NCBI RefSeq assembly: GCF_000006765.1
Contig: NC_002516.2
Strand: one strand, 5' to 3'
DNA from: Pseudomonas aeruginosa PAO1
Lineage (GTDB): Bacteria; Pseudomonadota; Gammaproteobacteria; Pseudomonadales; Pseudomonadaceae
DNA length: 64,000 nucleotides
Shown here: piece after piece, positions 1-64,000 of the stretch
How positions within the stretch are numbered: position 1 is the stretch's first letter
How the letters are laid out: each line of letters begins with the position of its first letter
Position numbers and translations under genes: made by a program
The notes under the pieces: model-generated
Databases searched by the model: none
What the model saw: only the letters and a program-made list of their open reading frames with translations
Told to the model about the DNA's origin: nothing

Positions 1-2
1 AG

Positions 3-1709
3 GTCCTGATGAACCACGAGCGACGCAATGTCTCCAGCGCCCTGCACCTGTTCCAGCGCGCGGTGGAACAGAGCGCCAGCGCCTTCCTGCTGATCGACCG
101 CGACGGCGTGGTGGAATACGTCAATCCGAGCTTCACCTCGATCACCCAGTACAGCGCCGACGAAGTGCGTAACCGACGCCTGTCCGAGCTTCCGGCGCTG
201 GAGAACCTCAGCGAGCTGCTGTTCGACGCGCGTTCCGCGCTGACCCAGCAGAACAGCTGGCAGGGCGAGTTCCGCAGCCGCCGCAAGAACCACGAGCCTT
301 ACTGGGGCCAGTTGTCGCTGTCGAAGGTCTACGACGATCTCGGCGAGCTGACCCACTACATCGGCATCTACGAAGACATCACGCAGAACAAGCTGGCCCA
401 GCAGCACATCGAGAAACTCGCCTACCGCGACAACCTCACCGGCCTGGCCAACCGGCACTATTTCATCGGCGCCCTCGAGGAACGCCTGGAAAGCAGCGGC
501 GACCGCCCGCTCAGCCTGCTGCTGGTGGACATCGACAACTTCAAGCGGATCAATGACAGCCTCGGCCACCAGACCGGCGACAAGCTGCTGGTCAGCCTGG
601 CCCGGCGCTTGCGCAGTTGCCTCGGCGACGGCGCCACCCTGGCGCGCTTCGCCAGCAACGAGTTCGCCGTGCTGCTCGACGACACCGCGGTGGAAAAGGG
701 CGAAAGCATTGCCGCGCAGGTCCTGCACATGCTCGACAAGCCGCTGTTCGTCGACAACCAGTTGATCAACATCACCGGCTCCATCGGCCTGGCCAGCGCC
801 CCGCAGCACGGCTGCGACCCGCAGACCCTGATGAAGTACGCCGGCCTGGCGCTGCACAAGGCCAAGGCCAACGGCAAGCACCAGGTCCAGGTGTTCACCG
901 AGGCGCTGACCGCCGAGGCCAGCTACAAGCTGTTCGTCGAGAGCAACCTGCGCCGCGCCCTGGCGCAGAACGAACTGGCGGTGCACTACCAGCCCAAGCT
1001 GTGCCTGCGCAGCGGCCAGTTGCTCGGCCTGGAAGCCCTGCTGCGCTGGCAGCATCCGGAAAAAGGCATGATCCGCCCGGACCGCTTCATCAGCGTGGCC
1101 GAGGAAACCGGGCTGATCGTGCCGATCGGCAAGTGGGTGATCCGCGAAGCCTGTCGCCAGGCCCGCGAGCTGGCCGAGGCCGGGCTGGGCGAGCTGCAGA
1201 TCGCCATCAACCTGTCGCCCAAGCAGTTCACCGACCCGGACCTGGTCGGCTCGATCGCGGCGATCCTCCACGAAGAGAACATCCCGGCCAGCCAGCTGGA
1301 ACTGGAGCTCACCGAAAGCCTGCTGCTGGACGCCACCGACGATACCCGCCAGCAACTCGAACGCCTGAAGAGCCTCGGCCTGACCCTGGCGATGGACGAC
1401 TTCGGCACCGGCTACTCGTCACTGAGCTACCTGAAGAAATTCCCCATCGACGTGATCAAGATCGACCGCAGCTTCATCAAGGACATCCCGGACAGCCAGG
1501 ACGACATGGAAATCACCTCGGCGGTGATCGCCATGGCCCACAACCTCAAGCTCAAGGTAGTCGCCGAAGGCGTGGAGAGCGCCGAGCAACTGGCCTTCCT
1601 CCGGCGCAACCGCTGCGACATCGGCCAGGGCTACCTGTTCGACCGGCCGATCCCCAGCGACCTGCTCAATACCAGTCTGCTGCGCTATCCCTGCCGCACC
1701 CTGCACTGA
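3..1709 (+). CDS. dipA: c-di-GMP phosphodiesterase, PAS-GGDEF(degenerate)-EAL; 5' truncated by window edge
   Basis: Frame is open from base 3. PAS domain, then a GGDEF domain with degenerate ASNEF motif, then an EAL domain (EALLRW, DDFGTGYSSL, EGVE). The ASNEF motif and position before msrA match DipA/Pch. Confidence 0.9.
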   Translation, partial: VLMNHERRNVSSALHLFQRAVEQSASAFLLIDRDGVVEYVNPSFTSITQYSADEVRNRRLSELPALENLSELLFDARSALTQQNSWQGEFRSRRKNHEPYWGQLSLSKVYDDLGELTHYIGIYEDITQNKLAQQHIEKLAYRDNLTGLANRHYFIGALEERLESSGDRPLSLLLVDIDNFKRINDSLGHQTGDKLLVSLARRLRSCLGDGATLARFASNEFAVLLDDTAVEKGESIAAQVLHMLDKPLFVDNQLINITGSIGLASAPQHGCDPQTLMKYAGLALHKAKANGKHQVQVFTEALTAEASYKLFVESNLRRALAQNELAVHYQPKLCLRSGQLLGLEALLRWQHPEKGMIRPDRFISVAEETGLIVPIGKWVIREACRQARELAEAGLGELQIAINLSPKQFTDPDLVGSIAAILHEENIPASQLELELTESLLLDATDDTRQQLERLKSLGLTLAMDDFGTGYSSLSYLKKFPIDVIKIDRSFIKDIPDSQDDMEITSAVIAMAHNLKLKVVAEGVESAEQLAFLRRNRCDIGQGYLFDRPIPSDLLNTSLLRYPCRTLH

Positions 1710-1802
1710 TCGCCCAGGCTTCCCCCGCCGGCGCGGAAAGGCTGTACTCTCTGTGCTCATCCGCGAGTCATTCGCCTACCCCCTGAGCAGGAGACGAGAG
1801 CC

Positions 1803-2450
1803 ATGGTTCTGCGTTCTGAAATCCTCACCAAGAAAAGCGAGCTGCCCACGCCGGACCAGGCCCTGCCGGGTCGCGAAAGCGCCATGCCGGTGCCCGAAGC
1901 GCACTTCGTCAACGGCCGCCCGCTGACCGCGCCGTTCCCCGCCGGCCTGCAACAGGTGCTGTTCGGCATGGGCTGCTTCTGGGGCGCCGAGCGTCGCCTC
2001 TGGCAGCAACCGGGTGTCTGGGTGACCGCGGTGGGTTATGCCGGCGGCTACACGCCGAACCCGACCTACGACGAAGTCTGCTCCGGCCTGACCGGCCACA
2101 GCGAGGTCGTGCTGGTGGTCTACAACCCGCAGGAGACCAGCTTCGAACAGCTGCTCAAGGTATTCTGGGAAGCCCACGATCCGACCCAGGGCATGCGCCA
2201 GGGCGGCGACATCGGCACCCAGTACCGCTCGGTGATCTACACCTTCGACGCGGCCCAGAAAGCCGCGGCCATGGCCAGCCGGGAGAGCTTCCAGGCCGAA
2301 CTGGCGAAAGCCGGCTACGACCGCATCACCACCGAGATCGCCGACGTCCCGCCCTTCTACTACGCCGAGGCCTACCACCAGCAGTACCTGGCGAAGAACC
2401 CCAACGGCTACTGCGGCCTGGGCGGCACCGGGGTGTGCCTGCCGGCCTGA
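1803..2450 (+). CDS. msrA: Peptide methionine sulfoxide reductase A
   Basis: GMGCFWGAE active-site motif, YHQQYL, C-terminal GYCG; GGAG SD upstream; 215 aa. Confidence 0.97.
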
Positions 2451-2453
2451 CGA

Positions 2454-3290
2454 CTATTCCGCCACCAGCCAGTCGAGACGCCAGCCGCCCTGGCTCTGGG
2501 CCATGACCTCGGCCAGCCAGGGCAGCAGGTCGCGCAGTTCGTCTTCCAGCGGCCACGGCGGATTGACGATGGCCAGCCCGGAGCCGTTGAAACGCTCGGC
2601 GTCGTCGATCGGATGCACGTGCAGCTCGGCACGCAGCAGCTTCGGCGCGACGCTACGTTCCAGGGCCTGGTAGAAACGCTTGAGCTGGCGCTGGTCCTTG
2701 ATCGGATACCAGATCACCACCACCGTCTGGCGCATCCGCCCGATCGCCTCGTCGAGCGCAGCGACACAACGCTGCAATTCGTCGGCCTGCTCGAACGGCG
2801 GATCGATCAGCAGCACCGCGCGCTTTTCCGGCGCCGGCAGGAACGCCCGCGGCAGCAGCCAACCGTCGCCCTGGTGCACGGCGACCCGCCGTTCGCCCGC
2901 CATGTTGGCCTTGAGCAGGCGGCCGTCCTCGGGATGCAGTTCGTTGAGCAGCACGCGGTCCTGGGCGCGGGTCAGGCGCCGCGCCAGTTCCGGCGAGCCC
3001 GGGTAGTAGCGCAGGGAGCCGTCCGGGTTCAGGTGACGGATCACGTCCAGGTAATCGTCCAGTTGCTCGGGCAGGCCTTCGCGCTCCCACAGGCGGGCGA
3101 TGCCCTGCTCCCACTCGCCGGTGCGGCTGGCCTCGTCACCCTGCAGGTCGTAGAGGCCGACCCCGGAATGGCTGTCCAGGTAGGCGTACGGCGTGTCCTT
3201 GCGCCCCAGCAGGGCGAAGATCCGCGCCAGCACCAGGTGCTTGAAGACATCGGCATGGTTGCCGGCGTGGTAAGCGTGACGATAGTTCAT
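2454..3290 (-). CDS. rlmJ: 23S rRNA m6A2030 methyltransferase
   Basis: Start reset to MNYRHAYHAGNHADVFKH (family N-terminus); DPPFE and WYPIK motifs; 278 aa. Confidence 0.93.
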   Translation of the reverse strand: MNYRHAYHAGNHADVFKHLVLARIFALLGRKDTPYAYLDSHSGVGLYDLQGDEASRTGEWEQGIARLWEREGLPEQLDDYLDVIRHLNPDGSLRYYPGSPELARRLTRAQDRVLLNELHPEDGRLLKANMAGERRVAVHQGDGWLLPRAFLPAPEKRAVLLIDPPFEQADELQRCVAALDEAIGRMRQTVVVIWYPIKDQRQLKRFYQALERSVAPKLLRAELHVHPIDDAERFNGSGLAIVNPPWPLEDELRDLLPWLAEVMAQSQGGWRLDWLVAE

Positions 3291-3592
3291 GATGACTGCT
3301 CCTTGGACAGCGCCAGGCAGCGCTGCTAGCCGGACCGCCCGGCCCCGGCGGTTTCGCGCCGACCCCGCGTCGGCACAGGCCCTCGCCCATGGGCGAGGGG
3401 CGCGGATTCTACCAGCCTCCCGAGGCTTCGGCAGCGGTCTCGCCGTCGCAGGTTTGGCCCTTGTATCACGCATATCGATGTTGGTTGGCGACCTTCATTC
3501 ACCAGCCTAGACTCGCTGGCACCCTGGCACCGCCTGCGACGGTCGATGCCTTCGCCGCGCCGCCCCACGATCCCCCTTTCGCCGAGGTCGTC

Positions 3593-5395
3593 ATGTCCGA
3601 AACCCTGCTCAGTTCCCGCAACCTGGCGTTCGAGCTGTACGAAGTCCTCGATGCCGAAGCCCTGACCCAGCGCCCGCGCTTCGCCGAACATAGCCGCGAA
3701 ACCTTCGATGCCGCCCTCGGCACCGCGCGGAGCCTGGCGGAAAAGCTGTTCGCCCCGCACAACCGCAAGGGCGACGAACACGAGCCGCTCTATGAGAATG
3801 GCTCAGCCACGCTGATTCCGGAAGTGAAGCCGGCAGTGGATGCCTTCCTCGACGCCGGCTTCCTCAACGCCACCCGCAGCTTCGAGCAAGGCGGCATGCA
3901 GTTGCCGACCCTGCTGTCGCAGGCCTGCTTCGCCCACTTCCAGGCGGCCAACGTCGGTAGCTCGGCCTATCCGTTCCTGACCATGGGTGCCGCCAACCTG
4001 ATCGAGAGCTTCGGCAGCGAGGAGCAGAAGCAGCGCTTCCTGCAACCGATGATCGAGGGCCGCTTCTTCGGCACCATGGCCCTCACCGAACCGCACGCCG
4101 GCTCCTCCCTCTCCGACATCCGCACCCGCGCCGAACCGGCCGCCGACGGCAGCTATCGGATCAAGGGCAACAAGATCTTCATCTCCGGCGGCGACCACCC
4201 GCTCTCCGAGAACATCGTGCATATGGTCCTGGCCAAGCTGCCGGATGCACCGCCGGGGGTGAAAGGCATCTCGCTGTTCATCGTGCCGAAGTTCCTGGTC
4301 AACGCCGACGGCAGCCTCGGGCCGCGCAACGACGTGATCCTCGCCGGCCTGTTCCACAAGATGGGTTATCGCGGCACCACCTCCACCGCGCTGAACTTCG
4401 GCGACAACGGCGCCTGCGTCGGCTACCTGGTGGGCAAGCCGCACCACGGCCTGGCCTACATGTTCCAGATGATGAACGAGGCGCGCATCGGCGTCGGCAT
4501 GGGCGCGGTGATGCTTGGCTATGCCGGTTACCTCTATTCGCTGGAGTACGCCCGCGAACGCCCGCAGGGCCGCCTGCCGGACGGCAAGGACCCGAGCGCG
4601 CCACAGGTGGCGATCATCCGCCACGCCGACGTGCGGCGCATGCTGCTGACCCAGAAGGCCTATGTCGAAGGCGCCTTCGACCTGGGCCTGTACGCCGCGC
4701 GCCTGTTCGACGACAGCCAGACCCTGGAAGACGACGAACAGCGCCGCCAGGCCCACGACCTGCTCGACCTGCTGACCCCGATCGTCAAGTCCTGGCCCTC
4801 GGAGTTCTGCCTGAAGGCCAACGAGCTGGCGATCCAGATCCTCGGCGGCCACGGCTACACCCGCGAATACCCGGTGGAACAGTACTACCGCGACAATCGC
4901 CTGAACCCGATCCACGAAGGCACCCACGGCATCCAGTCCCTCGACCTGCTGGGACGCAAGGTCGGGCAGAACAATGGCGCCGGCCTGCGCCAGCTGACCC
5001 GCCTGATCCAGGATGCCTGCCGGCGCGCCGAAGCCCACCCATCCCTGGTCGCCCTGCGCCAGCCGCTGGAACGGCTGGTGGCGCGGCTGTCCGAGGTGAC
5101 CCTGGCACTGCTCGGCGACCTGATGCAGGGCCAGGTCAACCAGGGCCTGGCCAACTCGGCGCTGTACCTGAAAGTGTTCGGCCATGCGGTGATCGGCTGG
5201 CGCTGGCTGGAGCAGGCGATCCGCGCCGAGGAAGGGCTGGCTCGCGGCGACTGCGCCGACGCCGACTTCTATCGCGGCAAGTTGCAGGCCGCACGCTACT
5301 TCCTGACCTGGGAAGTGCCTGGCTGCCACCACGAACTGGCGCTGCTGGAGGCCCGCGACGACGTGTGTTCGAGCATGCAGGAAGAATGGTTCTGA
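3593..5395 (+). CDS. Acyl-CoA dehydrogenase (about 600 aa type)
   Basis: MALTEPHAGSSL, GNKIFISGG, QILGGHGY and IHEGTHGIQ motifs; start moved to ATG 3593 behind a GAGG SD. Confidence 0.92.
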   Translation: MSETLLSSRNLAFELYEVLDAEALTQRPRFAEHSRETFDAALGTARSLAEKLFAPHNRKGDEHEPLYENGSATLIPEVKPAVDAFLDAGFLNATRSFEQGGMQLPTLLSQACFAHFQAANVGSSAYPFLTMGAANLIESFGSEEQKQRFLQPMIEGRFFGTMALTEPHAGSSLSDIRTRAEPAADGSYRIKGNKIFISGGDHPLSENIVHMVLAKLPDAPPGVKGISLFIVPKFLVNADGSLGPRNDVILAGLFHKMGYRGTTSTALNFGDNGACVGYLVGKPHHGLAYMFQMMNEARIGVGMGAVMLGYAGYLYSLEYARERPQGRLPDGKDPSAPQVAIIRHADVRRMLLTQKAYVEGAFDLGLYAARLFDDSQTLEDDEQRRQAHDLLDLLTPIVKSWPSEFCLKANELAIQILGGHGYTREYPVEQYYRDNRLNPIHEGTHGIQSLDLLGRKVGQNNGAGLRQLTRLIQDACRRAEAHPSLVALRQPLERLVARLSEVTLALLGDLMQGQVNQGLANSALYLKVFGHAVIGWRWLEQAIRAEEGLARGDCADADFYRGKLQAARYFLTWEVPGCHHELALLEARDDVCSSMQEEWF

Positions 5396-5413
5396 TCCTG
5401 CCTGCCCTTTCCC

Positions 5414-5439
5414 GCCCCGGTCACGTCCGGGGCTTTTTT
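5414..5439 (+). terminator. Rho-independent terminator
   Basis: GCCCCGG-tcacgt-CCGGGGC followed by T6, just after the acyl-CoA dehydrogenase stop. Confidence 0.88.
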
Positions 5440-5687
5440 ATGTCCGGGCATGGACGCCGGGTTGCCGTTGCCTGGCGGCCACGCCGGCGAGTCCGCGCGC
5501 ACTCGCCCGGACAACGCGAAAGCCTTGGAATTCCTTCGAAAAAAACCGCAGCCGCCCCTTTACAGTCCGCCAAATCCGCAGGTTAGAATCACTTGGCATG
5601 CGGCCTGCATCCTGTCTACGTAATTCCCCTACGTAAAACCGACCCGTAGCGTCGCCTTCCCCCTGTCCCGCCGCGAGGAGGCCGACC

Positions 5688-7430
<1,743 letters not shown>

Positions 7431-7449
7431 TTTCCTGTCGAATTCCCGT

Positions 7450-7475
7450 TCCGAGGCGCCTTGCGGCGCCTCGGA
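7450..7475. other. Intercistronic perfect hairpin without U-tract
   Basis: TCCGAGGCGCC-ttgc-GGCGCCTCGGA, an 11-bp stem between cvrA and mscK. Confidence 0.7.
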
Positions 7476-7521
7476 GCCACCACTAACCTGCATTCACCCT
7501 TCTTCGAGTCTCTTCTCGACC

Positions 7522-10500
7522 ATGCCTGCCCTTCGCTCCCTGATCGCTATTCTTTTCCTCGGCCTCTGCCTTGCCAGTCCGCCGCTCCTCGCCCAGTCCG
7601 AGCCGCCCTCGGCCGAGGCCGTCCAGCAAAGCCTCGACAAGCTGGCCGAGCGCAAGCTCGCCGAAGCCGACCAGAAGGTCGCCAAGGCCAGCCTCGAACA
7701 GACCCTCAAGTTCCTCGCCGCGCGCGACGAAGCGCTGCAGAGCCTGGAGGACCTGAAAAAGCGCCTGAGCGACGCGCCCCGGCAGATCGAGGAAAACCAG
7801 CGCGAACTGGAGCGCCTGAAGAAGACCAAAGAACGTCCGGTCAGCGAACGCTACAGCGGCGAGAGCGCGGCCCGCCTGGAAATGCTGCTCAACGACCGCA
7901 CCACCCAGCAGGCCGAGTGGCAGAAAGCCCTGGGCGAGGCCAACAGCCTGTCGATCACCGCCGAGACCCGTCCGGAACGAGCCCAGGCCGGCATCAGCAG
8001 CATGCAGGCACGGATCCTGGAAATCGGCTCGCTGCTCAAGGCCGGCAAGGAAAGCGGCAAGACGATCAACGCCGACCGTCGCGGCGAGCTGCTCGCCGAG
8101 CAGGCCGCATTGACCGTGCAGAGCCAGCTGTTGCGCCAGGAGCTGGCCGGCAACAACCTGCTGCAGGACCTCGGCAAGAGCCAGCACGATCTGCTCACCG
8201 AGAAGATCTCGCGCCTGGAAAAGGAAACCCTCGACCTGCAGGCGCTGATCAGCGAGAAGCGCCGCGAGCAGTCGGAAAAGACCGTCGCCGAGCTGTCCAA
8301 GGAAGGCGCCCAGGGGGCCGGCACCGACAGCCTGCTGAGCCAGGAGAACGCCAAGAACCTGCGTCTCTCCGACTACCTGCTGCGCGCCACCGACCGCCTC
8401 AACGTGCTCACCCGGCGCAACCTCGAGACCAAGCAGCAACTGGACAACCTGACCCAGTCCAACCAGGCCCTCGAGGAACAGATCAACGTCCTGCGCGGCA
8501 GCCTGCTGCTGTCGCGCATCCTCTACAAGCAGAAACAGGCGCTGCCCAAGATCAAGGCCGACCAGAGCCTGGCCGACGAGATCGCCGACCTGCGCCTCGG
8601 CCAGTTCGAACTGAACCAGGAACGCGACAAGCTGGCGACCCCGCAGCAATACCTGGACGACCTGCTCGCCCAGCAGCCCAGCGAGCAGGTCACGCCGGAA
8701 CTGCGCAAGGATCTCGACACCCTGTTGGCAACCCGTTCCGAGTTGCTCGAACGGCTCAACCACGAACTCAACGCGCTGCTCAACGAAGCGATCACCTTGC
8801 AGTTGAACCAGAAACAGTTGCTTTCCACCAGCGAGAGCCTGCGCACCACCCTCGACGAGCAGATGTTCTGGATTCCCAGCAACCAGCCGCTCGACCTGTC
8901 CTGGTTCAAGATGACCCCGACCCTGCTGAAGAACCAGCTCACCGAGATCCCCTGGGGCTCCGGGGTGCGTGAACTGGGCGAAGGCCTGGTCGATCGGCCG
9001 CTGCTGTTCCTGCCGCTGTTCCTGCTGATCGCCGCGCTGCTGTGGAAACGCCGCTACCTGTACGACAAGCTGGCGGAGCTGAACGACGACATCGGCCACT
9101 TCAAGCGCGACAGCCAGTTGCATACCCCGCTGGCGATCCTGATCACCATCCTCCTCGCCCTGCCCGGCACCCTGACCTTCGCCGTCGCCGGGCTGGCCCT
9201 GCTGCTGGACGCCCGCGGCCAGAACGCCACCCTCGGCAGCGCCCTGCTGGAAATGGCCCAGGTCTGGCTGCTGTTCTACACCGCCCATCGCATCCTCACC
9301 CCGGGCGGCATCGCCGAGCGGCATTTCCACTGGAGCCGCGAACAGGTCGGCTTCCTCGACCGGCACCTGGTCCGCCTCGGCGTTGTGGTCCTGGCGCTGG
9401 TCGGCGTGGTGACGGTGGCCGAGCACCAGCCGGCGAGTCTGGCCGACGACGTGATCGGCATCGCCGTGGTCCTGCTCGGCTACGCGGCCATGGCCTGGCT
9501 GCTCAGCCGCCTGCTGTTCAGCAGCCCCGGCGACGAACGTCCGTCGCTGATCAAGATGATCGTCGGCATCCTCTTCACCGCGCTGCCGCTGGTGCTCTTC
9601 GTCGCGGTCTGCTTCGGCTACTACTACACCTCGCTGAAGCTCACCGACCGTCTCATCGATACCCTTTACCTGCTGCTGCTCTGGTTCGTCATCGAAGCCG
9701 CCTTCGTCCGCGGCCTGGGCGTGGCGGCCCGGCGCCTGGCCTACGCCCGGGCCCTGGCGAAACGGCAGAACGCGGCGAAGGAAGGCGTCGACGGCGAGAC
9801 CAACGTCGAGGAGCCGACCCTCGGCATCGAGCAGATCAACCAGCAATCGCTGCGGCTGATCCGCCTGGCTCTGCTGATCGGCTTCATCGTCTGCCTGTAC
9901 TGGGTCTGGGCCGACCTGATCAGCGTGATCTCCTACCTCGACAACGTCACCCTGTACCAGTACACCGCCGGCACCGGCGAAGCGGCCACCAGCGTGCCGA
10001 TCAGCCTGCGCGACTTCCTCGCGGCGCTGGCCATCGCGGTGGTCACCGTGGCCCTGGCGCGCAACCTGCCCGGCCTGCTGGAAGTCCTGGTACTGCAGCG
10101 CCTGACCCTGGCCCAGGGCAGCGCCTACGCCACCACCACCCTGCTTTCCTACGCCATCAGCGGCATCGGCATCGTCAGCGCCCTGTCCACCCTCGGGGTC
10201 AGCTGGGACAAGCTGCAATGGCTGGTGGCGGCGCTCTCGGTAGGCCTCGGTTTCGGCCTGCAGGCGATCTTCTCCAACTTCGTCTCCGGCCTGATCATCC
10301 TCTTCGAGCGTCCGGTACGAATCGGCGACGTGGTGACCATCGGCAACCTGTCCGGCACGGTCAGCCGGATCCGCATCCGCGCCACCACCATCACCGATTT
10401 CGACCGCAAGGAGATCATCGTCCCGAACCAGACCTTCATCACCGGGCAACTGGTGAACTGGTCGCTGAGCGATACCGTGACCCGGGTCACCATCAAGATC

Positions 10501-10878
10501 GGCCTGGCCTACGAGACCGACCTGCCGCTGGCGCGCAAGCTGATGATGCAGGCGGTCAAGGAAAACCCGCGGGTACTGCGCGACCCGGAGCCGCTGCTGT
10601 ACTTCCTGACCATCAGCGCCAGTACCTTCGACTACGAGCTGCGCTTCCACGTCCGCGAACTGGGCGACCGCAACCCCTCTACCGACGAGATCCTGACGAA
10701 GATCGCCACCAGCTTCCGCGAACACAAGATCGACATGGCTTTCAACCAGGTCGATGTGTTCGTCAAGAACCTCCAGGGCCAGCAGGTCCAGCTGTTCGTC
10801 GGCGAGCCGCAGCACAGCGGCGTCGGCAATCCGCCCGCGCTCAAGGGCCAGGACGGTCCCGCCGAACCGACCCGCTGA
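7522..10878 (+). CDS. mscK: Mechanosensitive channel MscK/KefA
   Basis: Signal peptide, long coiled-coil periplasmic region, TM block, MscS core (VGLGFGLQAIFSNFVSGLIILFERPVRIGD); 1118 aa. Confidence 0.93.
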   Translation: MPALRSLIAILFLGLCLASPPLLAQSEPPSAEAVQQSLDKLAERKLAEADQKVAKASLEQTLKFLAARDEALQSLEDLKKRLSDAPRQIEENQRELERLKKTKERPVSERYSGESAARLEMLLNDRTTQQAEWQKALGEANSLSITAETRPERAQAGISSMQARILEIGSLLKAGKESGKTINADRRGELLAEQAALTVQSQLLRQELAGNNLLQDLGKSQHDLLTEKISRLEKETLDLQALISEKRREQSEKTVAELSKEGAQGAGTDSLLSQENAKNLRLSDYLLRATDRLNVLTRRNLETKQQLDNLTQSNQALEEQINVLRGSLLLSRILYKQKQALPKIKADQSLADEIADLRLGQFELNQERDKLATPQQYLDDLLAQQPSEQVTPELRKDLDTLLATRSELLERLNHELNALLNEAITLQLNQKQLLSTSESLRTTLDEQMFWIPSNQPLDLSWFKMTPTLLKNQLTEIPWGSGVRELGEGLVDRPLLFLPLFLLIAALLWKRRYLYDKLAELNDDIGHFKRDSQLHTPLAILITILLALPGTLTFAVAGLALLLDARGQNATLGSALLEMAQVWLLFYTAHRILTPGGIAERHFHWSREQVGFLDRHLVRLGVVVLALVGVVTVAEHQPASLADDVIGIAVVLLGYAAMAWLLSRLLFSSPGDERPSLIKMIVGILFTALPLVLFVAVCFGYYYTSLKLTDRLIDTLYLLLLWFVIEAAFVRGLGVAARRLAYARALAKRQNAAKEGVDGETNVEEPTLGIEQINQQSLRLIRLALLIGFIVCLYWVWADLISVISYLDNVTLYQYTAGTGEAATSVPISLRDFLAALAIAVVTVALARNLPGLLEVLVLQRLTLAQGSAYATTTLLSYAISGIGIVSALSTLGVSWDKLQWLVAALSVGLGFGLQAIFSNFVSGLIILFERPVRIGDVVTIGNLSGTVSRIRIRATTITDFDRKEIIVPNQTFITGQLVNWSLSDTVTRVTIKIGLAYETDLPLARKLMMQAVKENPRVLRDPEPLLYFLTISASTFDYELRFHVRELGDRNPSTDEILTKIATSFREHKIDMAFNQVDVFVKNLQGQQVQLFVGEPQHSGVGNPPALKGQDGPAEPTR

Positions 10879-12405
<1,527 letters not shown>

Positions 12406-12555
12406 CGGGATGCCCTGACAGAACGGCGGCCGATAATGCCGCAATGGAATAAATACCTTCGGAAAACTTCTTAGACGCACTAAGAAAAGCCGATTATCTT
12501 CGCCGCCACACTTATTCCAGCCTGTTCTACCACCTCCTGTCAGGCGCCTTGCCGC

Positions 12556-13527
12556 ATGAAGATACGCGACCTCGATCTCAGCCAGAGTTCGATCAACACC
12601 GAACACCAGGCGCTAGGTCTGCCTCCTGTCGAAGATTTCGTCACCCATCCGGACGACCACCCGGTACTGCGCGCCGCCATGTGGGCGGCGGTGCTGATCC
12701 TGGTCGGCCTGCTCGCCTTCCTGGCCTGGCGCCTGTTCTTCGACAACGGCGGCAGCAGCGGCTTCGAGATCATCGAGCAGGCCCTGACCAGCCGAGGTTT
12801 CTGGAGCGCGGTGGCGGTGGGCTTCTTCGCCCAGGTGATCGACGGTGCGCTGGGCATGGCCTACGGCATTACTGCCACCACCTTCCTGCTCAGCGCTGGC
12901 GCCACGCCGGCCGCTGCCAGCGCCAGCGTGCACATCGCCGAAGTGTTCACCACCGGCTTTTCCGGGATTTCCCACGTCAAGCTCGGCAACGTCAACAAGT
13001 CACTCTTCCTCCGCCTGCTGCTGCCGGGAATGATCGGCGCGGTGCTCGGCGCCGTGCTGATAACCCGCTTCGACGGCCACCAGCTCAAGCCCTTCATCTC
13101 CGCCTACCTGCTGCTGATGGGCCTGTACATCCTGAGCAAGGCCTACCGCCACGTGATCAAGCGCCGGGCACCGCGCCACGTGGCCAAGCTGGCACTCTTC
13201 GGCGGCTTCGTCGATGCTGCCGGCGGCGGCTGGGGCCCGGTGGTCACCAGCAGCCTGATCGGCTCGGGTAGCGACCCGCGCACCACCATCGGCTCGGTGA
13301 ACTTCGCCGAGTTCTTCCTGACCATCGCCAGCGCCACCTCCTTCATCCTCCTCGCTGGCCAGCCGGACACCTGGAAGATGGTCGCCGGGCTGGTCTTCGG
13401 CGGCCTGTTCGCCGCGCCGTTCGCCGCCCTGCTGTGCAAGAAGCTTTCGCCGCGCACCCTGCTGGTCATCGTCGGCACCCTGATCACCCTGATCAGCGCC
13501 TACAACATCTACATCGGCCTGCGCTGA
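12556..13527 (+). CDS. TauE/SafE-family (YtnM-like) sulfite exporter / sulfur-compound transporter
   Basis: AQVIDGALGMAYG, ASASVHIAEVFTT, GWGP and GSVNFAEFF motifs; multiple TM segments. The start codon is uncertain (weak SD). Confidence 0.82.
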   Translation: MKIRDLDLSQSSINTEHQALGLPPVEDFVTHPDDHPVLRAAMWAAVLILVGLLAFLAWRLFFDNGGSSGFEIIEQALTSRGFWSAVAVGFFAQVIDGALGMAYGITATTFLLSAGATPAAASASVHIAEVFTTGFSGISHVKLGNVNKSLFLRLLLPGMIGAVLGAVLITRFDGHQLKPFISAYLLLMGLYILSKAYRHVIKRRAPRHVAKLALFGGFVDAAGGGWGPVVTSSLIGSGSDPRTTIGSVNFAEFFLTIASATSFILLAGQPDTWKMVAGLVFGGLFAAPFAALLCKKLSPRTLLVIVGTLITLISAYNIYIGLR

Positions 13528-13647
13528 CAGGCATAAGCGGCGAACACAACGGTCTAACCAGGCACGCTTTTCCTTGCCCGGGCGCATTGACCCGCCCGGC
13601 GCGCTTTCCCATGCTGCGTCCTTCCAATCTGCCCGAAGGAACGCTGC

Positions 13648-14925
13648 ATGAAACTGGAAACCCTGGCCGTCCACGCCGGCTACAGCCCTGACCCGACCAC
13701 CCGCGCGGTGGCGGTGCCGATCTACCAGACCACCTCCTACGCCTTCGACGACACCCAGCATGGCGCCGACCTGTTCGACCTGAAGGTACCGGGCAACATC
13801 TACACACGGATCATGAACCCCACCAACGACGTACTGGAACAGCGCGTCGCGGCGCTGGAAGGCGGGGTCGGGGCGCTGGCGGTGGCCTCGGGGATGGCGG
13901 CCATCACCTACGCGATCCAGACCGTCGCCGAGGCCGGCGACAACATCGTCTCGGTGGCCAAGCTCTACGGCGGCACCTACAACCTGCTGGCCCACACCCT
14001 GCCACGCATCGGCATCCAGGCGCGCTTCGCCGCCCACGACGACGTCGCCGCCCTGGAAGCGCTGATCGACGAGCGGACCAAGGCCGTGTTCTGCGAAACC
14101 ATCGGCAACCCGGCGGGCAACATCATCGACCTGCAGGCACTGGCCGACGCCGCTCACCGCCACGGCGTGCCACTGATCGTCGACAACACGGTAGCCACCC
14201 CGGTGCTCTGCCGGCCGTTCGAGCACGGCGCCGACATCGTCGTGCACTCGCTGACCAAGTACATGGGCGGCCACGGCACCAGCATCGGCGGGATCGTGGT
14301 CGACTCCGGCAAATTCGACTGGGCGGCGAACAAGTCGCGCTTCCCGCTGCTGAACACGCCCGATCCGTCCTACCACGGCGTCACCTACACCGAGGCCTTC
14401 GGACCCGCCGCCTTCATCGGCCGCTGCCGGGTGGTACCGCTGCGCAACATGGGCGCGGCGCTCTCGCCGTTCAACGCCTTCCTCATCCTCCAAGGCCTGG
14501 AGACCCTGGCGCTGCGCATGGAGCGCCACTGCGACAACGCCCTCGCCGTGGCCCGCTACCTGCAGCAGCATCCGCAGGTGGCCTGGGTGAAATACGCCGG
14601 CCTCGCCGACAACCCCGAGCACGCCCTGGCCCGGCGCTACCTGGGGGGCCGCCCGGCGGCGATCCTGTCTTTCGGCATCCAGGGCGGCAGCGCCGCCGGC
14701 GCGCGCTTCATCGACGCCTTGAAGCTGGTGGTGCGGCTGGTCAACATCGGCGACGCCAAGTCCCTGGCCTGCCACCCGGCGAGCACCACCCACCGCCAGT
14801 TGAACGCGGAGGAACTGGCCCGCGCCGGAGTCTCCGACGACATGGTGCGGCTGTCGATCGGCATCGAGCACATCGACGACATCCTCGCCGACCTCGACCA
14901 GGCCCTGGCCGCCGCCGCACGCTGA
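13648..14925 (+). CDS. metY: O-acetylhomoserine aminocarboxypropyltransferase (sulfhydrylase)
   Basis: [19 protein letters not shown] and HSLTKY (PLP lysine) motifs; 425 aa. Confidence 0.93.
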
Positions 14926-15015
14926 GCGGATCGGTCAGTCCGGGCGAGCGTTTCGGTCCTTGCCCGGCCTGGCCGGCCGGCTAGTCTGGCTGGGATCCCC
15001 GACATGGAGAGCGCC

Positions 15016-15468
15016 ATGCCACTGCCCACCGAACTCGCCAGGCACCTGACCGAAGAAAAGATCGCCTTCGTCCAGCGCAGCGGACTCAGGGCGGAAGTCC
15101 TCGAACCCGGCTACGTGCGCCTGCGCATGCCGGGCGCCGGCAACGAGAACCACATCGGCAGCATGTACGCCGGGGCGCTCTTCACCCTCGCCGAACTTCC
15201 CGGTGGCGCGCTGTTCCTGACCAGCTTCGACAGCGCCCGCTTCTATCCCATCGTCAAGGAGATGACCTTGCGCTTCCGCCGTCCTGCCAAGGGCGACATA
15301 CGCGTCGAGGCACGCCTGGATGCCGAGCGCATCCGCCAACTGGAAACCGAGGCCGGGGAGCGCGGCAAGGCCGAATACAGCCTCGAACTGCAACTCACCG
15401 ACGAGCAGGGCGAGGTAGTGGCGGAAAGCGCCGCGCTGTACCAGCTACGCAGCCACGCGCGACCCTGA
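15016..15468 (+). CDS. Hot-dog fold thioesterase-like protein (PaaI/YiiD-C/DUF4442-like)
   Basis: NENHIGSMYAGALFTLAE hot-dog motif; ATG 15016 has GGAGA SD; 150 aa. Confidence 0.8.
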   Translation: MPLPTELARHLTEEKIAFVQRSGLRAEVLEPGYVRLRMPGAGNENHIGSMYAGALFTLAELPGGALFLTSFDSARFYPIVKEMTLRFRRPAKGDIRVEARLDAERIRQLETEAGERGKAEYSLELQLTDEQGEVVAESAALYQLRSHARP

Positions 15469-15503
15469 CTGGCAGATTTCGCAGGGCCCGGCGAAGGTTT
15501 TTT

Positions 15504-15517
15504 CTGCCGTGGATCAA
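15504..15517 (+). promoter_or_regulatory. Putative Anr (FNR-type) box
   Basis: CTGCC-N4-ATCAA versus consensus TTGAT-N4-ATCAA: perfect right half, weak left half, about 65 bp before the usp gene. Anr control of P. aeruginosa usp genes is recalled from literature. Confidence 0.5.
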
Positions 15518-15580
15518 GGTCCGTAGCGAGCTGCGGCGCGACAGTGGGGAAGCCAGCGTAGCCATCCCACGGAGTCCGCC

Positions 15581-16396
15581 ATGATCCGCCACCTCCTGGT
15601 CGCCCACGACCTCACCCCGGAAGCCGACGTCGCCCTCGCCCGCGCCGCCCAGTTGGCCCGCCAGCACGATGCGCGGGTCAGTCTGCTGCACGTGTACGAC
15701 CCGGGGCTATCGGCGTCGGCGGTGAAGACCGTCAGCGCCATGCTGCAACTCAAGCGCAAGGAGGCCGGCCTCGACGAGGACAGCGCCATCCACCTGTTCA
15801 GGGGCCAGCCGATCGACGGCATCCTGCAGCAGACCCGGGCGCTCGAACCGGACCTGCTGCTGATGGGCGCACACCACCAGAAGACCTTCGAACGCTTCGG
15901 CAACACCACCCTCGACCAAGTGGTGCGGCGCAGCCGGGTGCCGGTGCTGCTCGCCGTGCGCGAGGCGGACGAACCCTACCGCCAGGCGCTCAGCGCCCTG
16001 GACTTTTCCCAGTGCGCCTGTACCGCGCTGCGCCAGGCCTACCGCCTGCTGCCGGTGGAAGCCGACCTGCACGCCCTGCACGTGTTCGAGTCCCCCGACG
16101 ACGGCGTGCTCGGCCTGCCCCGGCAGAATGCCGCGCACCTGGCCACCCAGGCCGGGCTGATCGAACAATTGCTGAGCGACGAGCAGGAGCGCCTGCCGGG
16201 CGTCGGGCCGCAGCTGAGCCACGAAGTGGTTCCCGGCGTGCTGCCGTACAGCCTGGACGCCGCGTTGAAGCAGCGCCAGCCGGAGCTGCTCGCCCTCGGC
16301 CGGCACAGCCGAAACGCGCTGATGCAGGCGCTGCTCGGCAACCTGGCGCAGCGTTACCTGCGCCAGCCGAGCTGCGACGTCCTGGTTACCTCGTAG
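15581..16396 (+). CDS. uspO: Universal stress protein, tandem USP domains
   Basis: HLLVAHDLT start, DLLLMGAH..FG.T..VVR and LLALGRH..LLG....YLR..CDVLV motifs; 271 aa. The symbol is recalled for PA5027. Confidence 0.85.
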   Translation: MIRHLLVAHDLTPEADVALARAAQLARQHDARVSLLHVYDPGLSASAVKTVSAMLQLKRKEAGLDEDSAIHLFRGQPIDGILQQTRALEPDLLLMGAHHQKTFERFGNTTLDQVVRRSRVPVLLAVREADEPYRQALSALDFSQCACTALRQAYRLLPVEADLHALHVFESPDDGVLGLPRQNAAHLATQAGLIEQLLSDEQERLPGVGPQLSHEVVPGVLPYSLDAALKQRQPELLALGRHSRNALMQALLGNLAQRYLRQPSCDVLVTS

Positions 16397-16417
16397 AAGC
16401 GCTGCCGCAGAGGCTGC

Positions 16418-17185
16418 TCAGCTTTCGAGCAGCCCGTGCAACTCGACGAACTGCTGGGTCAGCTTGTGCCGCGGTTCGAGGAAGATCAGCGGGGTGCAAG
16501 CCTGGTGCGACTCGCGCATCTTCACCGAACTCATCAGGTACACCGGCAGCACCGGCAGTTCCTCCGCCACCAGCTCGTCGAGCAGTTGCTGCGGCAGGCT
16601 GGCGCGCGGCTGGAACTGGTTGACCACGATGCCCTCGACCTGCAGGTCTTCGTTGTGGTCGTCGCGCAGTTCCTCGATCTCCTGGAGAAGGCCATACAGC
16701 GCCTGGCGGGAGAAGCTGTCGCAATCGAAGGGAATCAGGCAGCGATCGGCAGCGATCAGCGCAGATACCGTGTAGAAATTCAGTGCCGGCGGGGTATCCA
16801 GGTAGATCCGGTCGTAGTCTTCGTCCAGTTCGTCCAGCAATTTGCGCAGCTTGTTGATCTTGTGCTTCGACTCCAGCTTCGGCTGCAGGTCGGCCAGTTC
16901 GGGGCTGGAGGTGACGATGTGCAGGTTGTCGAACGGCGTCTCGTAGATCTCGACCCTGCCCTTCTTGCTGAAGGGCCCGGAAGACAAGGTCTGCTTGAAG
17001 AAGTCGGCGATCCCCACCGGCAGGTCCTCGCCGGTCAGTCCGGTCAGGTAGTGCGTGGAGTTGGCCTGGGCGTCCAGGTCCACCAGCAGGGTGCGATAGC
17101 CCTCCGCCGCGCTGACCGCCGCCAGGTTGCAGGCGATGCTGGACTTGCCTACCCCGCCTTTCTGATTGAACACCACGCGCCGCAT
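16418..17185 (-). CDS. ParA/Soj-family ATPase (orphan)
   Basis: Deviant Walker [19 protein letters not shown], Walker [10 protein letters not shown]; 255 aa; no parB adjacent. Confidence 0.9.
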
Positions 17186-17275
17186 GGGAAATCTCCGTGA
17201 GCCGAGCCTGATCCCGGATGATAGGCAAAGCCGCGGGCAAGCGCGAGCGCCGTCTCGGTCCTGACATAGAGCGGT

Positions 17276-18181
17276 TCAGCGCCGGCGCAGGCTGGCCGCC
17301 TCGCGGGTCACCAGGTCGATGAAGGACAGCGCCAGCGGCGAGCCCTCGTTCTGCCGGCGGACCAGCCATACCGCAGTCGTCGCCTCGGGATCGCTCAGGG
17401 TGCGGTAGACCACGCCGTCGACCCGGGTGCGGCGGAACGACGCCGGCAGGATCGACACCCCCAGTCCGGCCGAGACCAGGCCGATGATGGTCATCGCCTC
17501 GCTGGCCTCCTGGGCGATGCGCGGGCTGAAGCCGGCCTGTCGGGTCAGGGCGATGACCTGGTCGTAGAGCCCGGTGCCGTAGCTGCGCGGGAAGAACACG
17601 AAGGGCTCCTCGGCCAGGGCGGCGATGGCCAGGCCATCCTCGCTGCCGGCCGCCAGCGGATGGTCGGCCCGCAGCACCGCCACCAGCGGTTCGCGGAACA
17701 ACTCCACCCAATGCACCGCATCCGGCAGCGCCAGCGGGCGGATCACGCCCACCTGCAGGCTTTCCTCGAGCAGCGCCTTGAGTACCTGGCGGCTGCTCAT
17801 TTCCTGCAGGTCGAGGTGTACGTCCGGATAGGCCTTGCGGAAGGCATGGATGCTGCTGGGTATGGTCGAGGTGAAGGGTGCCGAGGAAGTGAAACCGATC
17901 TTCAGCTCGCCCAGTTCCCCCAGGTGGGCGCGACGCGCCAGCAGCACCGCCTTGTCTACCTGGGCCAGCACCTGGCGGGACTCGTCGAGGAACAGCCGGC
18001 CGGCGTCGGTGAGTTCGACGCGGCGGTTGGTGCGCTCGAACAGGCGCGCACCGATTTCCTCCTCCAGCGCCTGGATCTGCTGGCTCAACGGCGGCTGGGA
18101 GATCCCCAGGCGCTCGGCGGCGCGGCCGAAGTGCAGCTCCTCGGCGACGGCGATGAAATAGCGCAGGTGCCTGAGTTCCAC
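17276..18181 (-). CDS. LysR-family regulator (YnfL/HcaR-like)
   Basis: LRHLRYF..VAEELHFGRAAERLGISQPPLSQQI HTH; GTG start with GGAGG SD; divergent from an MFS gene. Confidence 0.93.
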   Translation of the reverse strand: MELRHLRYFIAVAEELHFGRAAERLGISQPPLSQQIQALEEEIGARLFERTNRRVELTDAGRLFLDESRQVLAQVDKAVLLARRAHLGELGELKIGFTSSAPFTSTIPSSIHAFRKAYPDVHLDLQEMSSRQVLKALLEESLQVGVIRPLALPDAVHWVELFREPLVAVLRADHPLAAGSEDGLAIAALAEEPFVFFPRSYGTGLYDQVIALTRQAGFSPRIAQEASEAMTIIGLVSAGLGVSILPASFRRTRVDGVVYRTLSDPEATTAVWLVRRQNEGSPLALSFIDLVTREAASLRRR

Positions 18182-18356
18182 ACGGCCCCTCCAATTAGGT
18201 CTTTTTACATATCAATCGTGTCGATCAATATATTGGAAATCATATAAACCTATCTATATCCTTTGCCACATAACCTCCAACAACGACCCCTTGTCCCTGA
18301 AATCCAGGTGGCGCGGCCTCGTTGTGCCTGCTCGCCACCGTCCCCAGAGGTGCCCC

Positions 18357-19673
18357 GTGAGCAATCCGCAAGTCCGGCCACAGGCCGAAGAAGAACCCGC
18401 GTTAATCGAGGCGGCCCGCGAAGCAGCCAACGAGGTGCTGGAAGCCGCCACCGAAGTCGAACGCTATATCGAAAAAGGCACCCCGCAGTTCATGCGCACC
18501 TCCCTGGCGCTGTTCTCCGGCGGTTTCGCCACCTTTGCCCTGCTCTACTGCATCCAGCCGATGATGCCGGTGCTGTCCAAGGCGTTTTCCATCAGCGCCG
18601 CGGAAAGCAGCCTGGCATTGTCCGTCGCCACCGCCATGCTCGCCCTTGGCCTGCTGGTCACCGGCCCGATCTCCGACGCGATCGGCCGCAAGCCGGTGAT
18701 GGTCGTCTCGCTGCTGGCCGCCGCGCTGTTCACCCTCGGCAGCGCGGTGATGCCCACCTGGCATGGCGTGCTGCTGATGCGCGCGCTGGTCGGGCTGTCC
18801 TTGAGCGGCCTGGCCGCGGTGGCGATGACCTATCTCAGCGAAGAGATCCATCCGCAGCACATCGGCTTGTCGATGGGCCTGTACATCGGCGGCAACGCCA
18901 TCGGCGGGATGAGCGGACGCCTGATCAGCGGCGTCCTGGTCGATTTCATCTCCTGGCATGCCGCACTGGCGGTCCTCGGCGGCCTGGCCCTGGTCGCCGC
19001 GCTGGTGTTCTGGCGCGTGCTGCCCGAGTCGAAACACTTCCGGCCGGCACCGCTGAAGCCGGCGACCCTGCTCAACGGCTACCGCTTGCACTTCCGCGAC
19101 GCCGGACTGCCCTGGCTGTTCCTGATCGGCTTCCTGCTGATGGGCAGCTTCGTCACCCTGTTCAACTACATCGGCTACCGCCTGCTGGCCGAGCCCTACC
19201 ACATGAGCCAGGCGGTGGTCGGCGTGCTCTCGGTGGTTTACCTCTCGGGCATCTACAGCTCGGCCTGGGTCGGTTCGCTGGCCGACAAGCTGGGGCGACG
19301 CAAGGTGCTCTGGGCGGTCATCCTGCTGATGCTCGGCGGCCTGCTGCTGACCCTGTTCGAGCCGATCCCGCTGATGCTCGCCGGCCTGCTGCTGTTCACC
19401 TTCGGCTTCTTCGGCGCGCACTCGGTGGCGAGCAGCTGGATCGGGCGCCGCGCCCTGCGCGCCAAGGGCCAGGCCTCGTCGCTCTATCTGTTCAGCTACT
19501 ACGTCGGCTCGAGCCTGGCCGGCACCCTCGGCGGGGTGTTCTGGCATTACTACGGCTGGAACGGCATCGGGCTGTTCATCGGCTCGCTGCTGGTGGTCGC
19601 GGTATTGGTCTCGCTGCACCTGGCGCGCCTGCCGGCCCTGCCTGGCAACACCCTGGCGCAGCCCGCCCACTGA
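18357..19673 (+). CDS. MFS transporter, YnfM-like
   Basis: GPISDAIGRKPVM motif A, YLSEE, GLYIGGNAIGGMSGR; 12 TM pattern; GTG start at 18357 behind GAGG. Confidence 0.9.
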   Translation: MSNPQVRPQAEEEPALIEAAREAANEVLEAATEVERYIEKGTPQFMRTSLALFSGGFATFALLYCIQPMMPVLSKAFSISAAESSLALSVATAMLALGLLVTGPISDAIGRKPVMVVSLLAAALFTLGSAVMPTWHGVLLMRALVGLSLSGLAAVAMTYLSEEIHPQHIGLSMGLYIGGNAIGGMSGRLISGVLVDFISWHAALAVLGGLALVAALVFWRVLPESKHFRPAPLKPATLLNGYRLHFRDAGLPWLFLIGFLLMGSFVTLFNYIGYRLLAEPYHMSQAVVGVLSVVYLSGIYSSAWVGSLADKLGRRKVLWAVILLMLGGLLLTLFEPIPLMLAGLLLFTFGFFGAHSVASSWIGRRALRAKGQASSLYLFSYYVGSSLAGTLGGVFWHYYGWNGIGLFIGSLLVVAVLVSLHLARLPALPGNTLAQPAH

Positions 19674-19678
19674 GTTCG

Positions 19679-19700
19679 AGGCGCCGGTCTCCCGGCGCCT
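19679..19700. terminator. Hairpin between convergent MFS and SDR genes
   Basis: AGGCGCCGG-tctc-CCGGCGCCT abutting both stop codons; only short U-tracts. Confidence 0.6.
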
Positions 19701-20630
19701 TCACTCCGACCAGAAGCGTACTCCGGTCAGTTCTTCCGATAGCGCCCACAGCCGCGCGGCCAGCCCCAGGTCGCGCGCATTCCGCGGAATCCGCGCCGCT
19801 GCCGGATAACCGCGGGTTTCCAGCCAGCGATCCGGGCCGACATAGGCGCCGCCATACCAGCGCTGTTCGGTCAGCGCGGAAAGTGCCGGCAACGCCCCCA
19901 TCTCCGCCGATTGCGCGAACGCTCCGTTGGCCACCTTCATCGCCCAGCGTCCCAGGCGCGAACCGGACATCGCCGGTGCCGCGTACTGCAGGTTGGTCGC
20001 CGCGTAGCCCGGATGCGCCGCCAGGCTCTGCAGAAGCACGCCCCGCTGGCCGGCGCGGCGCTGCAACTCCAGGCTGAACAGCAGATTGGCCTGCTTGCTG
20101 TGGCAATAGGCGAGATAGCGGTTGTAGCCGCGCTCGGCGTTGAGGTCGTCGAGCGGCAGCCGGCCGAACTGGTTGAAACCGCTGGTCATACCCACCACCC
20201 TGGGCCGTGGAGCGGCCAGCAACGAGTCCAGCAGCAGTCCCGTAAGCGCGAAGTGGCCAAGGTGATTGGTGCCCATCTGCATCTCGAAACCGTCGCGGGT
20301 ACGCCGCAGGGGCAGGAACATCACTCCGGCGTTGTTGAACAAGAGATCGAGGCGTGCGTGGCGCTGACGGAAACCGGCGGCGCAGGCGCGGATCGAGGCG
20401 AGGTCGGCCAGGTCGAGATCGGCCAGCTCCAGGCGTGCCTGGGGATACTCGTCGAGGATCGCCCGCCGCGCCCGCTCCGCCTGTTCGCGATTGCGGCAGG
20501 CCATCACCACGGTCGCCCCTTTGCCGGCCAGCGTGCGCGCCGCCTGCCAACCCAGGCCGCTGTTGGCGCCGGTGACCAGCGCCAGGCGCCCGGCCAGTTG
20601 TGGAATGTTGCGTCGTGTCCAGGGATGCAT
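19701..20630 (-). CDS. Short-chain dehydrogenase/reductase (retinol-DH/WWOX-like)
   Basis: TGANSGLG, NNAG, GTNHLGHF and catalytic YCHSK; start reset to ATG 20630; 309 aa. Confidence 0.92.
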   Translation of the reverse strand: MHPWTRRNIPQLAGRLALVTGANSGLGWQAARTLAGKGATVVMACRNREQAERARRAILDEYPQARLELADLDLADLASIRACAAGFRQRHARLDLLFNNAGVMFLPLRRTRDGFEMQMGTNHLGHFALTGLLLDSLLAAPRPRVVGMTSGFNQFGRLPLDDLNAERGYNRYLAYCHSKQANLLFSLELQRRAGQRGVLLQSLAAHPGYAATNLQYAAPAMSGSRLGRWAMKVANGAFAQSAEMGALPALSALTEQRWYGGAYVGPDRWLETRGYPAAARIPRNARDLGLAARLWALSEELTGVRFWSE

Positions 20631-20741
20631 CGCTCGTTCTCCGCTTGACTGCGTTGCCGGGCAGTATTGCGGCACCAGCCAATGCAGCGGCAGACGCGCT
20701 CGCGCCAGACTGCCGATCATTTCGGGCCAGGACACGCCAGC

Positions 20742-21815
20742 ATGAGCCGCCGCACGGACTCCGACGCACCGACCATCACCGCTGCCTATCCGCGCCTGCT
20801 GCTCGGCCTGCTGGAGGAACGCGGCCTGGACGGACGTGCGCTGCTGCGGGAAATCGGTCTGTCGACGCTGCGACTGGAAGAGCCGGAAGCACGCGTCACA
20901 TCGCAGCAGTACCAGGCGATCGCCGCCACGGCGCTCGCGCTGAGCGGCGACCCCGACCTCGGCGCACAGCTCGCCTTGCGCACGCCTCCCACCGCCCATG
21001 GCAGCCTGGGCTACGCGATGATGGCTTCGGCGACGCTCGGCGATGCCTTGTGCCTGGCGCTGCGCTACATGCCGCTGCTGCAGGGCAACGTCGAAATCAG
21101 CCTGCTGCGCGAGGACGAGCAGGTGATCCTGCGCATGCTGCCAGGCCCCGCGCTCCCGCCGGCACTGCACCGGTACTTCAGCGAAGCCCTGCTGATCGGC
21201 CTGTATCGCTCCGGCGCCTGGCTGCTCGGCGAACCGGCCCTGGTCGGCAGACTCGACTTCGACTATCCCGAACCTGCCGTGCCTGTGCCGCTGCCGCAGT
21301 GCCGCTACGACCAGGCCCACGTCCAGCTGGTGTTCCCCGCCATCCTGCTCGCCCGCTCGCTACCGATGGCCGATCCGGCTGCGTTGCGCCGCGCCCGCGA
21401 ACACTGCGAGCGCGAACTGGCGCTGCTCGATGCCGGCCGCCGGGACATCTGCGCCCGCGTGCGGCTGGAGCTGGAACGCCAGGAACAGCGTTTCCCCAAC
21501 CTGGAGGAAGTAGCCGCGCGCCTGCACCTGTCCAGCCGCAGCCTCAAGCGGCATCTGCATGACGCCGGCACCAGCTTTCGCCAGTTGCTCGGTCAGGCTC
21601 GCCAGCGCCAGGCCTTGCGATTGCTGCGGCGTCCCGAGGTGTCGTTGCAGCGTATCGCCCTGTACCTGGGTTACAGCGATCCAACCAACTTCACCCGCGC
21701 CTTCAAGCGCTGGACCGGCGAGCCGCCGAGCGACACCCGCGCCCGCCTGCTGGGCGGGCAACCAGTTTCACGAACAAATGCCAAGCGCTCGACAAATCCC
21801 TCGCGTTTCCCTTGA
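20742..21815 (+). CDS. AraC-family transcriptional regulator (OruR-like N-terminal domain)
   Basis: HGSLGYAMMASATLGDAL N-domain; C-terminal double HTH (LEEVAARLHLSSRSLKRHL, IALYLGYSDPTNFTRAFKRWTG); divergent from the SDR. Confidence 0.9.
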   Translation: MSRRTDSDAPTITAAYPRLLLGLLEERGLDGRALLREIGLSTLRLEEPEARVTSQQYQAIAATALALSGDPDLGAQLALRTPPTAHGSLGYAMMASATLGDALCLALRYMPLLQGNVEISLLREDEQVILRMLPGPALPPALHRYFSEALLIGLYRSGAWLLGEPALVGRLDFDYPEPAVPVPLPQCRYDQAHVQLVFPAILLARSLPMADPAALRRAREHCERELALLDAGRRDICARVRLELERQEQRFPNLEEVAARLHLSSRSLKRHLHDAGTSFRQLLGQARQRQALRLLRRPEVSLQRIALYLGYSDPTNFTRAFKRWTGEPPSDTRARLLGGQPVSRTNAKRSTNPSRFP

Positions 21816-21888
21816 GCGCGGCAAGCGCTGTCCTATGCTGCTGCGGCCGGCATCCGGCCGGCCTCGACAGCGATATGAAAGGGACTTT

Positions 21889-22869
21889 ATGAAACCAGCG
21901 ATCAAGCGCGCCTGCCTGCTCGGCACGGCACTGTTCTCCCTCTGCGCCAGCGCAGCCCAGGCGGCCGGCGTTCTGGTAGGAACCTGGGACCTGCGGGGCA
22001 ACGGCCAGCTCGCCGCGGTCTACCGCGACGGCGCCAACCTGCAGGTGGTGGAAGGCGGCAGCACCCGCAACTACAGCTTCGGCAACGTGGTCTGGTCGGT
22101 CTTCGGCGCCACCGATACCGACGGCCAGCCCGGCGCGGAAATCCTGGTCAAGGCCGGTCCCGACCTGGTGATCGTTTCCCACGCCAGCACCACCCAGCGC
22201 AAGTACCCGGTAGGCAACGTCTCCTGGGCGATCATGCGCGCCACCGACGTCGACAACGTCGCCGGCGACGAAGTCATCCTCAGCATCGGCAACGGCGTGC
22301 GCACCGTATTCGATCGCACCCGTACGCAACGCGACGCCACCTTCAGCTACAACGGCACCTGGGGCCTGTTCGACGTCGCCGACGTGGACGGCGCGCCGGG
22401 CAAGGAACTGGTGCTGAACATGGGCAACGGCGTCAAGGTCATCGACCCGCGCACCAGTGGCGCCAAGGACTTCACCTTCAGCGGCTACCACGCGCTCGCA
22501 CAGATCGCCGACCTCGACGGCCAGCCCGGCGCGGAGATCATCGGCCGCACCAGCACCGGCATCTACGTGATCAGCAACGCCAGTTCCCGCAAGGAATACA
22601 GCATCGGCGCCAGCGCCTGGGCACTCTATGGCGGCACCGCGGACACCGACGGCAAGCCGGGCAACGAGCTGATCGTGGTGATGCAGGGCAAGGTGCGGGT
22701 CATCCACCACGCCAGCGGCGCCAGCAGCGACTACCGCATCGGCGACGTCAACTACAGCATCGATTCGGTGGCCGATATGGATGGCCAGCCGGGCGCGGAA
22801 ATCCTCGTGCGCGACGCCAACGGCAAGCTGTTCGTGATCAACGACCGCACCGGCAAGGTAAGCAGTTGA
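21889..22869 (+). CDS. Secreted FG-GAP/VCBS-like repeat protein, predicted beta-propeller
   Basis: Sec signal peptide (AQA cleavage); six repeats of about 43-45 aa, each with D-x-D-G/N-x-x-G-x-E, plus one degenerate N-terminal unit; 326 aa. Confidence 0.8.
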   Translation: MKPAIKRACLLGTALFSLCASAAQAAGVLVGTWDLRGNGQLAAVYRDGANLQVVEGGSTRNYSFGNVVWSVFGATDTDGQPGAEILVKAGPDLVIVSHASTTQRKYPVGNVSWAIMRATDVDNVAGDEVILSIGNGVRTVFDRTRTQRDATFSYNGTWGLFDVADVDGAPGKELVLNMGNGVKVIDPRTSGAKDFTFSGYHALAQIADLDGQPGAEIIGRTSTGIYVISNASSRKEYSIGASAWALYGGTADTDGKPGNELIVVMQGKVRVIHHASGASSDYRIGDVNYSIDSVADMDGQPGAEILVRDANGKLFVINDRTGKVSS

Positions 22870-22883
22870 GCCGGGCGGGTTGC

Positions 22884-22916
22884 GTAGGGCGGGTACGCCA
22901 CCGGCGCGACCCCGCC
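22884..22916 (+). repeat. Degenerate REP-like element
   Basis: GTAG followed by imperfect palindrome GGCGGGTACGCC-acc-GGCGCGACCCCGCC in the gap between convergent genes. Confidence 0.4.
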
Positions 22917-22951
22917 AGCCAACGCGCCGGAGGGCCGTCGGCCCGCGCATG

Positions 22952-22980
22952 AAAAAGGGGAGCCTCGGCTCCCCTTCTTT
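22952..22980. terminator. Bidirectional intrinsic terminator
   Basis: A5-GGGGAGC-ctcg-GCTCCCC-TTCTTT between the convergent propeller gene and hemE. Confidence 0.88.
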
Positions 22981-22989
22981 CGTTCCGGC

Positions 22990-24057
22990 TCAGCCGTGGT
23001 ACTGCGCCGACAGCTCGTGCACCGCCTCGAAGAAGGCGCCGGCATGGGCCGGGTCGACTTCCGGGGTGATGCCGTGGCCGAGATTGAACACATGCCCCGT
23101 ACCCTTGCCGTAGGCCGCCAGGATCCGCGCGACTTCGGCGCGGATCGCCGCCGGATTGGCGTAGAGCACCGAAGGATCCATGTTGCCTTGCAGGGCTACG
23201 CGCTCACCGACACGGGCCCGGGCGCTGCCGATGTCGCAGGTCCAGTCCAGGCCCAGCGCCTCGGCGCCGACCTCGGCCATCGACTCCAGCCACAGGCCGC
23301 CTCCCTTGGTGAAGAGGATCACCGGCACCCGGCGTCCGTCGTGCTCGCGGATCAATCCATCGACGATCTTGCGCATGTAGGCCAGGGAGAACTCCTGGTA
23401 GGCCGCCGCCGACAGGCTGCCGCCCCATGAGTCGAAGATCTGCACCGCCTGGGCGCCGGCGTGGATCTGCCCGTTGAGGTAGCTGGTCACCGATTGCGCC
23501 AGCTTGTCCAGCAGAGCGTGCATGGCCTTGGGGTTGTCGTAGAGCATCGCCTTGGACTTGCGGAAGTCCTTGCTCGAGCCGCCCTCGACCATGTAGGTGG
23601 CGAGGGTCCAGGGGCTGCCGGAGAAGCCGATCAGCGGTACGCGGCCGTTCAGCTCGCGGCGGATGGTGCGCACGGCGTCCATCACATAGCCCAGGTCCTG
23701 TTCCGGATCGGGAACCGGCAGCGCCTCGATGTCGGCCAGCGACGAGACCACCTTGCGGAAGCGCGGGCCTTCGCCGGTCTCGAAGTACAGGCCCTGGCCC
23801 ATGGCATCGGGAATGGTCAGGATATCGGAGAAGAGGATCGCGGCGTCCAGCTGCGGGTAACGGTCCAGCGGCTGCAGGGTCACTTCGCAGGCCAGCTCCG
23901 GGTTCATGCACAGGCTCATGAAATCGCCGGCCTTGGCACGGGTGGCACGGTATTCCGGCAGGTAACGACCGGCCTGGCGCATCATCCAGACGGGGGTGAC
24001 ATCGACGGGCTGCTTGAGCAGGGCGCGGAGGAAGCGGTCGTTCTTCAGGGCAGTCAT
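22990..24057 (-). CDS. hemE: Uroporphyrinogen decarboxylase
   Basis: [36 protein letters not shown] motifs; 355 aa. Confidence 0.97.
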
Positions 24058-24110
24058 AACGGCATCCGATCAAAGGCTGCTGGCTTCACGCGGGCGCGTG
24101 CGGAAGGGGG

Positions 24111-24119
24111 TTATCCACA
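24111..24119 (+). promoter_or_regulatory. Perfect DnaA box in hemE upstream region
   Basis: TTATCCACA, an exact match to the R-type DnaA box, 53 bp upstream of the hemE ATG. Function is not shown. Confidence 0.45.
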
Positions 24120-24161
24120 GGCCGGCGGGCGAAAAGGGCCGCTATTGTCGCAAAGCACAAA

Positions 24162-24193
24162 ACAAAAGGCACGGCGGGGGCCGTGCCTTTTGT
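24162..24193. terminator. Intrinsic terminator of gltBD (symmetrical)
   Basis: ACAAAAGGCACGG-cggggg-CCGTGCCTTTTGT, 13-bp inverted repeat with a T-run on each strand, downstream of gltD. Confidence 0.88.
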
Positions 24194-24233
24194 CTATCGC
24201 GGTGATTTGTCGCAGCGCCGGTGGCGCCGCGGA

Positions 24234-25676
<1,443 letters not shown>

Positions 25677-25695
25677 TCATCACAACTTCGGGCGC

Positions 25696-30141
<4,446 letters not shown>

Positions 30142-30230
30142 AAGGAACTCTCACCGGCAAAACTTTTTTAGTCATCTACTTCGCCTGTCACCCGCTCATG
30201 CGGCGAGTTTTCGACAGGCAAAGGGAGGCC

Positions 30231-30259
30231 ATTGTACATAGGTGCACAAGGCCTCACAA
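30231..30259 (-). promoter_or_regulatory. Putative sigma70 promoter of gltBD
   Basis: Minus strand TTGTGA-N17-TACAAT. Confidence 0.6.
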
Positions 30260-30265
30260 ATTTTG

Positions 30266-30307
30266 CGGCGAGAAAATGAAATTCAATGTCGCCAAAATGA
30301 AAGACGA
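30266..30307. promoter_or_regulatory. ArgR (AraC-type) tandem binding site upstream of gltB
   Basis: CGGCGA-gaaaat-GAAA-ttcaa then TGTCGC-caaaat-GAAA at an exact 21-bp period, matching the P. aeruginosa ArgR consensus TGTCGC-N6-GNAA-N5 repeated twice. ArgR repression of gltBD is recalled from literature. Confidence 0.7.
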
Positions 30308-30365
30308 AACCCGCCGGTCATGCTAACGACTAGCGAGTTTCGTCAAGAGGCGACGGCAGGTCGGA

Positions 30366-32021
30366 TCAATGCGCCTGGCCGATCTCCTGCTGGATGCTGG
30401 CGAAGGTACGCGGCCACGGCTTGCCGGCCTGCACCTTGGACGGCAGTTTTTTCACTGCCGCCAGGGCGGCGGCACGGTTCGGGAAGCTGCCATAGGTGAC
30501 GACGTAGAACGGCTTGCCTTGCAGGGTTTTCTTGAAGTAGCGGAAATCGCCGCCGCCCTGCTGGCGAATGAACGCCTGGGCATTGGCTTCGGAGCCGGTA
30601 CCGAGGATCTGCAGGGCGAAGTTACCACCAGACTGGTTGCGATACCACTGGCTTCCCGCACCGCCACCGCTGGCCGGCTTGGCGGCCGGAGCCGGGGCCG
30701 GCTTCGCCGCGGCGGTGGTGGCCGGCTTGCTCGCCGCAGGCTTGGCCGGAGCGGGGGCCGGGGCCGGCTTGCTGGCCGGGGCGCTGGCGACCGGCGCGGC
30801 CGGTGCCGGGGTCTGCGTCGGAGTCGGGGTCGCCGCAGGCGCGGTCGGTTCGGTCGGCGCCGGCGGCACCGGATGCATCGGCGTGACGCCGTTGTTGGCC
30901 AGCGGCGTCACCGGAGGAGCCGAGCTGGAAACGGTAGGCGGCACCGCGGCGGACGGCAGGCCGCCTTCGTCGTCGCCACCTTGCCCGGCGGCCTGGGCCA
31001 GCGGCTCGCGAATGACCGGCTGCGACTCGCCGACCAACGGTAGCGGCAACGGCTGGCTGGAGCCGTTGAACTCCACGGCCGGGCCGCTGCCCGGCTGCTG
31101 GGCCTGGGCCGGCGTAGCGCCATTCATGGACAATTCGGTAGAGGCGGTCTGCGGCGCCTCCGGCTTGCTCTTGCCTTGCATGAACCAGGCGGCGATCACG
31201 CCGATGGCCACGACCGCAAGAATCACCAGATGCTTCTTGGGCAAGTTGAAAGACCCTCCGGTTGCCTTGCGCGCTGCGCCACGATTGGCCAGCATCGCTT
31301 CGATCAGGGCATCGCGGGCGACCTGGTTGATCGCTCCCGGCCAGCCTTCCGACTGCTCGTGGATGTCCACCAGCAGGTCGTTGGAAATCAGCTCGATGCC
31401 CTGCCCGGCGCCCTCGAGACGCTGGGCCAGGTAGTCGCGGGTTTCCTCTTCGCTGTATGGCTGCAACTCGATGGCATGGAAGCGCTCCTCACCCTCGGAA
31501 AACACCTCCAGGCGCGGCAGCAACGACGGCTCACCGAACAGGAATACATGCAGGCGTCCCTCGTTGGTGCCGGAAGCCAGCAGCAACAGCACTTCCAGCG
31601 CGCTGTCCTGGAGCTGCTCGGCATCGTCCACCATCAGGTAGACGTCCTGCCCGGTGATCGCCAGCTGCGCCACCTTGGTCAGGATCGCCTCCAGGCTCGC
31701 CTGGTTGATGCTCAGGCCCTGCGCCACCTGGCGCAGCAACGAAGTCTCGTCGGCGGCGGTGCGCGCCGAGATCACCACGCTGAGGACCGCATCCTTGTTG
31801 GTGCTGGCCACCAGCGCCTGGCGCAACAGGGTCTTGCCGCTGCCCAGGGGCCCGGTGACCAGCAGCAGGAGCTGGCTGTAGCGGGCCAGATGGTGCAACT
31901 GGCCGAGCACCGGCTTGCGCTGCGCCGGGAAGAACTTGAAACCCGGAACGCGCGGCGCGAACGGGTCGTGACTGAATTGGTAGTGGCCCAGGAAGGCCTC
32001 ATCGGCATGCAAGCTGGTCAT
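30366..32021 (-). CDS. damX: DamX-like protein: ExeA-like AAA ATPase, TM helix, Pro/Ala linker, SPOR domain
   Basis: Walker A GPLGSGKT, Walker B LMVDDAEQL, one TM, C-terminal SPOR (FALQILG, YVVTYGSF, KPWPR); follows aroB as in enterobacteria. Confidence 0.82.
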   Translation of the reverse strand: MTSLHADEAFLGHYQFSHDPFAPRVPGFKFFPAQRKPVLGQLHHLARYSQLLLLVTGPLGSGKTLLRQALVASTNKDAVLSVVISARTAADETSLLRQVAQGLSINQASLEAILTKVAQLAITGQDVYLMVDDAEQLQDSALEVLLLLASGTNEGRLHVFLFGEPSLLPRLEVFSEGEERFHAIELQPYSEEETRDYLAQRLEGAGQGIELISNDLLVDIHEQSEGWPGAINQVARDALIEAMLANRGAARKATGGSFNLPKKHLVILAVVAIGVIAAWFMQGKSKPEAPQTASTELSMNGATPAQAQQPGSGPAVEFNGSSQPLPLPLVGESQPVIREPLAQAAGQGGDDEGGLPSAAVPPTVSSSAPPVTPLANNGVTPMHPVPPAPTEPTAPAATPTPTQTPAPAAPVASAPASKPAPAPAPAKPAASKPATTAAAKPAPAPAAKPASGGGAGSQWYRNQSGGNFALQILGTGSEANAQAFIRQQGGGDFRYFKKTLQGKPFYVVTYGSFPNRAAALAAVKKLPSKVQAGKPWPRTFASIQQEIGQAH

Positions 32022-32027
32022 GGGACC

Positions 32028-33134
32028 TCATTCATCTCCAAGCTGGTCGGCCAAGGCCCGATAGTCGGTGCGCAGGGTCGCGTCCAAGATCTCACGGGGA
32101 AAATCGCCGGTGACCACGGCATTCCCCAGTCCTTGCAGCAAAACCAGACGCAGGCGGCCATCGAGCACTTTCTTGTCGACGGCCATGTGTTCCATAAAAT
32201 CTTCCGCCGTCATCTCGGCCGGCGGTACCACGGGCAGGCCAGCCCGGCGCAGCAGACGGATACCGCGATCGCGCTCGGCGGCGCTCAGCCAACCCAACCG
32301 ATGCGACATCTCGAGTGCCATCACGGTTCCCGCCCCTACCGCTTCGCCGTGCAACCAGACGCCGTAACCTTGCTGGGTCTCGATCGCGTGACCGAAGGTA
32401 TGGCCGAGGTTCAGCGTGGCACGCACGCCCGACTCGCGCTCGTCGGCGCCCACCACGCGGGCCTTCGCCGCGCAAGAGCGCTCGATGGCCTCGGTGACAA
32501 CGGTCGGCTCCAGTGCCAGCAAGGCATCCATGTGCGCTTCCAGCCAGGTGATGAACGGTTCGTCGCAAATGAAACCGTACTTGATCACCTCCGCCAGCCC
32601 GGCGGACAGCTCGCGGGACGGCAGCGTCTTCAGCGACGCGGTGTCGATGACCACCGCCTGGGGCTGGTAGAACGCACCGATCATGTTCTTGCCCAACGGA
32701 TGGTTGATCCCGGTCTTGCCGCCCACCGAGGAGTCGACCTGGGACAACAGGGTGGTCGGCACCTGGATGAAGTTGACCCCACGCTGGTAGCAGGCCGCGG
32801 CGAAACCGGCCATGTCACCGATGACGCCGCCGCCCAGGGCGATCAGGGTAGTCTTGCGGTCATGCCGCTCCTTCAGCAGGACATCGAAGATCAGTTGCAG
32901 GGTTTCCCACTGCTTGTAGGCCTCGCCGTCGGGCAGCACCACAGGGGTGACCTCGTGGCCTTGCAGTGCCTTGAGCAGGGTTTCCAGATAGAGAGGAGCG
33001 ACCGTTTCGTTGCTGATCACCGCGACCCGGCGACCGACGATATGCGGCGCGAACCAGCGGGCGTCGCCCAGCAGGTTTTCACCGATGTAAATGGGATAGC
33101 TACGCTCGCCTAGATCGACGTGAAGTGTGCGCAT
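32028..33134 (-). CDS. aroB: 3-dehydroquinate synthase
   Basis: [38 protein letters not shown] motifs; 368 aa. Confidence 0.97.
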
Positions 33135-33183
33135 GAGGCCCCCAGACAGGAAAGGGCAATAGGATAACGCAATTCGCCGCGCC

Positions 33184-33702
33184 TCAGCGGGGCGGCAACT
33201 TGCGCAGGCGTTCGAGAATTTCCTGGACGACCAGGCGCGGCGGCCTTTCGTCGGTCTCCACCACCACATCGGCGATTTCGCGGTAGAGCGGGTCGCGCAG
33301 CGCCATCAGGTCGCGGAGGATCTGTCCTGGGTTGGGCTTCTGCAACAAGGGGCGGTTGCGGTCCCGCGCCGTGCGCGCGATCTGGTGCTCGACCGAGGCA
33401 TGCAGGTACACAACCCGGCCACCGGCGCGCAGCACCTGGCGGTTACCGTCGCGCATCACCGCCCCGCCGCCGGTGGCGATCACCATGCCGTCGGCGGCGC
33501 AGAGTTCGGTGAGCATGGCCTGCTCACGCTCGCGGAAACCGACCTCGCCCTCGACATCGAAGATCCATGGGATATTCGCGCCGCACCGCTGTTCGATCTC
33601 CTTGTCGGAGTCCTTGAACGCGAGATGCAGCTCCTTGGCGAGCAGGCGCCCGATGGTGCTCTTTCCAGCACCCATCGGGCCGACGAGGATCAGGTTGACC
33701 AC
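33184..33702 (-). CDS. aroK: Shikimate kinase
   Basis: [26 protein letters not shown] motifs; GTG start; 172 aa. Confidence 0.96.
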
Positions 33703-33713
33703 GTTGTTCGATA

Positions 33714-35858
33714 TCAGCGACCGATTGCGATGGCCTGATTATTCATGATCCGCGGTGTCAGGAAAACCAGAAGTTCGTTTTTCCGGTCGGTGACGGTATC
33801 ACGCCGGAACAGCCGCCCCAGGTAAGGCAGTTCGCCGAGGAACGGCACCTTCTCCACCGACTTGCTCTGCTCGTTACTGAACACGCCGCCGATGACGATG
33901 GTCTCGCCGTCGTTGACCAGGATCTTGGCGTTGACCTCGTTCTTGTTGATAGGAGGTACGCCGTTCAACATATTCTGGTAATCCGGCGCGTCCTTGGTCA
34001 CCTTGACTTCGACGATGATCCGGTTGTCCGGGGTGATCTGCGGGGTCACCTCGAGGGACAGCGCGGCTTCCTTGAACGAGGTGCTGGTAGCGCCGCTGGA
34101 ACTGGCCTCCTGGTAGGGGACTTCCGAGCCCTTGAGGATCTTCGCGGTTTCCTTGTCCGAGGTCACGACCTTGGGTTGGGAGACGATCTCGCCGTTGCCG
34201 GTCTTTTCCATCGCCGACAGTTGCAGGTCGAGGATGATGTTGTCGGTGATGAAGCCGATGCCGATCCCGGAGGTAGCATCCTTGGCACCGAGGTCGACGA
34301 ACGGCGACGGCGACTTGCTGGTACCCGTGGTCGGGAAGGTACAGCTACCGGCGATCGGGCCGCAGTTCATGCCGTCCTCGTCCTTGATCCCGATATTGCC
34401 GTCCTTGCCGTAGCCGCTCCAGTTGCCCTTGTGATAAGCGCCGCCCCAGCGCACACCGAGACTCTTGTCGTAACCGACGTTGGCCTCGACGATGCGTGCC
34501 TCGATCATCACCTGGCGCACCGGAATATCCAGCTGCGAAACGATCCGCCGCAGTTCGTCCAGTCGCTCCTGGGGCTGATAGGCGATGATGCTGTTGGTGC
34601 GGTCGTCGACGGTGATCGAGCCGCGCCCGCCTTCCTTGCCTTCCTGGCCACCATCGCTGGTCACCGACTGGAACAGCTTGGCGATGTCCGCGGCCTTGGC
34701 GTAGTTCACCTGGATCAGTTCCCGGCGCAGTGGCGCCAACTCGGCGATCTGCTTCTGCGCTTCCAGCTCCTGGCGCTCACGGGCGGCGATCTCGTCGGCC
34801 GGGGCCACCAGCAGTACGTTGCCGAGCTTGCGCTTGTCCAGGCCCTTGGTCTTCAGTACCAGGTCCAGCGCCTGGTCCCACGGCACGTTCTGCAGGCGCA
34901 GGGTGATATTGCCCTGCACGGTATCCGAGGCCACCAGATTCAGGTCGGTGAAGTCGGCGATCAGTTGCAGTACCGAACGCACGTCGATGTCCTGGAAGTT
35001 CAGCGACAGTTTCTCGCCGGTATAGGCGAAATTGTCCTTCTTGCGCCGCTCGGCATCTTCCGTGGTCATCGGCTTGATGCTGACGGTCAGGCGATTGTCG
35101 GTCTGGTAGACCAGGTAGTCGTAGAGCCCGCTCGGCTCGATGGTGATGCTGGTACGGTCGGATTGCGCGCTGGCGTTGACGAACTGCACCGGCGTGGCGA
35201 AGTCCTTGACGTCCAGGCGAACCCGCAGCGCATCCGGCAGCTGGGTCTTGGCGAAGTCCAGGCGGATCTTGCCGCCCTGCTCCTGGATATCCGGGCTCAA
35301 GGTCGGGTCGGACAGGTCGATGACCACGTTGCCCTCGCCCTTTTCGCCACGCTGGAAATCGATGTTGCGGATGGCACGACCCGCCGGCACGTACGGCTTG
35401 GGCTTGATCGGCTGGGCATAGCTGGCCGGAGCCGGGCTTGCCTTGACCGGAGCGGCGGAAGCGACGCTGGCGCCGGCCGGCGAATTGCCGACCACCACGA
35501 AGAGGTTGTTGCCTTCCACCCGGGTGGTGTAGGACGACAGCGCGGTCAGGTTGATGATCAACCGTGTGCGATCCTTCGCCTCGACCACCGTGACGCTGCG
35601 CGTATTGCCCACGCTCAGCTCGCGATTCTTGGTGCCGAGCTTGTTCTGCACCCCCGGCAGATCGAGGGCGATTCGCGCCGGCTGCTCGATGGTATAGCCA
35701 CGCGGCGCGGCGACGGGCTCGTCGAACTGCAGCTTTAGCTCGACCCGGTCGCCAGGCAGTGCCGCCACGTCGAGTTTCTCCAGGTCCGCGGCGAGCAATG
35801 CCGGCGCGAACATGGCGGCCAGCAAAGCGATCCCGAGGCGCGAGAGGCCACTGTTCAT
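33714..35858 (-). CDS. pilQ: Type IV pilus secretin
   Basis: Signal peptide, two AMIN domains, [39 protein letters not shown]; 714 aa from ATG 35858. Confidence 0.97.
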
Positions 35859-35911
35859 CGTCCGACTCCGTTGTACAGACTGCTGTTGGTTATGCATGTT
35901 TTTCCCCGCCC

Positions 35912-36436
35912 TCAGGAGCGTTCCTTGAGAGTCAGGCTGCGCGGACGCTCCAGCCAGTTCCCCTCTCCGTCAGGAACGATTTCGATCACGTCTATTTTTC
36001 CTTCGCTGATGCCGACGACCTTGCCGTCGTTGCGCCCCAGGTAGTCCCCGACCCTCACCCGGTGCACGCCACCCGCGCCCTTCACCAGGGCGAAGGTGCC
36101 CTGGGCGTTGGACAGGGTGCCGACCATCTCGAAGGTCTCGATGTTGAAGCCTTCCAGGAACTGCTTGACCCGCGTCTCGTCGGGCTTGATCACCTTGTTG
36201 CCCTTCTGCCGCACGGTCAGGTCGATCTTCACCGGCGGCTGGAACGGGCTGCGTAGCGACGCGGCGCTATAGGTGAAGGCCTCGTACGGCTGGAACTTCG
36301 GCAACGGCTCGATGGTGCCCTTGGGCCGGGCGCGAACCTCGTCCATGTAGGACTGCAGATCGGCGAAATCGGAACCGCCGCCGCATCCGGCCAGGCTGGC
36401 GAGCAGCAGGCTGCTCAGAATCAGGCGGGCTCTCAT
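35912..36436 (-). CDS. pilP: Type IV pilus lipoprotein PilP
   Basis: Lipobox LAGC, RSPF, VRVGDYLGRNDG; operon position. Confidence 0.96.
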   Translation of the reverse strand: MRARLILSSLLLASLAGCGGGSDFADLQSYMDEVRARPKGTIEPLPKFQPYEAFTYSAASLRSPFQPPVKIDLTVRQKGNKVIKPDETRVKQFLEGFNIETFEMVGTLSNAQGTFALVKGAGGVHRVRVGDYLGRNDGKVVGISEGKIDVIEIVPDGEGNWLERPRSLTLKERS

Positions 36437-37056
36437 TTCTTCAGCCCCTTGTCGTTGTAGCGATAGGTCTTGGCCAGGATGCTCATGCGCAGCTTGGACG
36501 TGCTGCCGGGCGCGACCGGCTTGATCTCGAAGTCATGCAGGGTGACGATCCGCGGCAGGCTGGACACGCCGCTGACGAAGGTCGCCAAGTCGTGGTAGCC
36601 GCCGACCACGCTGATCTGGATCGGCAGCTCGATGTAGAACTGCTGGGCAACCTCGGGAAGCAGCTTGATTTCCTCGAACTCCAGGCCGCTGCCCAGGCCG
36701 GTACGAGTGATGTCCTCGAGCAGCCCGGGTACCTCGGTGTCGCTGGGCAACTGCCGCAGCAAGGCGCCAAAGGACTCTTCCATCTCCTTCATCTGTGCCT
36801 TGTAGGCTTCCAGGTTCGCGGCCTGGAAGGCCTTGGTGGAGAACTGCTGCTTGAGCGTCTCCTCTTCCGCGGCCTGCTGTTCGAGCTGAGCCTGCATGTC
36901 ACTCAGATGGAAGTTGTAGCCCAGCGCCAGGACCGCCGCGGTCAGCAGCACGCAGACGATGACCTTGACCGCCGCCGGCCAGGAACCGATGTTGTTCAGG
37001 TCGAGATCGTTGATATCGATCTTGCGCAGACTTTCCAGGGAACTGGCCAGACTCAT
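36433..37056 (-). CDS. pilO: Type IV pilus assembly protein PilO
   Basis: IGSWP, QLPSDTEVPGLL, FYIELPI motifs; 4-bp overlaps with both neighbours; 207 aa. Confidence 0.96.
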   Translation of the reverse strand: MSLASSLESLRKIDINDLDLNNIGSWPAAVKVIVCVLLTAAVLALGYNFHLSDMQAQLEQQAAEEETLKQQFSTKAFQAANLEAYKAQMKEMEESFGALLRQLPSDTEVPGLLEDITRTGLGSGLEFEEIKLLPEVAQQFYIELPIQISVVGGYHDLATFVSGVSSLPRIVTLHDFEIKPVAPGSTSKLRMSILAKTYRYNDKGLKK

Positions 37057-37648
37057 TTCTTGGCTCCTTGCGCAACCCCATGCTTCGCCTTGGCGTCTTC
37101 CTCGCCGGGCTGCGTCTGCTGCACGGTCAGTTGGAACACGTTGGCCTGGTCCACCGCGCCCTGGGTCACCGCCTTGACCTCGTTCAGGGTCGGGGCGGTC
37201 AGCCACTCGGACGCGTCCATGTTGCGCATGAGATTGGAAACGCGGTTGTTGGACTCGGCCGCGCCGGCGATGGCGATGTTCTTGCCGGTCATCTTCAGGT
37301 CGGTGAAATACACGCCGTCGGGCAAGGTCCGCACGAGCTGGTCGAACACCCGTCCGATGATGGGACGGTTGCCCTGCAGGTCCTGGATGATCTTCATCCG
37401 CTCGAGCAATTGCTGGCGCCGCGACTTCAGTTCGCTGATTTCCTTGATCCGGGCGTCGAGTACGACGATTTCCTTGCGCAGGAAGTCGTTGCGGGCGTTC
37501 TGGTTCTCGATGGCCGCGGTGAAGTACTGGTCGCCAAGGAATACCAGCGCAGCCGATGCCACCAGGACGCCGCCAAGAATCACCAGGAACTGCTGCTTGC
37601 GCTGCTCGCGCAGCTCTTCGCGCCAGGGTAGAAGGTTGATCCGTGCCA

Positions 37649-37649
<1 letters not shown>
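37053..37649 (-). CDS. pilN: Type IV pilus assembly protein PilN
   Basis: INLLPWRE N-terminal motif; 198 aa. Confidence 0.96.
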
Positions 37650-38740
<1,091 letters not shown>

Positions 38741-38819
38741 TTACGAACGATTCTTCTTTTTTCACATTAGATACCAGAGCCGAAGGCCAGGCAAATGGCT
38801 AGGTCACAGAAAAATTGCT

Positions 38820-38825
38820 TATAAT
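38820..38825 (+). promoter_or_regulatory. Consensus -10 element for ponA
   Basis: Perfect TATAAT 72 bp upstream of ponA in the AT-rich divergent pilM-ponA gap; no clear -35. Confidence 0.5.
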
Positions 38826-38897
38826 GTGAACAGCTTTTGCCTTTTTCCTGTCCTATTCGCTTAACTCTTTCTTTTTCCTGGAAATCCGAATCTACCC

Positions 38898-41366
38898 ATG
38901 CGCCTGCTGAAGTTCCTGTGGTGGACTTGCGTCACCCTGATTTGTGGAGTGCTGCTCAGTTTCAGCGGCGCCTATCTCTATCTGAGTCCCAGCCTGCCCT
39001 CGGTGGAAGCTCTGCGTAACGTCCAGCTGCAGATCCCCCTCAAGGTCTACAGCGAGGACGGCAAGCTGATCTCCGAGTTCGGCGAGATGCGCCGGACGCC
39101 GATCCGCTTCGCCGACATCCCGCAGGACTTCATCCATGCCCTGCTGTCCGCCGAGGACGACAATTTCGCCAACCATTATGGCGTCGATGTGAAAAGCCTA
39201 ATGCGCGCCGCCGCGCAATTATTGAAAAGCGGTCACATCCAGACTGGCGGCAGCACCATCACCATGCAGGTAGCGAAGAACTACTTCCTTACCAATGAAA
39301 GAAGCTTCTCGCGAAAGATCAATGAAATCCTCCTGGCCCTGCAGATCGAGCGACAGCTGACCAAGGACGAGATCCTCGAGCTCTACGTCAACAAGATCTA
39401 CCTGGGCAACCGTGCCTATGGCATCGAGGCTGCCGCACAGGTCTATTACGGCAAGCCGATCAAAGACTTGAGCCTGGCCGAGATGGCGATGATCGCCGGC
39501 CTGCCGAAAGCGCCCTCGCGCTACAACCCGCTGGTCAACCCGACCCGCAGTACGGAGCGGCGCAACTGGATCCTCGAGCGCATGCTCAAGCTCGGCTTCA
39601 TCGACCAGCAACGCTACCAGGCCGCCGTCGAGGAGCCGATCAACGCCTCCTACCACGTGCAGACCCCCGAACTGAATGCGCCCTACATCGCCGAGATGGC
39701 CCGTGCCGAGATGGTCGGCCGCTACGGCAGCGAGGCCTATACCGAGGGCTACAAGGTCATCACCACGGTCCGCAGCGACCTGCAGAACGCCGCCAGCCAA
39801 TCGGTCCGCGACGGCCTCATCGACTATGACCAGCGCCACGGCTACCGCGGCCCGGAGACCCGCCTGCCGGGCCAGACCCGCGACGCCTGGCTCAAGCACC
39901 TGGGCCAGCAGCGCAGCATCGGCGGCCTGGAGCCGGCGATCGTCACCCAGGTGGAAAAGAGCGGGATCATGGTGATGACCCGCGACGGCAAGGAAGAAGC
40001 CGTGACCTGGGACAGCATGAAATGGGCACGCCCCTTCCTCAGCAACAACAGCATGGGCCCGATGCCGCGCCAGCCCGCCGACGTGGCCCAGGCCGGCGAC
40101 CAGATCCGCGTGCAGCGCCAGGAAGACGGCACCCTGCGCTTCGTACAGATTCCCGCCGCACAGAGCGCGCTGATCTCCCTTGACCCGAAGGACGGGGCGA
40201 TCCGCTCGCTGGTCGGCGGCTTCTCCTTCGAGCAGAGCAACTACAACCGCGCGATCCAGGCCAAGCGCCAGCCGGGCTCCAGTTTCAAGCCGTTCATCTA
40301 CAGCGCGGCCCTGGACAACGGCTTCACCGCCGCCAGCCTGGTCAACGATGCGCCGATCGTGTTCGTCGACGAGTACCTGGACAAGGTCTGGCGACCGAAG
40401 AACGACACCAATACCTTCCTCGGCCCGATCCCGCTGCGCGAAGCCCTGTACAAGTCCCGCAACATGGTCTCGATCCGCGTCCTGCAGGGCCTGGGCATCG
40501 AGCGGGCGATCAGCTACATCACCAAGTTCGGCTTCCAGCGCGACGAACTGCCGCGCAACTTCTCCCTGGCCCTGGGTACCGCGACAGTCACACCGATGGA
40601 AATCGCCGGCGCCTGGAGCGTATTCGCCAACGGCGGCTACAAGGTCAATCCGTACGTCATCGAACGCATCGAGAGCCGCGACGGACAGGTGCTGTACCAG
40701 GCCAATCCGCCCCGCGTGCCGGTGGAAGAACAGGTCGCTGCGGATGCGGAAGACGCCGGGAATCCTGGTGACCCCGAGCATCCGGAGAGCGCCGAAGGCG
40801 AAGGTTCGATCGAAGCCCAGCAAGTCGCCGCCAAGGCCCAGACCACCTTCGAGCCGACCCCGGCCGAGCGGATCATCGATGCCCGTACCGCCTATATCAT
40901 GACCAGCATGCTGCAGGACGTGATCAAGCGCGGTACCGGGCGTCGCGCCCTGGCGCTGAAGCGCACCGACCTGGCCGGCAAGACCGGCACCACCAACGAT
41001 TCCAAGGATGGCTGGTTCTCCGGCTACAACTCCGACTACGTGACCAGCGTCTGGGTCGGCTTCGACCAGCCGGAGACCCTGGGTCGCCGCGAGTACGGCG
41101 GTACCGTCGCGCTGCCGATCTGGATCAGGTACATGGGCTTCGCCCTCAAGGACAAGCCGATGCACACCATGGCCGAGCCGCCAGGCATCGTCAGCCTGCG
41201 CATCGACCCGGTGACCGGCCGTTCGGCCGCGCCGGGCACTCCCGGCGCCTATTTCGAGATGTTCAAGAACGAGGATACCCCGCCCTCGGTCAATGAACTG
41301 CCGCCAGGCAGCTTCCCTGGCAGCCCGCTGCCGGATGACGAAGGCGCGCCGATCGACCTGTTCTGA
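38898..41366 (+). CDS. ponA: Penicillin-binding protein 1A
   Basis: Transglycosylase motifs EDDNF..HYG and GGSTITMQVAKN; transpeptidase SSFK, SRN and KTG motifs; 822 aa. Confidence 0.97.
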   Translation: MRLLKFLWWTCVTLICGVLLSFSGAYLYLSPSLPSVEALRNVQLQIPLKVYSEDGKLISEFGEMRRTPIRFADIPQDFIHALLSAEDDNFANHYGVDVKSLMRAAAQLLKSGHIQTGGSTITMQVAKNYFLTNERSFSRKINEILLALQIERQLTKDEILELYVNKIYLGNRAYGIEAAAQVYYGKPIKDLSLAEMAMIAGLPKAPSRYNPLVNPTRSTERRNWILERMLKLGFIDQQRYQAAVEEPINASYHVQTPELNAPYIAEMARAEMVGRYGSEAYTEGYKVITTVRSDLQNAASQSVRDGLIDYDQRHGYRGPETRLPGQTRDAWLKHLGQQRSIGGLEPAIVTQVEKSGIMVMTRDGKEEAVTWDSMKWARPFLSNNSMGPMPRQPADVAQAGDQIRVQRQEDGTLRFVQIPAAQSALISLDPKDGAIRSLVGGFSFEQSNYNRAIQAKRQPGSSFKPFIYSAALDNGFTAASLVNDAPIVFVDEYLDKVWRPKNDTNTFLGPIPLREALYKSRNMVSIRVLQGLGIERAISYITKFGFQRDELPRNFSLALGTATVTPMEIAGAWSVFANGGYKVNPYVIERIESRDGQVLYQANPPRVPVEEQVAADAEDAGNPGDPEHPESAEGEGSIEAQQVAAKAQTTFEPTPAERIIDARTAYIMTSMLQDVIKRGTGRRALALKRTDLAGKTGTTNDSKDGWFSGYNSDYVTSVWVGFDQPETLGRREYGGTVALPIWIRYMGFALKDKPMHTMAEPPGIVSLRIDPVTGRSAAPGTPGAYFEMFKNEDTPPSVNELPPGSFPGSPLPDDEGAPIDLF

Positions 41367-41418
41367 ACCGGCCGGCGCCTGCGCTTCGTTGGCGACGACG
41401 GGAGCGCGAGGCGCAGGC

Positions 41419-41452
41419 AAAAAGAAACCCCGCCAAGGCGGGGTTTCTTTTT
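41419..41452. terminator. Bidirectional intrinsic terminator
   Basis: AAAAAGAAACCCCGCC-aa-GGCGGGGTTTCTTTTT, perfect 16-bp inverted repeat between convergent ponA and malic enzyme genes. Confidence 0.95.
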
Positions 41453-41470
41453 ATCCGGCGGATCGATCGA

Positions 41471-42739
41471 TCAGCCGTTGAAGACGTCGTCCACCGATTT
41501 CAGCGGATAGTTCTTCGGATACGGCAGGGTAGCCACGCCGGTCTCGATGGCAGCCTTGGCCACGGCATCGGAGACCACGGTGATCAGGCGCTTGTCCATC
41601 GGCTTCGGAATGATGTACTCGCGGCCGAATTCCAGCTTGTCCACGCCATAGGCGGCGCAGACGTCTTCCGGGACCGGCTGCTTGGCCAGGTCGCGCAGGG
41701 CCAGGGCGGCGGCGATCTTCATCTCTTCGTTGATGCGCGTGGCACGTACGTCCAGGGCACCACGGAAGATGAAGGGGAAACCGAGCACGTTGTTGACCTG
41801 ATTCGGATAGTCGGAACGACCGGTAGCCATGATCACGTCGTTACGGGTGGCATGGGCCAGTTCCGGCTTGATCTCCGGGTCCGGGTTCGAGCAGGCGAAC
41901 ACGATCGGGTTCGGCGCCATGCGCTTGAGGTCTTCCGGCTCCAGCAGGTTGGCGCCGGACAGGCCGACGAACACGTCGGCGCCCTCCAGGGCGTCGGCCA
42001 GGGTGCGCTTGTCGGTCTCGGTGGCGAACACCGACTTGTACTGGTTCAGATCGTCGCGACCGGCGTGGATCACGCCCTTGCGGTCGATCATGTAGATGTT
42101 CTCGACCTTGGCGCCCATGCTCACCAGCAGCTTCATGCAGGAGATGGCGGCAGCGCCGGCGCCGAGGCAGACGATCTTCGCTTCTTCCAGCTTCTTGCCG
42201 GCCAGTTCCAGCGCGTTGAGCATGCCCGCCGCGGTCACGATGGCGGTGCCGTGCTGGTCATCGTGGAACACCGGGATGTCGCACTGTTCGATCAGCGCGC
42301 GCTCGATCTCGAAACACTCGGGAGCCTTGATGTCCTCGAGGTTGATACCGCCGAAGGTGATGGAAATACGCTTGACGGTATCGATGAAAGCCTGCGGGCT
42401 CTCGGCGTCGACCTCGATGTCGAACACGTCGATGCCGGCGAAGCGCTTGAACAGCACACCCTTGCCTTCCATCACCGGCTTGGAGGCCAGCGGGCCGAGG
42501 TTACCCAGGCCGAGAATCGCGGTGCCGTCGGAAATCACTGCCACCAGGTTGCCCTTGCCGGTGTACTGGTAGGCCAGCTCGGCATCGCGGGCGATTTCAC
42601 GCACCGGCTCGGCGACACCCGGGCTGTAGGCCAGGGACAGGTCCCGGGCGGTAGCGGTGGGTTTGGTCAGCTCGACACTCAGTTTTCCCGGACGGGGTTG
42701 TGCGTGATATTCGAGGGCAGCGGTTTTAAGATCGGACAT
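41471..42739 (-). CDS. maeB: Malic enzyme (short form, no PTA domain)
   Basis: LAYSPGVA, SDGTAILGLG, INLEDI, FHDDQHGTA, GAGAA, ATGRSDYPNQVNN motifs; 422 aa. Confidence 0.93.
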   Translation of the reverse strand: MSDLKTAALEYHAQPRPGKLSVELTKPTATARDLSLAYSPGVAEPVREIARDAELAYQYTGKGNLVAVISDGTAILGLGNLGPLASKPVMEGKGVLFKRFAGIDVFDIEVDAESPQAFIDTVKRISITFGGINLEDIKAPECFEIERALIEQCDIPVFHDDQHGTAIVTAAGMLNALELAGKKLEEAKIVCLGAGAAAISCMKLLVSMGAKVENIYMIDRKGVIHAGRDDLNQYKSVFATETDKRTLADALEGADVFVGLSGANLLEPEDLKRMAPNPIVFACSNPDPEIKPELAHATRNDVIMATGRSDYPNQVNNVLGFPFIFRGALDVRATRINEEMKIAAALALRDLAKQPVPEDVCAAYGVDKLEFGREYIIPKPMDKRLITVVSDAVAKAAIETGVATLPYPKNYPLKSVDDVFNG

Positions 42740-42841
42740 TTGGGCACTTCCGCTTTATTGCTTGTTGGACAGACGGGGCGACCGAGCATACGCAAGAAGA
42801 CGACGCCCCACAAGATCGTCAGGACCCGGCTGTCAAGACCT

Positions 42842-44281
42842 CTAGCGTACGACTTTAAGCCAATCGCCCGGACGGGGTTCACCGCTCGGATAAAGGTCAT
42901 TCAGCAGACGCAGACGAGCCACGGAGTCACTCAATGACCCCTCGCCGCCAGCCGCCAATTGCTCCAGCGTCTGCCCCGCCTTGACCTGCACCAGGTGCAG
43001 GCGTCGCGGCTGCGCCAGGGCCCGCTCCTTGTCGCGCAGCGGACGGAAGCTGCGGATCACGCTGAGGAAGCGGTCGTCCTGGGTCTCCAGGGAACCGACC
43101 TTGACCACGCCGACGAACAGGTAGGCGCGGTCGCCCTGGTAGATCACAGCAACCCGTCGCGCCGGGTTGCCTGGCACCACCGCCGTGTAGCCGTTCAGTC
43201 CTGCCTGCTTCAGCGACTCTTCCTGGGCCAGCCGTTGCCCGGCGTTCTTGCGCAGGAACTCCGCGGGCGTCAGGCGGGAATCATGGGGCACCAGCTTCAT
43301 GCCGATGAACGACTGCTCGTCCGCCGGATAGCCAAGCAGGGCACTGGGCTGGTTGAGGATCTTCCAGCCCGCCGGATAGCTCAGGGTGAAGTCCAGCTCG
43401 GCATGGTAGAAGTTCTGCCCGCGACGCACCCCGGCCGATGCCGAGTCGCCGAACGGCATGCCTTCCAGATGGCGAAGAAAGACCTCGCGCCCCACTTCCT
43501 GCTGTCCGTTGGCCAGTTGCCGGGCCGGGCCGACCACTTCCTGCAGACGCCGGTCGTTGTCCGGATGGGTATCGAACAACCCGTGGTAGCCGCCGGCCTG
43601 TACCGCCTGGCCATTGCGCGCAGCCTCTTCGCGAGCGAAGTCCTCCTGGTTCTTCAGCACCCGCACCACCTGGATCATCGCCGTCGGATCGTAGCCGGCG
43701 CGGGCCAGGTACTGAGCGCCGAGACCATCGGCTTCCAGTTCCATGTCACGCCCGTAGCCGCGGACGAAGGCCGTGCCGAGCACGTTGGCCAGGTCGCCGG
43801 CGGCACCGACCCCGGTGCCGATCGCCACCGCCTGGCCAAGGATGTTCCAGGCGCTGGCCTGGCTCTGCTGGCGCACGCTGTGGCGCGCCGTGACGTGGCC
43901 GACCTCATGACCGAGCACCGCGGCCAGTTCGGCCTCGGAGCCAAGGTAGGCGATCAGTCCGCGATGGATATAGATGTAGCCGCCCGGCAGGGCGAAGGCG
44001 TTGATGTCCGGCGAATCGATGACGGTGAAATGATATTGCAGATTGCTGCGGTGGCTGCTGCGGGCGACCCGCTCGCCTACCCGTTGCACGTAGGCCTGGA
44101 GCTTTTCATCGTTGTAGCGGGGGAACTGCTTGAGGATTTCCTGGTTGTAGCGAGCGCCCATGCCGAGTTCCTGCTGCTCGCTCATCATCACGAAATCGCT
44201 CTTGCCGGTGGCCGGGTTCACCGCGCAGCCGCCCAGCGCGCCGACTCCCAGCAACAGCAGCAGGAGCCAGGCGGTCTTCAT
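42842..44281 (-). CDS. M48-family zinc metalloprotease lipoprotein with C-terminal LysM-like segment
   Basis: Lipobox LGGC, NAFALPGG, HEVGH zinc motif, ELEAD, THP; C-terminal VQVKAGQTLEQLA; 479 aa. Confidence 0.88.
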   Translation of the reverse strand: MKTAWLLLLLLGVGALGGCAVNPATGKSDFVMMSEQQELGMGARYNQEILKQFPRYNDEKLQAYVQRVGERVARSSHRSNLQYHFTVIDSPDINAFALPGGYIYIHRGLIAYLGSEAELAAVLGHEVGHVTARHSVRQQSQASAWNILGQAVAIGTGVGAAGDLANVLGTAFVRGYGRDMELEADGLGAQYLARAGYDPTAMIQVVRVLKNQEDFAREEAARNGQAVQAGGYHGLFDTHPDNDRRLQEVVGPARQLANGQQEVGREVFLRHLEGMPFGDSASAGVRRGQNFYHAELDFTLSYPAGWKILNQPSALLGYPADEQSFIGMKLVPHDSRLTPAEFLRKNAGQRLAQEESLKQAGLNGYTAVVPGNPARRVAVIYQGDRAYLFVGVVKVGSLETQDDRFLSVIRSFRPLRDKERALAQPRRLHLVQVKAGQTLEQLAAGGEGSLSDSVARLRLLNDLYPSGEPRPGDWLKVVR

Positions 44282-45081
44282 GGCAACCATTCCAGCATCG
44301 CCGGATCGGTCACCGACATCTGCCAGCGCGCCTTGCCGGCCGGCACAGCGCCACGGCGGGAACGATCGACCACCCAGCCACGCACTTCCAGCGAACGTCC
44401 CGCCATCTGCATCACCCGTTTCGCATCGAACGCCTTGAGCACCTTCGGCTCGATCCGCAGGACCAGCGGACCGTCCATCTCCAGCCAGATACCGCCCCGG
44501 TTGCGTTCGACCTCGAGCACCCGCCCGCGGACCACGGCGAAGCCGCTCTGCGCCAGTCGATCGAGCGAAAGCACCGGCGAACGCTTCCATACACCCAGAT
44601 TAGCCGAACGCGCTGCACGTTCCGCCGCTTGCTGACAGGCCGTCAGCTCGGTGTTCGGCGCGACCGCCACCAGGTAGCCCAGGCCCTCGCCGAGCAGGCG
44701 CGCCTCGAGGTTGGCGCCGCTGGCATCGAACAGGTGCGCCAGGGTCCGCCCGTAGTGATCGCGGGCCTGGCGGCCCGGCTGCAGGGCGAGACGCCCGTCG
44801 CTGGCCGATACCAGCGCCTGCAGTCGCTGCTTCGCGGCTTCGGCGAAGGGCTCGGTGGTGCGACCGTTGTGCGCCAGCTCAGGCGCGTTGATACCGATCA
44901 GCCGCACGCTGCGGCCATCGCGCAGGCGCACGGTATCGCCGTCCACCACCCGCGCCACCTCGACGTTCTGCAAGGCGCCGGTAGGCCGGCAGGCCTCCGC
45001 CGCACCGGCGAAGGCGGAAACCACGGACATGAAAAAGGCGCCCACCAGGGACGCCTTTCTCGGTACAGCGACAAGTAGCAT
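44278..45081 (-). CDS. Thermonuclease (SNase-like) family protein with C-terminal OB-like domain
   Basis: VVDGDTV, VRLIGINAPE, DHYGRTLAH motifs. Start is uncertain (ATG 45081 or 45030). Stop overlaps the M48 start by 4 bp. Confidence 0.82.
   Translation of the reverse strand: MLLVAVPRKASLVGAFFMSVVSAFAGAAEACRPTGALQNVEVARVVDGDTVRLRDGRSVRLIGINAPELAHNGRTTEPFAEAAKQRLQALVSASDGRLALQPGRQARDHYGRTLAHLFDASGANLEARLLGEGLGYLVAVAPNTELTACQQAAERAARSANLGVWKRSPVLSLDRLAQSGFAVVRGRVLEVERNRGGIWLEMDGPLVLRIEPKVLKAFDAKRVMQMAGRSLEVRGWVVDRSRRGAVPAGKARWQMSVTDPAMLEWLP
45032..45058 (-). terminator. Intrinsic terminator of rpmE, overlapping the nuclease 5' end
   Basis: Minus strand AAAGGCG-T-CCC-tggt-GGG-CGCC-TTTTT, about 50 nt after the rpmE stop. 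Confidence 0.7.
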
Positions 45082-45104
45082 TGCGCGCGTTCGCGGCAAG
45101 CGGC

Positions 45105-45320
45105 TTACTTGGTGGCGCCGAATACGCCGAAACGCTGCTTGAAGCGGTCGATACGGCCGCCGGTGTCCAGCACCTTCTGCTTGCCGGTGTAGAACGGGTG
45201 GCATTCGGAGCACACGTCCAAGTGGATCGGCTTGCACAGGGTGGAACGGGTCTTGATGACGTTACCGCAGCTGCAGGTAGCTTCGATAGCTTCGTAAGTC
45301 GGATGGATGTCCGCTTTCAT
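45105..45320 (-). CDS. rpmE: 50S ribosomal protein L31, zinc-binding type A
   Basis: [32 protein letters not shown] motifs; 71 aa. Confidence 0.97.
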
Positions 45321-45393
45321 GATTCAATCCTCGAGGCGTTGTGTGCCGCCACCCAGCGCGTTTACCAGGCACCGCACGTAATTAAGGGCGTGG

Positions 45394-45421
45394 ATCATAC
45401 CAGACCGACTCATCTATGCAA
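45394..45421 (-). promoter_or_regulatory. Putative sigma70 promoter of rpmE
   Basis: Minus strand TTGCAT-N16-TATGAT with an extended -10 TG. Confidence 0.6.
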
Positions 45422-45495
45422 GCGACCCCGCCCGCCGGTCGTCTGCTAACATCGCCGGCCCAGTCCTCGTTTCCTTCATCCCCGGAAGCCGCTGA

Positions 45496-47715
45496 GTGTC
45501 AGACCTGATCCTACGCCTAGCCCTGCCTTCGCCACTCCGCCGCCTGTTCGACTACCGCGCGCCCCGCGGCATTCCGCGCAGCGCCCTACAGCCGGGGATT
45601 CGCCTGCTGCTGCCGTTCGGGCGCCGGGAGCTGGTTGGCGTTCTGATAGAGGTGACGGACCGTTCCGAAGTACCCGAAGACAAGCTCAAGCCTGCCCTCA
45701 GGGTACTCGACGCCAAGCCGCCGATGCCGGCGCACCTGCTCGAACTCTGTCGCTGGACCGCCCAGTACTACCAGCACAGCCTCGGCGACACCCTGTCCTG
45801 GGCGCTGCCCAACCTGTTGCGCCAGGGCGAGCCGGCCGAGGCGCGCCAGCAGCGCTTCTGGCATGCCACCGCGCAATCCAGCCTCGACGATCCGCGCCTG
45901 GCCCGGGCGCCGCGCCAGCGCCAGGCCCTGGCGATTCTCAAGCAGCATCCGCACGGGGTTTCCCATGAGTTGCTGAACCAATTGGAAATAAACAAGGACA
46001 GCCTCGACCTGCTCAAGGAAAAAGGCCTGGTCGAACTGGAGGTGCGGCGCCACAGCACCCCGCCGCGCGAAGGCGGCTGGCTGGCCCAGGCGGAGTTGCC
46101 GCTGAACCCCGAGCAGCGCGCCGCCTTCGAGGCGGTTCGCGCCAGCCACGGCGGTTTCCATTGCTTCCTGCTGGCCGGGGTCACCGGCAGCGGCAAGACC
46201 GAGGTCTACCTGCAACTGATCCGCGAAACCCTGGCCGCAGGCCGCCAGGCCCTGGTGCTGATTCCCGAGATCAACCTGGGCCCGCAGACCCTGGCGCGTT
46301 TCGAACGCCGCTTCAACGCGCGCATCGCCCTGCTGCATTCGGCCCTGACCGACCGCGAGCGCCTCGATGCCTGGCTCGCCGCCCGGGATGGCGAGGCCGA
46401 CATCGTCATCGGCACCCGCTCGGCACTGTTCACGCCGCTGAAGCGGCCGGGACTGATCATCGTCGACGAGGAACACGACGCCTCCTATAAACAGCAGGAC
46501 GGCCTGCGCTACCACGCCCGCGACCTGGCACTGGTACGCGCGCGCCTGGAGAACGTGCCGATCCTGCTCGGTTCGGCCACGCCCGCCCTGGAAAGCCTGC
46601 ACAACGCCCAGGCCGGCCGCTACGGCCTGCTGCGCCTGACCCAGCGCGCCGGTGGCGCACACCCGCCGAAGTTCATCCGCCTCGACGTGAAGAGCATGCC
46701 GCTCGACGCCGGCCTTTCCCGTCCGCTGCAACAGGCCATCGGCGATACCCTGGCGGCCGGCCAGCAGGTCCTGGTATTCCTCAATCGCCGCGGCTTCGCT
46801 CCGACCCTGCTTTGCCACGACTGCGGCTGGATCAGCCAATGCCCGCGCTGCGACGCGCGGATGACCGTGCACCAGGGCAGCGGCGAGTTGCGCTGCCACC
46901 ACTGCGACCACCGCCAGCGGCCGCCGATGAACTGCCCGCAATGCGGCAAGCTCGACCTGCGTCCGCTAGGCGCCGGCACCGAGCGCGCCGAGGAACGCCT
47001 GCGGATTCTCTTCCCGAACCATCCGGTGCTGCGCATCGACCGCGACAGCACCTCGCGCAAGCACGCCATGCGCGACCTCTTCGCCACCATCAACAGCGGT
47101 GAGCCATGCATCCTGGTCGGCACCCAGATGCTCGCCAAGGGGCACCACTTCCCACGGGTCACCCTGGTGGCGATCCTCGATGCCGATGGCGGCCTGTTTT
47201 CCGCCGACTTCCGCGCCAGCGAACGCATGGCCCAGCAGATCGTCCAGGTCGCCGGCCGCGCAGGACGCGCCGAGGAGCCCGGGCGGGTACTGATCCAGAC
47301 CCACCTGGCCGATCACCCGCTGCTGGTCCAGCTCACCGAGGACGGCTACTTCGCCTTTGCCGAACAGGCCCTCAGCGAACGCCGCGCCGCCGGCCTGCCG
47401 CCCTTCGCCCACCTCGCCCTGCTGCGCGCCGAAGCGCACAAGCCGGGCCAGGCGGAAGCCTTCCTCGACAGCGCCTGCAGTGCCGCCGAGCAATTGCTCG
47501 AGCAGATGGGCGGACCGGAGGTGGAACTGCTCGGGCCGGTGCCCGCGCCCATGGAGCGGCGTGCCGGCAAGCACCGCGCGCAACTGCTGCTGCAGTGCAT
47601 GAGCCGGGCGCCGCTGCATCGCCTGCTGACACCCTGGCTGCAGAGCCTCGAACAGTTGCCCGGCGGGCGCCAGGTGCGCTGGTCGCTCGATATCGATCCG
47701 ATCGACCTGTTCTGA
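45496..47715 (+). CDS. priA: Primosomal protein N'
   Basis: GVTGSGKTEVY, VDEEHD, four CxxC zinc motifs, GTQMLAKGHHF, QVAGRAGR; GTG start; 739 aa. Confidence 0.96.
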   Translation: MSDLILRLALPSPLRRLFDYRAPRGIPRSALQPGIRLLLPFGRRELVGVLIEVTDRSEVPEDKLKPALRVLDAKPPMPAHLLELCRWTAQYYQHSLGDTLSWALPNLLRQGEPAEARQQRFWHATAQSSLDDPRLARAPRQRQALAILKQHPHGVSHELLNQLEINKDSLDLLKEKGLVELEVRRHSTPPREGGWLAQAELPLNPEQRAAFEAVRASHGGFHCFLLAGVTGSGKTEVYLQLIRETLAAGRQALVLIPEINLGPQTLARFERRFNARIALLHSALTDRERLDAWLAARDGEADIVIGTRSALFTPLKRPGLIIVDEEHDASYKQQDGLRYHARDLALVRARLENVPILLGSATPALESLHNAQAGRYGLLRLTQRAGGAHPPKFIRLDVKSMPLDAGLSRPLQQAIGDTLAAGQQVLVFLNRRGFAPTLLCHDCGWISQCPRCDARMTVHQGSGELRCHHCDHRQRPPMNCPQCGKLDLRPLGAGTERAEERLRILFPNHPVLRIDRDSTSRKHAMRDLFATINSGEPCILVGTQMLAKGHHFPRVTLVAILDADGGLFSADFRASERMAQQIVQVAGRAGRAEEPGRVLIQTHLADHPLLVQLTEDGYFAFAEQALSERRAAGLPPFAHLALLRAEAHKPGQAEAFLDSACSAAEQLLEQMGGPEVELLGPVPAPMERRAGKHRAQLLLQCMSRAPLHRLLTPWLQSLEQLPGGRQVRWSLDIDPIDLF

Positions 47716-47963
47716 GCGCCTTCCAGGAAGACGCCCCGCTTGACTGGGGTCAGCCGGAATCCGCGATGTCCGGCGCAAACTGTCGGCTAATCGCCGCAAC
47801 GGTTGGCAACGCCTGTCCGCCCACGGATAATGCGCGGTTCTGAGCCTCGACCGGCCACCCCGCGCACATCGCGGGGAGTGAACTTCGGAGCGCCGCATCC
47901 GCCGGCCCTTCCCCTGCCCGACCGTCGCGCGCCGCCCCTCTGCCCGCGAGCACGGAGAGAACG

Positions 47964-49727
47964 ATGAAAGACACGATTCGCCAGCTGATCCAGCAAGCCC
48001 TCGACCAACTGACCGCGGACGGCACCCTGCCCGCCGGCCTGACCCCGGACATCCAGGTGGAGAACACCAAGGACCGTAGCCACGGCGATTTCGCCAGCAA
48101 CATCGCCATGATGCTGGCCAAGCCGGCCGGGATGAAGCCGCGCGACCTGGCCGCCAGGCTGGTCGAGGCAATCCCCGCCCACGAGCAACTGGCCAAGGTG
48201 GAGATCGCCGGTCCCGGCTTCCTCAACTTCTTCCAGGATCACGTCTGGCTCGCCGCCAGCCTCGACCGCGCCCTCGCCGACGAACGTCTCGGCGTGCGCA
48301 AGGCAGGCCCGGCGCAGCGCGTGGTGATCGACCTGTCCTCGCCGAACCTGGCCAAGGAAATGCACGTCGGCCACCTGCGCTCGACCATCATCGGCGACGC
48401 CGTCGCGCGCGTCCTCGAGTTCCTCGGCGACACGGTGATCCGGCAGAACCATGTCGGCGACTGGGGCACCCAGTTCGGCATGCTGCTCGCCTACCTGGAA
48501 GAGCAACCGGTCGACGCCGAGGCCGAGCTGCACGACCTGGAGGTCTTCTACCGCGCGGCGAAGAAACGCTTCGACGAGTCTCCCGAATTCGCCGACCGCG
48601 CCCGCGAACTGGTAGTCAAGCTGCAGGCCGGCGACCCCGACTGCCTGCGCCTGTGGACCCGCTTCAACGAGATTTCCCTGTCGCACTGCCAGAAGGTCTA
48701 CGACCGTCTCGGCGTGAAGCTGAGCATGGCCGACGTCATGGGCGAGAGCGCCTACAACGACGACCTCGCCCAGGTGGTCGCCGACCTGACCGCCAAGGGC
48801 CTGCTCACCGAAGACAACGGCGCGTTGTGCGTCTTCCTCGAAGAGTTCAAGAACGCCGAGGGCAATCCGCTCCCGGTGATCGTGCAGAAGGCCGGCGGCG
48901 GCTACCTCTACGCCACCACCGACCTCGCCGCCATGCGTTATCGGCACAACGTGCTGCACGCCGACCGCGTGCTGTACTTCGTCGACCAGCGCCAGGCCCT
49001 GCACTTCCAGCAGGTCTTCGAAGTGGCGCGGCGCGCCGGTTTCGTTCCGGCCGGCATGGAGCTGGAGCACATGGGCTTCGGCACCATGAACGGCGCCGAC
49101 GGCCGTCCGTTCAAGACCCGCGACGGCGGTACGGTGAAGCTGATCGACCTGCTGGAAGAGGCCGAGAGCCGCGCCTATGCGCTGGTCAAGGAACGCAACG
49201 AGCAGCGCGCCGAGCGTGGCGAGGAGCCGTTCGACGAGGTCCAGCTGCGCGAGATCGGCCGGGTGGTGGGGATCGACTCGGTGAAGTACGCCGACCTGTC
49301 CAAGCACCGCACCAGCGACTACAGCTTCAACTTCGAACTGATGCTGAGCTTCGAAGGCAACACCGCACCCTACCTGCTCTACGCCTGCACCCGCGTGGCC
49401 AGCGTCTTCCGCAAGCTCGGCCAGGGCCGCGAGCAACTGGGCGGGAAGATCGTCCTCGAGCAGCCCCAGGAGCTGGCCCTGGCCGCACAGCTGGCGCAGT
49501 TCGGCGACCTGATCAACAACGTCGCGCTCAAGGGCGTGCCGCACCTGCTCTGCGCCTACCTGTACGAGTTGGCCGGGCTGTTCTCCAGCTTCTACGAGCA
49601 TTGCCCGATCCTCACCGCCGAGGACCCGGCGCAGAAGGACAGCCGCCTGCGTCTCGCCGCGCTGACCGGCCGTACCCTGGAACAGGGCCTGGAGCTGCTC
49701 GGTCTGAAGACTCTGGAACGCATGTAA
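47964..49727 (+). CDS. argS: Arginine--tRNA ligase
   Basis: [15 protein letters not shown] (HIGH motif), [15 protein letters not shown]-terminal LERM; 587 aa. Confidence 0.97.
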
Positions 49728-49761
49728 TCGAACCCGCCCGAACAGGAGTCCGGGAACCCCC

Positions 49762-50457
49762 ATGGCAAAGAAGAAACCCGCCCCCAAGCGCGGCGCCAGC
49801 CGCTACCAGGCGCCCGCCGCGAAGAACGGCGTTCCCGGCTGGGTCTGGCTGGTCGCCGGCCTGGCCATCGGCGGCTTCATCATGTTCCTGATGAAGCTCG
49901 AACCCGGGCGCAAGGACGTCCAGCGCGAACGCCCGGACGCCCAGCGCCCGGCCGCCGTGCAGGGCAAGCAGCCGCAGCAGAACGGCCAGGCCCAGCAGCC
50001 CGCACAAACGCAGACGCCGGCCCAGGCCAAGCCGAAGTACGAGTTCTACACCCTGCTGCCGGAGTCCGAGGTCGTGGTGCCGCCGGAAGCGGTACCGGAG
50101 AAGGCCCCGCCGCCGCCCACCCCCGCCGAGCTGGCCAAGGCCGACGAAGCGCGGGCCAAGGCCGCACTCGCCGGGCAGGTGCCACCGCCGCTGCCGAAAG
50201 CGGTGGTCGCCGCCAGCACGCAGTTCTTCCTGCAGGCCGGCTCGTTCCGCAAGCAGTCCGACGCCGACCGCGTGCGCGCGCAGATCATCCTGCTCGGGCA
50301 GTCGGTGAACGTCGAGGCCGGCAACGTCCGCGACGAGACCTGGTACCGGGTGATGGTCGGCCCGTTCAACAGCCGCGACCAGTTGTCCCAGGCGCAGAAG
50401 ACACTGTCCTCCAACGGCTTCAGCAACCTGCTGTTACAGCAACGCAAGGCCCGCTGA
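49762..50457 (+). CDS. ftsN: SPOR-domain cell division protein (FtsN-like)
   Basis: Basic cytoplasmic tail, one [12 protein letters not shown]-terminal SPOR ([16 protein letters not shown]); located between argS and hslV. Confidence 0.75.
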
Positions 50458-50467
50458 GCGCGGGCCA

Positions 50468-50491
50468 CGCCGTGCGTTCCGACGCACGGCG
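50468..50491. other. Perfect hairpin downstream of ftsN
   Basis: CGCCGTGCGT-tccg-ACGCACGGCG; no U-tract. Confidence 0.65.
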
Positions 50492-50501
50492 GTGCGTGCG
50501 G

Positions 50502-50528
50502 TTGAAAAGCCGCGGATCGCCCCTATAT
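50502..50528 (+). promoter_or_regulatory. RpoH (sigma32) heat-shock promoter of hslVU
   Basis: TTGAAA-N13-CCCTATAT, close to consensus TTGAAA-N13/14-CCCCATAT, 47 bp before hslV. Confidence 0.85.
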
Positions 50529-50575
50529 CTCCCAGCATTCCGGGCATTCGGCCCCGCAGTGTGGAGATTTCCCCC

Positions 50576-51109
50576 TTGACCACCATCGTATCTGTCCGCC
50601 GCAACGGCAAAGTCGTCATGGGCGGCGACGGCCAGGTTTCCCTGGGCAACACCGTGATGAAAGGCAACGCCAAGAAGGTCCGGCGCCTGTATCACGGTCA
50701 GGTACTGGCCGGTTTCGCCGGCGCCACCGCCGATGCCTTCACCCTGTTCGAGCGCTTCGAGCAGCAATTGGAGAAACACCAGGGGCACCTGGTCCGCGCC
50801 GCCGTCGAACTGGCCAAGGACTGGCGCACCGACCGCTCCCTGAGCCGCCTCGAAGCCATGCTCGCGGTCGCCAACAAGGATGCCTCGCTGATCATCACCG
50901 GCAACGGCGACGTGGTCGAACCCGAACACGGCCTGATCGCCATGGGCTCCGGCGGCGGCTTCGCCCAGGCCGCGGCCCTGGCCCTGCTGCAGCACAACGC
51001 CGAGCTGAGCGCTCGGGAAGTCGCCGAGACCGCGCTGAACATCGCCGGCTCGATCTGCGTCTTCACCAACCAGAACCTGACCATCGAGGAGCTGGACAGC
51101 GCCGTCTGA
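50576..51109 (+). CDS. hslV: ATP-dependent protease subunit HslV
   Basis: TTG start then TTIVSVRR (catalytic Thr1), [20 protein letters not shown]; GGAG SD; 177 aa. Confidence 0.97.
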
Positions 51110-51137
51110 AGCGCTCGTCCCCCGCTGGAGTAAACGA

Positions 51138-52481
<1,344 letters not shown>

Positions 52482-52487
52482 CCACCG

Positions 52488-52517
52488 CCGCCGCCACGGC
52501 CAACACCGTGGCGGCGG
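52488..52517. other. Inverted repeat after hslU
   Basis: CCGCCGCCACGG-ccaaca-CCGTGGCGGCGG, 12-bp stem without U-tract. Confidence 0.65.
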
Positions 52518-52575
52518 GCCGCGCGGTCCCGAACCGGGGTATCCTTGTACTCCGCCCTTCCGCGAGTCCGATGCG

Positions 52576-52947
52576 ATGCGTATCCCTTCCGCCATCCAGC
52601 TGCACAAAGCCTCGAAGACCCTGACCCTGCGCTACGGCGAGGATAGCTACGACCTGCCTGCCGAGTTCCTCCGCGTGCATTCGCCCTCGGCCGAGGTCCA
52701 GGGCCACGGCAACCCGGTATTGCAGTACGGCAAGCTGAACGTCGGCCTGGTCGGCGTCGAACCCGCCGGCCAGTACGCACTGAAGCTGAGCTTCGACGAC
52801 GGCCACGACAGCGGCCTGTTCACCTGGGACTACCTGTACGAGCTGGCGACCCGCAAGGACCAGCTATGGGCCGACTACCTGGCGGAGCTGGCCAGCGCCG
52901 GCAAGTCGCGCGACCCCGACGAGTCGGTCGTCAAGCTGATGCTCTGA
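52576..52947 (+). CDS. DUF971 / GBBH-N-like protein
   Basis: AEFLRVHSPSAEVQGHG, GQYALKLSFDDGHDSGLFTWDYL; 123 aa. Confidence 0.85.
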   Translation: MRIPSAIQLHKASKTLTLRYGEDSYDLPAEFLRVHSPSAEVQGHGNPVLQYGKLNVGLVGVEPAGQYALKLSFDDGHDSGLFTWDYLYELATRKDQLWADYLAELASAGKSRDPDESVVKLML

Positions 52948-53015
52948 AGCGCCGGGCCGAGTGCCCCTTCGCGGCACACGGCATCCAGGCGATTTTTCTC
53001 CGCTGCCCCGAACGA

Positions 53016-53031
53016 GGGCACGTCATTTGCA
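53016..53031 (+). promoter_or_regulatory. sigma54 (-24/-12) promoter upstream of phaC1
   Basis: GGGCAC-GTCAT-TTGCA with correct GG-N10-GC spacing. Confidence 0.75.
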
Positions 53032-53365
53032 ACATTCGCCCCGCAGACTGCCAGACCAGACATCCGGTCGGCGCGGTCGCCACGGCGAATGTCCTACCCT
53101 GCACGGCAGCAACGCTCTAGTCCGCAGGTCGGCCGCTCGCCGGGCCAGCCACGCCGGCCACCGATGCTTCTGCCAGCTTGCACGCCAGCGGAAACTCGCG
53201 TAACCAAGACGGTGCAGCCCCTTGTCCGGGTTCCCTTCCCTGACGTGCGTCCGCCCCGCCCTGAAACGTGCGGGTGGGCTGGTAGTCGAGCAGTAGCCGG
53301 CCGGACACCTAGTCCCCGGTTTCGTTGCGGTCCCCTGTTTCGCCTCGAACAATGGAGCGTTGCCG

Positions 53366-55045
53366 ATGAGTCAGAAGAACAATAACGAGCTTCCCAAGCA
53401 AGCCGCGGAAAACACGCTGAACCTGAATCCGGTGATCGGCATCCGGGGCAAGGACCTGCTCACCTCCGCGCGCATGGTCCTGCTCCAGGCGGTGCGCCAG
53501 CCGCTGCACAGCGCCAGGCACGTGGCGCATTTCAGCCTGGAGCTGAAGAACGTCCTGCTCGGCCAGTCGGAGCTACGCCCAGGCGATGACGACCGACGCT
53601 TTTCCGATCCGGCCTGGAGCCAGAATCCACTGTACAAGCGCTACATGCAGACCTACCTGGCCTGGCGCAAGGAGCTGCACAGCTGGATCAGCCACAGCGA
53701 CCTGTCGCCGCAGGACATCAGTCGTGGCCAGTTCGTCATCAACCTGCTGACCGAGGCGATGTCGCCGACCAACAGCCTGAGCAACCCGGCGGCGGTCAAG
53801 CGCTTCTTCGAGACCGGCGGCAAGAGCCTGCTGGACGGCCTCGGCCACCTGGCCAAGGACCTGGTGAACAACGGCGGGATGCCGAGCCAGGTGGACATGG
53901 ACGCCTTCGAGGTGGGCAAGAACCTGGCCACCACCGAGGGCGCCGTGGTGTTCCGCAACGACGTGCTGGAACTGATCCAGTACCGGCCGATCACCGAGTC
54001 GGTGCACGAACGCCCGCTGCTGGTGGTGCCGCCGCAGATCAACAAGTTCTACGTCTTCGACCTGTCGCCGGACAAGAGCCTGGCGCGCTTCTGCCTGCGC
54101 AACGGCGTGCAGACCTTCATCGTCAGTTGGCGCAACCCGACCAAGTCGCAGCGCGAATGGGGCCTGACCACCTATATCGAGGCGCTCAAGGAGGCCATCG
54201 AGGTAGTCCTGTCGATCACCGGCAGCAAGGACCTCAACCTCCTCGGCGCCTGCTCCGGCGGGATCACCACCGCGACCCTGGTCGGCCACTACGTGGCCAG
54301 CGGCGAGAAGAAGGTCAACGCCTTCACCCAACTGGTCAGCGTGCTCGACTTCGAACTGAATACCCAGGTCGCGCTGTTCGCCGACGAGAAGACTCTGGAG
54401 GCCGCCAAGCGTCGTTCCTACCAGTCCGGCGTGCTGGAGGGCAAGGACATGGCCAAGGTGTTCGCCTGGATGCGCCCCAACGACCTGATCTGGAACTACT
54501 GGGTCAACAACTACCTGCTCGGCAACCAGCCGCCGGCGTTCGACATCCTCTACTGGAACAACGACACCACGCGCCTGCCCGCCGCGCTGCACGGCGAGTT
54601 CGTCGAACTGTTCAAGAGCAACCCGCTGAACCGCCCCGGCGCCCTGGAGGTCTCCGGCACGCCCATCGACCTGAAGCAGGTGACTTGCGACTTCTACTGT
54701 GTCGCCGGTCTGAACGACCACATCACCCCCTGGGAGTCGTGCTACAAGTCGGCCAGGCTGCTGGGTGGCAAGTGCGAGTTCATCCTCTCCAACAGCGGTC
54801 ACATCCAGAGCATCCTCAACCCACCGGGCAACCCCAAGGCACGCTTCATGACCAATCCGGAACTGCCCGCCGAGCCCAAGGCCTGGCTGGAACAGGCCGG
54901 CAAGCACGCCGACTCGTGGTGGTTGCACTGGCAGCAATGGCTGGCCGAACGCTCCGGCAAGACCCGCAAGGCGCCCGCCAGCCTGGGCAACAAGACCTAT
55001 CCGGCCGGCGAAGCCGCGCCCGGAACCTACGTGCATGAACGATGA
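53366..55045 (+). CDS. phaC1: Class II PHA synthase 1
   Basis: Lipase-like box GACSGG, AVVFRNDVLELIQY, WNNDTT, DHITPW, SGHIQS; 559 aa. Confidence 0.97.
   Translation: MSQKNNNELPKQAAENTLNLNPVIGIRGKDLLTSARMVLLQAVRQPLHSARHVAHFSLELKNVLLGQSELRPGDDDRRFSDPAWSQNPLYKRYMQTYLAWRKELHSWISHSDLSPQDISRGQFVINLLTEAMSPTNSLSNPAAVKRFFETGGKSLLDGLGHLAKDLVNNGGMPSQVDMDAFEVGKNLATTEGAVVFRNDVLELIQYRPITESVHERPLLVVPPQINKFYVFDLSPDKSLARFCLRNGVQTFIVSWRNPTKSQREWGLTTYIEALKEAIEVVLSITGSKDLNLLGACSGGITTATLVGHYVASGEKKVNAFTQLVSVLDFELNTQVALFADEKTLEAAKRRSYQSGVLEGKDMAKVFAWMRPNDLIWNYWVNNYLLGNQPPAFDILYWNNDTTRLPAALHGEFVELFKSNPLNRPGALEVSGTPIDLKQVTCDFYCVAGLNDHITPWESCYKSARLLGGKCEFILSNSGHIQSILNPPGNPKARFMTNPELPAEPKAWLEQAGKHADSWWLHWQQWLAERSGKTRKAPASLGNKTYPAGEAAPGTYVHER
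53375..53386 (+). promoter_or_regulatory. A-rich (AAN)4 motif, candidate Hfq/Crc site
   Basis: AAGAACAATAAC in codons 4-7 of phaC1, fitting the AAnAAnAA catabolite-activity motif. Crc control of phaC1 in P. putida is recalled from literature. Confidence 0.55.
54446..54566 (+). repeat. Near-identical direct repeat, copy 1 (phaC1)
   Basis: 79 nt identical, 2 mismatches, then 40 nt identical to 57442-57562. Confidence 0.92.
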
Positions 55046-55197
55046 AAAGCGACCAGCCTGAAGAACAGCCGCAGGAGCGATCCGCGGCCTCCGCCGACGA
55101 AACCCCGCCAGCGCCTCCGGCGCGGCCCCGTGCCGCGCGGAAGCCGGCCAGGCCCCGTATCGCCGAGCCCGCGGCTGCGCCGCCGAGGACCCCGAGC

Positions 55198-56055
55198 ATG
55201 CCCCAGCCCTTCGTCTTCCGGACCATCGACCTCGACGGCCAGACCATCCGCACCGCAGTGCGGCCGGGCAAGGAAGGAAGCACTCCGCTGCTGATCTTCA
55301 ACGGCATAGGCGCCAACCTGGAACTGGTGTTCCCCTTCGTCCAGGCGCTCGACCCGGAACTGGAGGTGATCGCCTTCGACGTTCCCGGCGTCGGCGGTTC
55401 CTCGACGCCCAGCGTGCCCTACCGCTTTCCCGGCCTGGCCAAGCTGGCGGCGCGGATGCTCGACTACCTGGACTACGGCCAGGTCAACGCGATCGGCGTG
55501 TCCTGGGGCGGCGCGCTGGCCCAGCAGTTCGCCCACGACTATCCGGAACGCTGCAAGAAGCTGATCCTCGCCGCCACTTCGGCTGGCGCGGTGATGGTGC
55601 CGGGCAAGCCGAAGGTACTGATGCGCATGGCCAGCCCGCGGCGCTACATCCAGCCCTCCTATGGCGTACACATCGCCCCGGACATCTACGGCGGGGCCTT
55701 CCGCCGCGACCCCAAGCTGGCCATGGCGCATGCCAGCAAGGTGCGTTCGTCGGGCAAGCTGGGCTACTACTGGCAACTGTTCGCCGGGCTCGGCTGGACC
55801 AGCATCCACTGGCTGCATAGGATCCGCCAGCCGACCCTGGTGCTGGCCGGCGACGACGACCCGATCATCCCGCTGATCAACATGCGTGTGCTGGCCTGGC
55901 GCATTCCCAACGCCGAACTGCACGTGATCGACGACGGCCACCTGTTCCTGGTGACCCGCGCCGAATCGGTGGCGCCGATCATCATGAAGTTCCTCGCCGA
56001 GGAGCGCCGTCGCGCCGTCATGCACCCTCGTCCGTTCCTGCCCAAGACCGGCTGA
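55198..56055 (+). CDS. phaZ: Intracellular mcl-PHA depolymerase
   Basis: MPQPFVFRTI start with GAGGA SD, FNGIGANLE, lipase box GVSWGG, GDDDP, DDGHLF; 285 aa. The frame stays open upstream to ATG 55042. Confidence 0.95.
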   Translation: MPQPFVFRTIDLDGQTIRTAVRPGKEGSTPLLIFNGIGANLELVFPFVQALDPELEVIAFDVPGVGGSSTPSVPYRFPGLAKLAARMLDYLDYGQVNAIGVSWGGALAQQFAHDYPERCKKLILAATSAGAVMVPGKPKVLMRMASPRRYIQPSYGVHIAPDIYGGAFRRDPKLAMAHASKVRSSGKLGYYWQLFAGLGWTSIHWLHRIRQPTLVLAGDDDPIIPLINMRVLAWRIPNAELHVIDDGHLFLVTRAESVAPIIMKFLAEERRRAVMHPRPFLPKTG

Positions 56056-56191
56056 ACTGCTGCACGGGCAACACCAGGGCAGCAGACACTGCTTCGTCAT
56101 GGTGCAGGTGCATAGTCAATGTTCCGCAACGGCGCATGGCGCCTGGCTTCGCCGCGACAGCGCAAGCTCTGCGACGCCCCTCCCGGCGTTG

Positions 56192-56207
56192 TGGTACAGC
56201 GCTTGCT
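56192..56207 (+). promoter_or_regulatory. sigma54 (-24/-12) promoter upstream of phaC2
   Basis: TGGTAC-AGCGC-TTGCT, one mismatch from TGGCAC-N5-TTGCW, about 150 bp before the ATG. Confidence 0.75.
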
Positions 56208-56358
56208 GCCCCACTGTCGGGCGGCAACCTCCCTGTTCAGGCAGGTGTGCGGTTCTGCCCCGGGTGAAACGGAATTCACAGGCTATAACTGAGTATTCCG
56301 AGCCAGGGGACGATCGCCCGTGGCATCCAGACTGTGGTCCTACGACGGAGTGTGGTCC

Positions 56359-58041
56359 ATGCGAGAAAAGCAGGAATCGGGTAGCGTGCCGGTGCCCGCC
56401 GAGTTCATGAGTGCACAGAGCGCCATCGTCGGCCTGCGCGGCAAGGACCTGCTGACGACGGTCCGCAGCCTGGCTGTCCACGGCCTGCGCCAGCCGCTGC
56501 ACAGTGCGCGGCACCTGGTCGCCTTCGGAGGCCAGTTGGGCAAGGTGCTGCTGGGCGACACCCTGCACCAGCCGAACCCACAGGACGCCCGCTTCCAGGA
56601 TCCATCCTGGCGCCTCAATCCCTTCTACCGGCGCACCCTGCAGGCCTACCTGGCGTGGCAGAAACAACTGCTCGCCTGGATCGACGAAAGCAACCTGGAC
56701 TGCGACGATCGCGCCCGCGCCCGCTTCCTCGTCGCCTTGCTCTCCGACGCCGTGGCACCCAGCAACAGCCTGATCAATCCACTGGCGTTAAAGGAACTGT
56801 TCAATACCGGCGGGATCAGCCTGCTCAATGGCGTCCGCCACCTGCTCGAAGACCTGGTGCACAACGGCGGCATGCCCAGCCAGGTGAACAAGACCGCCTT
56901 CGAGATCGGTCGCAACCTCGCCACCACGCAAGGCGCGGTGGTGTTCCGCAACGAGGTGCTGGAGCTGATCCAGTACAAGCCGCTGGGCGAGCGCCAGTAC
57001 GCCAAGCCCCTGCTGATCGTGCCGCCGCAGATCAACAAGTACTACATCTTCGACCTGTCGCCGGAAAAGAGCTTCGTCCAGTACGCCCTGAAGAACAACC
57101 TGCAGGTCTTCGTCATCAGTTGGCGCAACCCCGACGCCCAGCACCGCGAATGGGGCCTGAGCACCTATGTCGAGGCCCTCGACCAGGCCATCGAGGTCAG
57201 CCGCGAGATCACCGGCAGCCGCAGCGTGAACCTGGCCGGCGCCTGCGCCGGCGGGCTCACCGTAGCCGCCTTGCTCGGCCACCTGCAGGTGCGCCGGCAA
57301 CTGCGCAAGGTCAGTAGCGTCACCTACCTGGTCAGCCTGCTCGACAGCCAGATGGAAAGCCCGGCGATGCTCTTCGCCGACGAGCAGACCCTGGAGAGCA
57401 GCAAGCGCCGCTCCTACCAGCATGGCGTGCTGGACGGGCGCGACATGGCCAAGGTGTTCGCCTGGATGCGCCCCAACGACCTGATCTGGAACTACTGGGT
57501 CAACAACTACCTGCTCGGCAGGCAGCCGCCGGCGTTCGACATCCTCTACTGGAACAACGACAACACGCGGCTGCCCGCGGCGTTCCACGGCGAACTGCTC
57601 GACCTGTTCAAGCACAACCCGCTGACCCGCCCGGGCGCGCTGGAGGTCAGCGGGACCGCGGTGGACCTGGGCAAGGTGGCGATCGACAGCTTCCACGTCG
57701 CCGGCATCACCGACCACATCACGCCCTGGGACGCGGTGTATCGCTCGGCCCTCCTGCTGGGCGGCCAGCGCCGCTTCATCCTGTCCAACAGCGGGCACAT
57801 CCAGAGCATCCTCAACCCTCCCGGAAACCCCAAGGCCTGCTACTTCGAGAACGACAAGCTGAGCAGCGATCCACGCGCCTGGTACTACGACGCCAAGCGC
57901 GAAGAGGGCAGCTGGTGGCCGGTCTGGCTGGGCTGGCTGCAGGAGCGCTCGGGCGAGCTGGGCAACCCTGACTTCAACCTTGGCAGCGCCGCGCATCCGC
58001 CCCTCGAAGCGGCCCCGGGCACCTACGTGCATATACGCTGA
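56359..58041 (+). CDS. phaC2: Class II PHA synthase 2
   Basis: GACAGG box, WNNDNT, DHITPW, SGHIQS; paralog of phaC1; 560 aa. Confidence 0.97.
   Translation: MREKQESGSVPVPAEFMSAQSAIVGLRGKDLLTTVRSLAVHGLRQPLHSARHLVAFGGQLGKVLLGDTLHQPNPQDARFQDPSWRLNPFYRRTLQAYLAWQKQLLAWIDESNLDCDDRARARFLVALLSDAVAPSNSLINPLALKELFNTGGISLLNGVRHLLEDLVHNGGMPSQVNKTAFEIGRNLATTQGAVVFRNEVLELIQYKPLGERQYAKPLLIVPPQINKYYIFDLSPEKSFVQYALKNNLQVFVISWRNPDAQHREWGLSTYVEALDQAIEVSREITGSRSVNLAGACAGGLTVAALLGHLQVRRQLRKVSSVTYLVSLLDSQMESPAMLFADEQTLESSKRRSYQHGVLDGRDMAKVFAWMRPNDLIWNYWVNNYLLGRQPPAFDILYWNNDNTRLPAAFHGELLDLFKHNPLTRPGALEVSGTAVDLGKVAIDSFHVAGITDHITPWDAVYRSALLLGGQRRFILSNSGHIQSILNPPGNPKACYFENDKLSSDPRAWYYDAKREEGSWWPVWLGWLQERSGELGNPDFNLGSAAHPPLEAAPGTYVHIR
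57442..57562 (+). repeat. Near-identical direct repeat, copy 2 (phaC2)
   Basis: 119/121 nt identical to 54446-54566; offset 2996 bp. Confidence 0.92.
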
Positions 58042-58096
58042 AAGATCCGGCCCGGGCGCCTGGAGCCGGGCACCTCCATCCCCAGAAGAAGTCCGG

Positions 58097-58714
58097 ATGA
58101 AGACACGCGACCGAATCCTCGAATGCTCGCTGTTGCTGTTCAACGAACAGGGCGAGCCCAACGTCTCGACACTGGAGATCGCCAACGAACTGGGCATCAG
58201 CCCGGGCAATCTCTACTACCACTTCCATGGCAAGGAACCGCTGGTGATGGCGCTGTTCGAGCGGTTCCAGGCCGAGTTGGCGCCGCTGCTCGATCCGCCC
58301 GAGGAGGTGCGCCTGGGCGCGGAGGACTACTGGCTGTTCCTGCACCTGATCGTCGAGCGCCTCGCCCACTACCGCTTCCTGTTCCAGGACCTGTCCAACC
58401 TGACCGGGCGCCTGCCACGGCTGGCTCGCGGCATCCGTACCTGGCTCGGCGCGCTGAAGCGGACCCTGGCCACCCTGCTGGCCCGCCTCAAGGCCGACCG
58501 GCAGTTGCGCAGCGACGCGCCGGCACTCGGGCAACTGGTCGAACAGATCACCCTGACCCTGCTGTTCTCCCTGGATTACCAGCGGGTACTGGGCAGCAAG
58601 GGCGAGGTGCGCACGGTGGTCTACCAGATCATGATGCTGGTCGCCCCGCATCTGCGCAGCGAGGCCCAACGCTCGGCGGAAAGCCTGGCGCAGCGCTACC
58701 TGGGACCGGAATGA
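58097..58714 (+). CDS. phaD: TetR-family regulator of the pha cluster
   Basis: MKTRDRILE..LLFNEQG..VST.EIA.ELGISPGNLYYHF HTH; 205 aa; follows phaC2. Confidence 0.94.
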   Translation: MKTRDRILECSLLLFNEQGEPNVSTLEIANELGISPGNLYYHFHGKEPLVMALFERFQAELAPLLDPPEEVRLGAEDYWLFLHLIVERLAHYRFLFQDLSNLTGRLPRLARGIRTWLGALKRTLATLLARLKADRQLRSDAPALGQLVEQITLTLLFSLDYQRVLGSKGEVRTVVYQIMMLVAPHLRSEAQRSAESLAQRYLGPE

Positions 58715-58739
58715 AAAACGCCCGGCGAGTGCCGGGCGT
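58714..58739 (-). terminator. Intrinsic terminator of phaIF
   Basis: ACGCCCGGC-gagt-GCCGGGCGT with an A-run on its left, giving a U-tract on the minus strand. Confidence 0.8.
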
Positions 58740-58757
58740 GTGCCTTGCCGCCAGGAC

Positions 58758-59687
58758 TCAGCCCTGGCTGCTCGGCGTCGCCGGAGCGTTCGCTGCCGGA
58801 GCGCTGGCAGCCGGTGTGGCGGCGGGGGCAGCGGGCGCGCTCGAAGACGCGGCGGGAGCGGCCGGTTTCGCCGCGGCGGGCTTGGCTGCCGGCTTCTTCG
58901 CCGCAGGCTTTTTCGCAGCCGGCTTGGCGGCAGGTTTCGCCGCGGGCTTGGCGGCGGTCGCAGCGGCCGGCTTGGCTGCCGGCTTCGCGGCAGGCTTGGC
59001 TGCGGCAGGTTTCGCAGCAGGCTTCGCCGCGGCCTTGGCTGCCGGCTTGGTCGCCGGTTTCGCTGCGGCCTTCGCAGTCGGTTTGGCGGCGGGCTTGGCT
59101 GCCGGCTTGGCGGCCGCGGTTTTCGCCGCGGTTTTTTTCGCCGCGGGTTTCGCCGCAGGCTTGGCGGCGGCCTTGGCTGCCGGTTTAGCTGCCGGCTTGG
59201 CCGCTGCGGTTTTCGCCGCGGGCTTGGCAGCCGGTTTCGCCGCAGGCTTGGCCGCTGCCTTCGCCGCCGGCTTGACGCTGACGCCGGTGAGTTTCTCGAT
59301 CTGCTTGGTCAGCGTATCGACCTTGCTGTGCAGCTCCTTCACCTCGTTGCGGCTCGGCACGCCGAGACGCGAGATGGCGCTGTTCAGGCGCTTGTCGAAA
59401 GCTTCCTCGAGCTCGCTCCACTTGCCGAGCGCACGGTCCCGAACCTCGTCGACCTTGCTCTTCGCAGAGCGGGCGGAAGCCTTCGCCGCACCGACCTGCG
59501 CGTCCACATCGGACTTCGCTTCTTTTTCAGCCTTCTCGCCGTCTTTCACCAAGGTCTCGAACAGCTTGCTGCCGTCCTTGCTGACCTTCGAGTAGGCCCC
59601 CAGACCAGCCAGCCAGATCTGCCGCGAGTATTTCTCGATCTCGCCGATCCAACTGGACTCTTTTTCGCTCTTCTTCTTGCCAGCCAT
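58758..59687 (-). CDS. phaF: Phasin PhaF with histone H1-like C-terminal domain
   Basis: QIWLAGLGAY phasin domain followed by a long AAKP repeat tail; 309 aa. Confidence 0.96.
   Translation of the reverse strand: MAGKKKSEKESSWIGEIEKYSRQIWLAGLGAYSKVSKDGSKLFETLVKDGEKAEKEAKSDVDAQVGAAKASARSAKSKVDEVRDRALGKWSELEEAFDKRLNSAISRLGVPSRNEVKELHSKVDTLTKQIEKLTGVSVKPAAKAAAKPAAKPAAKPAAKTAAAKPAAKPAAKAAAKPAAKPAAKKTAAKTAAAKPAAKPAAKPTAKAAAKPATKPAAKAAAKPAAKPAAAKPAAKPAAKPAAATAAKPAAKPAAKPAAKKPAAKKPAAKPAAAKPAAPAASSSAPAAPAATPAASAPAANAPATPSSQG
58861..59273 (-). repeat. Imperfect 12-bp tandem repeats encoding (A)AKP
   Basis: Tandem gc(c/a/g)gc(c/g)aa(g/a)cc(g/t/c)-type units throughout the phaF tail. Confidence 0.9.
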
Positions 59688-59697
59688 CCTGCTCTCC

Positions 59698-60114
59698 TTA
59701 TTGGGTTCTCGCGACACGCTCGAGCACTGCGCTCAGCTCATCCAGCTTAGCAGAGAGTGCTTCGACATCGTTCCGGGAAGGTATGCCTATCCGGTTCAAC
59801 GTGCTAGCGACACGGCTGTCGAATGCCTGCTCGATCCTGTCGAGCTGGTCTTCGACTTTTCCCTTCACCGAAGAGAGGCCGGTCTTGACACTGTCATTGG
59901 CCGAATCGACCTGACTTGTGACCAGCGATTTGCCTTTTTTCTCCAGGGCTTCGCCAGCTTTCACCAATTCCTTGAAGTAGTCGCTGCCTTCGGTGCCCAG
60001 GCGGGAATACGCACCCAGGCCGGCAAGCCAGATCTGGCGGGCATAGTGGCGGATCTCGGAGACCAGGGAAGTGGATTCGGAAACGGTCTTTTTCTTCAGG
60101 GCAATCTTGGCCAT
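59698..60114 (-). CDS. phaI: Phasin PhaI
   Basis: RQIWLAGLGAY and RIGIPSRNDVEAL; paralog of the PhaF N-domain; start at ATG 60114 (GAGG SD); 138 aa. Confidence 0.94.
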   Translation of the reverse strand: MAKIALKKKTVSESTSLVSEIRHYARQIWLAGLGAYSRLGTEGSDYFKELVKAGEALEKKGKSLVTSQVDSANDSVKTGLSSVKGKVEDQLDRIEQAFDSRVASTLNRIGIPSRNDVEALSAKLDELSAVLERVARTQ

Positions 60115-60257
60115 GGGGCACCTCACGCTCGTTGGGTTGAAGAAACCGCAGGCGCCGCCGGAACGCTGGCAGCGTGAGAGCAAGGTATCGGGGAAAATTA
60201 GAAACCGCATACTAAGCGGAAGATGGGCGCCGCCAGGACGGCGAACGCCCGGCGGGA

Positions 60258-60533
60258 TCAGGCCAGCGCCTTGTCCAGCGCCTTCTCGATCTCGCCCTTG
60301 AGCAGGCCGCTCATGGCCGACAGCATCAGGCCGAGCTTGACGTCCACCGCGACCTTGTCCGCCCCCACCGCGATCCTGCCGTCGACGCCACTGCGTTTGA
60401 AGGTCAGCTCGTCGCCCTGCCATTCGCACTGCACGCCGTGCTCCTTCGCCAGACGTTCGGCCAGTTTCTCCGCCTTGGCCCGTGCGGCGTCCAGCCCCAG
60501 GCTGTGCGGACGTTCGATGTGGATACGCGACAT
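60258..60533 (-). CDS. Small 'polyhydroxyalkanoic acid system' family protein
   Basis: [31 protein letters not shown] motifs; 91 aa; GGAG SD upstream. Confidence 0.82.
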
Positions 60534-60630
60534 GGATCGACTCCTGATTGCAGATCGGAAAACTATACGCGGCCAGACAAAACACCGCACCCGCGCCGTC
60601 GGACGGCGGCACAGCACTTTCCCCACATCC

Positions 60631-60639
60631 TGTTAGAAT
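60631..60639 (+). promoter_or_regulatory. Extended -10 promoter for ubiE operon
   Basis: TG-T-TAGAAT, 29 bp before the ubiE ATG. Confidence 0.5.
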
Positions 60640-60668
60640 GCCCGGCATTCTTTCCAGGTGAGAACGTC

Positions 60669-61439
60669 ATGAACGATCCCCGCAAAGGCGCCGACGCCGA
60701 ACCCACCACCCACTTCGGCTACCAGAACGTTCCGGAAAGCCAGAAGGCGAAGAAGGTCGCCGAGGTATTTCACTCGGTGGCAGCCAAGTACGACCTGATG
60801 AACGACCTGATGTCCGGTGGCATCCATCGCCTGTGGAAGCGCTTCACCATCGAGCTGTCCGGCGTGCGCAGCGGGAACCGCGTGCTCGACATCGCCGGCG
60901 GCACCGGCGACCTGACCCGGCAGTTCTCGCGCCTGGTCGGCCCGACCGGCGAGGTGGTGCTGGCCGACATCAACGCCTCGATGCTCAAGGTCGGCCGCGA
61001 CAAGCTGCTCGACAAGGGCGTCTCCGGCAACGTCAGCTTCGTCCAGGCGGACGCCGAGAAGCTGCCCTTCCCGGACAACCACTTCGACTGCGTGACCATC
61101 GCCTTCGGCCTGCGCAACGTCACCCACAAGGACGAAGCGATCCGCTCCATGCTGCGCGTGCTCAAGCCCGGTGGCCGCCTGCTGGTGCTGGAGTTCTCCA
61201 AGCCGAGCAGCAACCTGCTGTCCAAGGCCTACGACGCCTATTCGTTCAGCCTGCTGCCGCTGATGGGCAAGCTGGTCACCAACGACTCCGAGAGCTATCG
61301 CTACCTGGCCGAGTCGATCCGCATGCACCCCGACCAGGAAACCCTGAAGGCGATGATGGTGGAAGCCGGCTTCGACCGCGTGACCTACCACAACATGACC
61401 GGCGGCATCGTCGCCCTGCACCGCGGTATCAAGCCTTAA
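60669..61439 (+). CDS. ubiE: Ubiquinone/menaquinone C-methyltransferase
   Basis: [40 protein letters not shown] motifs; 256 aa. Confidence 0.97.
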
Positions 61440-61453
61440 CCGAGGGCGCGCCG

Positions 61454-62080
61454 ATGAGCTCGCTGCTGATCCAGGCCGTGCTGGCCGCCGCCGAAACCGG
61501 CATCAATCGCGTCCTGCGCCTCGACGGGACAGCGCTGCCGCGCCTGCGCAGGCTTTCCGCCAAGGTCATCGAGGTCGACTGCCTGAGCCCGCCGCTGCGG
61601 GTCTTCATCCTGCCCGCCGGCGACGGCCTGCACTTCGCCGCGCAGCATGAGGCGGAGGTCGACTGCACCCTGCGTGCGCCGGCCGGCAACCTCCTGCACC
61701 TGGCCCTGGCGCGCGACAAGACCCGCATCCTGCACAGCCCGGAAGTCAGCATGGACGGCGACAGCGCGGCCCTGCTGGAACTGGCCGGCATCCTGCAGAG
61801 CCTGGAGCTGGACTGGGAGTACGAACTGTCGCGCTGGCTCGGCCCGCTCGCCACCCAGGTGCTCGGCAGCAGCCTGCGCGACGCTTCGCGCTGGAGCGCG
61901 CAGAGCCTGCACAGCCTGCGCCTGAACCTGGCCGACTACCTTGCCGAGGAAAGCCGTACGCTGGTCGGCCAGCACGAAGCCGAAGCCCGCTTCGCCGAAC
62001 TGGACCAGCTGAAGCTGGCCCTCGATCGTCTCGACGCGCGCGTCGGACGCCTCAGCCAAAAGACCAAGCCCGACGCATGA
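61454..62080 (+). CDS. ubiJ: Ubiquinone biosynthesis accessory factor (SCP2 domain)
   Basis: Lies between ubiE and ubiB; SCP2-like N-terminus, [15 protein letters not shown]-terminal coiled coil; 208 aa. Confidence 0.88.
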
Positions 62081-63678
62081 AGCTCCTCGCTGTCCGCCGC
62101 CTCCTGCGCATCCAGCGCGTCGTCATCCGCTACCGCCTGGACGACCTGATCCTCGAACTGCCGATGCTGCCCTGGTGGCTGCGCCTGCTCGGTGCCACCC
62201 TGCCCTGGCGCTGGCTGCCGCGGCGCAAGCTGGAACTGACCCGCGGCGCGCGCCTGCGCCTGGCACTGCAGGACCTCGGACCGATCTTCATCAAGTTCGG
62301 CCAGATTCTCTCCACCCGCCGCGACCTGCTGCCCGACGACATCGCCAACGAACTGGCCTGGCTGCAGGACAAGGTGCCGCCCTTCCCGCCGGAGCTGGCG
62401 GTCAAGCGCATCGAGGAACAGCTGGGCGCGAAGATCGAACAGGTCTTCGCCCGCTTCGAACGCGAACCGCTGGCCTCCGCCTCGGTGGCCCAGGTCCACG
62501 CCGCGCGCCTGAAGAGCGGCGAGGAAGTGGTGGTGAAGGTGATCCGGCCGAACCTGGAACCGGTGATCCGCTCCGACATCGCCTGGCTGTTCATCCTCGC
62601 CCGCCTCGCCGAGCGGGTCTCCAGCGAGGCGCGGCGCCTGCACCCGGTGGAAGTGGTCAGCGACTACGAGAAGACCATCGTCGACGAACTCGACCTGCTC
62701 CGCGAGGCGGCCAACGCCTCGCAGCTGCGACGCAACTTCGAAGGCTCGCCGCTGCTCTACGTGCCACAGGTCTACTGGGACTGGTGCCGGCCCAAGGTGC
62801 TGGTGATGGAGCGCATCTACGGCATCCCGGTGACCGACCTGGAAACCCTGCGCGACCAGCGCACCGACTTCAAGGCACTGGCCGAGCGCGGCGTGGAGAT
62901 CTTCTTCACCCAGGTGTTCCGCGACAGCTTTTTCCATGCCGACATGCACCCCGGCAACATCTTCGTCAGCACCCGCGCGCCCTGGAGCCCGCAATACATC
63001 GCGGTGGACTGCGGCATCGTCGGCAGCCTGACCGACGAGGACCAGGACTACCTGGCGCGCAACCTGATCGCCTTCTTCAAGCGCGACTACCGCAAGGTCG
63101 CCCAACTGCATATCGACTCCGGCTGGGTACCGGCGGAAACCAAGGTCAACGACTTCGAGGCGGCGATCCGCACCGTCTGCGAACCGATCTTCGAGAAGCC
63201 GCTGAAGGACATCTCCTTCGGCCAGGTCCTGCTGCGCCTGTTCCAGACCGCGCGCCGTTTCAACATGGAGATCCAGCCGCAACTGGTGTTGCTGCAGAAG
63301 ACCCTGCTGAACATCGAAGGCCTCGGCCGCCAGCTCTACCCGGAACTCGACCTGTGGGCCACCGCCCAGCCGTTCCTGGAGCGCTGGATGCGCGAACGGG
63401 TCAGCCCGAAGCAGTTGCTGCGCAATTTCCAGCAACAGGTCGAGCAGGTGCCGCACCTGTCGCAAATGGCCCGCGACACCCTCGAACGCCTGTCACAACC
63501 GCACGCCCACAATGCGCCGCCGCCGGAGTGGAAAGGTTCCCGCCACGACTGGCTCGGGCGCCTGGTGGGCGCGGTGCTGCTGGTCGGCGCCGCCGAGGTC
63601 GGCCTGGGCCAGCAGCTGGAAGCCTGGCCGGCGTGGGTGATGCTGGCCGGCGGGGTATTCCTGATCCTGCGCCGCTAG
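62077..63678 (+). CDS. ubiB: Ubiquinone biosynthesis kinase-like protein
   Basis: [43 protein letters not shown]; 533 aa. Confidence 0.96.
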
Positions 63679-63793
63679 CGCCGCGCACGGCCACTAGGCC
63701 CGCGCCGATAGCCAGTCGCGCTCCCGGCTGGCACACTACTCCCATTTCCGCCGGAAACGCGCGCAACGTACCGGCAACGAACGTGGAAAGACC

Positions 63794-64000
63794 ATGAAAG
63801 ACTGGCTGGATGAGATTCACTGGAACGCCGACGGCCTGGTCCCGGCGATCGCCCAGGATCACGAGACCGGGCGCGTGCTGATGATGGCCTGGATGAACCG
63901 CGAGGCGCTGGCCCTGACCGCCAGCGAGAACCGTGCAATCTATTGGTCGCGTTCGCGTGGCAAGCTGTGGCGCAAGGGCGAGGAGTCCGGGCACGTGCAG
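63794..64000 (+). CDS. hisI: Phosphoribosyl-AMP cyclohydrolase, 3' truncated by window edge
   Basis: Read by hand (absent from ORF track): [35 protein letters not shown]...[20 protein letters not shown]. Confidence 0.95.

Follow-up and report, generated by a model that had tools for sequence, protein, structure and literature searches.

PA5033 of Pseudomonas aeruginosa, a predicted secreted seven-bladed beta-propeller and candidate binder of the biofilm matrix

Background

The propeller proteins with which the locus considered here is best compared are the fungal lectins of the PVL type and the biofilm matrix proteins Bap1 and RbmC. AAL-2 and PVL hold cations on the exit face of the ring, in the loops that join strand 1 to strand 2, and the sugars of AAL-2 lie on the entrance face, between the connector that leads from strand 4 to strand 1 and the loop between strands 2 and 3 (PMC4483166). 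The GlcNAc pocket of AAL-2 is made of an Asn or Asp opening this long connector, a Gly-Gly-Trp, a His and the main chain of the strand 2-3 loop, and the affinity of the lectin for glycans is unchanged by Ca2+ (PMC4483166). The propeller of Bap1 and RbmC alone binds VPS, by means of four Trp near its axis (PMC10102183; bioRxiv 2026.08.03.742583), and in Bap1 four Trp contributed by different blades cradle a VPS tetrasaccharide close to the pseudo-symmetry axis (bioRxiv 2026.08.03.742583).

Few genes of P. aeruginosa have been linked to an aminoglycoside tolerance that is specific to biofilms, and PA5033 is one of them. Zhang et al. (2013) recovered it by screening transposon mutants for tobramycin susceptibility specific to biofilms, noted a type I export signal in the protein, and reported that its expression is higher in biofilms and that its deletion in PA14 leaves biofilm formation normal and lowers by half the biofilm bactericidal concentration (MBC-B) of tobramycin and of gentamicin, with no such effect for ciprofloxacin (PMC3634840). 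In the same work, killing of C. elegans was weaker in the mutant and overexpression led to higher MICs, that of gentamicin rising from 2 to 16 ug/ml, eight-fold over the vector, and that of ciprofloxacin also rising, an effect that two other, unrelated genes likewise had when carried by this vector (PMC3634840). Passmore et al. (2015) found PA5033 15.5-fold enriched in the biofilm supernatant (secretome), and its 6 or 7 FG-GAP-propeller-like repeats had already been noted at that time (PMC4334185). A homology-modelling study of 2021 modelled the protein on AAL-2 (4TQJ) and termed it a putative extracellular lectin (PMC8516228), and Kaleta et al. (2022) described a 5.25-fold induction in biofilms and a PAO1 insertion (transposon) mutant with reduced biofilm and wild-type tolerance (PMC9262955). 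The published phenotypes are small (two-fold) and depend on the strain, the PA14 deletion and the PAO1 insertion having opposite outcomes in biofilm formation and tolerance.

The preliminary description of this stretch of DNA had known of no assigned function for the protein, which holds only as to biochemical activity, given the published phenotypes, the presence in the secretome and the propeller and lectin predictions. The propeller and lectin ideas are thus already in print, and the present work is a confirmation with added detail, of low novelty since both the gene and the hypothesis have been published. It adds a high-confidence AlphaFold2 model, negative results for membership of the FG-GAP and PVL families and relatives beyond P. 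aeruginosa, together with a G-N-x-x-W connector motif, an analogy with Bap1 and a repeat-deletion allele. If PA5033 were an exopolysaccharide-binding or lectin-like propeller, this would offer a mechanism for the tolerance phenotype and would make it, after LecA and LecB, the third lectin-type target outside the cell.

Identification of the gene and its surroundings

The window, the whole stretch of DNA that was analysed, comprises 64,000 nucleotides of the P. aeruginosa PAO1 chromosome. It contains a frame at 21889-22869 (+) of 326 codons without internal stop, which is identified from its sequence as PA5033 (PA14_66540) of P. aeruginosa. The PA5033 cloning primer of Zhang et al. (2013) matches positions 21889-21908 exactly and a published qPCR primer for the gene is an exact match to positions 22074-22093. 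Against the NCBIfam model NF052506 (PA5033_fam), the protein scores 412.2 bits (E 7.1e-124), above the curated cut-off of 100 bits; this model has 284 positions and is one blade shorter than PA5033, so that the match is split into two overlapping stretches. The nearest genome compared (6.3 Mb) carries a single copy of the gene, encoding a 100% identical protein.

A longer ORF begins at 21559. We place the start codon at 21889, since it is preceded by an AAGGGA motif and followed by a Sec signal, and since the published cloning primer begins there. Third-position GC is 0.90 in the PA5033 frame and 0.65 in an antisense ORF of 415 aa (21703-22950, minus strand), and the antisense ORF was rejected on codon-position GC as a shadow of the plus-strand frame.

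The coordinates of the gene, of its repeats and of the flanking features are collected in Table 1. A two-gene PA5032-PA5033 operon has been predicted (cited in PMC4334185, PMC13086498). Beyond hemE lies gltD, and the surroundings of PA5033 agree with the published PA5032-PA5036 region. A plasmid or mobile origin of PA5033 was considered and set aside, as the plasmid matches concern only hemE and the GC content of the gene equals that of its surroundings.

Table 1. Features of the PA5033 locus, with positions counted from the first nucleotide of the window
Feature	Position	Strand	Basis	Strand 1-2 loop and its position
AraC-family regulator (PA5032), putative start, 73 bp upstream of PA5033	20667-21815	+	NCBIfam AraC-type matches	
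Shine-Dalgarno-like AAGGGA, 4 nt 5' of the PA5033 ATG	21879-21884	+	read from the sequence	
PA5033 coding sequence, 326 aa and stop	21889-22869	+	open frame, NF052506, third-position GC, primers	
Sec signal peptide, aa 1-25, predicted cleavage after A-Q-A	21889-21963	+	sequence pattern	
Blade 1, aa 28-63 (strands 28-33, 42-47, 50-55, 58-63)	21970-22077	+	AlphaFold2	degenerate, D-L-R-G-N-G-Q-L-A, 21988-22014 (+)
Blade 2, aa 69-107	22093-22209	+		DTDGQPGAE, 22114-22140
Blade 3, aa 114-151	22228-22341	+		DVDNVAGDE, 22246-22272
Blade 4, aa 158-196	22360-22476	+		DVDGAPGKE, 22381-22407
Blade 5, aa 201-238	22489-22602	+		DLDGQPGAE, 22510-22536
Blade 6, aa 244-283	22618-22737	+		DTDGKPGNE, 22642-22668
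Blade 7, aa 289-325	22753-22863	+		DMDGQPGAE, 22774-22800
GC-rich hairpin terminator between convergent PA5033 and hemE	22955-22976			
hemE, convergent to PA5033	22990-24057	-		

Signal peptide and repeats

The N-terminus of PA5033 consists of basic residues and a hydrophobic stretch, with A-Q-A and then A-G, as is typical of a Sec signal, and AlphaFold2 models this region as a lone helix (pLDDT 66-73). The possibility that PA5033 is a lipoprotein was rejected, F-S-L before Cys19 being a poor lipobox and this Cys not being conserved among relatives. The mature protein has 300 aa, a mass of 31.6 kDa and a pI of 5.0, and contains 34 Asp and Glu residues and no cysteine. A Pfam search of the protein returned no significant catalytic, anchoring or other domain; weak matches to Phage_TAC_14, Cupin_3, DUF7116 and PknH_C were discarded, as they fall below the cut-offs and are inconsistent between family members. 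Sequence pattern and Pfam search together therefore agree with the picture drawn in the preliminary description, that of a Sec signal followed by repeats only, with neither a catalytic nor an anchoring domain.

Six acidic loops, mostly of the form D-x-D-G-x-P-G-x-E, are found at aa 76, 120, 165, 208, 252 and 296, with loop-to-loop spacings of 44, 45, 43, 44 and 44 aa; the six loops quoted initially are all present letter for letter. Across the relatives of PA5033, the most conserved loop residues are Gly at position 7 and Glu at position 9, and the loop of blade 4 is one residue shorter and weakly conserved. In the DNA, the segments encoding the loops recur six times, 129-135 nt apart, and TRF calls no tandem array in the gene, since the repeat units have diverged. 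The first unit, D-L-R-G-N-G at aa 34, is degenerate in PA5033, and several relatives read D-L-D-G-D-G-x-x-E at this place, so that a count of seven units is correct; its proposed status as a seventh unit is upheld both by this canonical loop and by the strands of the AlphaFold2 model, seven groups of four.

The connectors between successive units are also repetitive. They have about five residues (G-N-V-V-W, G-N-V-S-W, Y-N-G-T-W, G-A-S-A-W, G-D-V-N-Y), in which an Asn or Asp and a Trp or Tyr recur (conserved motif G-N-x-x-W), and the Tyr and Trp on either side of each connector are nearly invariant among relatives.

Predicted structure and structural neighbours

Using AlphaFold2, we obtained models of the full protein (alignment of 30 sequences; mean pLDDT 93.9, pTM 0.85) and of its mature form (alignment of 32 sequences; mean pLDDT 96.1, pTM 0.90), each with 28 strands in seven groups of four. 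In every group, strands 1 and 2 are joined by the acidic loop of 8-9 residues, the turns between strands 2 and 3 and strands 3 and 4 have 2-4 residues, and one group is linked to the next by a connector of about 5. Assignment of PA5033 to the class of beta-propellers is well supported by these models together with the fold searches below. Each blade seems to be formed by four contiguous strands, starting from the N-terminal strand 1, with no strand-exchange Velcro; as to the closure of the ring and the exposure of a ring of Trp and Asn, we infer both from the topology alone.

A Foldseek search of the PDB placed the fungal lectins PAL, PVL and AAL-2 (PDB 5MB4, 2BWR and 4TQJ/4TQM, respectively) at or near the top, with E values of 1e-9 to 1e-7, and when 48,161 representative chains were scanned by a method independent of Foldseek the top matches were all beta-propellers, on which ground a non-propeller fold was rejected. 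The VIA-align Z scores were 14.0-14.5 for AAL-2 and PVL, 13.2 for Bap1 and 12.6-13.0 for PL11 lyases, with similar values for the WD40, IFT-A, DPP4 and BamB propellers (WD40 and DPP4 within 1 Z unit of the lectins). The highest structure-based identities, 15-19%, were those to Ca-binding propellers of the FG-GAP type, namely AAL-2, PVL, the PL11 lyase YesW and Bap1 of V. cholerae. Against every propeller target the TM score was 0.41-0.44 and the rmsd 8-12 A, and PA5033 is therefore without a close solved neighbour, the lectins not being set apart from other propellers. The expectation of a seven-bladed propeller was thus supported by AlphaFold2 with Foldseek and VIA (28 strands, and only propellers among the top matches), and PVL-type lectins are, as had been anticipated, among the nearest solved folds, PAL, PVL and AAL-2 leading the Foldseek matches in a loose manner (TM about 0.43).

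By phmmer, PA5033 also matched a diatom protein of the pyrenoid shell (8WQP) at E 0.003, in two segments each of about 50 aa; this was rejected as a chance match, since it is gone with the family profile and is absent from both fold searches.

Comparison with FG-GAP repeats and fungal lectins

The repeats of PA5033 resemble FG-GAP repeats in several respects. The order F-G-A-T, then D-T-D-G-Q-P-G-A-E, then I-L-V-K-A-G-P recalls the FG-GAP consensus, the model shares with integrin alpha a seven-bladed propeller whose blades have four strands, with an acidic loop joining the first to the second, and the canonical D-x-D-G-D-G-x-x-E is present in the first blade of some relatives. By contrast, the blades of PA5033 have 44 aa and those of FG-GAP proteins about 60 aa, and the PA5033 loops have Q, V, A or K at position 5, where the integrin-type site D-x-D-x-D-G-x-x-D is acidic and the general Ca2+-loop consensus D-x-[DN]-x-[DN]-G-x-x-[DE] has Asp or Asn. 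The loops, for which a likeness to integrin Ca2+ sites had been proposed, are acidic at positions 1, 3 and 9 and are placed between strands 1 and 2, as in AAL-2 and PVL, and they lack the acidic ligand at position 5. That the loops may be Ca2+ sites is plausible.

Membership of the FG-GAP/VCBS families, also put forward in the preliminary description, was not borne out by any of the profile methods applied. The Pfam models FG-GAP (PF01839) and FG-GAP_3, formerly VCBS (PF13517), gave no match at E<=10 in PA5033 and no significant match in 30 members of its family (best E 0.99, in one member), and PF13517 had 0 matches when the nearest genome, in which an identical copy of the gene is present, was scanned in six frames. 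The alignment by hhalign of a profile of 173 PA5033 repeats with 37 repeats of the FG-GAP_3 type was not significant (P 0.017, probability 2.7%), and it puts loop upon loop. At the level of sequence, no link to lectins, integrins or FG-GAP proteins was obtained with Pfam or with phmmer and the family profile against the PDB sequences. In a protein-language-model atlas, PA5033 has only FG-GAP/VCBS clusters as its closest named neighbours (score 0.92, with 171 features in common). As all FG-GAP tests on the sequence were negative, we regard PA5033 as a repeat family of its own, integrin-like in architecture, and not as a member of Pfam FG-GAP.

The fungal lectins PVL, PAL and AAL-2 have seven four-stranded blades and no further domain, as does the PA5033 model, and they share with it an acidic loop of 8-9 residues between strands 1 and 2; in AAL-2 and PVL, two blades have this loop occupied by Ca2+. 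They differ from it in the length of the blades, 56 aa (W-motifs) compared with 44 aa, and have no detectable sequence homology to PA5033, with a structure-based identity of 14-18%, a TM score of about 0.43 and an rmsd of about 10 A. The ring of AAL-2 is closed by a C-terminal strand in blade 1, whereas the blades predicted for PA5033 are seemingly contiguous, and the fungal lectins are cytoplasmic, unlike the secreted PA5033. The clearest difference for ligand binding lies in the connectors, of about 14 residues (Asn...Gly-Gly-Trp...His) in the fungal proteins and about 5 in PA5033. With connectors this short, a GlcNAc pocket of the PVL type cannot be conserved as such, which lowers the case for PA5033 as a lectin of the PVL family, not the case for PA5033 as a sugar binder. 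Ca2+-dependent glycan binding, which had been deduced from the likeness to PVL, does not follow from it, because the sugar pockets of AAL-2 are on the face opposite to its cations and its affinity is independent of Ca2+.

Proposed role

Our main reading, to which we give a probability of roughly 0.55, is that PA5033 is a Sec-exported and released bare seven-bladed propeller that acts as a multivalent, non-enzymatic binder of the matrix or of glycans. The protein would be exported by the Sec pathway and then released from the cell. From the topology, six or seven acidic strand 1-2 loops would form a ring on one face of the propeller, where they probably hold Ca2+ and stiffen the ring, a structural role. 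The opposite, 'entrance' face would carry the short connectors from strand 4 to strand 1, whose G-N-x-x-W motifs would set Asn or Asp and Trp or Tyr residues from six blades round the central axis, making this face the likely ligand site. There, PA5033 may bind or crosslink an exopolysaccharide or another glycan of the biofilm matrix in the manner of a lectin. Binding to the matrix would explain why the protein is expressed and secreted specifically in biofilms, and why its loss has modest effects on biofilm architecture and aminoglycoside tolerance.

The best working model, drawn by analogy, is that PA5033 may be a functional parallel of the exopolysaccharide-binding propeller of Bap1 and RbmC (PDB 6MLT). 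Like PA5033, these proteins are secreted and specific to the biofilm. They belong to its matrix and use a metal-binding propeller of the FG-GAP type as a non-enzymatic binding module, with a ligand site formed by tryptophans of successive blades, and VIA aligned 273 residues of Bap1 with the PA5033 model (Z 13.2) at 15% identity. With its eight blades and Velcro strand, its inserted beta-prism lectin domain and its adhesive loop of 57 aa, Bap1 differs from the bare seven-bladed propeller of PA5033. A more specific form of this analogy, tentative and rather less probable than the main reading, would make PA5033 a minimal stand-alone and apparently Velcro-less counterpart of Bap1/RbmC whose conserved Trp/Asn ring crosslinks Psl or Pel, tightens the matrix and so aids aminoglycoside tolerance, and which belongs to a compact FG-GAP-like class missed by Pfam.

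Propellers are also generic platforms for protein binding, and the PA5033 model matches WD40, BamB and YxaL about as well as it matches the lectins (Z 12-14); in addition, two data sets, biofilm secretome and LolCDE inhibition, show co-regulation of PA5033 with mep72/bamI. It might thus be a protein-protein scaffold that docks secreted or envelope proteins, such as a biofilm-specific protease or a protein of the matrix, in the manner of BamB, YxaL and the integrin propellers. We think this unlikely, however, as no conserved partner gene adjoins PA5033 and its context differs in other pseudomonads, as the top structure-based identities and the language-model neighbours are Ca-binding, carbohydrate-directed propellers of the FG-GAP type, and as sugar sites typically contain a repeated Asn/Trp motif of this kind.

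It is more improbable still that PA5033 works as a sink, its acidic loops binding Ca2+, Mg2+ or the polycationic aminoglycosides themselves in the periplasm or the matrix and lowering the effective dose in the way of the ndvB glucans. The acidity of the mature protein, with its 6-7 carboxylate-rich loops, would suit this explanation, as would the restriction of the deletion phenotype to tobramycin and gentamicin, ciprofloxacin being unaffected, and the eight-fold rise of the MIC of gentamicin on overexpression. This last effect appears to be non-specific, however, since overexpression also raised the ciprofloxacin MIC and since two unrelated genes in the same vector did likewise. Moreover, a single protein that sequesters the drug stoichiometrically would probably not alter killing at 100-200 ug/ml, and the tolerance of the PAO1 PA5033 mutant is that of the wild type.

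A small polysaccharide-active enzyme, for instance a lyase like the PL11 rhamnogalacturonan lyases (Ca-binding propellers with the active site on a face), is highly improbable: YesW and the PL11 enzyme of B. licheniformis are among the highest structure-based identities (18-19%, Z 12.6-13.0, rmsd about 8 A), but PL11 enzymes are eight-bladed, of about 580 aa and with long loops that build the cleft, whereas the loops of PA5033 are minimal, searches of PA5033 gave no enzyme match in Pfam or NCBIfam and no PDB sequence match, and the alignment of its relatives has no standout conserved cluster of Lys, Arg or His.

Distribution of PA5033 relatives

The reading of PA5033 as an exported binding module can also be considered in the light of its relatives. 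Using a word search, we collected relatives at 37-53% identity, those with a named source being from Pseudomonas citronellolis, Stutzerimonas stutzeri, P. tohonis and other Pseudomonas strains, a 34%-identical relative in a Paenibacillus and weaker ones, at 25-31% identity, in metagenomes. PA5033 had been stated to be confined to P. aeruginosa (Passmore et al. 2015, PMC4334185), a statement that these relatives render out of date. Fusions to PKD, Ig-like/cadherin-like or fn3 domains occur in some of them, which points to a surface or secreted binding module. Among the Pseudomonadaceae, matches to PA5033 were found in 5 of 301 species genomes, and within its own genus in 1 of 34. The family is sparse and patchy and its gene context is not conserved. 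We therefore rejected the gene neighbourhood as a clue to function: around 39%-identical homologues from another genus of the Pseudomonadaceae, the AraC/hemE context is lost and the flanking genes encode an unrelated lipoprotein and a small secreted protein.

An in-frame deletion allele and other length variants of PA5033

The gene for PA5033, the 326-aa exported protein predicted to form a seven-bladed beta-propeller, contains a 21-nt exact repeat, CGACGGCCAGCCCGGCGCGGA, whose two copies lie 396 nt apart in the acidic loops of blades 2 and 5 (Table). A P. aeruginosa allele of 194 aa, P0004, corresponds to an exact in-frame deletion between these two copies, with the loss of three blades, and the four-blade product cannot on its own close a seven-blade ring. 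Together with P0004, two more members have 194 aa, and the allele is found on several contigs, one of them of 6.8 Mb. Variants of 354 and 226 aa from other P. aeruginosa assemblies (P0002, P0003 and P0005) are the same gene, frameshifted, with out-of-frame stretches within or past the repeats, and are either natural pseudogenes or sequencing errors in GC-rich repeats.

The curated NCBIfam model of the PA5033 family, NF052506, has 284 positions and is thus about one blade short of PA5033, and most relatives (327-333 aa) are likewise about one blade longer than the model. Because of this missing blade, matches to NF052506 are split into two overlapping stretches (1-198 and 120-283); a blade-deleted allele may have served as its seed.

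The 110 codons that precede its real start are also free of stops in the PA5033 frame, and this stretch runs into the 3' end of the AraC-family regulator gene. Over-long open frames that include PA5033 reach 436 aa in the window and, in the nearest genome, 451 aa, and automated gene prediction could place the start too far upstream.

Table. Positions of repeat copies, open frame and related loci
Feature	Location	Strand
21-nt repeat copy, PA5033 loop 2	window 22119-22139	
21-nt repeat copy, PA5033 loop 5	window 22515-22535	
Open frame upstream of PA5033 start	window 21559-21888	
Flanking genes of PA5033 homologue	L010 4549-5691 and 6991-7308; L011 likewise	-
Locus L006	G058:C20:69279-72455	

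Related loci in other Pseudomonadaceae

In two genomes of another genus (g11; loci L010 and L011), a PA5033 homologue of 39% identity has two flanking genes on its own strand, one for an unannotated lipoprotein (380 and 323 aa, respectively; lipobox L-L-G-G-C) and one for a 105-aa secreted protein, with an earP gene nearby; all three are absent at the PA5033 locus of P. aeruginosa. L006, in another Pseudomonadaceae species, looks like a decayed PA5032-PA5033-type locus. Its sole PA5033-like remnant is a 66-aa open frame that resembles the final blade (57 aligned residues, 46% identity); some 0.8 kb away, a stretch with 33% identity to PA5032, the AraC regulator, reaches the end of the locus.

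Database and literature matches

Using phmmer, residues 37-91 of PA5033, one repeat-sized stretch, matched both halves of a diatom pyrenoid-shell protein (PDB 8WQP; E 0.003). This match, which disappeared with the PA5033 family profile and was not among the fold-search results, is probably due to chance. A 2022 review (PMC9607943) labels PA5033 as a TonB-dependent receptor family member and assigns the export signal to PA2070; the original 2013 paper (PMC3634840) gives the opposite annotations, and the two are swapped in the review.
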